DNA of 55,706 nucleotides, filler included, from Sphacelaria rigidula (lineage: Eukaryota): NCBI GenBank assembly GCA_964200075.2. It is 6 parts of 6 records of this genome, joined end to end, with 100 filler letters (N's around TTAATTAATTAA, not from the genome) between each part and the next. Parts side by side here need not be neighbours in the genome. Positions count along the whole stretch, not along the records: positions 1 to 9,202 come from CAXNAA020009053.1; 5 more parts are not named here. The stretch is one strand, 5' to 3'. Below are positions 1 through 55,706 of the stretch, one piece after another. The translations under genes and the position numbers were made by a program. The number at the start of each line of letters is the position of its first letter. Within the stretch, counting starts at the first letter, position 1. Below the pieces are notes generated by a model. The model made no database searches. It was not told where the DNA came from and saw nothing but the letters and a program-made list of their open reading frames with translations.

Positions 1-65
1 CGTTAGGAGCCCCTGAACCAGACAAAATTTCGCGAAAAAAGTGCACCCCTACCGTAGCATTGCTC
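1..65 (-). mobile_element. Partial copy (one end) of the GAG...CTC MITE family also at 5135-5371 and 36531-36787
   Basis: 1-65 (cgttaggagcccctgaaccagacaaaatttcgcgaaaaaagtgcacccctaccgtagcattgctc) is the reverse complement of the left ~65 bp of the 5135 copy; cut off by the scaffold start. Confidence 0.85.
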
Positions 66-151
66 CTACGATAACCCTTTGGGGAATGCTAACCGTGGCG
101 GCCAAAACAATGCTATTCAGAAGTTAGCGTGGGATGATTTTACCTGTACTA

Positions 152-482
152 CAGTAGTGGGCGGTCCAACCATTCATTTTGTGACATTTCGTGGATTTTT
201 CGGAAATTGGCGATTTTCTTCTGCTCCTTTTGCTCGCCAACGCTCATCACATTGAGTATCGGAGGATATTTGTATCCACTCCATATTCCAAGGAACAAAA
301 GCCATTTGTACTCAATGTTCAGTGACTCACGGGATGACCCATCACTGGGGGTCTTTCGAGGGTGGTCTACTGATTGTACCAACATCTACCCACGCTATTA
401 TAGCAAATTCGAGTTTTATCGAAGATTAGTATGCGAGGGAAACCTCCACAGCACCCCTGAATGGTTAGACCGCCCACTACTG
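152..482. mobile_element. Tc1/mariner-type MITE, 331 bp
   Basis: 24-bp TIRs cagtagtgggcggtccaaccattc / gaatggttagaccgcccactactg (1 mismatch), flanked by TA at 150-151 and 483-484; no credible ORF. Confidence 0.88.
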
Positions 483-1007
483 TATACTGCTGCACAAGCC
501 ACGTGTTCGACTCTCAGCAGAGGGGCATGCATGTTCACTCGCGAGGTTTGAAAACGTTTTGAACCGTTGTTACGGTTGGGTTGCATCAAACCCGAGGGTA
601 CTGGGGCCATCCTCCAAATGCGTTCGACGCGAATATATCATCGTTTACTGATTGTTTTCGTCCTTACTTTAGTACAGGCGAAAAATGTACGGATTTTTAG
701 GCGCATCCAGGGGAACACACTAGAGGGCAAGTACCCGTTCGTTTGTCAGCGACCTTGCAACTTCTCCTTTCCCTTCCGTGGCATATAATCATTATCTTCA
801 CATCGTTTTTGCATTTACTTTCATAGCAACAGGGAACACACAATAGCAGCAGCATATGATTCTTTCCCCCCCGGGAAAAAAAGGGTGGAATACAAAACGT
901 GTCAGGAAGACACTCATGAGTCAATAAAAGTATACAATCAAGGGCAAGAGGGGTAACACATCACTTTGATCCAGCATACAGCGCCCCCTCATCCCTAGCC
1001 TCCCCCC

Positions 1008-1207
1008 GAGCCTGGTCCGGCGAAAGCCCGACGTGTTCCGTCGCTGCTTTGTAGGGATGCGAGGTCAATATCAATATGACTTCGGCATGTAATATCATGA
1101 GTGAAAGCCCCCCTGGTCCGGCGAAAACCCGACGTGCTCCGTTCCGGCTTTGTAGTGATGCGACGTCAATCGTCTCATGACTATGGCATGCATGATCATG
1201 AGTACAC
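1008..1207 (+). mobile_element. Retroelement 3'-end fragments (tail family B), two partial copies in tandem
   Basis: cctggtccggcgaaa.ccgacgtg...gatgcgaggtcaat...atgactatggcatgc...gagtacac recurs at 10586-10685 (+), about 13070-13118 (-), 28700-28800 (-) and 37062-37106 (-). Confidence 0.7.
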
Positions 1208-1225
1208 CTCTCCCCTCCACCGCTC

Positions 1226-1288
1226 CGTCTCGAAAGGGATGCGTGGTCAATAGTTAAACGACTGGGGCGAGCAACAAATAAGTACGCC
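1226..1288 (+). mobile_element. Short 3'-terminal fragment of the LINE at 7583-9120 (tail family A)
   Basis: gtctcgaaagggatgcgtggtcaat...gcaacaaataagtac matches 9065-9120. Confidence 0.75.
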
Positions 1289-1689
1289 ACACCTATACTG
1301 TGCGGCGCCATCTCCACGGAATCTTAAAAAGCAGCCACCCTTCGGATATATTTCAGTCGCCGAATCAGTTCGATTACTCTGACTCGCGGTCAATCCGTAC
1401 AAATATCTCGCGTGGTAGGTGTCCTGCGTATTTTTCGGGGCTGGGCGTGTAGGTATCGCGTTGCCTTGTTGCATCTTGTCTGTGGCATCACAAAGAACTT
1501 TGACAAACGACAGCTTCCAGACCCGCCGCATTTCTGAACCTGCGTGCAGATCTGGGGTTCGACCTGTCCAAAACTGCTTCAAGATATGGGACTCGGAACT
1601 GGTCGTTATGGGGCCAATGCCCTGTCAGAAGGGCATTGTGACAAAAGGGAGGATCCCCTTGATATAGAGGGCCTCAACACAGGGGCTCT

Positions 1690-1925
1690 TTCATTTCTAT
1701 TTTGTGTCGATACTCCCACCTCCTTACTACGTTGCTTGCCGTATTTTCTATCGCGAGAGCGGTTCAGCGGAACCTTTCACTCGTCGACCATGGAATCGGA
1801 TTTTGTGTACCCCCCTCATAGTCGCTCTCAACTGTTGGGCATGGGGTGAGAAGAAATCCCAGATCGTGTGACTACACCGAGATTCGAACCCACGATCCAA
1901 CCGTCAGAAGGTTTCGAGGCTACCG
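1690..1925 (-). mobile_element. tRNA-derived SINE, degraded at its 5' end
   Basis: Minus strand ggtagcctcgaaaccttctgacggttggatcgtgggttcgaatctcgg has a Pol III B-box (GGTTCGAATC, 1881-1890) and an anticodon-like hairpin, but no intact acceptor stem; followed by about 190 bp of non-tRNA body. The 3' boundary is approximate. Confidence 0.65.
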
Positions 1926-3054
1926 AACCTGGTGCTACTACGCTTTGTACCACCAGTAGAGCGCCAACCTCCTTGACTGCCACGCCTCCCTCCGGAGCAA
2001 TATTATTGCAAGAACCTTATCCTTCCCCCAAAGCTGTGGGGTGTGGAAAACTCGTCGACACAATCCTCTGTAGCCCACCATTCTGACTCGTAACTGAGTC
2101 AAGTACATGGTGTATGTCGCGCCGGGTCCGGCAACAGGAAGGTCCGGCGATAATACCGTTCCGAAAAGAGGCCTGGCCCCCGAGGTGTTGCAACGTGTAC
2201 AGTGCACAAAATACAGCGCACCACCTGGTTGGGAAGCAGGACTAGTGCAAGCGGATAGCGTCGCCCCTGTAGATAACGTCATGCTCAGCAGACATCGAAA
2301 TATTTCATTGTCCCACCAGAGCTATCATTCATGGCAGAATCGCCGGCACATTTTTCCTGGCGGAAATTTGGGCGCGAGTCGCACTTTACCCGTGCTACAG
2401 TCGTGCCAAGATCTCCTCGTCCCGCAGCAAATAACCACCCACGGCTCTGTCGCAAGTCCTTGACACGTACATGCGCATATTTTGTATGCGAAGGAACATA
2501 AGAAATACACCGCAGCACGGGCGGCTTCTCCATACCAACAAACGCCTTCTCACCCTCCATCATGTACAAACCAGCTTTCCGTTCAGCACGGTAGTAACAG
2601 TAGACGAGGCATACAAGCTAGCAGGCCCAAATATATGTCGTAGGGCGATAGAAAAGCAGAGGGAGTGGAATATATCTGCGGGATTGTGGGGCATGACGTT
2701 GGAAATGCACCGAACCTCTTGTGTTCACATGCAGTACTTGACATCTTGTCTATATTTCCACAAGCGGCTGTCACGGTCAGTCGTCCAACGGATGGATCCC
2801 TGCAAGTGATCTCCGAACGGAACAAGGAGGTTGCATCGAGCAATTCATTACTATTGCTACTACTACCCTTATATCATTATCTGGCCACCGACCGCGCCAA
2901 GTATACCTGTATCACCCCTCGACTATCTCACAATCAAAGTGATCATCACTTGTTCTTCAACAAAATATCGACCTGGTTATTCCTTACACCACAACCATGA
3001 CGGTCTTCCAAAGCGTCTTGAGCATCTTGCTCTTGCTCATAGCAGCAACGGCGA

Positions 3055-6000
3055 GGGGCACGCTTGCCTACTCTTCTGTTGTTGGAGGTGATGACCCCAC
3101 CACACCGCGACCAGCTACAGCGAGGTGGTCAGGTCAGCCCACGTACACGACAAACAAATCACGCTGTTCTTGCCTCATCGCGTCAGCTGCCAAGACACGA
3201 AGATGCGAGAATCCCATACATCTGTCTCAGATCCATAGAGTTCTCACACCCCATGCCTTCACAGCTCACGCCATCAGGCAAGAACACCCTCACTTCTTCG
3301 TCGTTGTCGTAGGAGGACCTGAGCACTTCCCTGCAGCTACAGCACGCAGCAAGCTTGCCTACTCTTCCGTCGCTGAGGGTTAAGACACAACCACAACCGT
3401 GACCCGCTGGAGCGAGGTGCTCAGGTCCACCCACGGGAACGACGAACAAATTACGGTACTCTTGTATGACTGCGTCAGCTGCCAAGACACGAAGATGCGA
3501 GAATCCCATACATCTGTCTCAGATCCATAGAGTTCTCACACCCCATGCCTTCACAGCTCACGCCACCAGGCAAGAACACCCTCACTTCTTCGTCGTTGTC
3601 GTAGGAGAACCTGAGCACTTCCTTGCAGCTACGCCACGTAGCACGCTTGCCTACTCTTCCGTCGTTGAAGGTTAAGACACAACCACCGTGACCCGCTGGA
3701 GCGACGTGCTCAGGTCCACCCACGGGAACGACGAACAAATCACGCTGCCCTTGCCTCATCGCGTCAGCTGCCAAGACACGAAGATGCGAGAATCCCATAC
3801 ATCTGTCTCAGATCCATAGAGTTCTCACACCCCATGCCTTCACAGCTCACGCCATCAGGCAAGAACACCCTCACTTCTTCGTCGTTGTCGTAGGAGAACC
3901 TGAGCACTTCCCTGCAGCTACGGCGAGTAGCACACTTGCCTACTCTCCTGTGGTTGGAGGTGATGACCCCACCACACAGCGACCAGCTGCAGCGAGATGC
4001 TCAGGTCCACCTATGAAAACGACGAACAAATCACGCTGTTCTTGCCTCATCGCGTCAGCTGCCAAGACACGAAGATGCGAGAATCCCATACATCTGTCTC
4101 AGATCGATGGGATTCTCACACCTCGTGGCTTCACAACCGCCATCAGTCAAGAGCACCGTTAAGGGTTCGTCGTTGTCGTAGGAGGACCTGAGCACTTCGC
4201 TGCAGCTACTGTGAGTAGCACACTTGCCTACTCATTTGTCGTTGGAGGTGATGACCTCACGACCACCGTGACCCGCTGGAGCGAGGTGCTCAGGTCCACG
4301 TATGGAAATGACGAACAAATTACGGTCTCCTCGCCTCATCGCGTCAGCTGCCAAGACACGAAGATGCGAGAATCCCATACATCTGTCTCAGATCCATAGA
4401 ATTCTCACACCTCGTGGCCTTACAGCTCACGCCATCAGGCAAGAACACCCTCACTTCTTCGTCGTTGTCGTAGGAGAACCTGAGCACTTCCCTGCAGCTA
4501 CGGCAAGTAACACGCTGGCCTACTCTTCTGTTGTTGGAGGTGAAGACCCCACCACACCGCAACCGGCTGCAGCGAGGTGCTCAGGCCCACCCACGGGAAC
4601 GACGAACGAACCACGCTGTGTTTGCCTCATCGCGTCAGCTGCCAAGACACGAAGATGCGAGAATCCCATCCATCTGTCTCAGATCCATAGAATTCTCGCA
4701 CCTCGTGGCCTTACAGCTCACGCCATCAGGCAAGAACACCCTCACTTCTTCGTCGTTGTCGTAGGAGACCCTGAGCACTTCCCTGCAGCTACGGCAAGTA
4801 GCAAGCTTGCCCATTCTTCTGTCGTCGGAGGTAGAGACCCCACCACACAGCGATCAGCTGCAGCGACGTGCTCACGTCCACCTATGGAGATAAGGAAAAA
4901 ATTACGGTCTTCTTGCCTGACCGCGTCAGCTGTCAAGACACGAAGATGCGAGAATACCATCGATCTGTCTCATACCGATGGGATTATCACACCTCGTGGC
5001 TTTACAGCTCACGCCATCAGGCAAGGACACCGTCACTTGTTCGTCGTTGTCGTAGGAGGATCTCCTATGGCGTGTGGGGATGGGTACTATTCTGATGCAA
5101 GGAGTGCGAGTGTGAGCACCTCGCTGCAGTTACGGAGCAATGCTACGGTGAGGGTGCACTTCTTTCGCGAAATTATGTCAAGTTCAAGGACTCGTAACGA
5201 TTCCAAATGCATTCCCGTTTGCAAATTCATTCGGGATATTCCCAGCACATTGGAGTAGTAATCCTGGCGTACTCTCACATATTTTCAAAGGTCGTGTTTT
5301 GCATGAGATACAGGGCTCCTAACATTTCTAACCTCAGAAAATATTCGTGCACCCTCACCGTAGCATCACTCCACGGAAAGTAGCACGCTTGCCTACTCTC
5401 CTCTCGTTGAAGGTGATGACCTCACCACACCGCGACCAGCTGCAGCGAGATGCTCAGGTTGACCTACGAAAACGACGAACAAATGACGCTGTTCTTACCT
5501 GATCGCGTCAGCTGCCAAGACACGAAGATGCGGGAATCCCATCCATCTGTCTCAGATTCATAGGATTCTCACACCTCGTGATTTCACAGCTCACGCCATC
5601 AGGCGAGGACACCGTCATTTGTTCTTTAGTTCCACAGGTGGACCTGAGCACTTCGCTGCAGCTACGGCAAGTAACACTCTCGCCTCCTCTCCTGTCGTTG
5701 AAGGTGATGACACTACCACCACCGCGACCAGCTGCAGCGAGGTGCTCAGGTCCGCCTACGAAAACGATGAACAAATCGCGGTCTTCTTGCCTGATCGTGT
5801 CAGCTGCCAAGACACGAAGATGCGAGAACACCGTCGATCTGTCCCAGATCGATAGGACTATCACACCTCGTGGCCTTACAGCTCACGCCATCAGGCAACA
5901 GCACCGTCAAGGGTTCGTCGTTGTCGTAGGAGGACCCGACCACCTCACTGCAGCTACGGCGAGGAGCACGCTTGCCTACTCTTTTGTCGTTAAAGGTGAA

Positions 6001-6296
6001 GAACCCACCACCACCGTGACCAGCGGCAGCGAGGTGCACAGGTCCGCCTACGACAACGACGAACCCTCGACGGTCTTCTCGTCGCATCGCGTGAGCTTCC
6101 AAGCTACAAAGGTGCGAGAATCATCACCTCGAACCTTTGTAGCTTGGAAGCTCACGCGATCAGGCACCAACACCGTCAAGGGTTCGTCGTTTTCGTAGGC
6201 GGACCTGAGCACCTCGCTGCCGCTGGTCGCGGTGTGGTGGGTTCTTCACCTACAACAACTGAAGAGTAGCCAAGCGTGCTCCTTGCCGCAGCTGCC
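3055..6296. repeat. Tandem array of ten ~291-bp units, each an internal imperfect palindrome
   Basis: Core gcgtcagctgccaagacacgaagatgcgagaat (or a variant) starts at 3180, 3472, 3761, 4052, 4341, 4632, 4923, 5505, 5797 and 6089. Within a unit, gtgctcaggtcc..acgacgaa and ttcttgcctcatcgcgtcagctg are reverse-complementary to cagctcacgccatcaggcaagaa and ttcgtcgt..ggacctgagcac. Confidence 0.95.
5135..5371. mobile_element. MITE (237 bp, GAG...CTC termini, possibly Sola-like) inserted into a unit of the hairpin array
   Basis: TIRs gagcaatgctacggtgagggtgcac / gtgcaccctcaccgtagcatcactc; flanks tacg / cacg. Removing it restores the array consensus gcag.tacgg.aagtagcacgcttgcc. Confidence 0.88.
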
Positions 6297-7389
6297 AAGG
6301 GCAACAGCAAGACGCTCAAGATGCTCTGAAAGACTGTCATGGTTCTGGTGTAAGGAATAACCAGGGGGGATGGTTTGCAGATGACGACAAGTGATAATCA
6401 CTTCGATTGTGAGGTGGTGCGGGGGTGAGACAGACATGCATGGTGCGGTCGATTGCCAGATAATGATCCAACGGTAGTAGGAGCAATAGCAATGAATCTC
6501 TCCATAGGACCTCCTCGTCTCATTTACAGATCACTTGCAGGGATCCATCGGTCGGACGACCGACCGTGACAGCCGCATGTGGAAAGATAGACAAGATGTC
6601 AAGTACTGCATGTGAACACAAGAGGTTCGGTGCCCTTCCAACATCATGCCCTATAATCCCGCAGACATTTTCCACGCCCCCCTGCTTTTGTATCGCCATA
6701 CTACATATATCGAGCCGTGCTGAATTGCAAGCTGGTTTGTACATCATGGTGGGTAAGAAGGCGCGTGTAGGTATGGAAAAGCCGCCTGTGCTGCCGTGTG
6801 TTTCGTATTCTCATTTGCATACAAAACATGCGCGTGTATGTCCACGACTTGCGACAGAGCCGTGGGTGGTTGTTTGCTGCGGGGCGAGGAGATCATGGCA
6901 CGACTGCAGAACGGATAAAGTACTGTCCGTGCCCGAAAATAGAAATGTGTCAGCGATTCTGATATGAACGACAGCTTCAATGGGATGGTGGGATATTATG
7001 ACATCTGCTCAGCATGACGTTACCTACTGGGTCGACGCTATCCGCACCCACGAGTCCCGTACCCCCACCAGGTGGTGCTCTGTACTTTGTGCACTGTGCA
7101 CGTTGCAACACGTGGGCCGCCACGCCTCTGTTCGGAACAGTATGATCGCGGGACCTTCCTGGCGCCGAACCCGGCACAGAATACACCATTTACTCACGTT
7201 AGTTGCGAGCAAAAATGGTAGAGAGATGATGGTGCCGGCGATTTTTCCACGTACGACAGCTTTGATGAGGGGATGAAGTTTCCACGATATCTTTGTTCGC
7301 AAAGAAGGCGTGGCAGTAACAGAGGTGGTGTTATACTCGTACGTGTAGTACAAAAAGTACAGGCATCAGGCGGAAGTGAGGTGCCCTCG

Positions 7390-7570
7390 GCGGAACAAAA
7401 AGTGGTACAGTACGATATATAAAAGGTTATTGTGTGATGTATGGAAAAAACGTCACAAGCGGCCGAATGTTGTAGGTGTCTTTACTGGGAGCAGGAACGA
7501 TTTTTCTGTCTCGGAAGGGATGCGTGGTGATTGGCTCAATGGTCAAGGCAAGCAACAAATAAGTACACCC
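7390..7570 (+). mobile_element. 5'-truncated LINE 3'-end fragment (tail family A)
   Basis: Homologous to about 8950-9120 (aaaggtt..tgtg...gtatggaa.aaacgt...aatgttg.aggtgtct...gcaagcaacaaataagtac), followed by a C-tract. Confidence 0.8.
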
Positions 7571-7582
7571 CCCCACACCTCC

Positions 7583-9120
7583 CTTGCGGAAAACTGGGAT
7601 CAGAGGAAAGATGGGGAGAGTGGTAAAGGAGATGACATAATGTACCAAAATTGCCATGATGCTAGACGGGGGAATATCGAAATACTTCGATACCTTACGA
7701 GGAGTTGCACAAGGGTGTACGCAATCACCCACTTTATTCAAGGTATTCCTTAGTGACCTGATGTTAGCGATAGCAGCAGCAAATCAAAGGGCCATAGTGG
7801 GTGAATATGTGATACAAGAATTGATGTTCGCGGATGATTTTGTGGGGACTTCAGGAACACCAGAAGGATTGCAAAAACAAAGAGACAAGTCGCTAAAATA
7901 CATCAGGAAATGGTAGAGTGACAACGAACGTTAAAAAATGCGCGGTACTCGTCTATCACGAAGAAGAATCCGGTAAAGTGCAAGCGGATGTCGGGAGAAG
8001 AGGAACTGCCGATCGTAGACCAATATGCATACCTTGGCGTGGGGATCTCGAGAAACTGTTCTTGGGATGCACACATAAACGAAGAAATAGAAAAGGGCAA
8101 GGCACAGATAGGCAGGATGGACATGATCCTCAGAGACCCGCGCCTAGACACTAGGATCAAGACATGTATCCTGATGAACGTCATTGTACCAAAGCTGGAA
8201 TATGCAGGAGAAGTATGGGCGGGGAACGTGAAGTTGGTGAAGAAGTTGGAAACAGTACAGATGGCAGCAGCTAAGAAAATACTTGGATGCTCGATAACGA
8301 CGGGTGACGCAGTTTTGAGAGCAGAGTTGGGAATATACTCACTTAAAACGAACAGAGACATGAGTAAATTGAGGTGGCAATACAGCGTACAGAACATGCT
8401 GAGGAAGAGATTGCCAGCGATGGTTGATAAGGCTGTATGAAAGAAAATTACGGAAGGGCATGCTGCGGAATAAGGTGGGATAAAGTCGAGAAAATATACA
8501 AGGAGATAGGAGCAAACCAAGACGAAATGCTGCCCATAAGTGAAGACGCGGGGCACAAGACGAAAGTAAGATACATGATAGAAATAAGGGGGAAATAGTC
8601 CTTAGACGCAACGTAGACGAGGAAGAACACCTGGAGATATACGGGTGGTTGAGAGAGGGGAAAGCTCTGAAACTGCGATTTCGGGTTGGGGATCTGGACC
8701 TGCTAGAGAGAACAAAGATATATACCAGTCGTCGAGAGGAGGAGGAGGTGGATGGACAGAACTGCCCCTGTGGCAAAGCAATAGAGAGCAGAAGTCATTG
8801 AGTTGCAGAATGTGAACTATACAAGGAGGAACGGGACGTGCTGGGGGGGGAAATGCGAGACGTGAACGGAGGCGGCATGAAACTGTTTGAGGCATTAGAC
8901 AGTAGCGAGAAAACGATGGCTATACTAGGAGATAGATGGTAGCCACAGACGGCTAAACAGGACGGGCATGAGATAAGTAAAAGGTTTTTGTGCAATGTAT
9001 GGAATAAACGTAATGAGCACCTAAATGTTGGAGGTGTCTCTATTAGGAGAAGGAACGGTGCTCCGTTTCGAAAGAGATGCGTGGTCAATGGTCAAACGAC
9101 TACGGCAAGCAACAAATGAG
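7583..9120 (+). mobile_element. 5'-truncated, pseudogenised non-LTR retrotransposon: reverse transcriptase C-terminal part, thumb, CCHC finger and 3' end
   Basis: RT motifs GVAQGCTQSPTLF and LMFADD (7656-7916), YAYLGV and IVPKLEYAGEVW...LRAELG (7988-8440); C-terminal CPCG..ESRSH..AEC at about 8760-8815; several stops and frameshifts (e.g. TAG at 7914-7916). Confidence 0.93.
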
Positions 9121-9202
9121 CCCTCTCCCCCCCCCCCCCCCCCCCCCCCCACCACCCACAACACACCCCCCCCCACCCAACCCCCACAAACACCACAAAA
9201 CC

Positions 9203-9302
9203 NNNNNNNNNNNNNNNNNNNNNNNNNNNNNNNNNNNNNNNNNNNNTTAATTAATTAANNNNNNNNNNNNNNNNNNNNNNNNNNNNNNNNNNNNNNNNNN
9301 NN
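9203..9302. other. Artificial scaffold linker N44-TTAATTAATTAA-N44 (also 18505-18604, 27806-27905, 37107-37206, 46407-46506)
   Basis: Identical 100-bp spacer giving stops in all six frames; the flanked segments decrease in length from 9202 to 9200. Confidence 0.98.
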
Positions 9303-10087
9303 AACCATCTCTCTCCATGCAGGACCGTACATCTTTCAGTCCCCCCGTCCCCTTCCCCCTCCCTCTTTTTTTTTGCTTCATCGAAATATTTCACATGTTG
9401 ACCAAAAGTACCATGAAAGCAATACCATGAGAGCAGTATGGAGGCTTCTGAAAGTAGCCTCGTTTAGGTGCAGGTGCAGGGGTGATCCAACGGACACACG
9501 TAACCCTTCAACACAAGTCAAGATAAGGGTGCGGCGTGGTGTTCACGCAGCTAGCTCTAAAGCTTGTCGACCCACTTTTTTTTTTTTCCGCAGAACTTTG
9601 ATCATTCTGACTCATGGTGAACTCGTGTCAAGTTCTCGAGAACCTTGTGCATTATCCATCCTCCCTCGCTCCGAGTCCAGTAGCATAGTCAGTCTATACA
9701 CGTGGAGCAGTTTCGGTTCCTGGAGGCTTCACCATGTCTAGCGGCTAAATTACTTGGATATGAGGTATCCCTCTCCTAAATTTGGGCTCGGATGAAGACA
9801 TTATGGAGCGTGCCTGTTTCCACATAGAGCACTTTCATCGGGACACAAACCTAGATGTATACGCAGATCGAGCCTGGTCAGATTGAGATTTTGTCCATGT
9901 TTGGATCTGTCTCAATCTGGCCTCGGTGGAGGAAGCCCAGATCGGTGTTTGGGATTTCCCGCTCGGAGGGTAAGGGTAGTGAAGTGAAACGAGTTTCAAA
10001 TCACAATCTCGTGAGTGAGGGGTTGGTAGCCACACTATTCATAGGGCTTGTGCGGGAAATTCATTTTTGCCCCCCCTCCCCCTCGCC

Positions 10088-10150
10088 CCCGTCTCGAAAG
10101 GGATGCGTGGTCAATCGTCAAATGACGAAGGCAAGCAACAAATGAGTACG
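10088..10150 (+). mobile_element. About 60-bp 5'-truncated LINE insertion (tail family A) with a C-rich target-site duplication
   Basis: Matches 9062-9120; flanked on both sides by ccccccctccccctcgcc (10070-10087 and 10154-10171). Confidence 0.8.
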
Positions 10151-10185
10151 CCCCCCCCCCTCCCCCTCGCCGGGACCCCCTAAAT

Positions 10186-10690
10186 CGTTGGCGCCGGTTA
10201 GCAGTGACGCTGTAAAACACGCCACTCACTGCGTAAGCAAGGCAACCAGGTTACCGTTTTGTTTTGCGCGCTTGAGGTTATTTCGCGGCAAGCATGATGG
10301 TGGTCAAGCTAGATCATTTTGTGCGGGGTGGGAGAAACCCACTTCCGCGCAAAGAGAACTTTCATACTACGTAGCGTTTGAATGGTGAGACCCACGAGGC
10401 AGTGTGTAGCACGTGCCTGTCTCTGAAAGTGGCGATACCAAAAAATGAATAAACTCATTGGAGGCTGTCATGCAAATGCAAGATGAGCAGTACGCTTCGG
10501 TGAGAGCAATGTTAGCAGGACGCCGTTCACCGTTCATGCGACTCACCAAAGACAGCATGGCGCTTCGCGCTTGGTGATTGACTGCGAGCCTGGTCTGGCG
10601 AAACTCCGGCGAGCCCCGTCCCGGCTTCGTGGGGATGCGAGGTCAATGGTCGCATGACTATGGCATGCAAGGTCGTGAGTACACCGTCCC
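10186..10690 (+). mobile_element. About 500-bp non-autonomous SINE-like retroelement ending in tail family B
   Basis: Colinear inverted copy at 28690-29200 (ttggcg.cggtt.gc..tgacgctgtaaaacacgccactcactg...gtggcgatacca.aaaatgaa...gagcctgg); partial copies at 29240-29462 and 27908-27985. Confidence 0.75.
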
Positions 10691-13502
10691 ACCCCCTTCC
10701 CCGTTGTGTACACGCGGGACCCACGAATAGAACGTACGGTGATGTGGAAAGAGGCGTTTGACCTTTTCGAAACGAAAGTATTGGAAAGTCTCATGAGGGT
10801 CTCATGAGAGCACAGAATATACGTGCGCTTGCAGCAACTTGGTTGCAAAGGTAATTCATGATTGAAAGGCAATGAATGAAACCAATGGCACAACGCCCTC
10901 TGGCGCTGTGACTTTGAAGATATGGTGTACTCAACTATGGTGTACCGCCGCGTAGTAATACCGCGGCACAGTACTGTACTTGTTGGGTCATGTGCGGTAT
11001 TGCACTCGTAGTGCCTACTGTAATTTGTTGTCGGACAAGTCCCTATTCTTCGGGTACACTGCTGAGCGATACCCCACACTTTGGGATGGTGACCCCTTAT
11101 GAGTGGAATCATTCAGAAAAATCTGTACAAATTTCGTATGATCCCTGCATATCGACCTTTCCCAAATATGGCTGAACCATATCTTGCTCAAATTTGTACT
11201 TTTGCAATTGTGGATAAGAACTGGTTTCATGTCACACCACCATCTAGATGAGTTACGTCGTCCCTGAACGAATGCGTAGCCGCACGACAATCATTCGCAT
11301 CTTTGATCTTCGTTCACGGCAAAAGATGTGATTTCACCCATTCGACAAAGGCGTACAGTTCCGTGAACGGTCCAGGACTGAGATTTTTCCGTTGTTTCGA
11401 ACAAGTGGGGTTATTCCACCATTTACGAGGTCATTTTGACAGCCAAGAAATCTCGACGCAACCGGTGCGGGCGTTCAGGGTCAAATCGCTACTCTCGTCA
11501 GTAGACCCTGTGTCAAGTTACAATCTTGGCACTTTTGCATTACCAACGGGAACTGGGGTCGTCTCCAACAAACGCCATAGCGAATAAGTCGCACCGTGTG
11601 CTGAATTGTGTCACTTTCACTTGACAAAGTGAAGACGGATGAAAGTTTCAGTATGCTTCTTCAGCGGACGTGTTCGGCGTCTACTTGATGATTTTTCATG
11701 TTTCAAAAGCGAATAATTCGAGCTATGAACGGCGGTAGTCAGGGCTGTTGAGCGCGATCGAACCCCATTTTCTAATAACCCAAATTTACGAATTCAATCG
11801 CTTACGCGGTGTGGTAGTGCTGTAGAAAAAGTAGTGACGATCACGATTATATGTCGGCGTATATATCGCATAGGAGGAAATCGAGCTTGATATATTATTC
11901 TAAGTGGAGCTTGCCCGAAGCCACGTCTTACCGGGATTAAAAACATGCATTTCAAGCGATATATATCGACTGCTCATGCTGTTGGATGTTATCAACGCGG
12001 GTTTTTCTGCGCTGCTCCCGATTTAACTGCTTGCGAAAGACTCCGTAAACATGCAAACAAGAACCAAACCGTCTAGGGTATCTCATCCTGCGGAGGATCA
12101 TCTATCTTGAATTTTTTTTTAGTCCTTTCGAGAGACCAACCGGCGAGCCATGAACTCGGCGTCGAAGACTACCCTTGTAATTCGAGATAATGGGCTGCTA
12201 CAGTTCAAGTGCTGCTGCAATCTGGTGTCATCAATGCGCACTCTTCTTTCACGAGTATTAAATATGCACTCGGTTGCTTGCGAGTAGGCCGAGGACTTGC
12301 GTATCGCAGCGTGTAGCAGCGTGTAGCAGCGTCTATCTATACATGAGCTGCACATGCGACACCACAACATGCGCGGTAAGATCTTGTGTGAAGTTTGAAG
12401 TTTGATATTCACGTCTTGGTGTGTCGTAGCGGTAATATGCACCACCCAGATCCTTGGCTTTCACTGCAGCACCGACACGTGAGGTCCGCTGCTGCGATCA
12501 CACACCCCTGCACCTACAGCCAACGTGTCTATATATATCGTTCACGTTTCAGCTATCGACTATTCTTGTACTGCACCGACTGTACTGTATTCCTCCGCCT
12601 CGTCGCTGATGCACATCTACGCCCACGTATTGTCGTGATCCGTGATGCGAGCAGGATTTGGCCTCTTAATTGGTCAACGTAATAGGACTGCAATGCCTCG
12701 TAAATGTCACCTGGTACAGGAGATATGTTCCCTTTTACAAACGATCAACAATCCACCAAGACGATCGGGCTACTTCCAGAAGAAGTGGGAATCGTGATCA
12801 TGAGAGGATTCGCCCTTCGGAATTGAGCCACAAGTGTTACTGGTATAGCTGGAGTGGTCTTGACTACTATACTCAACGTCACTCCGTGGTCGATGACTGA
12901 GTAAGACTTACTGCGAAATAATCCACTTGCAAAAGACGAGAATGGTTTTCTTGAAATGATTCTCGAAGCCCCCCTGTTCTCCCTTCCTCGGGACGAGGCC
13001 GTAGTAACACTTGCAGTCACGCGTGTGTGACAGCGTCATCGCCAACCGACGCCGACCCCAATAGGGGGTCCGTCCCTACAAAGCCAGGACGGAGCACGCC
13101 GGGTTTTCGCCGGACCACGCTGACACCATCTTGGGGAAACCGAACGGAAGGGGAGAAGGCCCTCATTGATTTGGACATAGCCTTACAGCTTCACCCTTGC
13201 AACAACGTGTGCTCAACACCTTACACCTTGCATGGCACGTCTCGTTTCCGTGCCACATGTTTCAAGTTTGCGTGGATCTCACCCGGTGCCATGTCTTGGC
13301 ACCGCCTAAGCTTACAACGTGGCGGTCTGTGCTTAGTACTTTGAAGGCCAAACCCATTAAACCACGAGGCCGCTGTTGCGAGATATGTGTATCTGCGAAC
13401 AACGATGGTTTGACAAAACCTTATTTTGGTCGTAACTTGAAATATCATATTCGCTTCCCCCGATGAAATTGTATTTTCGTTTTTTTTTCATTGACGATCG
13501 TA

Positions 13503-14138
13503 CAGTATCGGCCCGGCCCGCCCATAAGAAACTGAAATTCTGGCCGAGGCTGGGTTTCTTATTGGGCTGAAGTGTTCAGCCTTTTTTTCCTAAACGCGTT
13601 TTTCTTACATTTTCCGCCAAAACACCTATATTTTCCTGAACGCGTCTTTCTCATTTCTCGTGCCAAATTCGAGACTGCTGGGCTCTCCTCCTGTGTGTCG
13701 TTACTACGGCAAATTCAACACTGCTGTGCCTTCTTCTATTTCTCGTTCTATTCCTGCGTCAACGGAACGGCCCGCGGACTGCTGTTAATGGCAAAACTTC
13801 AAAAAAGCAGCCTCTACACCAATCCTTGTGCGAATCGACATCGACACCCCCGAAAACAAAATCTCGCCGCAAAAAATGACAGTTTCATTCTGGGGTCACC
13901 GTGGGAAATTTCTGCCCCCCCCCTTCCATTTTCGGAAAAAAATCCCCTTCCAGTAACATTGGTCAGCTAGCTGTGCTTGTAGGGGTATAGTGTGGGGTCA
14001 CCAGGTGTCAGCTGGTGGAGGGGTGCCTCTTTCTTATGTTGCAGCAGATGCCGAGCCTGCCTGGGCCGTTTCTTATTTTTTGAAAATCCTCAGCCTGGCT
14101 TTCTTAAAAGTGCGTTTCCTATGAGCGGGCCGATACTG
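13503..14138. mobile_element. Tc1/mariner-type MITE, 636 bp
   Basis: TIRs cagtatcggccc(ggccc)gcccataagaaac / gtttcctatgagcgggccgatactg with TA flanks (13501-13502, 14139-14140); a related end lies at 37310-37371. Confidence 0.8.
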
Positions 14139-16751
14139 TATTTGTCGGCTACTCTGGTGTTTCATCTCGTGTTGACATTTGAATGGACGCTGAGGATACG
14201 AGGCTGGGACGGAGGCGTCGCCGTGAGGAGACATGGTTCCTTTCCTGGGAGGCAAAGCTCGATTTACGCAGCAAACTGGGAATACTGGAAAATGCGCATT
14301 ACGTGTTCACCTACTTCGTATTGATGATTGTCCGAAAATGATGTACACCACACATCACACAAGGTGTAGCGCGTAAGGATTTAGTGTAACAACCTATGAA
14401 ATTGCATGTTATGATTGTCCTTCCTACCGCTTCAGGTGCACGATGCGGAGCACTACGATGCGTGAACTCCCTCGTGTGCTGGGTGTGCTGGGTGTGGTGT
14501 GCTTGACCGGAAACCTCGGCACCAACAAGCTAGACCTAGAATGGCCGATGGCGGAAAATATGAAGAGTGGTGAAGCTCTGTCGAGCTGGAGGGTCCACCA
14601 AGGATATAATTATCCGCGCACATGGACGTTTGTCTTGCATTTAGCGAAGGAGGAGGGAGATTCAAGAAATTCAGGGCGGCGTATCGTCTGTAGTAGTAGT
14701 CGTCGGAGATGGTCAAAAGCCATCCTTCGTCGCGTCTCGGCGCGCTCTTTTGCGCTTCCGGGACTATGGCAGTGAGAAGCAGAGTATAGCCACAGGCGCG
14801 TGTTGAGCGCGCCAGCTATCATAGGTATTAATACTAGATTTGCAGATTTGGTAGCAGTTGTCCGTATTCAGTAGGGGCGCCCCACTACACACGGCGAGCT
14901 CGCGCTGGAGATGACGATGGTTGGGTGCGGTCGGTATCTCGGGCGGCTGTCGTTTTTTCCTCGATAGAGACGCCGGGGCCAAGTCACAATAGGTTGTGCC
15001 GTGTTGTTGTTTTCGGTTGGCCGGACGTGTGGTGGAGGTCGTGTTGAGCGTGTTTCTCCTCGGTTTTGAGGTATTTTCAAGAATTTGGGGCTTTGGGTGA
15101 ATGTGACATCGGGATAGGCGAGTGGTGGTGAAGGGCGGCCCCTGCCTCGTTCCATTAATGCCGTCCTTGCAATGTGTGTGTGCCATGCCTATCAGAGGAT
15201 TACATATGGCTCGGCCCTTGGTAGTAGTCGTGATGTATTTTTGGTGACACCCAGAGGTAGCAGCTAACAGTAGATATAGCCTACACCAGTATTGAGTGTA
15301 GTAGGAAGGCTGTCAAACGAACCGTAGCATTTCAGTCGTTATGTAAAAATCTTGCGTTCGAACATACCCCTCTGTTTTTTGGTAGCGTCACACGTAGCGT
15401 AGAATGAAGCTAGGGAGGGGTAGATAATTGATTGCAGCGAATATTGCCGATGTCCTTTTTCTTGATTCTTGGGGGCCGGGCCATGACAAAGCCCTCTCCT
15501 TGCTGGCGCGTCGGGACTTGAATGATCTTTGGCCGTTTCGCTCGTCAAGACTTTCATGTTTTGCCCTGTCGAATAGGTCCGAAGCAGTTAGTTCATCATC
15601 ATTTGACAAAAGTAACACTCGAGCTGCAAACCGTCGGCCATTAGGAGACTAAAAAACTCGTTTGATGGACTGACTCGCACCTGTCGTTTTGTACCATATC
15701 TTGGTTGATCGTGTATCGTGGTGGAGTGGCCACAAGGCGTGGAGTGGTCACGGACTAGCGGGTGATAGAGAATCGTTTTGTTTGTTTGCCTTTTCCTCGG
15801 GAACCTACAATACGGTTTAGATTATGTGCAAGGTGCCGAATACATCATCATTATGGTGCTCCTCTTGTGCTTGATACCGCCGCACATGCCCGCTCATTAC
15901 AATGCTCAACCGGAAGCATTCGCCGGAGAGGAAAGTTCGCATCGACCCTCATGCCATGTGTTCGGAGCGGTCATGACTCTTGCGTTGACTTTTTTCTTGT
16001 ACTCACTGTTGGCCACACATTTTCATTCGCATGTCAACACTCGAGACCACACAACATCCGGGCGCCTTCCGTTCTTCCTCTATATTTCATCCCCGCATCA
16101 TGCTCGGTCGCTATGTTGCGCAACCGCCCGAGCGTGTGCGAACCATATGGTGTTCCACAGGTGGTCTTTGGATTGAAAATGAGTAACCACGACAGGAATA
16201 ATAATGCGCGGTCATCAGGTCACTTCGACTGTTTCAATTCCCGACGATCCTGTAGTGGTTTTGATGCACGCGCTCTCCATGCCATCTTCCGGCGCTGATG
16301 ATTTAATACCAGCTGTATGCCGAAAACTTCATACACCTGGTGACAGGTCCCACCCTTCCAATATTCCTTCAATCCTTCGAGTAGCTGCCGGCAACGACAC
16401 ACACGCCAAATGTACTCTTTTGTGCGCACGTTACACAGCATTTAGCGCTATTCATACAAGCATTTGCTCTAGAGCTCAACACGTGATTCTTCGAGAAATG
16501 TTACTGCCCCACAGAGCTGCAGAGCTGTCCCATCAGCCCTCTCATGCAATCTCGCCTTTCCAGTACCGTCACTACTCTTCCTTACATCGAGATAAAAGCG
16601 CTTATTGAGCGGCTTCTTCAGATACCTGAAAACAACACAAAATAAAGCAGCGAGATATCGTAGAGACGCGAAGAAAACAGAGGAGATAATATTATTGTAA
16701 ATCTGCCCCCGAGCTTGGCGGAGGTGTGGTGAAACAAACAAACCAGATCTG

Positions 16752-17358
16752 CCAAGGGTCTGTCGAGAGAAAAAGATTCGGACACGGAGCCCCCCCCCTT
16801 CCGGAGGACAATTTTTCGAAATTTGTCATGATTTTCGACATTTTTTTCAAGATTTTTTTTTGTGGTATTTTTTTGTTTTTTTGTTGAAATCATTGAAAGG
16901 AATTGATCAACAAACACTGACAGAAACCGAAAATTCTGGCGGGCTTTGCGATATCTGCTTCTGCTCCTCGCCCGCCCTGTCCCGATGACCTCGGATGCTG
17001 GCAACGCTTACACACATCAATGTACACTACTACACGAACGCACGGTAGCGACAGCTTGTAGCCAAAGTAGCGACATTATCTCACGCCTCGCTAAATTTGC
17101 CCGGACTACTAGTGGTGAGTAGTCGAGGCACACGGCACGGAACATGATCCCATAAATGTATCCGTGGTAGGTGATGTGTCCGTCATCTCAGCAGTTTCCA
17201 TGCCAAGGATCTCTGTTCACGGCAGCTGACCGCACTCGCCAACGCCTTGGCAATAAACTAAGGGATAGCGGGCTGGGTGTGTCTCCCTCCCCTCAAAAAC
17301 TCAAACTTTCGATCTTGGGGCCTACGTGTCCCGAAATATATTTTTGACAGACCCTTGG
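16752..17358. mobile_element. Non-autonomous TIR DNA transposon, 607 bp
   Basis: Perfect 13-bp TIR ccaagggtctgtc / gacagacccttgg, extending imperfectly to ggacacg / cgtgtcc; flanking duplication atctg (or gatctgc / gatctgt if the termini are CA...TG). Confidence 0.8.
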
Positions 17359-20300
17359 ATCTGTCAACAACGAAGTAAGGACTAGAGAGACGTATTATAG
17401 TAGTAGTAGTAAGTAAAACAACATAATAAATAATACCAAGCGAGATATATGTATATGTGAGGCCACCCCTTATAAGACACAGAAGCAGGGATCTGGAAAA
17501 AAAGTGCCTTTTTGGCGCTTTTACGTCGTTTTTCGCCGTAAAAGAGAGCTAAAGGCAGACTTTGACAGCTTCGAATGCCTTGCGGAACTCGTTCAGACGG
17601 TTCCACCACACCACCTGTGCGTTTCTCTGGTGGCCGCGGTGTTTTTCCAACCTTACATTTTTCTTCGAGAGAAATGCGCGATCTCCGAGAAAACGCAAGC
17701 TGAGCACGAAAAATACGGACACACACAGGAAAAACGCAAAGATCAGATGTGCTGGGACCGTCTGAACGAGTATACTGCAAGGCATTCGAAGGTGCCAAAA
17801 ATCCGCCTAGCTCTCTTTTAGAGCGTAACGATGTAGGAGCTGCAAAAAAGCACATTTATTTATAGATTTCTATTGCTTTCTGCCAGAAGGAGCGGCCTAA
17901 GGAAGACAAAACTATGTATTAGCTGGTCCAGGCTAAACACGGGTTTAAGCTCTCAATGCAGTATATCGACACAGACGAGTCGGGTCGTGATCCGCATAGT
18001 GTATTGATCGTCTAATCAACTCTGGACCATTTTTTTCTCGTTGATTAAAGGCTATGTCTAGAGGTTCCTATACCGAACAGACGCATGGTCCATACTAAAG
18101 TCTACGTGAAACCCCGTGCGATGTATAAAGCGGATGATGACGATTCTTGGTGTGGACATTCCCTGGAACACGGGGAAACGATCGGTACCCTCACCTTCAC
18201 CTAATTCGTCATGTATCTCAAGAAAAATATGGCGCACATAATATTTCATACAAAAATAAATATATTGCGAGCAAAGGCTCGAGAGCCTTAATGCGCTCAA
18301 TCTGGATTTCGCGTCTGAGTTTTCGAGAGTTGTACTTCGAAATTTGGCATAGAATGGCTAGGGCATAAAGAAAAAGAAACTTGAGCTTTTCACTTTGTAT
18401 TCTTCAGTTTCTTTTTCGTTTTATAGAGGACAGTGTTTTCGTGAGATTGAGAGTAGATGATACGATTGAGAGTGAAAAGCGGTCAATCAGTGAATGAATC
18501 GTTCNNNNNNNNNNNNNNNNNNNNNNNNNNNNNNNNNNNNNNNNNNNNTTAATTAATTAANNNNNNNNNNNNNNNNNNNNNNNNNNNNNNNNNNNNNNNN
18601 NNNNTTGCGTGCAAGAGAGAAATGCCACTTCAACCCCATATTTTGTATGAACCCCAAAATGTAAAATCGGCTGTTTGTTCTTGGCCAGACTTGACTGTTT
18701 CTTGCGCAAACGGTCGACATTCACAAACACCTCTATTTCTCGGGTACGTTGCGCACATTCGGCGTGTTTTGGTGTTGGCAGGGCAAATCCTCAATTATTT
18801 CCAAGGTCAAACTGCATGCACGTGGAAAAACGCAAGTGGGCCAAATCCTCCCCTCCGATAGTACAAAGCACCTCATCATCCCGAGGTCTTGTCAGAAGTC
18901 TATAATAAACAACGTTTTCGGGAGATTGAGAGTAGAGCGCTGATTGAGAGGGGCCTTGGTCATTCACTTTACCTTGGCCAATTTTTCATTCCTTGTGTGT
19001 TTTTCTTTGCCCCCATCACTAGCGGGTACTTACAGCTACACGTCGATATTATGCTCGGGGATATCAAGGGCCTCAGTGGTAAGCTGCTACAGAAAGCATA
19101 TCGAGCCTCTTGGAGGGGCATTTCGGAACTGAAATGAAATCATTCACAATTTGACCGCTCTCCACACTCAACCGTACCCTCCACTCTCAATCTCACGAAA
19201 ACAATGTCAATAGTACTCCTCTTGGGCGAGGAGCGTTGCGGAAGCTTCACCAAAGGCACCTCGCCGACATGTGTTTTTGCCCAATCACGAGACGAGGCCT
19301 AATGCCCTTCGATAGCATCAACACTTCTTTAGCGGGTTCCACCAACTGTGCACATCAACAGCGCTTAGCGAAGTCATTCACATGCCTCGACATGAAGGTG
19401 ATGGCTATCGCAACGACGTCGCTGTCGCTCAGCGCTGTGGGTATGCCGGCAGTTGGTGAAGGCCGCCGAAGAAAGTTTACACGCGGTCGTGGAGCCCGAG
19501 GTCGAAAAAAACAGGAATTGGTCAGTATAAGCTTCATGTCAGGGAAGCACTGTTCCGGGGTTGAACCTCATTTTTCCATTTTCAGGCTGACCCTCATCAT
19601 ACAAAATACGCTGTTTTATCATATTCAAGGGGATCTTTGACATTTTTGTGCATCACACAAATGAGAGAAAAAAAATCTCCTGCGTTAACCTTCCTCCGGT
19701 GTGACTGCGGCTGATGCGCGCACACATACCGAGAGGTGTAGACTGGTGTCCAGAACAGATGGGATGGCAACACACAACAAGCGCGCAAAATCGGTTGATC
19801 GTCTAGGAGACCCAGGTAGACGCGAAGAAGTTAATAGCACGTTCTGTAACGCTTGCTCATTAACGAGCGGGGCAAGAGAAGCTTGATCACTGGTCGCTGT
19901 CTCTGCCTCTACTAACCATAATCATAGGCACAATTTGCAGTCTGGGAGTCGGCCCGTTTCAAGTAAACACTGTCAACACCTTGACCCTCCCTTGCTCTTC
20001 GGTATCCATCCACTCAACACGAGAGGATCTGCCTGCATGCACTTGATGTCGAAATCCCGTCGTGGCAAAACGCATGATCTCATCAAGAGTTTACTTTCTC
20101 ACCGAGATTCACCAGTTACAACCTCGTCCGACGGTAGCACTCGACCAAAACACAGGTGCACGCCTCATTTACAACATGGCTCGAAACACAACCCTTCATG
20201 CTGGATTGGGTACGTGGCTATTGTATATACACGTATTTCCTCGACCAGCGCAACATCCCCCCCAAGTGCAGATCCTCAAGCGTACACCGTAGGCCTCTCT

Positions 20301-20522
20301 GGGCACAATGAACTGTACTTTATGTTGTACATTGATCTAGCCTGTCCTACTCTTCTTCCCGGAACCAGCTCCCCCCCCTCCGCCCACACGACCTAGCGCC
20401 TTCTTGGCTTCCCTCTCCGCCTCGGCGCTCATCTACCAATACGGGCAATAAGCAAGCAAGGTAATAGGAGCACGAGCAAAATCACAGTTAGGAACAGTAT
20501 TAGAATGGCGCCGAAAAAAAAA

Positions 20523-20667
20523 CACATCCTGGACGATGGACGATAGGTTACATTGTCTACACGTGTGGTGCGTACAGTATCGACTATTGCGTCTATTGAA
20601 ATAGGTGATATATTCCATACTGTGCGCAGTACACTTTTCGACCATGTGATACTTCGTCCAGGGTGTG
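20523..20667. mobile_element. hAT-type MITE, 145 bp (same family as 34619-34761)
   Basis: TIRs cacatcctggacga / tcgtccagggtgtg; internal gcgtacagtat.gactattgc.tctattg...ttccatactgtgcgcagt shared with the 34619 copy. Confidence 0.75.
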
Positions 20668-21725
20668 AAAGAAGAGAAGTAAAAAGTCACACCAAGAAGA
20701 AAAAAAACCAAGACGAGAGCTTAAGACACAAGCGCTGATCAGGGGTGCACAACACTCATCTAAACCCTTGCTGCCCAATAAGTGAGTCAGTACTTCAGGG
20801 CCTTTCGACGCGACGGTTCGCCCGCCCCAATAACTGCACGGCAGCGTACCCAATAATTCGATGGCGGTTGTACGAGAGCGTAAGTGCACACCTTCAAAGA
20901 GTGCGGAGTATCACGACAGCAACGAGGGTAATTGCCTGCCGGACCAGTCACCACATGCTGATCCTCCGCTCTATATCTTCGAGGGGTACGAAGTGCCTCG
21001 GGTTCATTATTTGTTCCCCCCGACGTGGTGCATGCGCACAATTTTACGCCAAGGGCTAGCTACTTCGTGTCCACAGAGGGATCGATCAAACGACTAAAAT
21101 GACCAGCTTGAAAGCATTCAGTACGAGTACGGCAGGTCGGTCACTTCTCCCGAACAGGGGCTTCACCGGAAGACAAGCCAATCGCTGCTCAGTCACGGCA
21201 AGCTTTCCGTATATTTGAGGGCAAGCGAACCGCACTCCTGGAACAGACCGTTTAGAGCATAGGGGCCAGCCACTACGGAGGGTTTTGCCACGAAAAATCC
21301 CCAGCATTCCAATATTTCGCAGTCGATTGAAATTTCGTCCGCACACCATCTGCAGCGAAAATATGTCCACAAAAAAGCGAACATATCTCCACACAAAAAA
21401 AAGGATAATACGAGAGCGATGCTGCGATAACCCCCTCCCAGAAAAGTAGCTGATTTGAAAAGGCAAGATCTACATGCAAAGCAAAATGAAAAAGAGCTGA
21501 GCACACCGATCAGCTCCTTACTCTCACGCTTGGCATCATCTTCGCCAATACCGCTCATATAAGGCGCCCCATGCAGTCTACAACCAGCTGTCATGCACTG
21601 TATGGCCGTTTTCTTCGAAACAGATTTGGGGCTGGTTTGGAGGGAGACTTCACGGCATCACTCCCCTGCCCTTAGCCCACCCCGTCCACGCTACTGTACC
21701 ACCGGTAAAGTACGCTCTTGCACAC

Positions 21726-21959
21726 CTTGCCCTCCTCTCCTCCCGGCCCGAGCATAGCCTCTGCCTCATTGTCCGCCCATATGCCTGCATCCTTGTCTTC
21801 ATCGTCCGAGTCATCGCTGTCCCTACCGCGCTTGCCCTTGGTCATTTTTGATGGCCTCCATCTGTCCTCTCCATCGTCTTCCTCCTCCTCTTCCTCCTCT
21901 TCCTCCTCATTAAACAACTGTTCTCTTTTCCGCTGTTCCTGTTTCTTTTGCCTCGCTAC
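21726..21959 (-). CDS. BUD31: BUD31-like gene, fourth visible exon: charged helical and acidic C-terminal extension (VARQKKQEQRKREQLFNEEEEEEEEEDDGED...EEGK)
   Basis: Polypyrimidine tract plus cag acceptor (tttcctttcccttgactggcag); phase 0, compatible with the preceding exon; 234 nt to an aag|gtgtgc donor, or read-through to the stop at 21672. Confidence 0.72.
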
Positions 21960-22702
21960 CTGCCAGTCAAGGGAAAGGAAAGCGATATCGACGGTAATGG
22001 AGGTAAGAGGTAAGGCTTGGGTCTAGGATCAGCGGGGGAAAAGGGGATGCATCAATTTGGTGACGCGTGCATCGACGACAAAGGTGGATCATAAGACAGT
22101 ACAGTAGATCCAACAATACATGTCATGTATTGGGAATATCAACTAAATGCTGAAATAACACGAAGAAACTCACTGTGTAGCCTCAGGGTTTTTGCGTCAC
22201 ACACATGTCATCCATGTACTTGGGCAGGCAGGGGAGATCAGGGTTGCTTCGTTGTTTTTGTTGCTCCCCACATTTAGCATTTTCCCAGAAATCTAGCGAT
22301 GATGGGCACAAAGCCATGGCACAAAAAGACAGAGAATCAAGAAAGAAAAAAAGGCGCCTACGAACATGAAAAACACAGCAGCGAAAATATTAAATATACG
22401 CAAAAATACACATACGGTTGGAAAAAAACAGATGAAAAAAATAAATCGTCCGTACAACAGTGTACGGGTCAGAATGGGCAACAAAATGGCCAACGAGGGG
22501 AATTACAGAGGTCGGCATACCGAACAAGTCAGGACAGGACAAGGGCAAGACAACGCAAGGCAGGGTAAGAGAAGCCAAGCATATCCATCACTGTGCATCA
22601 CTGTGCAGATCAGCACGTCCACGGTAGGTAAACCGAGCGTTTATTGGAATAGCAAGGCGAAGCGAGTAGGTTTCCGAACGGTAATGCCACCGTAAGACTT
22701 GC

Positions 22703-22837
22703 CTGGATTGCAGCGAGGTATTGCCCATACTTATTCCCGAATATGTTCTTGTTTCCCCCCGCGCCCGTGGCGCACCCGCGGCAGCCCGTGTTCACGTCTT
22801 CGACTACCGTGTCCGCCGAGAGGCATTGCTTCGGCAC
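22703..22837 (-). CDS. BUD31: BUD31-like gene, third visible exon (VPKQCLSADTVVEDVNTGCRGCATGAGGNKNIFGNKYGQYLAAIQ)
   Basis: cag acceptor; continues ICR|VPK and contains the G10-family GCRGC motif; 135 nt, phase 0; best donor is CAG|GCAAGT. Confidence 0.88.
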
Positions 22838-23716
22838 CTGGGAGCACAAGAGCACAAGCAAGAACAAAAAGCGACATTCCGTGGGTGGATAGATGTAGCG
22901 CAAAACAGATACTGTAGGAGAATAAGAATCCTGGGAAAGCATGACAGTGCTATAGTGTTCGTGCATACGCTCCAACTTTCGACGACTTCAGATCTTGCCG
23001 TGTGTATGTGTTCTCACTCCATTTATTCTGAGCGCCCGCACATTTCGGTGTATATGGGCACACCAGCCAGGGGTGATACACGAGGAGGGTCACACATGAT
23101 CTGAAGTATTGTGAACTGCTTCGGCCAAGCACTCCACTGGTTGCAGGAAATTACAACCAGTGACAGTTATCAGTTAAAAGTGGATAACTGGCTGCAAAGC
23201 CGCCCCGCGACTCTGCCAGTGCTGCCTGACAAGGCAACGCGGCGGAGTCGCGTAAAAGACCCCCTCGGCAGGTGAGGGGGCCCCACCGGAGGCGCGGTCG
23301 GAGACAAAAAAATCACACCATTTGGCTCCACATCTCCTCAAAATCGCGGTAAATTCTAGCCGCCTAGCGCAAGCAATTCGAGCACGTAATCGGTGCACAA
23401 TATATGTTAGTAAATATGCACATGTATGGGGGAAAAGGAAACATCACTGATTTTGGCGACGTGAATTGAAAAAACGAAGCGGTGAGACAGTAGTGCAGCA
23501 TACATAGGATTCCACGTGTACCACCCAAGCGCCAATAACTACTAGTAGCACGACAACTTGGTAACGTTATTGAGTATGACGACATCAGCCAGGAAAATTC
23601 AACAGAAATCTCGACTATTCGTCATGCTTCGGTATCACATTGATCGGGCACCTCTGAACGCTTGATGCCGACAAAATAAAGCAAAGTACACAACAACGCT
23701 ACGAAACGCAGTCTTA

Positions 23717-23871
23717 CACACGTCGGACAGATCATGATCCGTCTGAAATTCACCTATTTATTTTCAGTATACAAACTGATCCGAATCACTATTTTGTATT
23801 TTTTTATCAACGGACTCGAGAGTCTTCTTTGATTAGTTGTTTCAGACAGATCATGATCTGTCCGATGTGTG
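23717..23871. mobile_element. hAT-type MITE, 155 bp, in a BUD31-like intron
   Basis: About 32-bp TIRs cacacgtcggacagatcatgatccgtctgaaa / tttcagacagatcatgatctgtccgatgtgtg; 8-bp flanks cagtctta / cagtcttg. Confidence 0.85.
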
Positions 23872-24159
23872 CAGTCTTGCTGCACATTTCAGATCAGCTC
23901 AACAACTGTCCGTGCCCAATGTCTAATCCACTGTAATTCCAGCCTTATCACCAGTATCGTGCCGAATATTAGTGTCAATTGTTTACGATACTCTTACCCT
24001 TAAGTCCCCGAAAAAGAAGAAAACCACCTACTGCAAACGAATGAGGCGAGCACAGTCACCAGCATCTGTTGTGGCTGCCCCTGCGGTTTACTTGTACCCC
24101 TTGGCCCACTGAGTACGAGACGGCATTACCAGCGTTGGTCGTTGCCTTACTCTTTTTCA

Positions 24160-24350
24160 TGGCGTCAATGACGGGCCAGACGGTGTGCCAAAACAACACA
24201 GTCTCGAAATTCTCCACCCCGTACCTATTGCGCTTTTTTGCGACAAGTCCTGCCAGGGAGAATAGACGTTCTGACTGCATCGAGGTTGCCAGGATAGTAA
24301 GCACCCCGCGAGCAAGCTTGGCCACCAGCGGAAAAGCACGCTCAATCGTA
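24160..24350 (-). mobile_element. hAT transposase relic (C-terminal dimerisation domain) in a BUD31-like intron
   Basis: FPLVAKLARGVLTILATSMQSERLFSLAGLVAKKRNR matches the hATC pattern P.LA.LAR..L.IPATS..SERLFS.AG. Confidence 0.82.
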
Positions 24351-24926
24351 TTCACGTCTGGGTGTGTGCGCTGTGTGGTCATGTGCTCGGCTCTGTACCG
24401 GCATCCCCACGACATGCTTGATGGTACTCGACCATGAAGAGCACTCATTTGAGCACTTCCTTATCATAAACTCCGTCAGTTATGTTTACATTCATTACCC
24501 CATGTGAACGAGGATGCACGCGTAAAACGTCAATCAACGAATCAACCCGAGATTCTTCCGTTCCCACAAGACACATGTTTTCCCAAACTGGAAAATATTT
24601 GGCTTTTCTGCGGTTCTTCGGCCAAATCACTGAACGTCCTTGATATTTTGGATGAATGAAGGGGCTACATATATTCTCCACCGACAGTAGCTGTACTGCG
24701 GTCGGTTCGAAAGTGCCCGTAATCCCGAGGACTCTCGCGTCAGACATACTTGCTCAACACAAAAATACTGTGTGCGGAACAAATTGCGAGGACAACATTG
24801 AAGACAAAAAACTACTGTGATCTCTGATCCTCGTGAATATTGTCTAGAGAGACCACAAAAACAGAGCCCCAGGAACGTTGGAAACGTGCTCTTTACAACT
24901 GCTGTGGTTTTGGAACCTCCACCTAC

Positions 24927-25043
24927 CCTGCAGATGCTGACCGTGCCGAACTTGTAGTTCTTGGTGTTTATAACGTACGTGCTGCATAGCCGCTCGTATC
25001 CTGGCTTCTTCCACTTGGCCATGAGGGGTCCGTCCACCAGTTT
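24927..25043 (-). CDS. BUD31: BUD31-like gene, second visible exon (KLVDGPLMAKWKKPGYERLCSTYVINTKNYKFGTVSICR)
   Basis: gcag acceptor and gtaggt donor; 117 nt, phase 0/0; G10 signature LMAKWKKPGYE.LC. Confidence 0.93.
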
Positions 25044-25383
25044 CTGCGAGACAAAAAAACAACACAATTTACGTCAACGACCAACAGTCACAGAGTTACT
25101 CGTAACATCCTTGTGATCCGACGTGGCATCGCGACGGGTGACGGTGGTCGTTTTGGAAGGATATTTCCAAGTTCCAACTTGAACAAATGGTCCCGTAGAC
25201 AAGAAAGCGGTGTATACTACGCGAGCTTGGGGAGCATATCACCCCGCCATCCCTGATGGATCATGATACGGGCAACTCACGAGTGAATATATTGCAAGGG
25301 ACGGTCCAACAACGGACGCTGATTCGACGAACACGAACGAGAACCGCGCGATTCATGCGTACAATCTTGTCAGGTTTGCTCAC

Positions 25384-25532
25384 ATTTCGAATGCAGTACT
25401 CGAGGACTTCCTTGGAGATCATCTTGTAGACGTAGTGCATATCGTACACATATCGAGACCGCTGCCAGTTGATCTGGAACACCGGCCACATCGACTCCCC
25501 CTTGCGCTTACCCTCGTGCGGCTCGTTCACCT
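25384..25532 (-). CDS. BUD31: BUD31-like gene, first visible exon (VNEPHEGKRKGESMWPVFQINWQRSRYVYDMHYVYKMISKEVLEYCIRN); 5' exon(s) not found on this scaffold
   Basis: gcag acceptor and gtgagc donor; 149 nt; matches the G10/BUD31 pattern EPHEGKRK.E.LWP.F.I..Q.SRY.YD. Confidence 0.93.
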
Positions 25533-26943
25533 CTGCCCCGCGATAAGCAAGATATACACAAAGCGAGGGACGGCATCGTGGGTGTTGAGGTCAGTGTAAG
25601 CGCATAGAATGCTCATTATTCGACTGGGAGTCATATTGTTGATTGATTTGTCGTACATGAATTGATCTCCAAGGGATTCAGCCGTGGTCACGAGATCCCC
25701 GAGGTGAAAAAAATGGGAACATGCGCTGAAGGAAAAACACACACACACACAAACGGAGTGAACTGATATGAAAAAAAGAGAAATAGCAAATAAAAAAGAA
25801 GGGAAAAAAAAAAAACAGAGCCAAAACGAAACCGAAACAAAAGCAGAAAATCATGTTATTAATATAATAGTACAGATACTTCGCTGGCAATCAGGCGAGT
25901 GAACCCGGGGTGGGAGAGGGGGGGACGAGCTGGCCGTGTTCAGCGGTGCGGAGCATGTTCTACGACATTCGGAACGCGAAGCCACGAGGAAAACAAGCGG
26001 GCTATTACACCACCGGTACAATTCGGCATAATGCTTTATCACATTGGGTCGACTTGAACCGTCTCCCAGAGATGCCAGATTCTACCCTGATCTACCGACA
26101 AGTACGCTGTTCAAGCACACACAGCATTTACTGTTGCCCAGTATATTTGTTACTGTTGCTTGCCAAAAAAATTGCACATGACAGTTGAGGAGTCGCTGAT
26201 TGGAGCAAAACAAGTACAAAGTAGGGTAGAGAGGGTGCAGAAGTGGAGGGCGATGAAGTACTCGCTGATCGTACCACTGCATGTAGTCGCCGAATAGCAT
26301 AAGTAACTCTGTGCGGTTGTACAAAGTTTTGACAATGCTCTGTACAGTTATGGGTAGGAATGGGGGCCCTTGCAACCAAAACTCTACACGAAACCTAGAA
26401 TAAAAAATAACGCGGAGGAATAATGAACAGGTCAGTAGATGGTCGGACCTTTGCCGAGGCCCTCACGAACAGAACACATGCTTCCTCACTTATTAACTTG
26501 GTTTAGTATGGGAAGCTGTAGCACTGGAGATCGCGCGGTTCTCGACACAGGAGGGAAGCCGGCCCACGGCACTTGACAGCCCCCCGCACACACACAAGAT
26601 CTAGGGGAACTGGTCACACATTTTAGCTCAAGTCGCAACAGTGGACCAAAACCCCCCCACCAACAGCGGACAATACTTTATTCAGTATATTTGGGTTTTC
26701 TGCGACTCAGTCTCAGGCGCAAACGCAGAAAAGTAACTAAGTGAACTAGCTTGGGTGTGTGGGAAGCGCTCGCAAGAAACCGCAGTCCAATCCTTTGCTT
26801 CGTTGCCGAGTTATAAGCGTTGCGCGATCGGCACTTTTGGGCTGAGGATCATTAGCGTCTTTTGAGGTCGAAGATGGTGAATTAAAAAAAATTGGTGCGT
26901 ATATGTTTTTTCTTGCCGCAAGCAGGTTGTGACGACATGCAGT

Positions 26944-27008
26944 CTGCTTGCGTGCCACCAGGCGCTGCTTGCGTGCCACCAGGCGCTGCTTGCGTGCCAC
27001 CAGGCGCT
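26944..27008. repeat. 21-bp minisatellite, three copies (ctgcttgcgtgccaccaggcg)
   Basis: Three perfect tandem copies read directly. Confidence 0.95.
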
Positions 27009-28131
27009 AAAGGGCAATTTGCCCTCTCTACGGCGAGTATCCTACTAAGTGTCGAATTACAGAGGGAGAGTTCACAGATGAAAGACAAAGCTGGCGGCTG
27101 CTCTGTACCAGGGCTCCAGTGCAGAAGCCAAGGCGACGAGAGCACTAGTATGTGCACTGCCTTACATCTGGTGGCGACTGTGGTCATGTACATAGTAACT
27201 GTCTCTATACACTACAAATAATATAATAATGATATGCAAACTATGCGACGTTCGACAAGCTTCGTTTCGGGCTGCGTGTCTTTTTCTTCGGCTTAGCAGT
27301 GTGTGACGGCATTTCACTTTGTGACGTACCACCAGGTGCTGCTTCGTTCTGTACGGCTGTGCACAAAGGGCAACTTCGCCTTCCAACAGCAAGTACCTTT
27401 CATGTATTGAGTTGCGGAGAGCGAGGTCACACATGAACTTCGGCTGTTGTGTCTGAGGGTCCCAGCGGAGAAGCCAGGGCGCGAAAAGCGATTTTTATTC
27501 CAGACTACGCATTATATATACCAAGGTCGGTAGAGCCACGATACTTGAGGCGACTGCCTGCACACACTGAAGAGAATATTGTACATAAACCATGCGATTT
27601 GCGCCAACTTGCATCTTGTACCACACGTTATTTTTTGGCACCAATCACTGTCATGACATTTGCTTCGGTGGTGGTCCGCTATGTGCTGCTCTGTTCTGTG
27701 GGTATGTGCACAAAGGACAACTTCACGTATCATGAGCGAATACCCTTTTATGCCTTGACTTGTGAGGACAAGTTCACAGATAAAATACGACTGTCTTCTG
27801 GCAGANNNNNNNNNNNNNNNNNNNNNNNNNNNNNNNNNNNNNNNNNNNNTTAATTAATTAANNNNNNNNNNNNNNNNNNNNNNNNNNNNNNNNNNNNNNN
27901 NNNNNTACATCCTGCTAAGATTGTTCGGCCCGAAGCCTACTGATTATCTCGCATTTGGATGACAGCCTACAATGAGTTGCTTGAAGACACTGTGATTGTG
28001 ATTGTGGTGCCTAACTCCTTCCCAGACAGTGCCTAAACTCTCAATCAATCGGGCCGCAGGTTCTGAGCGCTGTAAAGATGTGGGAAACGATAAGGGCTTT
28101 GATCAAGTCATTTTCACTAGTGGAGGGTTTA

Positions 28132-28340
28132 GGGTCGGTCGGCCTTGACGAGACCTGAAGAATAATTTTGAAAAAAAATGATGAATCGTTTTGGCGATTC
28201 AAAGTCCCGTGATTGATATAAAGTTTTTGCTGACCGGCACCCAGTCAAGAAGTGACCGAAAAAAATTACAGCTGCCCATCACATTGCATAAATCACGAAG
28301 TTTTTTCCAAATGATTTTTCGGGTCCCGTTAAGGCGGCCC
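28132..28340. mobile_element. MITE, possibly PIF/Harbinger (Tourist)-like
   Basis: About 40-bp imperfect TIRs ggtcggccttgacgagacctgaagaataattttgaaaaaa / ttttttccaaatgatttttcgggtcccgttaaggcggccc; GGG...CCC termini with flanks tta / ttg. Confidence 0.65.
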
Positions 28341-28689
28341 TTGAATCGAAGTGCTTTCCCATTTTGTCATTTTTATATTTCTCGTATATTATACACTGCT
28401 ACTACGCGTGGCCTCTCTGTCCTGGACATTTGCAGGTCCCAGTGTCATCGGCAAACCAAAGATAAATTCTCAAGTATCCGTATCTACTCCAGACAAGCCG
28501 TTCAGAACACTCCAAAATAGAAGTTTGGTTCGTAGGTACTGTTGGACGCACCCCAACATCACCTGCTGGCTAAATTTTAAGTTTCAAATATATGCGCTTA
28601 CTACGAATAATCAATCCTTACAGAGTATTTGAAGATGGATATTTGGTTCGTAGGTGATGTTGGGGGCCGTACATAGGGCCGGGGGTTGA

Positions 28690-29200
28690 GCGGGTGAACT
28701 CATGATCATTCATATGGCATACTCGTGAGACCATTGACCTCGCATCCCTACAAAGCCTGGACGGAGAACGCCGGGTTCTCGCCGGGCCAGGCTCGCACTC
28801 AGTCACTAAGCACGAAGCGCCGTGGTGTGTCCGGCGAGTCGCATGGAGGGTGAGCTGCATCCTGCTAAGTTTGTTCGGCCCGAAGCCTACTGATTATATC
28901 GCATTTGGATGACAGCCTACAATAAGTTTCTTCATTTTCTGGTATCGCCACTTCCAGAGTCAGCCACGGGTTATACGCTGCCTCGTGAGTGTCTCACCAT
29001 TTCAACATTACGTCGTACGATCATCCCCATTGTGCAGAGTTGAGCCTCTCCCACGCCGCACAGCATGGTCTAGCTCGACTACCATCATGGTTACCGCAAA
29101 AACACGCAAGTGCGCAAAAAAAAATCGGTAGCCTGGCTGCCTAGCTTACTCAGTGAGTGGCGTGTTTTACAGCGTCATGGCCAACCGACGCCAGCCCCAT
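28690..29200 (-). mobile_element. SINE-like retroelement, same family as 10186-10690; a second partial copy follows at 29240-29462
   Basis: Reverse-complement homology over about 500 bp. Confidence 0.75.
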
Positions 29201-29709
29201 TCGGGGTCCGCCAGTGTAAGGCCGGGACAGAGCACCGCCTCATGGGTGTCTTACCATTTGAACACTACCTACTGTAGTACAATCATCCCCTTTGCGCGGA
29301 GTTGAGGATCTCCCACGCCGTACAATATGATGTAGCTGGACCAGCATCATGATTACCCCAAAAAGATGCAAGCGATAAAATAAAAAAAGCGGTGACCTGG
29401 CTGCCTTGCTTATACAGTGAGTGGCGTGTTTTACAGCATCGTTGCCAACCGACGCCAACCCTTAAAGGAGGTGAGCTCGGTGGGGTGGACAAAGAGGCCA
29501 AAAATAATAGGTGCATACGATAGACATTGAGAAATAGACATTGAGAAATGGAAACCAGAGGCTCAAAACCACAACATGCACGATATGTTGTCCATTTGTT
29601 GTGATTCGTTCGTTCGTTCATTTCAACCTCTTCAGTGCCCATCATCCAGCAGGCCGGGTTTTTTCTTTTTCTTTGCAGGGGTGCGAAAAAGTGTTCGAGG
29701 GGCGACACA

Positions 29710-29760
29710 TTAGCTTGCCTCAGTCGTTTGACCATTGACCACGCATCTATTTCGAGTCCG
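29710..29760 (-). mobile_element. LINE tail family A fragment
   Basis: gcttgcctcagtcgtttgaccattgaccacgcatctatttcga is the reverse complement of about 9068-9110. Confidence 0.7.
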
Positions 29761-31292
29761 GAGCATGTCGCAGGGGCCTGTCTTTTCTAACTTTATTTCG
29801 CTTTTTTTTCTCATCGGGACCGTTTTTATTTTAGTTTTAGTTTTTCTCGTTGTACCCTTCCTTTTCCTTTTTCTGCTTGCTTTAGTTTTGTTTTTTGTTT
29901 TTCAGGTTACGATACTCCGTTTGCCTTCATGTTTTTTTTTTCTTCGTCTGCCATCGTTCTCGAATTTCGTTTTAGCGAGCGTTTCCGCTGTGTTTACCTT
30001 GAACACATGTATCTCGTGGATACATGACCAATCACGCCTGGCTCTCTCGAGGATCAGTTAATGTGCGTCAATCAATCAACCAAACGAACACACAATGAAC
30101 GACGCCTACACGGGAAGGCCCTTGCCATTCAAATGCCCGTGTCACATATGTCACAGCACTACACTACAGTAGAGGGCAGTCAGCCATTCGTGCACAAGGC
30201 AGGTCACCGGCATTATTATATCATAATCAACGGTGAACCAACGTTACAGTAGCCGCGATCGCGCGAAGAGCAACTACAGTGGTACATCCATGTGGTCAGC
30301 ACGCAAATAATTTCGAATCGTTTGTTGCTGAAGAGTACCCCCCCCCCCCCCCCCCCCCCCCCGCCAGCCAAACAAAAAACACAACACGCAAGCGCATACC
30401 ACCACAACCACCACACCAACCACACCAACAGACCAAAATACTNNNNNNNNNNGCTACCCATGTGGCCCGCACCCAAAAAATTTCGAATTCTTGTTTGCCG
30501 AAGAGTCCCCCCCCCCCCCCCCCCAACAGGCGATTGAATAGCATGAACGGACACACGTTGACGTATCCACAAGCAACACGCATGCAACATCAGGGGTGAG
30601 CTTATCGTTTTTCATATACCCTTGCTTCCGTCCGCGCCTATTTGCTGCCGAGTCTGAGGCAGACGCGGCCTACAAAAAACCCCACACCGCCCTCTCAACC
30701 ATGGTGGTCTGCCGCGAGGCTATTGGCGGAAAAGCACAATACGCGAAATCTGTTCCAGCGTCCGAAAGTCGTGATAGGTCTTCCTCGTCTAAAGTATTGC
30801 CATCCTCCACGGGTCTGTCAGGCCTCGCAGCAGGCCGCAGGCTCTGAAGCTGCGAGCTACCGCAATAATCAGTGTTATTGTTCAGACCTGCGGCTAGTGG
30901 TGTTCGCGAACCAGAGGAGAGCTAATCCACTTATTGAAGGATCGATGTTACTGGCATCGAAGGTCATAAGCGAATGGAGTGACATTGTAACTGTTCTGAA
31001 AAATATGTCTAGCGCGGACTGGGAGGTCGAATCATTTTGCGTGGACTGCGAAGATTGATGCATCTGTTATGACGTAGTGAGCAATTCTACATTGAAGAAA
31101 GGGTTCTACCAATGTATATCTTTTTTCATTGCGGATATGGGCTCAACAAAAACTAATAATAAGGTTCAATTGCACACCATCGTTTAAACGTGTTTTTCAA
31201 CATGTTTTTCAACATGTTTTTCAACATGTTTTACACTTGAACCGGTGTCAGAAGCACGGTTGTTTTTTATGGAGGGGGGATGAACAAAGGGT

Positions 31293-31319
31293 TAACCCTA
31301 ACCCTAACCCTAACCCTAA
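31293..31319. repeat. Interstitial telomere-type repeat (TAACCC)4
   Basis: taaccctaaccctaaccctaaccctaa; a 12-bp repeat (catgtttttcaa) lies nearby at about 31190-31231. Confidence 0.8.
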
Positions 31320-32370
31320 GTTGTTTTTACATAACGGAAAAGCCAGATTAACGAAAGAGAAAATAAGAGGAAGGAGAAGGGAAGGGGAATAAATATATGA
31401 ATGGTTTGGATGATGAGAAATGATGACAAAACGTCACCCGGAAGAGGACCAAAGAAGGAAACAGAGACGGAGAAAACAAGAAACAACGAGCAAGAAATAG
31501 CCAGCCCCTGCCTGCACAATAGCTTCAGGTAACGATTGAGAAAAAGAAAATGTGGGAAAGCTACCTGGGAACCACACGATTTGGGCATGGATCGTCACCC
31601 ACGTAGCTGGCTCCATTGGGGCGATACACAAGGCAGCTGTGTCGATATGTTGGTGAACATATGAATACTATAATAGCGGCCCATGTGAACGTTCGTGAGT
31701 TGATATACTCTCGAAGTACGAGCTCTCCTTCAGTGGAGATTCGATACCTCCGCGGTATTTGAAAATTGTCAATTATTGAGCTCACGGGGAAACGCAAGTG
31801 GTCAATCTTTTGACACCCATCTATACATATATATATATACAGATACTGTATGTATAGAAAGTATAAATGTATAGTATAATATAGTATAGTATAGTATAGT
31901 GCATGGGTTTTGTTCATGACCCAGATATATATATATATATTTTTTTTTGCCGTGTGAGCAGCCGTGATGTCCGCCTTCCACTCCACAGCCATCGCTTCTT
32001 TTCTCCTCGTTCGTTTTCTTTGGTTTTGTATTATCGTTCGCCCGCGGTATGTTGTGTTATGCTGTGATGAGAAACTGAGTAAGGGCGATAGCCCCCCCCC
32101 GCCCGGCGGAACCAGCCTCAAAACTGATGACAAGAAAACGGTCATTCCACGCATGATGGTTGGTTTCAGGCTGCATGGAGCGTCTCATATGGGCGACATT
32201 GGTTGGGAAATAATCCCAAGCGTAGGAGTTCCCCGCTGCTCGGTGTGCTCAGCTTTTGTAATTTCGATTCGCATGTAGATTTCTGTAGATTTCAACACCT
32301 CAAACCAGTCTCTATTTTTGTTTTTGTTTGGGGGGGGGGGGGGGCTGTCGTGGTATACCTTCCAACACAG

Positions 32371-32495
32371 GATTTCCTCGTGGATGCCATGGCGGAGCCG
32401 CGCTCTCTGGAGGCTGTGGGGCGGGAATGGGGGTTCGACGGGACGGGCATGGAGGCGCACGATGGGATTCTCCGGAGAACGGAGTGGATCCGAAG
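32371..32495 (+). CDS. Class-3 lipase (sn1-diacylglycerol-lipase-like), exon (DFLVDAMAEPRSLEAVGREWGFDGTGMEAHDGILRRTEWIR)
   Basis: cag acceptor and gtacag donor; D.L.D lid motif and AH.G motif of Lipase_3; ends in phase 2, matching the next exon. Confidence 0.85.
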
Positions 32496-34618
32496 GTACA
32501 GTAGGGTCTAGGGTCTGCACGGCTTGCTTTGATTTGGGGAATAAAGGATGAAGCTGATGCTTGAATTACTTTCACTTTCCCCGACGCATCAAATTCCGCA
32601 ATATTGAGTATGTGGTGCTCGATTTTCACCACGTCGCCCCCATTCATGGTCGCGTGTAGGCCTCATCGCCGTAGGATTCGTCCGGCTTGAGCGTAACACG
32701 TAACACGCAACACGCACATGTCACGGCATTACTTCCCCTGACAAAGGAACAAAAAAACAGGGAAGAAAAAAACAGAGCAGAGCAGCCAGGAGGCTTCCTC
32801 GTTGTTCTTCTTTTTATCGTCATCACATCGTCCGTTGTACGGTTCCTGTTACCTTCTCTTCAGACCCCCAGTAGAAATATGCAAGGTTGGAGATTCCCAG
32901 GTGAAGGAAGACGTACGGAGGAATTCCACTCCTCCGGTGGGCGGGTAACAACGTTACTGCAATCGCGAGCTGCACGTACAGGTGCAGATGGTACTTCCCT
33001 CTGGTCTTACCCATTCGCGTTTATAATGTTGATGGTTTTATTTGTGCTCCCCTTTGTGCCCGAGTAGAAGGAAACAGAATACTCTTGTGGATAATGACGC
33101 AGATCGTTTTTTGGAAACGTGCTCGAGAACGAAACTTTTTTTTTGCCGATGTACGTAATTCTTGTTGTTGTTGTCTTCTTATCATTATTGTTATATTCGT
33201 CGTATTAGCCCGAACTCTCGAACCCGTGGTCACAGAGTGCAAGGAGCGTACCACCCATACCCATAACTCAAACAGCCCACGGAGGAAGGCGAGAAAGAAA
33301 ACATGTACACGAAAAAGGGCACCTACACTACGAAAGATCCGCATGAGACCGATTGAGCTACAGGAGACCTACTGGAATCTAAGCATTCCCCGCGTGTGAC
33401 CCCTCCGACTACCTTGCCACGTACTGGTGTATGCGCAAAGTAGTAACAGCGAGTGAGCCGACGATCGAAACTGGAGCCCAGAACAGAGACCAATCCCAAA
33501 ATATATCTACTGTCTAAAGTGCTGTTCAAAGAGGTCCTCTACTGAGCCTGCGCACCGGAGACTGAACAACGTCAAATACGAAGATCCAAAAGAAACAAGA
33601 ACAAAAAAAGTACGAGCCGATGGCAACGAGGAGGGAAAGCGAGGAAATATGATCTCCCACGGGCTCTGGTCAGGTAGCATCTTCATGGAAACACAACAGA
33701 CAGGGCGTGTCTAGCCTACACACGGCATAACGCTATCAGCAAAAAACAGAATCTGTTCAAAGTGTCCTGTATTTTACCATGAAAACATGAGATGTCATCT
33801 GTATGTAATATCCACAACAAACCACTACATGAAAAAGAAACGACAGGAGAAGAATATTCCGCCCTCAACAAAATTAGCCGCCTGCTCTACTATTCTCCCC
33901 CGCAAGATCCTCTTCGAAGTTGACTTCCTGACGCTCCCATCTGTCACTCACCAGCGTCCGTGGCCAACCCAGCCGCCCATCGTCGCTGGTGCCCATGACC
34001 TCAAACAGTGCCCCCTCTGCTTCATTTCGTCGTAAAACACTTTTTCCTTCGTGATGCACTCTGGCTCTGGTCTGTAGTAAGTGTCTCGTCCAGGAGGCTC
34101 AACCGGAGCTAGCCCGTCCGACGACGACAGCTTCTCCTCCATCCTTGTCGCCGCAACCAGTCCGCACACCGGCACACTTTCTTTTGTATCTAAGGTGTGC
34201 GTGTCAGCTATTGACAGGGGTGTCATCTGCCTGTCATCTGCCTCCGCGCACACACCGAATCCCAGCATGCCCGCACTCAGGTTGTTGGCATATTGTACTG
34301 CTGCATTAGAGCAGGGGTGGGTGTGCCTGATGAGCACCGTGCTGACCCAACTTTACCACCACACCACACCATGGCCTTGGCCAAGGGTAGTAGTGAGAAG
34401 GAATCACCCTTTGACGGTGATTCCGGCCCTGCACCCGCCGAAAAGACTGTCCCCACGCCGTACCGACAAGACCGGTCATGGCCTTCGTTGAAAGACGGGG
34501 AGCTGCTTCCATTTTTGTTTTTCATTGGTCTCGAGTATGAACTGACTACGTCACCCCGCGTTAGTCATCAGTGTTACGGAGTCATGCTACACACATACAG
34601 TATCGCCATGCTATTTTT

Positions 34619-34761
34619 CACACCGTCGACAATGGATTACATTGTCAAAAGGTGCACTGCGTACAGTATAGACTATTGCATCTATTGCATTAGACAATGG
34701 ATTCCATACTGTGCGCAGTTTATTTATTTACGCTGTAATCTCCGTCACTATCCAGGGTGTG
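34619..34761. mobile_element. hAT-type MITE, 143 bp, intronic
   Basis: cacacc...ggtgtg termini with a perfect 8-bp TSD ctattttt (34611-34618, 34762-34769). Confidence 0.88.
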
Positions 34762-35160
34762 CTATTTTTCGAAGCTCTGAAGATGTGGATAGAGTAAGGC
34801 GGTGTCCGTATAGGTCACGTGGGACAATCGCGCAGAGTTAACGTTCCGCTTCGACCCCACCCGGCCGTGTTCTCACATAAAGGTAGACGCATAGTAGGCG
34901 TATGCACCCCAGAGCAAAGCAAAATAAGGAAGAAAAAACAAAAAAAAACACTCGCTGGACAAAGGAAACGTGAAAAAGGGTAGCAAGTAGTACTCATATC
35001 GCAAAAATATCGTACAAGGAGAAAAAACACATCAAGGACACGAGAACCACATCCCAGTCCAGCACACTACACACCACACCACGCCACGCCACACTGGCAA
35101 CGCACACACACAAACTGGCAACTCACACACGCACACACTCTGACGAAAAACACGCGGCAG

Positions 35161-35329
35161 AGATCTGGAGGAAAGCGGGGTCCTGCGCATGCTGCTGGGA
35201 GAAACGCGGCGCGAGCCTTGGTCTATCGGTGGCGGCAGGAGCAATCGAGCGGGCGGAGAGCAGAAGGACGACGAAGGCCGAGTTCCGCTTGCGGCTGCCG
35301 CTGGGGGGACGTTTTGCGCCGGCTACACG
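35161..35329 (+). CDS. Class-3 lipase, exon (DLEESGVLRMLLGETRREPW...GGTFCAGYT)
   Basis: gcag acceptor and gtgagt donor; 169 nt, phase 2/0, joining both flanking exons in frame; GC-rich. Confidence 0.82.
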
Positions 35330-36227
35330 GTGAGTTCTGTTTTTGCTACAGTACGTAGTACATCATAGTGCATACATGTATTCGTGGAGGCAGTGGCGCT
35401 GGGGCGGAGGACGGTGATTGCCACAGTACAATGTTGACGACAGTTGACGCGGTGCGAGGGTGCTGAATCAATCCGCGAGACCAGGATGGAAGGCGTGTGC
35501 CGAGGAGAGATAAGTTGACCCCTTGACACCACAGACGCGTCCCGAGGAAGGGGAGAGGTTCAGAGTGCGGCAAAGAGTGCGGCAAAGAATTAAACACATG
35601 GATAAAATTATTAAATTATAAAATTATTCAGATGACATACAAATATTTGAAGTATTTCAGTTACCAGGTCAGTTACCCAGGTATATTATCCCAATCTTTT
35701 TTTTTCTTTTCAGGCAGTACCTCAGGTCGGCGGGCGACCACCATGGACTACCCGACAGGTCTATCGAAGTATTGATTCCGACGGGAACTACATATTTTTT
35801 CAGAGGTTGAATACGTACAGCTATCTATCATCTGGTGTCATGAATTAAAGGGCACCGTCGCGGTGTCGAGATATGATTGAAGTTTCACGAAATATTGATA
35901 TCGGGGGGGTGTGGATAACCTAGGGTTTCGGCGCTCGCTATCCGTCATTTTCCAGTCCCATGCGTGCGCCAGTCCGGTCAATAATGAGGACTCTCAATGA
36001 TTATTCGATTCAACGACAGAAAGGAATGGCTGTATGAAGTGCTGCTGCTGCTGCAGTGCAGCACATCCCGAAAGGTTGCTTGCTCGACGGAGGGCTGATC
36101 ATCGCCCTTGCCGTGTCAATTCATCTTATGTGAAGGTTTCTTCCGCTGTCTCTCTCTCCCTGTCTGTCTGTTCCCTCTATCTCTCTATTTCTGTCTCTCT
36201 ACCGACCTGATCGCGAAAAAATATAAG

Positions 36228-36365
36228 GTGCGGGTGGTGGGGCATTCCCTCGGGGCGGGGTGTGCCGCGCTGCTGACGCTCCTGTTGAAACCAGCGTACC
36301 CTTGCGTGAGGGGGATCGCAGTCAGTCCACCGGGAGGACTCGTGTCGGAGGGGGCCTGCCGAGAG
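36228..36365 (+). CDS. Class-3 lipase, catalytic-serine exon (VRVVGHSLGAGCAALLTLLLKPAYPCVRGIAVSPPGGLVSEGACRE)
   Basis: GHSLG nucleophile elbow and SPPGG motif as in DAG-lipase-like enzymes; long pyrimidine tract then an aag acceptor; the donor could instead be gtacgt at about 36377-36381. Confidence 0.9.
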
Positions 36366-36530
36366 GTGGGGATGGGGTACGTACGTAATCGTGATTGTTA
36401 TGGCTGTGGGAGCAGCGACGTCCTCTGCCGCGCACAGTGTTTGGTGTTTATGTTTTTGGCGTTTGCACCTGCGGGAGAAAAGCTGCGGCCAAGCGTGTGT
36501 GTGAGAGTACCTGCATCTGATGATGAAATT

Positions 36531-36787
36531 GAGCAGTGCTACGGTAGGTGTGCACTTTTTGCGCGGAATCTTGTCTACTTCAGGGGCTCCCAACGATTTT
36601 TGATGCGCAAGAATATGAGTCAGGGCACCCCCGTTTGCAAATTCATCCGGGATATTCCCAGCACTTTGGAGTAGTAATCCTGGCGTACTCTCACATATTT
36701 TCACAAGTCGTGTTTTGCATGAGATGCAGGGTTCCTAACAATTCTAACCTCATAAACCTTCTGTACACCCCTACCGTAGCATCACGC
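36531..36787. mobile_element. MITE, same family as 5135-5371
   Basis: TIRs gagcagtgctacggtagg.gtgcac / tacacccctaccgtagcatcacgc; internal ccgtttgcaaattcat.cgggatattcccagcac.ttggagtagtaatcctggcgtactctcacat shared with the 5135 copy. Confidence 0.88.
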
Positions 36788-37773
36788 TGTTGATGATGTG
36801 TTGATGATGTTGATGAGGTAGTCGATCAGCACCACCAAACTGAGCTTGTTACTTGCAACAGTTGCTTCAAAATGTGGTGCACTGTAGTACAAGTGCAAAG
36901 GGTGTTGTTGCGATTCGCGCTGCAGGAAGTCGAGAAATCACCCGGTTGTCTGGTGATCTTGTAGGATGTACCGCCCTTCCCTTTATTAACTTGGTGTGTC
37001 GCGGTGAGATACGGGTACCTACTTCTGGGGACGTAGGGAGAGGGAGGAGGAGGAGGGCGGGATGTACTCATGATCATGCATGCCATAGTCATCAGACCAT
37101 TGACCTNNNNNNNNNNNNNNNNNNNNNNNNNNNNNNNNNNNNNNNNNNNNTTAATTAATTAANNNNNNNNNNNNNNNNNNNNNNNNNNNNNNNNNNNNNN
37201 NNNNNNGTACTACTGTACACTGGCTTTTTCGCTTTTAAGAAAATCGTGCTCATTTTCCCAGGAAAATAAGAATGGAGCATTGAAGAAAATAAATGATGAT
37301 CATGCTCCCAGGAAAATAAGAAACCCAGCCTCAGGCCGATTTTTCAGTTTCTTACTTGCGGGCCGGTACTGTACCGTACCTTATTATATCCCTCAGTAGA
37401 AATGTGTATTGTGTCGTGTATTTCGCGGACGCCTTGGATGCTATCATACCACGCTGATTTTGATACTGGAAGTGATTGCGAAATATATTTCGAGGTTGCC
37501 GTCTCAGACAACAGAAATATACGTGGTAGTTACTAAATTGCGTGTATAGGCTGGATTGTTGTCATCGGCTAATGTGAGATAATCAATCAATCAATCAATC
37601 AATAGGTAGTGTCTATCTATTCTGACGGAGAACCCGGATCGTTCCGTGAATAACTGATATCAATGTTGGCAATTCAAGTCCGGAAGTTTTTGGGTTATTG
37701 TCAGTTGTAACCATCCAAACGGATAAGCTTCGTTGGTGCACGCAATTTCTCCAGGCTTTTCGGTTACCATGAG

Positions 37774-38027
37774 GAGTCATCATCCTACGATAGGGGGGGG
37801 GGGTATTTTCGGCCACTTCTTGCACGAAATCCCAAGTCAAATCGTCGTTGAAAGCGGCAACGGTTGCTCAAACGAGCTTACTATAGATAAATAACGCTCA
37901 TCCATACCGATTGACACCGTTTTGAACAAAAGACAAGGGCACCGCGAGTGTGGCAGGTCGTCTGGCACACTTATGGGCCTCTTTTTTCGTGCAACCAAAT
38001 CCCCCCCCCCCTATCGTAGGATGGCTC
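37774..38027. mobile_element. MITE with GAG...CTC termini and a 4-bp TSD (Sola-like)
   Basis: TIRs gagtcatcatcctacgatagggggg / ccccccctatcgtaggatggctc; TSD tgag at 37770-37773 and 38028-38031. Confidence 0.8.
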
Positions 38028-39072
38028 TGAGGTATCGTTGTGGATGTTCAACACCAAAACTTGGGGATGTAGAAATATGAACACCCGAAATCCGCAAGGG
38101 AAGTCATTTCTACCATAGAATTGAGAAGAACAGCCAGCGAGCAGGTCACGGGAGGGTTCTAAGGGCATACAGCCCCAGGTTCAGGCTGTTTGATATGTTA
38201 CCACGATTAAGCCAATCCTGGTCGCCCCGGTGGACAATTAATTGCCCAGGCTCAGTACTTGCATGTTCCAGGTAGTTTCTGCGCCACGCCCGAAATCAGT
38301 GTTTTCGGACCGAAATACGGATAACAACACCCCCCAACGAGAGTCGGTCTTTTACGCCGTATTGCTCGAAAACAGAGTCGTGAAGTATCTTCACGGACGG
38401 TATCTTTTCTTTTGATCATTATCCAGTTCAGACCCCTGCGGTGGAGATGAAGAATAGACCGCGGGACTCCCCGATCGCCTTAACCCTCCGCTTGAACGTT
38501 GACTTCTGTGCGTGGAAAAGTCGCCATGTAAGCTATCACTTGAATCCAACATATGGGTATGTACAGTAGAAAATGACCACGGAGCTAACCCCGAGTGATA
38601 TCGAGGGAGAGATGTAGAACATTTACCGTGGTACTGTATTGTAGGTAACTAGATGTGCTTGAATATGGTAAAAGTAATAAAAAACGTTTTACCGGGAGAT
38701 ATTCTGGTGGTGATGCACGACATACGGGACGGTATACATCTTGTCTTACAGTGAGTGTCAAATAGGAACACCCCTCCAGTTTTTTCCTTCATACTTCCAA
38801 CTCCTGCCCTTTCTAAGGAGGAGTTCGTAGCTTCAAGGGATCGACTCATCGGTCCACAGGGTATACGCCCTGTGTACATGTTGGCATTGTGGGTTGGTTC
38901 AGCACTCTGGCTTCACTTACCCTCTAGATGAATAGCTTTTCGGCTACTCACATCCTCGCGTTTTTCAACGATGGAAGCCAGGTAATTATCGGAAAAAAAT
39001 AAGGAAAGGTGCATATTTTTTGGGATCTGAACCGTCCATCTCCCGCCCTTTGGGGGGGGGGTAAAAGAAAAA

Positions 39073-40118
39073 TGGGTACGTCACCACCTATTTTAGCTCA
39101 AACCTAGGTACAGGTAACCACGCAAGTTGGAGCTGTATGTGCCAGGCCCAAATCACTCGAAAATCAATCCCGACGCAAAGATAACGCACCACCAGCCCAT
39201 GCAGAGCATGTAAATCAAGTATCCCGAGAAAAGAGCGCGATTCACGGCCAAACAGCCCCGTGGGAAACGAGGGCTTTGCAGTGTGTCCATTTTGTCCGGC
39301 AATGGGGTAGGTGTACCCAGCTAAAACTACTACGTTCATAGTGTATCTCATTGTGTCTTATGCTGTCTCATGCTATGTCCTAAGCGTTCCCCTATTTGAC
39401 CAATAACGACCTTTTACAGCCGCCGTTTAACCCACCGCACGGCACAACATCGAATGGCCGAAGAACATCTCCAACTCTTCTATTGGTCTCTTTCCACGAT
39501 CTGGAGACTCAAGAGCCCACGCTTCTTTTTACCTCTACGGCCTGGAGACTCGACACATCGCACGACCGTTGGCAAACGAAACAAATAGCTGCGAGATACG
39601 GAACATGCTCACCCCAAACCGCGTAGCAACTTGTTTCACAGCTTGTCGTGCCGTATCCCAACGGTCGTGCTGTGTGCCAATCACTCCACAGGGGTCCCGA
39701 GTCTCCAGGTCGTAGGAAGAGGTTAATAGAAGGGTTCGAGACGTTCTTCGTCCATGCGATTTTATGCTGTACGATGGGTTGGACGGTGGCTGCTGTAAAA
39801 GGCCGATGTAAGTCAAATAGAGGAACCCTTCGAGCATAATATGAGACAGCACGATGGATACTCTTCGAAGTTTTTGGTGGGCATACCTACCCCATTGTCG
39901 GACAAAATAGGGTACATTACGAGGCCCTCGTTTCCCGCGGTTCTGTTCGGCCGTGAATCGCGCTCTTTTCCGGGGTAGTTGCTTCACATGCTCTGCTGTG
40001 GATGCGCTATCTTTGCGTCGGGACTGAGTTTTGAGTGGTTTGGGCCTAGCACGGACAGCTCCAACTTGCGCGGTTATCTGTACCCACGTTTGGGCTGAAA
40101 TAGGTGGGAATGTACCCA
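39073..40118. repeat. About 1.05-kb imperfect palindrome (long-TIR or foldback element)
   Basis: Colinear inverted arms of about 520 bp, e.g. gaaaagagcgcgattcacggcc at 39227 vs ggccgtgaatcgcgctcttttc at 39949, and tcccgacgcaaagata vs tatctttgcgtcggga; centre about 39600-39630. Confidence 0.9.
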
Positions 40119-43100
40119 CGTGTTTCTGCTTTGCCTTTTTTGTCGTAGGGGGACCTCACCCAACACTTACCCCGCAAGCGCGTTTGTGTACCTATTTCCC
40201 GGAGGCTCGGTTCCTGGCGGCAGTCATGTGGGGTAGGTGCCTCGAGCGTTTGGAAACCTTGGTCGAGGCAAGTGGGGGGGAGTCCAGTCCACTACCCCCC
40301 CGTCAACTTGGCGCAGTGTAGACGCCGCTCTAATCTTGTTAGCTTCCGCCCGAGGTATCTCCCGCCCTGATTGGCTTTGGTTGTATTACTTGTAATGCAG
40401 AACGCACATTCATCTTCCTACAGTGTTGTCACCGCGTCTCTCTCGGTATTTTGATTGTTGGGTTGATCGGGTCTGTCGTCTATCGCCCGCAAAACAAATG
40501 TTGGGCGAGATTAGAACAGTCTATGAATAATTGTGACTCTACAAAACAGCAGCCGTGCAGTGCAGTAGATACACTGGCATTCATCGGGGTGAGATCTGAC
40601 ACAAATAATATAAATACGACGTGCCCACTACCCTGTGAAACGTCGCGTCGAATAGTAAAGCTTGGCCGTCTGTGGAGTTGTGCGTGTTTTGTGCAATACA
40701 CCCCCTTTCGTACCATACGGACGTATGTAGGTGCACTATTAATAGGGGGGTTCGTGTTTCTTCTTGCGCCGACAGCTTCATGATAAACACAGTTGACCAC
40801 AGATACGCACTATCTAGGTGCGGTGTCTTTGCCAACGCCCCAAGACACACGCGGATTGACATGGTGAGTGCATCGTGACGCATGTCGTCACCGTGCCTGT
40901 TACCGGGGGTGCTGAAAAAATCGGACAATATCAATAACTTGAACACACGGCCAGGACAATTTGAACTTTGGGAAAATCCTCACATTTGCTTCCATGTCCC
41001 TGATGTGTGCTGAGTTGTCCTCCTGCTGTACGCACACCGGTTAATGAGAGACGGATGTTCACCGTTTCCAAACTTGACAACTTGGACAAGTGAAGACAAA
41101 ACTGTCAAGCATCTGTCCCTCGTTTTCCCACAAACAATTTGGTGCGACGCAAACGCCTTGACCACTCTCTCGCGCGCTACGGGGATACTGTCGACTGCAC
41201 CAATTGCGACATGCGCTGCGCGCCCGTAATTACTGACTGTGCTGTTGACCTATTTGCTATCTGCCATCCCGGCGTATTTCACTTTGTTTATAAACTACGT
41301 GCTCACGAAAAGGTACAAAATTGCGGTCGCTTCTACTTAAATCTTCGCCAGCTGGGGTGTGTTCATAGCGAAGATACTCGACTAGTGGACTGAGGTAACA
41401 GCATGTGCGCGGGAAACACTTACCCTGCGTGTCGATCGTCTCATCTCCAAATAGTTTTGCGCGCAGTATCTTTCCTCATGCTATGAATTGGTGAAGAAAA
41501 TAGGTGCGTCACGTTGCTGGAACGTGACGTAGCGGCTTTGGGCTGTATTTTTATCCAGGCTCAGACCTAGGCAACAGAAACCAATCGGCATACTATATAC
41601 CTAAAAGGTGTACCGGTAATTAAAGTGCAAATAAATAACTGATAGGGTGATAGTCGGGAGTTAAATAGCACTAGTACTGCAGGTGCCAGGCGTTGAGTTT
41701 TCGCAGCATGTTCCTGTGTCAATCTCAATATACGTGTAGTTTGTAATTGAGATGTCGCTATATACTTCTGTTGATTGGTGTATACCCAAACATTGACGGG
41801 GCGCTTCGTGGCGGTTCTCCAAATGATGTGCGTGTAATGAATGCCAACGCCAACTCAGAACTTTATGTCAAAGAAACACGTGCTAAATTGGCGCCTACAG
41901 TTGTCGAAACGAGCAAACTCGTCTACGCGTGTACCTTATATCGCTAGATATACCAAAATTGATCGCTGTGCAACTCAAACAATATTTTTTTCTGTTCAAA
42001 ACATCCTTTCCTTGCCCCCGTTACAATGAGCATACTTGTCGCCTGGACACCTGTTGTGCAGCGTATAAATATAGTTGTTTGCGCGAGATTTGCGTGGTGA
42101 ATTTCTGATAGTTTGGTCGTTTTGTTGACTGTTCAACATTTCTTCGATTTTTGAACAACCTACTCGTTCGGTGATGATTGATCGGTTTGATTGGTTGATT
42201 AATTGATTGAGTGATTGATGGTCGCACATTAATCCCAGAGGGATCCAGTCCAGAAGGGATGGCAAGGTAGATGTAACTAGGAAATACTCGCTATTTTGGA
42301 AGAAACTCGAGAGATATCAAGGAGAAGAAAGGGATATAAGGAAAATCGGGGTCAACTGAAGGAACACAAGAAACAAGCAGCACAAGAAAAACCCGTGAGC
42401 TAAAGAAAGGAGAAGGGACTGACGCCGCGGTATCCCCCCCCCCCCCCCCCCCCCCCCCCAGGGAAAGGGGCGGTTTGAGCCGGAAAAAAACAAACGCAAA
42501 NNNNNNNNNNGAGCTGAAGAAAAGAGGCGGGAGTGGCCCCGGGGTGCCCCCCCCCCCCCCCCCGACCCCCCCACGAGGAAAGTGGTCGATTTGAGCAGGA
42601 AAAATCGAAACGCAAATCAAACGATAAAACCCAAGCAGACCAAGCAACTGGAGACTCCGACGCTCGGGATCTTTTTCGCTAGTACATTTACCTGAGGCAC
42701 CTCATGCAGTATGAAACCAGCTATCGTGCGCTGTACGGCCATCATCTTGGTGGCAGTTTGGGGGTGGTTTGGCGGGGGTGGGGGGGGGTGGGGGGGGGGG
42801 TTATCGTGGCATCACTCAAAGAAAGGAAAAGAAGAATACGAACACGAATAGCCGGATGGAGTTCCTATGTTTCAAGCATAAGATGTCGTGCTTGTAGAGG
42901 AGAGCAAGTTAACGCTTGGCTCGTGAAGCATGTGCCCTAACTTCCGATTTCCTTCCACTTTGTTTTGGTTTGTGTTTGTAAGGCGCCTCTAGCTTGAGTC
43001 ATGCCCCCGGGCCTGCCGTCCTTCATTTCCCCGTGTTGTTCCACGGGTGTCCTTACTTTAGCGAGCGCGCCATCTATTTTCGTCGGATACATCTATCTTC

Positions 43101-43501
43101 TCACCACGGCTCGAACCGTAGCAGGTTGTAGAATTGACGTGCGAGAATCGATCAATCGATCGTCAACCAATCAACTGCGACATGTGAACGTTTTCGGCGT
43201 GATTCACACGTTATGGAACCTCTACATTTTATTTCGCTCAATATACTCGTATCGAGATTATTTCCTGTGGATACTACCTGACTGTGTGTGTGGTCATGTC
43301 CAGTCATCCGTGATGTGAAGAGTTTTGCACACTACAACAAGTAAGTTTCGTGTGAGTGGGGGCGGAGGGGGGGGGAGGGGGGGGGAGGGGAGTTGGATTG
43401 GTGGGGAAAGTGGGGGTGATTGGTTGTGCTTTTGNNNNNNNNNNGTGGGGGGTCGGGTGGTGGGGGGGGGGGTGTGGGCTGTTAAGGGAGGGGGGGGGAG
43501 T

Positions 43502-43554
<53 letters not shown>

Positions 43555-43639
43555 ACTCATTTGCATTGTAGGGGAAATTGGTTGTGATTTTCATTCCATA
43601 AGTCGTTTGTCTCCTGTATTACGCTCTGTCATGTGAGAC

Positions 43640-44095
43640 CACGGTTTATGGGAACCATTCTGTATTTGTACAAATATGAGGATTTCATCTGGTCTACAGG
43701 TGATTCTCTCACGTGGATTATTTTTTCGGACCCCAGTCCGCTCTGCAATGTTTTTCGGCTAGCTGTGAGAAAACCAGGTCAATTTTCCGAATCTCTGGGC
43801 GTTGTCCTTGACAGATCACATTTTAGCTCGAATCAGGACACTCCCGCATTTCCCCTGATTTTGAGCCGAAAACCGAGGGAGATACCGAAGTGTACCGATA
43901 TGAGCCGGAAGGCGATATGCATGAGTCAACGCCCGGATAATCGGAAAATTAATCTGGTTTAATCCCAGCTTGGCGGAAGACTTTGACCCACAGGACTGGG
44001 GTGCCAAAAAACAATCCACGGGAGAAAATCGCCTGTAGATGGACTGAAATCCGTACATGTGTACAAATACAGATTGTTGGTTACCGTAAAAGGTG
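43640..44095. repeat. About 460-bp imperfect palindrome (foldback MITE)
   Basis: ggatttca...tctacaggtgattctctcacgtggatt..ccccagtcc (43680-43739) pairs with 43993-44052; inner aattttccga..ct.gggcgttg pairs with caacgcccgga..atcggaaaatt; centre about 43850-43880. Confidence 0.85.
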
Positions 44096-44119
44096 GTTCA
44101 TGTTTGGTCGGTATGTACG

Positions 44120-44860
44120 GAATCCCATATGTTGTAAATAAATGGTGGTTGTAGAAAACCGGGGTGTGTGCGGGCCGGGGTGTAGGTAGGTATAGCAAAT
44201 CTTCGTGCAGGACGACGACAGTGGGAATAAACCAGTACAGCATTCACTGAACTGTGTTTATTCATGTCATGTTTTCATCGATCAAGATCATCAACTCGTT
44301 GACGGGTGGAACAAATATTCGCAATATGGTTCTGTGACTTCTTCGGCCAGTTGCTGTATTATACACGGGGAGTGCATTTTTTCCCTTCAAATTTGTCCTG
44401 GGAACTGACTTGCAGTTGTACTGCAACAACTGTCCATCGCCGAGTCACAGAACCTCCGAAAAACCTCAGTCGGGACCTCCGAAAAAACCCCGTCGGCGCT
44501 ATAAGTAGACAGTGTACACATCATGCAGTGAAATGCAGCAACAAAATATCCGTTCGAATTCTTCAACATGCCTCTGAAACGTCGTGCTTCCAGTTCCCGC
44601 CTCAACAGCACGATGTACAAGATATTTGTTTTAGGCAGGTAGCATCGCCCCGGACACAATCCCCGCCATGTGCGACGCCTAGTGTAGAGTACACGACAAA
44701 TGGTCCGAGATACTCCCGTTTCGCCTGATGACGTACAGCACCTCAATAGTCTACATGTTCTACACTGCTGCTGCATGCTTTATATCGGCGAGAAGGACCA
44801 GCGGCAAGGCACCACACTACACCGGTGGTAAATGATGGTGGCATCTTCATGTGTGCTTAA
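44120..44860 (+). pseudogene. Possible degenerate Ulp1/C48 peptidase relic
   Basis: VGINQYSIH*TVFI...IKIINSL (44221-44301) resembles PIN...HW.L....I...DSL; NDGGIFMCA at about 44831-44857 resembles the Q.N..DCG.F.C motif. Stops and frameshifts present. Confidence 0.3.
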
Positions 44861-46529
44861 TGAGAACCAGCAATGGATAGATGCTTCAACTATCGCAATG
44901 TTGGACGTCGAGACGACGGATGCGCATGATTGATGTCTTCGCGTCTATCGCGGGCAAGACCCAAAATACTGTCTTTATCGTGAACGTGTAGGTAGCCAGC
45001 AGAGGAACCTACTTAAACAGCTGTTGCTATAGGCCAGAAATGATGTAAAATACAGCTGGCTTGCTTCCACCTCGGAAAGTGAAGGCGCACGATGTGGTGG
45101 CGAAGAACGATGAAACAGCAGCTGCATCTGTTGCGAGTGATGTGCAGTATATCAAACATTCAAAATCCCCAACTGCACCTCGTGTTATTTTCCATCTCAG
45201 AGTACAAAATACCCTGCACTATGCGTGCACTACTGTGCGAGGTGTGTACGCATTGAATTATTCGTGTTCGAGATCTCGTATTGCTTCCGAAAGAGGAGAC
45301 CACTAGGCTCGACTTTCCATTGCATTGAGATGGCCTCAATTAGTACCATAGTGATGCCTGCTATGTGTTTTTTGTCTGAGACTTTCGGGGAAATATATTT
45401 GAATGCAGGTCTGGAAGGCTGACCTTGTGTCATTAATAAAACAAAAGTTTGCTGCTGCATCATTCACCGCAGCATCGATACAGCCGTGTGTGTAGGCTGC
45501 GAATAATTAGAGGCTGGATTGGGAACGAAAGGGGCATGCCAACGGTGAGTGGGCAGAGTATGATAGCGGCCGCTGAATTGAAATCTCGACATCGAGTAAC
45601 CATGAAACAGCTTACACAGCACGAATCATGTGCGATGCCGGAGAGCGTTGACGGACGACCGTTGTAATCCTATCTACAAAGCCTACTGTACGGCTTACAA
45701 AAAGATCGCACGCTGTATGTACACTTTTGAGGAATGATTATTGGTAACACTCTTGTAATGCGAGGAACTTCATCGTAGCCACACTTGTGTTGTTGAAACA
45801 CTGAAGCCAGCATCTAGAAAATATGTTCTATCCTCAACCACATCCTCAACAGCGATTGCTGTAGAAAGAGACGGCGACCAACGGTCAGTCGGTGAGATAC
45901 GGTGCATAACATCCCCTTCGAGCTTGTCCGTCTCGTCATCTCAAATGACTCGGTGCCAACTTAACACCGGGTAGGGTTGTACACCATCCGCTGGTCAAGG
46001 GTCAAGGGTTGGTGTTTTATTAGTAAAGGTTGATTTGATCATTAATAATAGTCAAATAAACTTTCTGCTGATTATTCGATTACTCCGGAGTATATTGAAC
46101 GATCATGATTGGTTGATAATTTTTGGAAATGAAAGAGGCGTTTGCGCCGTGTAACGCCAGTTTTTGACACTGGGCCCACAGAGAGGGGCAAGAACTACGA
46201 GCCGGGCCAACCTAGAGGCGTCATGGAAGTCTGCAGGCGAATGCGCCGGCCAATATTCAGAGTTGGGCCCTGAAATTTGGTATGGACAACGCATAGGGCA
46301 TAATCAAAAATCAGAAGGAAGCACGGTTAGGACAAATCATCACGAATCAAAATCACCATATTCACGATTTCTTCGGCCGGATTGCCCAAAAGGGAGAAAA
46401 AAGTTGNNNNNNNNNNNNNNNNNNNNNNNNNNNNNNNNNNNNNNNNNNNNTTAATTAATTAANNNNNNNNNNNNNNNNNNNNNNNNNNNNNNNNNNNNNN
46501 NNNNNNCCGACCCCCGCCAGTTTGGCCAA

Positions 46530-47140
46530 TAATCTGTAGATCGGCAAGCACAGATTTTTGCGCACGAATTTTTGTTCAGCGGCCAATCTCGAAACCTCGG
46601 ATCCAAGCGAATTTGAAAAGCAGACTAGGCTCCTCTCTGTGAGGTGATGCAAAGTGTCCAAGACGTTTGTTGACGATTTTCCCTGGTTGGGGGCCAAAAA
46701 GTGGCTCAAATGTACCAGAAGTGAACAATCCGTGGGCCAAAAATCTGTGTACCATAACATCCGGCCTCAAGGCCGTTTCTTCCGGTTCGTATCTTGTTTG
46801 GCTTGTATATTACTCTCTCAGGACATTCGACAAGGTTCTTGGCCCCCAAGCAGGGAAAATCGCCACCACACGTCTTGGACACTTTGTATCACCACCGAGA
46901 GGAGCCTAGCCCACTTTTCCGATTCGCTTGGGTCGGAGATGTCGAGAGCGGCCTCTGGATAAAAATACGAGGAAAACATTACGGACAGTCTGCAGATATT
47001 TTCAGGCGATTTTCCCTGTTTTGGGGTCAAACACCTTGTCAAATGTCCTGAAGGTGTACAACATGAGCCAAACAAAATACGAACCAGAAGAAATGGCCGA
47101 ATACACCATACACAACCCATCGAAAAATCCATGGGTCAAC
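46530..47140. repeat. Nested inverted modules (modular foldback-like repeat)
   Basis: 46580-46715 is inverted at 46820-46955, and 46770-46865 is inverted at 47005-47098. Confidence 0.8.
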
Positions 47141-47404
47141 ACATGTCTTCAGGGATGAAAAAATATCTCGGGTTATTTCCTTTGTGCGCCATGGTATTTC
47201 ATAGGTTTTTGCTCAGAAAGGTGGTATCGTGTGCTTCCGGCGTGTTGACACATCATATCGGTCGCGAGGACAGCAGGTACAGCTCGTCATGTCTGCATAT
47301 TCTCCTCCAACACGGCCGAGAGAACACAATCTCGCGGGCAAGACTAGGCTGTGCCCCGCTTTCTTCCGAAATGAGAACACATGTCTGACTCGGAAGCGAA
47401 CGAA

Positions 47405-47692
47405 GGCTGCAGTCAATCAGTGCCTGCATGCTCCAAAATTGCACGGTTTCGCGAGTGGATAAAATCGCACTTTCCTCGACGAAGGAACACGCTTCCTTGC
47501 GAGCGTCTCATCAAGTTCATGTTCGTTCCTCCGACTGACCAACACATGTCGGCCTCGGGAGCGAGCAAAAATGCAGTACATCAGTGTCTGCATGGTGCTC
47601 CGAAAGTGCACGGTTTCGCTAGTTCAGAAAGCGATGGCTGCAGTTCATCAGTGTCTGCATGGCGCTTCAAAATTGCACGGTTTTGCAAGTTC
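47405..47692. repeat. Three diverged copies of a 50-65-bp unit (gcagt..atcagtgtctgcatg..gctcc.aaa.tgcacggttt)
   Basis: Copies at about 47408, 47573 and 47639. Confidence 0.75.
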
Positions 47693-48137
47693 AGAAATGT
47701 TCACACATCTTTCAGAAAACAAAACAAAAAGTTCTTTAGTTCATCCAGTTCATGAAGTCTCCGACCAGGCACGGGGTCACTCCACGCACTACGCGACTGA
47801 GTGTCTTAGTCGACTACCAGTATCATGCATATAACGGTAGCCGTTAGGTGGCCTTCGACCAAATCCGCCACGATCCAAAAACGAACTTTACACTTCACTC
47901 CATGATCATATACGTCCCCCGTCTCAACCAAGACAGCCCCTCCAAGAAACACCAGACTTGTGGAACGGCCGATACAACTACAATCCATCACAGCAAAAAT
48001 CTTCCACACCTTCACCGTCCAGTCCTTCCCGAGGTTAACGCTTCACACGATGTCATCAACAAAAAAATATGCATCTGTACAAATGCTTACAGCACGACTA
48101 AATTGCTGAACATAGCTACTGCTGATGGGTGTACAAT

Positions 48138-48726
48138 CTAGTTGAACGTGTACGACGCGCCCACAAGGTCGTTGATGATGTACGGCTGGTTCGACAACTC
48201 CTCGTGCACCATCATCGCCAGAATACCCATCTGCGCTGCGCGACCGTTGTTTAACTCGATCGCGCGCTTCGACGCCTGCGTCTCCTCCGACATCGATGTC
48301 CACGCGTCCGGGGTGCCCGCCAGGGTAAAGTCTCCCGGGAACGACCCCTCCACGTTCTTCATCACCGCCAGCTCAAGGAAACCGATGAAAGCCACGATCT
48401 GGGCCAGACCCGCCGGCGGGATCTTCGACAGAGCCGCCACACCGTTCGGCATGTCGGCGAAAGAGATGCCCGCCGACGTCGACAGCATGCCGGGCAGTCG
48501 GGTGTTCTGCTGGGTCAAGTGACCCGCGATCGCCAACATGGCAATGCGGCCGTGCTTCACCTCCACGTAGCGCAGTCGGTCGAAGCGCTCCTGGTCAGCG
48601 TCGGCCAGAAGGCCGAGCGGGTCCCAGAACCCGAGCGGGGGCTGTGCGCCGATCTCGGACTCGAACGCCATCTTCATCGCGGACGACGACCGGGCGGCTT
48701 GGGTCACGGCGGCACCGTTGAAGGCA
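48138..48726 (-). CDS. lhcf: Fucoxanthin-chlorophyll a/c binding protein (FCP), exon 2: transit peptide and mature protein
   Basis: cag acceptor at 48727-48729, phase 2; LHC motifs GFWDPLGL, LRYVEVKHGRIAMLA and ELNNGRAAQMG; TAG at 48138-48140; spliced product 216 aa. Confidence 0.97.
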
Positions 48727-50356
48727 CTGTGAATTTGGGGGGAAATGGGCCGATGGGTACACGGGACACGGGAGATCAGAAGGAGGAAGAGCGGCGCATC
48801 GTCAAGAAACCTCTTACGCAAGCAAGGTTTATCGATCTCAGGTGGCTTCACCACGCTCCTGGCTACTTCGAAGGTGAAACTTTCGCATTGTGGCACCCTT
48901 TACTCGAATCTGGATCTCAAGGTTATGCTCGTACCCCACGAGATTCCTTGGAGTTGAAGGAATGTCAAGTACCGGTTTGAAAATCTTGTCCGGGTACGCT
49001 AAAAGTTTGTGGGAGCATTTGAGAATTTCCTCAAAAGGATAGTTAAGTTGATCAACGCCCGAATAAGCGGTACGAGCGGACAATTTCCTTGTCATCAACT
49101 TATGGTATCGTTTGCTCTCGTGAAGGGTACGCTGAAGCAGGGTCTCGAGAAACAAATCGAGAGTGCCGCCGTGGCCCAGGATACGTTGTTTTTCCTGTGC
49201 GCAGTAGCTCCCTCAAAAATGTCCATAAAAAGCAAAAAGTGACGTCGCGTCCATGTGGGTAAACACAAAAATTCAACTGTTGAAACTCGCACGGGTGGTG
49301 AAATGCTCGGTTCCCCCGTATCAAGTCCGTCCACGACCGAATATAGCTCACCCTGCCGTGTCTCGCACTTTTCTTGGAGCCTCATCAATTCTCGACTCTC
49401 AAGTGTCATGCCAGGAAGAGGAAAGGGCTTCTCGACTTTTGAAAAGCACAGGTGACAGCTGGTGGTACGTTACAGCTTCGACTCGGCCACGCTACATCAT
49501 GTGGCCTGCTAATATCAACATCATGGGGAGACTTCTACCGCCGTGCGGCAGTACAACAGAGTCACGGCACGGTCGTGTTTGATCAGGGGCACCGCTGTCT
49601 GATTTCACGTACTCACCATGGTACAACGAGCACTAGTACGCGTTTACGTAACGACAAAACGCACCGCAATAAGGCCGCCACGAATACGAGCATGGCTATC
49701 CAACCCGGTACTCGTGATAAACGGTACACATGAAGGTACAATCCTGTACAGGACGGCGTTAGGCACACAGTTTCATGATGAAATGTGTCCGATGAAAATT
49801 CGGTACGCATGGGAATGTCGTCAACACCATGAAGCATGATCGTCCTCGCGCCCTCCGGGCAGTTGGGAGAACGCGTCGGGGAATATGCTTTCCACGAAGT
49901 TGATACGACGGGCATTGCTTAACGGGCGCGTTTTGGGCGTCAAGTAGTAAGTTACCCTGGTTTCAGGGCAGTACAGTACAGAGCAGCTGACGGTCGGTGT
50001 GTTGCAGGCCTTGACGCCCTGAACCTTCTGGTACCGTGTAGAAAGTGTACTGCATACAACATGGATGAAGAGCGTATTTGGATCACACGCAACAGTCCAT
50101 ACCGTACGCAGTATACTGTTATGAAACTGGAATCCCTTGTCCAGGGTATGGAAGCCCTCGGACAAGCCTATGAATTCTCATCACCATCGTCGTGCGCTCA
50201 GCAACATGACTATACACAGCATAACACCCGCGTGTAGCTCCGTTCCATATATGACACCAGAAGGTTGACCCGTCACGCAGCCGGTTTTGGACAAGGGAGA
50301 AAATACATCATGCATTTACTAAATATGGGCACAGCCTAGATTACAACAATCCTCAC

Positions 50357-50418
50357 CTAGGCGCCACGAAGGCCTGGGCACCAGCGGCGCAAGCGACAGC
50401 CATGACAGCAGACTTCAT
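50357..50418 (-). CDS. lhcf: FCP exon 1: signal peptide MKSAVMAVACAAGAQ-AFVAP(S)
   Basis: ATG in accaccaagATG context; ASAFAP-type cleavage motif AQA-FVAP; 62 nt ending AG|gtgagg, in phase with exon 2 across a 1630-bp intron. Confidence 0.95.
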
Positions 50419-51247
50419 CTTGGTGGTTGTGAGTAGTGATTTGAGAAGATGGGTTGTGTTGCAGTGGGTAGGAAATAGAATGAGCAGGTTGGGGTGAGAG
50501 GGTGGTCGCGGGGCGTGTGCTTCGATCGTTTTCCGTTGAGTTGAGGGAATATCTTGGCTCTGTCTGTCAAACAGTTGACACGTATGACGTAATCATCCCA
50601 AACGTTACAATTACGTACTTGTACTGTACGCGGATCCTCTGGTGCCGATTCGACTGAATGTGCGGTGAAATACGGTACTGATCCGGTACTGTGCTTCCCG
50701 CCTGGCTGCCGTACCTGAGTGGTGAATCGCCTCCAGATTCCCGCAGCCTGTCCATTCAATGCACAGGGACACTTTCTGCATATCGCGTATGCTTGGGGGT
50801 AAAATTTCAATAATGTAGAATACGCTGTGACAAAAACCAAGCGGTATTCGATTATCACGACATGCACTTGCCGTGAGAAGACTTGTCCACGGTTTGCTGT
50901 ACTTTACGATGCTACATGAACATGGTCCACCCAGCGATAGAGAGCTATGTATACAAAACGTGGTAGCCTGTGGAGCGTGTGACAGCGTACTGCGTACTTT
51001 GAGCGTCATGAACCAGCCAAAATGTAGCACTCGTGTACGTGGTCGTGTAGGTGCAGCCAAGGATGTTGCTCGTTGAATTTACTGTGGCCGACCTCTGTAC
51101 ATGATATCCTCCGCGCCGTCTTGGATCGCAGGGGGTCTCGCAGCGACAGACAGAGCGGCGGCGGCACTGTTGGTGTTCGCAGTGGTGGGGGACTCCGCGT
51201 GGCGTGCAAAGACAAGTATAGTAAGAACATAAATCGAGGACAACATC

Positions 51248-51358
51248 ATGAGGGAATTTTGGGAGCGACGTGGCCGTACAGTGCGAGCGTCTCGACGACT
51301 GCGAGAAACTAAGGAATGGGTGGACGGAACCAGCGCGACGAAAATGGTGTACTGGCAG
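51248..51358 (+). CDS. Possible upstream exon of the IQ/WW gene (MREFWERRGRTVRASRRLRETKEWVDGTSATKMVYWQ)
   Basis: Ends CAG|gtgact in phase 0; the R..RE...WV...YW pattern echoes the WW exon at 53590. An in-frame TAA just upstream makes the 5' end uncertain. Confidence 0.45.
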
Positions 51359-51681
51359 GTGACTCTTGAATCGTGCTTGGCTTGAGAGCCGTCTCCTATG
51401 CCTTACACTGAAACTTACCGAACAGTAGACGAGGCGGCTGAGCTGTACTGTGCCCACGCGACTGGATGTGGCGTCATTGTTGAGCAATAACTGCAGGTTA
51501 GTTTGCAATTCTGGGTTCAATTTTGTCGACTGTCAAGAAATCATGGTGCCGTCAGTAAAGTCTCAGGGATCCAAGAGAGGATGCTCCCACTGTACAGCTC
51601 ATCACCATTATCCTTTTGATACACTACAACTCATCTCAGCTGTCTTGATCGTACATTCGTTTTTGCCCTCGACTGCTGTAG

Positions 51682-51779
51682 GACCTGAAAGAGGCGGAAG
51701 CACAGCGAAAGGAGCAGGCAGCCACTACATTGCAGGCCGCCTACAGGGGATGGGAGGGTCGCCAAGTCGCCGCGGATAG
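51682..51779 (+). CDS. IQ/WW-domain protein, IQ exon (DLKEAEAQRKEQAATTLQAAYRGWEGRQVAAD)
   Basis: tag acceptor and gtgcca donor; IQ consensus LQxxxRGxxGR; phase 0/2. Confidence 0.8.
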
Positions 51780-52113
51780 GTGCCAACTTGGCTTGCTGGT
51801 TGGCGAAACGATGGTATCAGATGAAACTGTTGGTACGGCTAACAACTGACGCTGATGTAAAGCTGCTTCACTGGCGTTGGGTTGTGTTGAAGGAAGCTTT
51901 TTCAGACGCTCGAGATACTAACTAACCATGCATGCACAGACCTGTACGACAAGAGAGAGCCCGCGTCGGTGTGACGGCTCACGCAGATCATGTGACAAGT
52001 CGTTTTGCTCGCGCCTTCTGCTGCAGATAAAAACAGACGCTTGATTCTTCGATTTCGCAGGAATGCCTATCGATCTCGATACGTTTTCTGTTAATGGCGG
52101 TGCGCTCTCACAG

Positions 52114-52210
52114 GAGAGCTCGTGTGCAAGCGGCGACATGTATCCAGCGGCACTATCGCGGGGTTTTGGGGCGACGGCTAGCCATAGAAGAACGCTGGAG
52201 CCAGCGACAG
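52114..52210 (+). CDS. IQ/WW-domain protein, IQ exon (RARVQAATCIQRHYRGVLGRRLAIEERWSQRQ)
   Basis: cag acceptor and gtgaac donor; IQxxxRGxxGR; phase 2/0. Confidence 0.85.
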
Positions 52211-52665
52211 GTGAACATCGTGCAAAAACAGCAGAGGACGCCACCCGGTGATAATGTTTTTCGCTGGTGGGCACTTCAACCTCGATTTTTTCAACAGAAC
52301 CCTGCGCTTCCGAAAATATCCCGCGAATAGACAGACCCCGACGAGATCCTCCCTCTAACGGAAATTCACTGACGCCTCACGTTCAAAGTAGGTCGGAACT
52401 GAAACTCTCATCACCGGCGTGAGCTACTGTATGACGTCAGCATGCGACCAAGTGTTTTTCGACCATTCAAATTATTTCATCTGAGACCGCAAGACGTCGG
52501 GCCACTGTTCGTTTGCTCTCTTTCCAACAGGGCGCACCGCATCCACGTATAGCCGTAGGTGGTGGAGTGGGTCACGAACTGTTGACTAACGGTGTTTGTC
52601 GAAATTTCATGAACACCGGCCCTGATGAGACTAATATATTATCTCAAATATCTCGGGTAATAAAA

Positions 52666-52869
52666 CCAAGGATACCGTCGACTGTCGGGGGTGTGCCCTA
52701 CGATGGAATCCCCTGGAGACTCTCAGGAAAAAAAAATAATTGAGCTTGGTCGAAATGATCGGCGCGGTCCAAGGATACCGTCGACTGTCGGGGGTGTGCC
52801 CTACGATGGAATCCCCCGGACACTTTCAAGAAAAAAACAAAGTGAGCTCGGTCAGAATGATTGGCGTGG
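52666..52869. repeat. 103-bp tandem duplication, intronic, possibly inside a MITE at about 52642-52923
   Basis: ccaaggataccgtcgactgtcgggggtgtgccctacgatggaatcccc is identical at 52666 and 52769; flanked by inverted aaatatctcggg / cccgaaatattt. Confidence 0.85.
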
Positions 52870-53589
52870 TTGTATTCCCGGTACGTCACGTTGCGGTACA
52901 AGAGTAATCCCGAAATATTTAGACCCGGTAAATTTCTTCCCTCTCTCGCACGAATCTGAGTGACATCCACACGACTGTACTCTCCGACGATGGTGTACAA
53001 GCACACGAAGATCCCACCACTAGTGATCCGTATCATCACCGGGATGCAGCAGCACAATGCAATCCCCACACGCACGGGCGGTGGGGCAACAGGTAGATAA
53101 GGGTATACTGCGGTGCACCTGCCGTAAGGTACGCGTAAGGCCGATGATACCGAACGCAAGAATGGTGTGCACTTAGCGTGTTCGTCCATACACGCAACGT
53201 CGCCCACCGACCTTTCGCAATCCTGCCTCCTCGCGCCGGCGATGCCCACTACATGTTCATTCGTTGTAATGCGATCTTCTTGTTTGTCGAATGATTTTCA
53301 TGTTTTTTTGCTGTTTCTCCGTTTTTTTCCCAACTCTGTGGTTCTAGCTTGCGATACGACCAGCCTTGACAATGGGAGTGATGCATACGCAACTTGTCAT
53401 TTTGTACGGGACTAACCTTGCGACCGCGCAGGCGAGTCGATCTATTGACGGACGACAATCGCTGCTATTGAAAGAAAGGGTCCTCGTCAGAGTCTTTATT
53501 AGGGTAATGTGCGCCCATTGCTTCGTACTGTACTATCCTGTGTCCCATAGGTGGTGCCTACCTCATACTCGCTTAAGCTTTTGGTTCAG

Positions 53590-53670
53590 CGCAGCCGCGA
53601 GACGCAGAGGATGAGCGGCTGGGTCGAATATTTCGACCCGGATACCGGAGCTTTCTGGTACCTAGAGGAG
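53590..53670 (+). CDS. IQ/WW-domain protein, WW N-terminal half (RSRETQRMSGWVEYFDPDTGAFWYLEE)
   Basis: cag acceptor and gtgagt donor; 81 nt, phase 0/0; W.E..D..TG..WY pattern. Confidence 0.85.
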
Positions 53671-54237
53671 GTGAGTAGAGGTGAAGCATGTGCTTTTTTA
53701 TACCATTTGTACGTGTTTAATTGCGGGTATGTTCGCCTCAAAAACGTGTGTGTGCGTGTGTTTGTGTGTGTGTGTGATTCATCTTTACACAGGGCACATT
53801 CTCCACACGCACGCGTACAATCTTGAAAATCGAAGATATTCACAGGTCGAACAAATAATGATTCGTCTGGAAATTACTAGGTTATAGTATATTTGATTTG
53901 AATAGCACGAATCAATCCCTAGGCTTTGTTTTTAGCGTTGCAACCCAGGTACACGCAGCCTGAACACGTGAAATGGCGCAAACGTTGCGTGGATACCCCT
54001 TGGACCAGCGGTCAACTTTTTCCTCCCTTTTGGGCTTTCAGGCCGAAGAAATCGTGGATTTGGTGATTTGTAGTCGTGCTGATTCTTCCTAACCGTGAAG
54101 ACATTTCATGTATTTTTATATACATGTGTGTTACTTCTTTGTTTGAACTGGTGTTGTGGTGTCGTAGTGCTCTTCTCGGAGCAGATTTCCGGAACTCACC
54201 TCACGAAAGGTTCGGAAATGACTCGGCAACACTGCAA

Positions 54238-54512
54238 GACACTTTCTACGACAGTCCCCCCCCCCCCCCAAAGTGCCTGGTTTGGGGAGGCAAAATGTTC
54301 ACGTAAATCGAAATTGAAAAAGCCGAGCACAGCGAGCAGCTGGCAATTTCCACGCTTGGGTTCGTTCTCACCAATGTCGTCCATATGAGGCGCTTCATGC
54401 AGCTTGAACCCAAACATCAGCCGCTGTATGGCCATTTGTTTCGTGACACTTTTGGGCTGGTTTCCGAGGGGTGTACTGGTTTCCGAGGGGGGGGGATAAC
54501 GTAGAAAGTGTC
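54238..54512. mobile_element. MITE, 275 bp, with a 4-bp TSD, intronic
   Basis: Perfect 13-bp TIR gacactttctacg / cgtagaaagtgtc with C- and G-tracts just inside; TSD gcaa on both sides. Confidence 0.8.
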
Positions 54513-55231
54513 GCAACTGCTGCTGCTTTGGTGTTATAGCGAGCGAAGACGAGTGTAAACTAACAACACGGACACTCCGTACGTTCTACCACACCGTGCT
54601 GCACTGCCCGAACGTTGTATGTAGTTGTTCAGTGCCTTGTACTTGGTTACTCCGTTGATTTACCGCTTGAAAATAGAAAAATCAGAAATACTAGCTGCGT
54701 GACCGTGCTGTTTTTTCCGTATCCCGAACAGAGATTACCGAGCGACTCACGGTTGTCAAGATGGCTCACTCAATATCGATTGTTTTCGCCAAAACCACAA
54801 GAGCACCAACATGCGCGCACACTCAAACATCGTTGGTCAAGCCTCGTGTACTTGTGCATTGGCGACTACGAGACTTGTCTATGCCCATGGACGGCTACAT
54901 GATTTTAGCCCGACATCGTGTTGATCACCAACGATCTTGTTGTTACAGTACGTGCATGGCAAACATGCCTAGCTAGCTGTTGATCTAAAGGACATAACAA
55001 AACACGGATAGTACAGGACAATATTTTCTCTCCACACTACACACAAGGTCAAGCACATACGCACACTTATGACACACATGTGTCTACACTGGCGGAACCG
55101 CGTCATACTCATTACGCACGACTGCCGTGTCTCGTGCGTCTGATATCTTAGCTTACCCCCGAACAATTGAACGTTTCTCCCCGTACGCACATCTCTTTGT
55201 GCGTTCTTTTATTGTGCCTCTGTTCTTCAAG

Positions 55232-55353
55232 GCAACCAAACACAGCACATGGGACGCCCCCGATTCTTTCTCGGATTCGATGACCTGTGTGTGGGATCCC
55301 TGGCCCGTCCCGTACTCCAGCCCTCTGGATAAACCCTGTCGGAAGGTCTTCAA
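55232..55353 (+). CDS. IQ/WW-domain protein, WW C-terminal half and a possible zinc-finger start (ATKHSTWDAPDSFSDSMTCVWDPWPVPYSSPLDKPCRKVF)
   Basis: Pyrimidine tract plus aag acceptor, phase 0, completing WYLEE|ATKHSTWDAP (the WW TW..P motif); gtgagc donor. Confidence 0.78.
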
Positions 55354-55706
55354 GTGAGCAAGAGAGAAAAAGAGACAAGATCATTAAAACGTGTTCGTTC
55401 GTGCGAAGAACGTTTTCCTTTAAACAAGAAACGCCGAATAAAGGTCCATCCTGGAATAATTTATCGGGCGAAACACATCGTATACAATATGTTTTTCACC
55501 ATATCTAGTTCTTGTCTTGATACACCTGGTATGCTTGTACGTATGGCTGTCCCTCGAGAGGCCGATTCTTAGTTCTTTAGTTCTTTAGTTGGCAGTATTT
55601 GGGGCCTTGAGCCTCGCCCGTAGTCGGACCCTGTGTTCATTTCTACTTGTCGCGCGTCTAGTTGAAAAGCCGAGTGCCACCCCCTGAAGTCCGAATGGCC
55701 ACCTGC

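Follow-up and report, generated by a model that had tools for sequence, protein, structure and literature searches.

Ten tandem hairpins derived from a secreted-protein gene in Sphacelaria rigidula: a possible hairpin-RNA or proto-miRNA locus

The inverted copying of a protein-coding exon is a known route to hairpin-RNA genes and young miRNA genes. The inverted-duplication model (2004) reportedly holds that the foldback arms taken from a coding gene decay, apart from a short parent-complementary stretch that is retained. The miRNAs of brown algae evolved independently of those of plants and animals. Drosophila hairpin RNAs (hpRNAs) are described as derived from protein-coding progenitors that they silence in trans, and the tandem hairpins of hp-CG4068 as arising from one common transcript, with a copy number that shifts fast (PMC10317233). 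In the two published brown-algal surveys, miRNA loci are mostly intronic, rarely clustered and without similarity to protein-coding genes, and the surveys conclude that brown-algal miRNAs come from random genomic hairpins (PMC4513859, PMC5381526). The clusters given there are two pairs within 5 kb in Ectocarpus (PMC4513859) and six small clusters in Saccharina japonica, all except one of two genes (PMC5381526). The Ectocarpus miRNA foldbacks have a mean length of 170 nt (PMC4513859), and the RISC-bound small RNAs of Ectocarpus are 21 nt long, about 90% of them with a 5' U (PMC12867755). Our full-text literature search found no brown-algal hairpin locus of gene origin. The Sphacelaria locus described here combines clustering and gene origin, features that the surveys reported as rare or undetected, and it could bear on whether the inverted-duplication route to small-RNA genes operates in brown algae.

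The locus lies within a 55.7-kb window (the whole stretch of DNA that was analysed). A preliminary description had proposed ten hairpin units of about 291 bp, and these were borne out by arm-to-arm alignments and by Tandem Repeats Finder, which reported one tandem array at 3042-6122 (period 291, 10.6 copies, 75% matches); the ten units together occupy 3042-6240, with no strand assigned. Each unit runs from a spacer (the tail of the signal-peptide coding sequence) through arm 1 (the end of exon 1 in sense orientation) and a loop to arm 2 (the inverted copy), and the foldback is about 223 nt long. In units 1-9, inverted arms of about 105 nt flank a ATCTGTCTCAGAT loop, which is exact in seven units and variant in two; it is missing from unit 10, a tighter palindrome. 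Arm 1 matches the reverse complement of arm 2 at 74-84 of about 112 columns in units 1-9 and at 99 in unit 10, and the mutual identity of units 1-9 is 77.5-93.8%. Each of the 20 single-unit folds (10 units, two strands) also exceeded its own set of 60 dinucleotide shuffles in stability (z -4.8 to -23.6). The minus strand was the more stable one in 10 of 10 units, clearly in nine, and by 11-61 kcal/mol in units 1-9, the hairpins of which are placed on that strand. Minimum free energies on the minus and plus strands, respectively, were -131.9 and -82.1 for unit 1 (3108-3330), -131.4 and -82.9 for unit 2 (3400-3622), -142.9 and -81.5 for unit 3 (3689-3911), -131.1 and -111.0 for unit 4 (3980-4202), -125.3 and -82.8 for unit 5 (4269-4491), -126.5 and -95.2 for unit 6 (4560-4782), -99.2 and -88.5 for unit 7 (4851-5135; values for 4851-5073), -124.1 and -102.9 for unit 8 (5433-5655), and -122.9 and -108.1 for unit 9 (5725-5947). 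Unit 10 (6017-6239), a near-perfect palindrome to which no strand is assigned, gave -179.7/-186.6. When seven units were folded jointly, the minus strand reached -1171 and the plus strand -873 kcal/mol, and in this multi-unit fold arms can also pair across different units.

Unit 7 is broken by two insertions, one of about 50 bp at 5064-5113, in arm 2, and one of 237 bp at 5136-5372. The larger insertion (no strand assigned) has 18-bp terminal inverted repeats (GCTACGGTGAGGGTGCAC / GTGCACCCTCACCGTAGC) with ACGG on either side. It is a member of a dispersed repeat and lies outside the array proper; blastn found other copies in the window at 36630-36785 (90.4%) and 1-66, and very many public-run contigs align there in all four runs compared. 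The arms of unit 10 (6012-6118 and 6128-6234) are 89% complementary and separated by 9 nt; this unit retains the inferred splice donor GT and forms the junction between the array and the right arm of an enclosing large inverted repeat. The arms of this large repeat are about 1.28 kb long and lie at 1928-3209 (plus strand) and 6128-7370 (minus strand). Blastn aligned 2029-2591 with 7264-6715 (79.0%) and 2631-3209 with 6710-6128 (82.5%), while local alignment stretched the repeat out to 1928/7370, with fuzzy ends at about 71% identity. The left arm takes in some 1.07 kb upstream of the gene, then the gene start and finally arm 1 of unit 1, and both arms carry an ATG and a signal-peptide-like start, facing inward. 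As a separate observation, the sole Pfam match among the array frames and 25 flanking ORFs is an RVT_1 fragment at 7641-7916, and ARAGORN found no tRNA in the window.

Homology identifies the hairpin arms as exon 1 sequence from a family of small secreted proteins. A profile built from 16 translated arms matched 10 proteins at E<=0.001 among 1.84 billion. Four of them (P0001, E 2e-13; P0003; P0005; P0007) are short proteins with a common signal peptide and mature N-terminus, and these matches relate the arms to a protein-coding gene; the remaining six are bacterial-type repeat proteins and were discounted. P0003 and its cluster mate P0011 are both named by NCBI as Sphacelaria rigidula proteins, and the family is otherwise found only in brown-algal and environmental records. 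A profile search with the family alignment returned P0003, P0005 and P0007 again and no further members, so the family looks very small in the searched collection. Pfam gave no family above threshold for these proteins, and an AlphaFold2 model of P0011 (8 sequences) was unusable, with a mean pLDDT of 39 and only the N-terminal helix above 65. An in-frame alignment with the family is obtained for units 5, 9 and 10, the spacer and arm 1 of units 5 and 9 being in the family frame. The left gene start (MTVFQSVLSILLLLIAATARGTLAYSSVVGGDDPT, 2997-3101, plus strand) matches the N-termini of P0001 and P0003 and is out of frame with the downstream mature part of the family, one base having been lost in a CCACCAC run. 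The second gene start, with its ATG at 6340 on the minus strand (MTVFQSILSVLLLPLAAAARSTLGYSSVVVGEEPT), is likewise out of frame with the mature part, and neither flanking gene start can now yield the protein of the family. The two starts differ by 7 synonymous and 10 non-synonymous codon differences over 35 codons (26% synonymous expected), and coding constraint on them was judged unconvincing. Across the inferred exon 1/intron 1 junction, ..TKVRES is found in every one of the family members taken from separate records, hinting that the first intron bases are conserved in the family. We are highly confident of the origin and anatomy of the locus as a gene-derived inverted duplication with tandem hairpins.

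Every unit contains one copy of a 33-mer (GCGTCAGCTGCCAAGACACGAAGATGCGAGAAT), with no mismatch in six of the ten copies, one in two, two in one and six in unit 10. The copy of unit 1 lies at 3180-3212 (minus strand), and identical or nearly identical copies start at 3472, 3761, 4052, 4341, 4632, 4923, 5505 and 5797; the spacing is 289-292 bp, and 582 bp across the interrupted unit 7. The preliminary description had held a segment of the units to be more conserved than the spacer, which proved correct for the 33-mer: the pairwise diversity of units 1-9 is 0.027 in the 33-mer and 0.19-0.25 in the spacer, and none of 5000 column permutations produced a 33-nt window of such low diversity (p<0.0004). 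Conservation of a prospective mature arm above the rest of the precursor (0.027 vs a mean of 0.169) applies among paralogous units only, and the arm facing the 33-mer is not conserved (0.16-0.20). We infer that 23 nt of the 33-mer are the end of exon 1 and the other 10 nt the beginning of intron 1, where AT stands in place of GT, a variant common to all nine copies in units 1-9. Upstream of this island, the derived codon states of arm 1 are 9 synonymous and 41 non-synonymous, so the conservation of the island is not a protein-level constraint. Base pairing on the minus strand of units 1-9 takes in 25-30 of the 33 positions of the 33-mer. At consensus-paired columns opposite the island, the changes in the star arm are six pair-keeping transitions and one pair-breaking transition, with no transversions, and elsewhere in the stem 14 of 43 changes are transversions. 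The window contains no target with good complementarity to the 33-mer, the right-hand gene copy and unit 10 differing at at least 6 of 33 positions. Exact scans of metagenome contigs with the 33-mer and with its most conserved 21-mer gave no matches for either, and a full-text literature search with 15-nt island cores (DNA and RNA spelling, both strands; supplementary miRNA tables outside its scope) returned one unrelated paper.

The best reading of the locus, which we put forward tentatively and at a little less than an even chance, is a hairpin-RNA or proto-miRNA locus that originated in an inverted copy of its target gene and was later amplified in tandem. The sequence shows that a secreted-protein gene was duplicated in inverted orientation. 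The duplicated piece ran from about 1.07 kb upstream through the ATG, the signal peptide and the remainder of exon 1 to a few bases inside intron 1, and a 291-bp piece in which the two copies of the end of exon 1 lie head to head was then amplified in tandem to ten units. The inward-facing upstream regions, or just one of them, may drive transcription into the array, and the RNA of each unit would form an imperfect hairpin of about 105 bp, better on the minus strand, which the host Dicer/Argonaute would cut into small RNAs of about 21 nt. As candidate guide region we take the reverse complement of the 33-mer: when read on the minus strand, the conserved segment would be antisense to the 23 nt that close exon 1 in the parent family, and it would be located on the 3' arm beside the loop. 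The locus would then be narrowing towards a miRNA-like state and silencing the parent gene family in trans. Plant-type and brown-algal miRNA criteria ask for a foldback below 300 nt and a duplex with at most 5 mismatched positions, of which at most 3 in asymmetric bulges. In the 21-mers of the island that start with U (offsets 1, 2, 4, 9 and 12), the number of unpaired positions varies with the unit, from 2 to 6 in the guide and up to 4 on the star side, with 2-3 unpaired guide positions in most units and as many as 4-6 in units 4, 7 and 8; the 33 conserved nt are longer than one 21-nt guide requires. In the 21-mer UCUUCGUGUCUUGGCAGCUGA (minus strand, offset 9), the G-to-A donor change common to nine units supplies the 5' U, and positions 2-21 are antisense to the final 20 nt of the exon 1 copy within the array; this 5' U would fit a 5'U-preferring Argonaute like that of Ectocarpus. 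The more specific proposal that this is a miRNA gene at birth, with ten polycistronic hairpins that have decayed everywhere but in a guide region that is antisense to the exon 1 end, appears unlikely. If the array is a small-RNA locus, the lineage-restricted secreted-protein family would be its regulated target.

The evolution of the stems has to be weighed against this reading. The advantage of the minus strand traces to a few substitutions common to several units, and events counted against unit 10 gave 35 vs 25 for a minus bias, which is not significant (p 0.25). Since amplification, transitions have been balanced (28 keep minus-strand pairs and 27 plus-strand pairs, both arms summed), and as this balance holds in the spacer, in the arms and in the loop, a strand-biased mutation process behind the minus-strand G.U excess is rejected for this period. 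Covariation was marginal: 94.8% of cells are paired vs 93.9% in shuffles, and pairs changed on both sides number 7 vs 4.0 expected, a count matched in 30 of 500 shuffles and owed mostly to unit 10, with a covariation term of +1.75 kcal/mol. Arms are no more complementary within a unit than between units, at 0.698 vs 0.708 for Watson-Crick pairs (permutation p 0.98) and 0.801 vs 0.807 with minus-strand G.U pairs allowed (permutation p 0.96). In the stems of the units, neither compensatory change nor arm co-evolution indicated selection for a structured RNA, and stem positions beyond the island vary as much as the spacer does, contrary to the greater stem conservation that the preliminary description had implied. 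Apart from the island, stem evolution is neutral, with neither arm co-evolution nor coding constraint. The polycistronic, miRNA-like reading of that description is partly supported: it keeps its multi-hairpin anatomy, its one-armed island and its gene-exon arms, and loses stem conservation and arm co-evolution. The same facts are at home in a functionless relic, which we regard as a serious though somewhat doubtful possibility: a fold-back duplication of the 5' end of the gene, amplified by slippage or unequal exchange and now decaying. A relic would account for the frameshift in both gene starts, the units only 77.5-93.8% identical and interrupted by two insertions, the pairing-neutral stem substitutions, and the mosaic arms, which imply exchange between units and arms (a CCCT-to-CAAA block occurs in both arms of some units only). 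The 33-mer would then owe its uniformity to local homogenisation by short gene-conversion tracts, or to chance, instead of selection. However, the island lies off-centre and in one arm only, whereas hairpin-tip breaks or whole-unit exchange should homogenise both sides; units 7-9 are about 78-87% identical to the others overall, yet match at 31-32 of 33 positions in the island; and the donor was not a working paralogue, because the AT variant is in all nine copies.

If selection did keep the 33-mer, it may have been for a sequence-specific role other than that of a small-RNA guide, which we consider improbable. Such a role could be a nine-fold DNA-binding site (the 33-mer contains CAGCTG) or a plus-strand RNA that copies the exon 1/intron 1 junction and serves as decoy for whatever factor or small RNA recognises it. 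The conservation is indeed at the nucleotide level and one-armed, and ..TKVRES spans the inferred junction in family members from separate records; however, the hairpin form of the unit is left unexplained, nothing else in the data suggests such a factor, and known motifs and RNA families gave no match, Rfam 15 at the gathering score having 0 in the whole window. Far less credible is a protein-coding gene with 97-residue repeats. Although 291 equals 3 x 97 and one plus-strand frame is open for 128, 156, 328 and 231 codons over parts of the array, the units of 289 and 292 bp disrupt the frame, units 2 and 3 contain a TAA, and the true frame of the family is a different one that meets stops just beyond each palindrome centre. 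When proteins of 70-224 residues were searched with the 128-residue plus-frame ORF, no relative reached E<=0.01; Pfam placed this frame in no family above threshold, Atlas gave no usable match, and non-synonymous changes outweigh synonymous ones by 41 to 9. No continuous frame with relatives or signs of purifying selection was found. The preliminary description had offered a palindromic satellite inside a Foldback transposon as its alternative, and this we now regard as very improbable. The locus resembles such elements in its long inverted arms of about 1.28 kb around tandem subrepeats, but these arms come from a host gene family, of which they represent the upstream region and exon 1, the roughly 50 nt outside each end have no direct repeat of at least 6 nt that could be a target-site duplication, and the 55.7-kb window holds no second copy of the arms or units. 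In addition, eight contigs from public run X1 on flanks and units have a similar depth (16.5-33), depth not being copy number.

Contigs of X1 show that the locus is genuine DNA: they match both flanks and units with 0 differences, one of them spanning the centre of unit 10 (5861-6220). Part of the stretch is contained in five of the eight listed public runs, from two studies, and none of these is listed as an RNA run. The depths of the eight listed X1 contigs on flanks and units hint at a single locus, with the reservation that depth is not copy number; the bins of the inserted repeat sum to 3.4e4-4.6e5. In X6, X7 and X8, which we guess to be RNA runs, contigs fall only on the inserted repeat (5028-5395) and a diverged piece at 2399-2481, with thin cover of the outer ends; the array itself has no cover, and as these are assembled contigs, this has no bearing on expression.

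Among the described systems, the array resembles the inverted-duplication model in its gene-homologous arms, their decay and the one short conserved segment, and it shows an intermediate state of decayed arms with one conserved island. It differs from that model in having ten tandem hairpins instead of one and a 33-nt segment placed over an inferred exon-intron junction, and the comparison is a sequence-based one. With Drosophila hp-CG4068 it shares many tandem hairpin copies, their number there being 20 in D. melanogaster and 9 in D. simulans (PMC10317233). The Drosophila hpRNA loci have Dicer-2-dependent siRNAs and validated targets (PMC10317233), whereas the small RNAs and targets of the Sphacelaria array are putative; it is set between two inward-facing copies of the parent-gene upstream region and belongs to another lineage with other machinery, Ectocarpus having a single Argonaute (PMC12867755). 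The array is like the brown-algal miRNA loci of the surveys in its long foldbacks, in an expected product length of 21 nt and in a 5' U preference that the island 21-mers could structurally satisfy (PMC4513859, PMC5381526). Unlike those published loci, it is a ten-fold cluster and clearly derived from a coding gene. If it is indeed a miRNA gene at birth, it would be the first brown-algal case of target duplication and by far the largest brown-algal hairpin cluster.

The preliminary description had counted ten tandem units of about 291 bp, and this count holds: Tandem Repeats Finder reports a single array at 3042-6122 (period 291, 10.6 copies, 75% matches), and a conserved 33-mer in arm 1 (3180-3212 in unit 1), the island, is present once in each of the ten units, exactly in six, with one mismatch in two, two mismatches in one and six mismatches in unit 10. 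The 33-mers are spaced 289-292 bp apart, except for 582 bp from unit 7 to unit 8. Unit 7 carries an insertion of about 50 bp (5064-5113), and the spacer after it a 237-bp element (5136-5372) with 18-bp terminal inverted repeats and ACGG flanking both sides. This element, further copies of which lie in the window at 36630-36785 and 1-66, resembles a MITE and seems to be very abundant; very many contigs match it in all four sequencing runs compared, and the bins of one public run (X1) sum to 3.4e4-4.6e5. Each unit also proved to be a long hairpin, as had been proposed: all 20 single-unit folds (10 units, both strands) beat their shuffles, with z from -4.8 to -23.6 at 60 dinucleotide shuffles per fold. 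With about 112 columns aligned, arm 1 and the reverse-complemented arm 2 agree at 74-84 positions in each of units 1-9 and at 99 in unit 10, and the loop ATCTGTCTCAGAT is found in nine units (seven exact, two variant) and is missing from unit 10. The array must be old, because units 1-9 are only 77.5-93.8% identical to one another.

The arms derive from a host gene. Most of the 20 arm copies share a frame that reads ..TSCSEVLRSAYENDE..VFLPDRVSCQDTKMRES, and a profile built from 16 arm translations and searched against 1.84 billion representative proteins matched 10 proteins at E<=0.001. Four of these (P0001, E 2e-13; P0003; P0005; P0007) are short proteins with a common N-terminal signal peptide (MTVF.S.LS.L.LLL..) and the arm peptide at residues ~35-75; the other six, long bacterial-type repeat proteins aligned through repeated short motifs, were discounted. 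P0003 and its cluster mate P0011 are recorded by NCBI for the brown alga Sphacelaria rigidula ("unnamed protein product, partial"), and P0001, P0005 and P0007 come from ENA and Logan contigs. No Pfam domain was found in the family proteins, and the predicted structure of P0011 was unusable (pLDDT 39). In the alignment, units 5, 9 and 10 are in frame with the family from spacer through arm 1. The annotated Sphacelaria proteins go on as ..DTKV|VRFAG.., whereas both the window and the ORF calls made without splicing have ..TKVRES and run into stops shortly afterwards; because the two diverge at this point and unit 10 has AAG|GTGCGAG there, exon 1 probably ends at ..ACGAAG. The 33-mer would then span this junction, with 23 nt from the end of exon 1 and 10 nt from the start of intron 1. 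All of units 1-9 carry AAGATGCGAG at the putative donor, where GT appears to have been turned into AT on the exon 1/intron 1 junction. P0001, P0005, P0007 and the window units (..TKVRES / ..TKMRES) all have V-R-E-S across this putative junction, and these family members are otherwise just ~35-50% identical; across the family, the first ~10 intron bases may thus be more conserved than a splice-donor consensus alone would require.

A large inverted repeat encloses the array, its two arms (1928-3209 and 6128-7370) being 79-82.5% identical. The inward end of each large arm holds an ATG (2997, plus strand; 6340, minus strand) with a hydrophobic, signal-peptide-like N-terminus, and about 1.07 kb of sequence lies upstream of each ATG. 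Both ATG-bearing copies are out of frame, with one base missing from a CCACCAC run. The repeat unit begins within the signal-peptide coding region, arm 1 of unit 1 is part of the left gene copy, and arm 2 of unit 10 is part of the right one. We are highly confident that a secreted-protein gene had its 5' end duplicated in inverted orientation, that the palindromic core was then amplified in tandem, and that coding capacity is now lost. The unit 10 arms (6012-6118 and 6128-6234, 9 nt apart) are 89% complementary, against 79-82.5% in the rest of the large repeat, a difference that points either to a younger origin or to gene conversion between the arms close to the centre of the palindrome.

Directly left of the large repeat, 1880-1927 contains AGATTCGAACC, which resembles a tRNA T-arm when reverse-complemented; an ARAGORN scan of the window found no tRNA, so this segment may be a tRNA-derived SINE remnant. 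Just beyond the right arm, a reverse-transcriptase fragment (7641-8440, plus strand; RVT_1, E 8.9e-07, slightly under the Pfam cut-off) is probably a decayed non-LTR retroelement, and a run of N (X in translation) at ~9259-9303, about 1.9 kb right of the locus, was taken as an assembly gap. Elsewhere in the window, an uninterrupted 253-codon frame at 48138-48899 (minus strand; Chloroa_b-bind, E 5.8e-37) encodes a chlorophyll-binding light-harvesting protein, read as fucoxanthin-type. This frame marks the organism as an alga and, taken with the Sphacelaria rigidula records, supports the brown-algal setting of the preliminary description. A plus-strand ORF at 36099-36674 shows a class 3 lipase motif (E 2.8e-05 for Lipase_3) and overlaps a copy of the abundant 237-bp repeat at its end. 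Simple repeats in the window include 4.5 telomere-like copies of TAACCC at an interstitial position (31293-31319), homopolymer runs of 25 and 26 C (30338-30362 and 42434-42459) and a G-rich run of 68 (43486-43553), and repeats of 10-14 bp that are likewise rich in G lie around 42759-43552.

The preliminary description was likewise right that the 33-mer is more conserved than the spacer. Mean pairwise diversity among units 1-9 is 0.169 overall and 0.027 in the 33-mer, a value reached by none of 5000 column permutations; the best 21-mer, GTCAGCTGCCAAGACACGAAG, which would form the 3'-terminal 21 nt of exon 1, has 0.011 (p 0.0004). Since diversity is 0.19-0.25 in the spacer, 0.21-0.27 in distal arm 1 and 0.16-0.20 in the arm 2 segment facing the island, the conservation is local and confined to one arm. 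It is not coding constraint; the 27 codons ahead of the island hold 9 synonymous against 41 non-synonymous derived states. Nor does it reflect maintenance of the stem as a whole. Arm complementarity is no higher within units than between them (0.698 against 0.708 Watson-Crick, permutation p 0.98), and post-amplification transitions summed over both arms keep 28 minus-strand pairs against 27 plus-strand pairs, the same balance as in the spacer (14 to 13). Paired cells amount to 94.8% against 93.9% in shuffles (matched by 4 of 500), pairs changed on both sides number 7 against 4.0 expected (matched by 30 of 500 shuffles, and mostly from unit 10), and the RNAalifold covariation term is +1.75 kcal/mol, with the tool's caveat that related sequences attain such values without any structure. 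At consensus-paired columns facing the island, the star arm shows six pair-keeping transitions, one pair-breaking transition and no transversions, and in the rest of the stem transversions are 14 of 43 changes; the counts are small, so this pair-keeping bias is suggestive only.

In every one of the ten units the minus strand gives the more stable fold (MFE in units 1-9, -99 to -143 kcal/mol, with the plus strand at -82 to -111; for seven units folded together, -1171 against -873), because arm-to-arm transitions mostly yield G.U on that strand (103 cells against 43). G.U cells common to several units by inheritance are not independent, and counted as events relative to unit 10 the bias is 35 against 25 and not significant (p 0.25). 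The minus-strand assignment is thus a lead, not a result. It is nevertheless coherent with the island, because the conserved arm is antisense to the parent gene in a minus-strand RNA and not in a plus-strand one. On the minus strand the island lies on the 3' arm beside the loop with 25-30 of 33 positions paired, and U-starting 21-mers within it mostly have 2-3 unpaired positions (4-6 in units 4, 7 and 8).

We tentatively regard the array as a candidate hairpin-RNA locus, a reading that falls a little short of an even chance. Transcripts running inward from one of the duplicated upstream regions, or from both, would give hairpin RNAs, possibly together with convergent double-stranded RNA; these would be diced to 21-nt small RNAs, and the island would be the guide region targeting the parent family. 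That the array is instead a functionless relic, its island produced by local homogenisation, is a serious possibility, although we lean against it: the island is off-centre and on one arm, is kept in the most diverged units, and carries in all nine of units 1-9 an AT variant that a working paralogue could not have donated. Another sequence-specific role of the island is unlikely, and a repeat protein is very improbable. The preliminary description's own alternative, a palindromic satellite inside a Foldback transposon, is just as improbable: host-gene sequence makes up the arms, no target-site duplication turned up at the ends, and the window holds no other copy.

The inverted-duplication model of MIRNA birth, reportedly put forward by Allen et al. 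in 2004, predicts decayed arms with one conserved parent-complementary segment, which is the pattern of this locus. Tandem hairpin clustering is shared with Drosophila hp-CG4068, whose copies, 20 in D. melanogaster but 9 in D. simulans, are documented as coming from a common transcript (PMC10317233). Published brown-algal miRNA loci are long foldbacks (mean 170 nt) with 21-nt products starting with 5' U, are rarely clustered and showed no protein-coding gene similarity in Ectocarpus or Saccharina (PMC4513859, PMC5381526, PMC12867755). Our search of the main texts of articles found no report of a brown-algal gene-derived hairpin locus. If active, the array would be a hairpin-RNA or proto-miRNA locus of gene origin, a route not yet seen in this lineage.

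Follow-up and report, generated by a model that had tools for sequence, protein, structure and literature searches.

A BUD31/G10 splicing factor gene of the brown alga Sphacelaria rigidula belongs to a four-cysteine class with a probable single zinc site

The gene described here, on the minus strand of a 55,706-nucleotide stretch of Sphacelaria rigidula DNA (the window, a string of unrelated contigs), is a normal brown-algal gene for the pre-mRNA splicing factor BUD31/G10, ordinary for its lineage. Judged by sequence, its product belongs to what we define in this analysis as the four-cysteine BUD31 class: cysteines C1, C5, C8 and C9 of the nine canonical ones are kept, and S, V/A, S, D/E and T/S occupy the other positions. 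The class is large and apparently undescribed; we found no description of it in the literature. Taken together, we consider it fairly probable (about 0.78) that this is an ordinary BUD31 gene of a class in which the Zn3Cys9 cluster is reduced to a probable single Cys4 zinc site, an extension is added, and the fold and the spliceosomal role are kept.

The family assignment is based on profile matches. The Pfam BUD31 profile (PF01125, cut-off 23.8 bits) matches exon 2 with an E value of 2e-16 (60.4 bits, profile positions 35-82 of 146) and exon 3 with 1.8e-12 (47.6 bits, positions 83-121); the match to exon 4 is weak and below the cut-off (E 0.16, 12.1 bits). By these matches the protein is a member of the BUD31/G10 family, and tblastn finds one BUD31 locus in the window. 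In the same searches, exons 2-4 are 100% identical to P0069, a public protein model named Sphacelaria rigidula that lacks the N-terminal part and whose exons are identical to those of the window, and 82-88% identical to P0004, a close relative of the window protein that we used as the query and for modelling. A phmmer search of the PDB with P0004 yields BUD31 chains only, with eight distinct sequences, and the ESM Atlas gives family-level matches only. For a trypanosomatid G10 (9if7), the alignment reaches cysteine 1 only.

The gene has six exons, five of which (exons 2-6) are inside the window, and the interval originally noted, 22703..25532, comprises exons 2-4 only. The features, read on the minus strand, are as follows.

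25533..27805, minus strand: 3' part of intron 1, extending to the contig end and containing no exon 1
25384..25532, minus strand: exon 2, (K)VNEPHEGKRKGESMWPVFQINWQRSRYVYDMHYVYKMISKEVLEYCIRN, encoding part of the helical domain and flanked by acceptor cag (25535-25533) and donor gtgagc (from 25383; minus-strand reading); from Pfam BUD31, the joint 25043/25384 and tblastn matches to P0004, P0014 and P0069
25044..25383, minus strand: intron 2, GT-AG, 340 nt; from contig joints
24927..25043, minus strand: exon 3, KLVDGPLMAKWKKPGYERLCSTYVINTKNYKFGTVSICR; acceptor cag, donor gtaggt; from Pfam BUD31, PDB alignments and joints
22838..24926, minus strand: intron 3, GT-AG, 2089 nt; from the joint 22835/24925 with a +2 cut
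22703..22837, minus strand: exon 4, VPKQCLSADTVVEDVNTGCRGCATGAGGNKNIFGNKYGQYLAAIQ; acceptor ag at 22839-22838; from alignment to P0004 and PDB chains
21960..22702, minus strand: intron 4, GC-AG, donor GCAAGT; from the joint 21958/22702 with four ambiguous letters
21726..21959, minus strand: exon 5, a basic stretch and then an acidic tail, VARQKKQEQRKRE...EEEEE...WADNEAEAMLGPGGEEGK; from tblastn and contig joints
20433..21725, minus strand: intron 5, GT-AG, 1293 nt; from contig joints
19193..20432, minus strand: exon 6, last 31 codons with the stop (20432-20337) and a 3' untranslated region reaching at least 19193; from the X1 contig piece 19193-20432

The translation of exons 2-4, ...GYERLCSTYVINTKNYKFGTVSICR followed by VPKQCLSADTVVEDVNTGCRGC..., is identical to the peptide of the earlier note, whose frame and splice sites are reproduced by the exon translation and the contig joints. 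Intron 4 is taken as GC-AG because only the +1 cut gives GC..AG together with the reading AAIQ/VARQKK, which is also present in P0004. The class-specific extension motif begins within exon 4, and the basic start of exon 5 forms a helix in the predicted structure. Intron 3 carries transposon debris, with a hAT dimerisation domain at 24056-24460 (Pfam, E 6.3e-07) and a 155-nt element with 32-nt inverted ends at 23717-23871. Exon 1 lies outside the window, since the contig stops at 27805 and the filler, N44-TTAATTAATTAA-N44, runs from 27806. Throughout the window, tblastn gives no match to exon 1 and a degenerate pattern gives none either; an HMM of 31-residue N-termini, run in six frames, has its best match at 47887-47792 (E 0.05), with stops inside.

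An intron-free, spliced form of the gene exists. When contigs of sequencing runs were compared with 18605-27805, those of runs X1-X3, whose type is given as 'RNA?' (a guess, the runs not being recorded as RNA), joined 25384/25043, 24927/22837, 22703/21959 and 21726/20432, whereas the DNA run X5 contained none of these exon joints. The X1 and X2 contigs have a loose end at 25532, the reverse complement of which reads ...NALENELRE plus one base; this base completes a K codon with the AG at 25532-25531. With exon 1 lying beyond the window, the completeness of this gene copy rests on that loose end. One may suspect a decaying or silent copy, either a pseudogene or an annotation artefact, from the absence of exon 1, the transposon remains in intron 3 and the truncated N-terminus of P0069. 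However, all five exons are open and 82-100% identical to relatives, the intron-free contigs of three runs join the exons and run on into exon 1 sequence, and the missing exon is explained by the contig end at 27805. We therefore regard decay as next to negligible, and the gene as intact, in agreement with the earlier note.

Alignment to the solved BUD31 chains places C/S/V/S/C/D/T/C/C of the window protein beneath the nine canonical cysteines, at the following codons.

24986-24984, minus strand: C1, exon 3
24983-24981, minus strand: C2 position, S, exon 3
24974-24972, minus strand: C3 position, V, exon 3
24938-24936, minus strand: C4 position, S, exon 3
24932-24930, minus strand: C5, exon 3
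22825-22823, minus strand: extra, non-canonical cysteine in PKQC, exon 4
22798-22796, minus strand: C6 position, D, exon 4
22789-22787, minus strand: C7 position, T, exon 4
22783-22781, minus strand: C8, exon 4
22774-22772, minus strand: C9, exon 4

This alignment confirms the earlier count of four remaining cysteines out of nine, with S, V, S, D and T in place of 2, 3, 4, 6 and 7. The canonical Zn3Cys9 cluster requires nine cysteines, three of them bridging, and the window protein lacks this set, bridging position 3 being a valine. The extra PKQC cysteine is shared by 8 of 93 variant relatives.

The four cysteines are strongly conserved. We aligned 235 domains, consisting of 27 with nine cysteines, 196 variants with all nine columns filled, and 12 gappy rows that were set aside. 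C1 and C5 are kept in all 196 variants and C8 and C9 in 184, while C2, C3, C4, C6 and C7 are kept in 6, 1, 1, 14 and 7, respectively. The same picture emerges from 93 diverse full-length variants, in which C1, C5, C8 and C9 are retained in 93, 93, 92 and 93 sequences and every other domain column has Cys or His in at most 29. The earlier note had named a lack of conservation in relatives as a ground for giving up its proposal, and both alignments point the other way. The window pattern, CSVSCDTCC, is the commonest one (99 of the 235 aligned domains), and the extension motif occurs in 173 of the 196 variants and in none of the 27 canonical proteins; its stramenopile sub-type, NIFGNKYGQ.LA.IQ, is present in exon 4 of the window. 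Named members of the class come from brown algae, Tribonema, Chrysoparadoxa, pelagophytes, Rhizochromulina, oomycetes and Hondaea and, with other tails, from Chlorella, Chlamydomonas, Diacronema, Pavlovales, Pyropia, Balamuthia, Stygamoeba and Trichosphaerium. Of 126 rows aligned from the 150 top-ranking cluster representatives, 73 are of the variant and 53 of the canonical type. Every named stramenopile protein retrieved has the four-cysteine pattern, which, judged by these sequences, stramenopiles and several further lineages have as their standard form.

This distribution bears on the interpretation offered earlier, that the gene is a zinc-sparing or neofunctionalised paralogue. Such a protein would be private to the lineage and stand beside a canonical Zn3Cys9 BUD31, with a zinc-saving or new function in the manner of the C-minus ribosomal proteins. 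The loss of five ligands in an intact frame is in keeping with it, and a helical-domain tree of 48 rows separates variant from canonical proteins cleanly by one split (SH-aLRT 100), as expected from an old duplication. Yet the pattern is common to every named stramenopile protein retrieved, oomycetes as well as brown algae, and to green, red and haptophyte algae and some amoebae; the tree groups within stramenopiles follow taxonomy; four ligands are retained rather than none; and, according to the available text of the structural paper, the Chlamydomonas variant is the protein found in the spliceosome. No nine-cysteine BUD31 named from stramenopiles appeared in the protein searches, the 27 canonical rows included, which is weak evidence against a second copy since these searches covered proteins and not whole genomes. 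As to zinc sparing, nothing ties the pattern to zinc supply, and the soil and freshwater organisms among the members speak against a link to zinc-poor seawater. A paralogue of this kind is accordingly improbable in our view, and the paralogue interpretation gives way to that of an ordinary gene of the lineage.

To place the variant in a structural context, we used an AF2 model of P0004, not of the window protein itself, built from the alignment of the 93 variant sequences. Its pLDDT is 83-93 over residues 91-190, and the C-terminal extension is predicted to be ordered (pLDDT 83-94); an earlier model from a mixed alignment, with pLDDT 47-68 in the zinc domain, is superseded by it. On human 5xjc_N the model superimposes with 1.3 A over 141 residues (Z 18.9), and on 8xi2_N with 2.2 A over 159 residues, model residues 2-166 lying on chain residues 4-179. 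Its 14 best structural matches consist of BUD31 chains without exception (Z 13-19.5). As far as can be judged from P0004, the variant would thus have a helical bundle and a C-terminal cysteine domain. The closeness of the superposition is due in part to AF2 having seen canonical BUD31 structures.

The topology of the canonical cluster suggests which metal the four cysteines could hold. In yeast Bud31p the three metals form a cyclic cluster in which three of the cysteines are bridging (PMC4471582); these are Cys104, Cys108 and Cys122 according to the accessible part of PMC7614390; from the alignment ranges, these are canonical positions 1, 3 and 5. Because both belong to the three bridging ligands of a cyclic cluster, cysteines 1 and 5 share exactly one metal. 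It also follows, with the bridging residues so reported, that one of the five lost cysteines is a bridging ligand and the other four are terminal, which is exactly the number of ligands exclusive to the other two metals. Conservation suggests that cysteines 8 and 9 are the two terminal ligands of the metal that 1 and 5 share. Of the earlier proposal that 1, 5, 8 and 9 are the ligands of one zinc ion, the part concerning 1 and 5 thus agrees with the printed assignments as far as they were available, while that concerning 8 and 9 is indicated by conservation. Since cysteines 1 and 5 share one metal and four cysteines are conserved, a plain Zn(Cys)4 site is likely, and a single predicted site of this kind is the likely mechanism.

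The domain could instead be free of metal. In that case the four cysteines would have been kept for some other purpose, such as packing, redox sensing or a disulfide, and only the extension would stabilise the fold. The zinc site is, after all, predicted from sequence and topology, the extension is ordered in the model and aligns to 8xi2_N residues up to 179, and the text available to us of the Chlamydomonas spliceosome paper (PMC11833078) contains no comment on the cysteines or zinc of Bud31 that we could find. On the other hand, the lineages differ in nearly everything in the loop except for exactly four cysteines, which are invariant, and two former bridging ligands plus a CxxC knuckle would make up one complete site of the parent cluster, as its bridging residues are given in part of the literature. 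A nuclear protein resides in a reducing compartment, which speaks against a disulfide. We consider a metal-free domain unlikely, although less so than a paralogue.

Our preferred reading, a single zinc site, can be put as follows. In place of the Zn3Cys9 cluster there are four invariant cysteines at positions 1, 5, 8 and 9, which most likely bind one zinc in a tetrahedral Cys4 site (one zinc, four ligands), presumably the site that bridging cysteines 1 and 5 share in the canonical cluster. Ordinary side chains (S, V/A, S, D/E and T/S) would occupy the space of the other two metals. A C-terminal extension predicted to be ordered, here GAGGNKNIFGNKYGQYLAAIQ and then a basic helix, appears to have been added and might have a compensating role. 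The BUD31 fold and the role in the NTC-related part of the spliceosome would be kept, the latter by relation to the Chlamydomonas member, and the window gene would be the only BUD31 of the organism.

The evolutionary origin of the class is less clear. For the helical domain alone, a tree constrained to group all 40 variants has a likelihood 29.7 log units better than that of the free quick tree (p-AU 0.893), so that a single origin of the variants is allowed by these sequences. A broad tree of 69 rows by 99 columns is poorly resolved, with three changes of state, and both one and several origins fit it. We tentatively propose, at somewhat less than even odds, two old BUD31 classes: a three-zinc class, found in land plants, opisthokonts, a metamonad and Ceratiomyxa, and a (probably) one-zinc class that arose once and is now found patchily in stramenopiles, haptophytes, green and red algae and some Amoebozoa. 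If true, either an early eukaryote had two BUD31 genes that were then lost reciprocally, or a transfer took place between lineages, and the 'absolutely conserved' Zn3Cys9 cluster would be unnecessary for spliceosome function.

The textbook example of a Zn3Cys9 cluster in a protein is Bud31p, and its nine cysteines have been described as its absolutely or most conserved part (PMC4471582), likewise in the accessible portions of PMC7614390 and PMC12610034. A class without five of the nine, with a member in a solved spliceosome, suggests that two of the three metals may be dispensable for fold and function, on the predicted zinc number. The class can be viewed as a natural experiment in which a metal cluster is replaced by ordinary packing and an added tail. 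In sum, it is a modestly interesting BUD31 variant, and the window gene is in all likelihood no special paralogue, with nothing that links it to zinc economy.

Compared with canonical BUD31/Bud31p/Cwf14/G10 (2MY1, 5XJC, 3JB9, 8RO0), the variant is of the same Pfam family, PF01125, and P0004 is 46-53% identical to the animal proteins. Both have the basic motif AKWKKPGYE, the CRVP motif and, by the P0004 model (Z 17-19.5, rmsd 1.3-2.1 A), the two-part fold of a helical bundle and an irregular cysteine domain. In contrast, five of the nine cysteines are gone, one bridging cysteine among them, and therefore the Zn3Cys9 cluster cannot form. There are also about 130 extra C-terminal residues (ordered extension, basic helix and acidic tail), whereas canonical proteins stop a few residues past the last cysteine.

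A known counterpart in a solved spliceosome is Bud31 of Chlamydomonas reinhardtii ('G10 protein', 233 aa), chain N of 8xi2, which the available text of PMC11833078 gives as Bud31 of the NTR complex, a subunit of the C* spliceosome. It retains these four cysteines (Cys102, Cys120, Cys141 and Cys144 of the chain, from the alignment), carries S, A, S, D and T elsewhere (C..S..A..S.C....D..T.C..C) and is longer than canonical proteins, its modelled residues up to 179 aligning to the start of the extension. The identity is only 42-44%, however, and its tail, GDGKFGG..., belongs to the 'GGPxWW' sub-type seen in green, red and haptophyte algae, not NIFGNKYGQYLA.IQ.

The bacterial C-minus ribosomal proteins are likewise a case in which a conserved part of an RNA machine has lost metal ligands but kept its function. 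Those zinc-ribbon paralogues are second gene copies, induced by zinc starvation, and have lost all ligands. Here, by comparison, no second copy is known from the proteins covered, the form is fixed across whole phyla, and four invariant cysteines stay.

The BUD31/G10 splicing-factor gene lies on the minus strand. Exons 2 to 4 were delimited by reading this strand together with stop-to-stop translation, and exons 5 and 6 by tblastn with full-length relatives:

25532-25384, minus strand, exon 2 (acceptor cag, donor gtgagc)
25043-24927, minus strand, exon 3 (acceptor cag, donor gtaggt)
22837-22703, minus strand, exon 4 (acceptor ag, GC donor gcaagt)
21959-21726, minus strand, exon 5
20432-20337, minus strand, coding part of exon 6, stop included

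The exon 2-4 limits claimed in the earlier note match this reading exactly, and the joined exons read ...GYERLCSTYVINTKNYKFGTVSICR|VPKQCLSADTVVEDVNTGCRGC... as quoted there. Three public sequencing runs from this organism, guessed to be RNA though none is recorded as such, contain contigs that join the exons without introns at 25384/25043, 24927/22837, 22703/21959 and 21726/20432; none of these joints occurs in the DNA run of the organism. Past 25532 the spliced contigs continue into sequence from outside the window that encodes ...NALENELRE and completes the lysine codon, which is how exon 1 ends in all relatives. The absence of exon 1 is due to the make-up of the window, a series of distinct contigs: linkers of the form N44-TTAATTAATTAA-N44 recur every ~9301 bases (9203-9302, 18505-18604, 27806-27905, 37107-37206 and 46407-46506) and separate 9201-base contigs, so that DNA outside the gene's own contig, 18605-27805, is not its genomic context. 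The claim of an intact frame and splice sites is borne out, and a pseudogene reading is rejected, since the exons are spliced in the contigs and the loss of exon 1 is explained. As far as it is visible, the gene is intact.

Intron 4 (21960-22702) is of the GC-AG type with donor GCAAGT, and the joint 22703/21959 reads AAIQ|VARQKK in the spliced contigs, as in the close full-length relative P0004. The public model P0069, recorded under the name Sphacelaria rigidula, agrees completely with the window across shared exons, reads AAIQATRQKK at this junction and begins at an internal Met; it appears to be mis-spliced and truncated. In run X2, contig record 11 (2747 nt; 22702-25043) carries ~2.2 kb 5' of exon 2 by record coordinates, far beyond what exon 1 needs, which may reflect intron retention, a long leader or chimeric assembly of the contig.

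Intron 3 (2089 nt) contains an open frame at 24056-24460 on the minus strand that matches the hAT transposase C-terminal dimerisation domain (PF05699, E 6.3e-07) and is a transposon remnant. A 155-nt element in the same intron, at 23717-23871, with inverted ends of 32 nt that are 94% complementary, looks like a multi-copy MITE-like repeat: word depths there reach thousands in the DNA run, and some contigs have the inner part swapped for other sequence (joint 23715/23899).

The Pfam BUD31 profile is matched by exon 2 (E 2e-16) and exon 3 (E 1.8e-12), covering positions 35-121 of 146, and by the cysteine-poor exon 4 at E 0.16 only. Alignment to solved BUD31 chains places C, S, V, S, C, D, T, C and C under the nine canonical cysteines, so the earlier count of four kept and five replaced by S, V, S, D and T is correct. 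A further, non-canonical cysteine (PKQC, 22825-22823), which that count did not include, is part of the loop joining cysteines 5 and 8; its column holds Cys in 8 of 93 diverse variants and Y in most brown algae.

The four-cysteine pattern is conserved in relatives across stramenopiles. All 82 proteins retrieved with exon 2 as query were BUD31; those with names came from brown algae, oomycetes and one pelagophyte. With the P0004 zinc domain and its class-specific C-terminal extension as query, 729 of 732 candidates matched, newly reaching Chrysoparadoxa, Tribonema, Heterococcus, Rhizochromulina, Chrysophaeum and a record named Symbiodinium. Among the 235 aligned domains, nine cysteines are present in 27; another 196 are variants without gaps in the nine columns, and the last 12, which were gappy, were left out of the cysteine counts. 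Cysteines 1 and 5 are present in 196/196 variants and cysteines 8 and 9 in 184/196, with the exceptions apparently due to gene models that are truncated or read through; cysteines 2, 3, 4, 6 and 7 occur in 6, 1, 1, 14 and 7. Among the 93 diverse variants, cysteines 1, 5, 8 and 9 are kept in 93, 93, 92 and 93, and the remaining domain columns hold Cys or His in at most 29.

A sub-group (P0020, P0022, P0048, P0051, P0053, P0068, P0079 and others, including that of the pelagophyte Aureoumbra) also keeps cysteine 6 (..ECPTTGCRGC), giving five of nine, and rare sequences retain cysteine 2, 3, 4 or 7; these are possibly intermediates or reversions.

An exhaustive phmmer search yielded 1344 relatives among 1.84 billion cluster representatives; the best 150 relatives gave 126 aligned rows, 73 variant and 53 of canonical type (34 complete). 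Named canonical proteins come from fungi, an animal, land plants, Blattamonas, 'Rmarinus' and the amoebozoan Ceratiomyxa. Variant tails are as follows:

NIFGNKYGQ.LA.IQ: stramenopiles, among them the labyrinthulid Hondaea
...GGP(I/V)WW: Chlorella, Diacronema, Pavlovales, Pyropia
...PYGW: Balamuthia, Trichosphaerium

The Chlamydomonas tail in the PDB, GDGKFGG, is related to the second type; the variant of the amoebozoan Stygamoeba matches none of the three. Alignment of the window protein to a trypanosomatid 'G10 protein' (PDB 9if7 chain LL, 326 aa) stops at cysteine 1, and this chain may be another divergent cysteine domain; the accessible portion of the 9if7 paper names BUD31 once and does not discuss the zinc domain.

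In yeast Bud31p, nine cysteines, three of them bridging, hold three metals in a ring (PMC4471582), the bridging residues being Cys104, Cys108 and Cys122 according to the available part of PMC7614390. Yeast residues 86-123 align to exon 3 residues 2-39 with equal spans, which identifies these as cysteines 1, 3 and 5. Each metal in a ring of this kind is bound by two bridging ligands and two terminal ones, and a given bridging pair has exactly one metal in common. One bridging cysteine and four terminal ones are gone from the variant, matching the set exclusive to the two metals touched by cysteine 3; two former bridging cysteines remain, together with a CxxC pair. These four most likely make up one complete Zn(Cys)4 site. 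Of the earlier claim that the retained cysteines are the ligands of one metal, the part concerning cysteines 1 and 5 follows from the published bridging residues and the alignment; cysteines 8 and 9 are probably the terminal ligands of the metal that these share, a role supported by the conservation of all four in the 93 variants. Nothing was found in support of the proposed zinc sparing: oomycetes, soil amoebae and freshwater algae belong to the class, and on present evidence the four-cysteine form is fixed, not regulated.

The BUD31 fold is kept in the predicted structure of the variant. Modelled by AF2 from the alignment of the 93 variants, P0004 is predicted with confidence over domain and extension (pLDDT 83-93 at residues 91-170), with a helix at 160-188; when a mixed alignment was used, confidence in the zinc domain was low. 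The model superposes on human BUD31 at 1.3 A over 141 residues and on Chlamydomonas reinhardtii Bud31 (8xi2_N) at 2.2 A over 159 residues, up to model residue 166, although AF2 memory of canonical structures may be partly behind this agreement. In the model, the start of the extension matches ordered residues in the Chlamydomonas spliceosome.

The gene might instead be a paralogue, a second BUD31 copy in S. rigidula, as the earlier note proposed. However, no canonical stramenopile-named protein was among the database matches to the exon 2, canonical and P0004-domain queries, the stramenopile part of the tree agrees with taxonomy, and the helical domain is conserved as in any BUD31. Moreover, the four-cysteine Chlamydomonas protein is the Bud31 subunit of a purified C* spliceosome (8xi2 chain N; PMC11833078, as far as available). 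The paralogue claim is thus not upheld. A helical-domain tree with the cysteine columns left out splits 28 variants from 20 canonical proteins at one branch (SH-aLRT 100). A 69-row quick tree with more lineages is unresolved, with 3 changes of state; constraining its 40 variants together gives a likelihood 29.7 log units above the quick tree (p-AU 0.893). These sequence data allow, rather than demonstrate, a single origin of the variants.

The nine cysteines have been termed absolutely conserved in NMR work (PMC4471582; likewise in the accessible text of PMC7614390), and a 2025 survey of 128 sequences, in its available part, singles out the cluster as the most strongly conserved part (PMC12610034). 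The consulted portion of the Chlamydomonas structure paper (PMC11833078) is silent on the Bud31 cysteines, and full-text literature searches found no description of a four-cysteine BUD31 class. The sequences of this class and one structure are already public; it is not a new system, and the window gene is an ordinary member of it.
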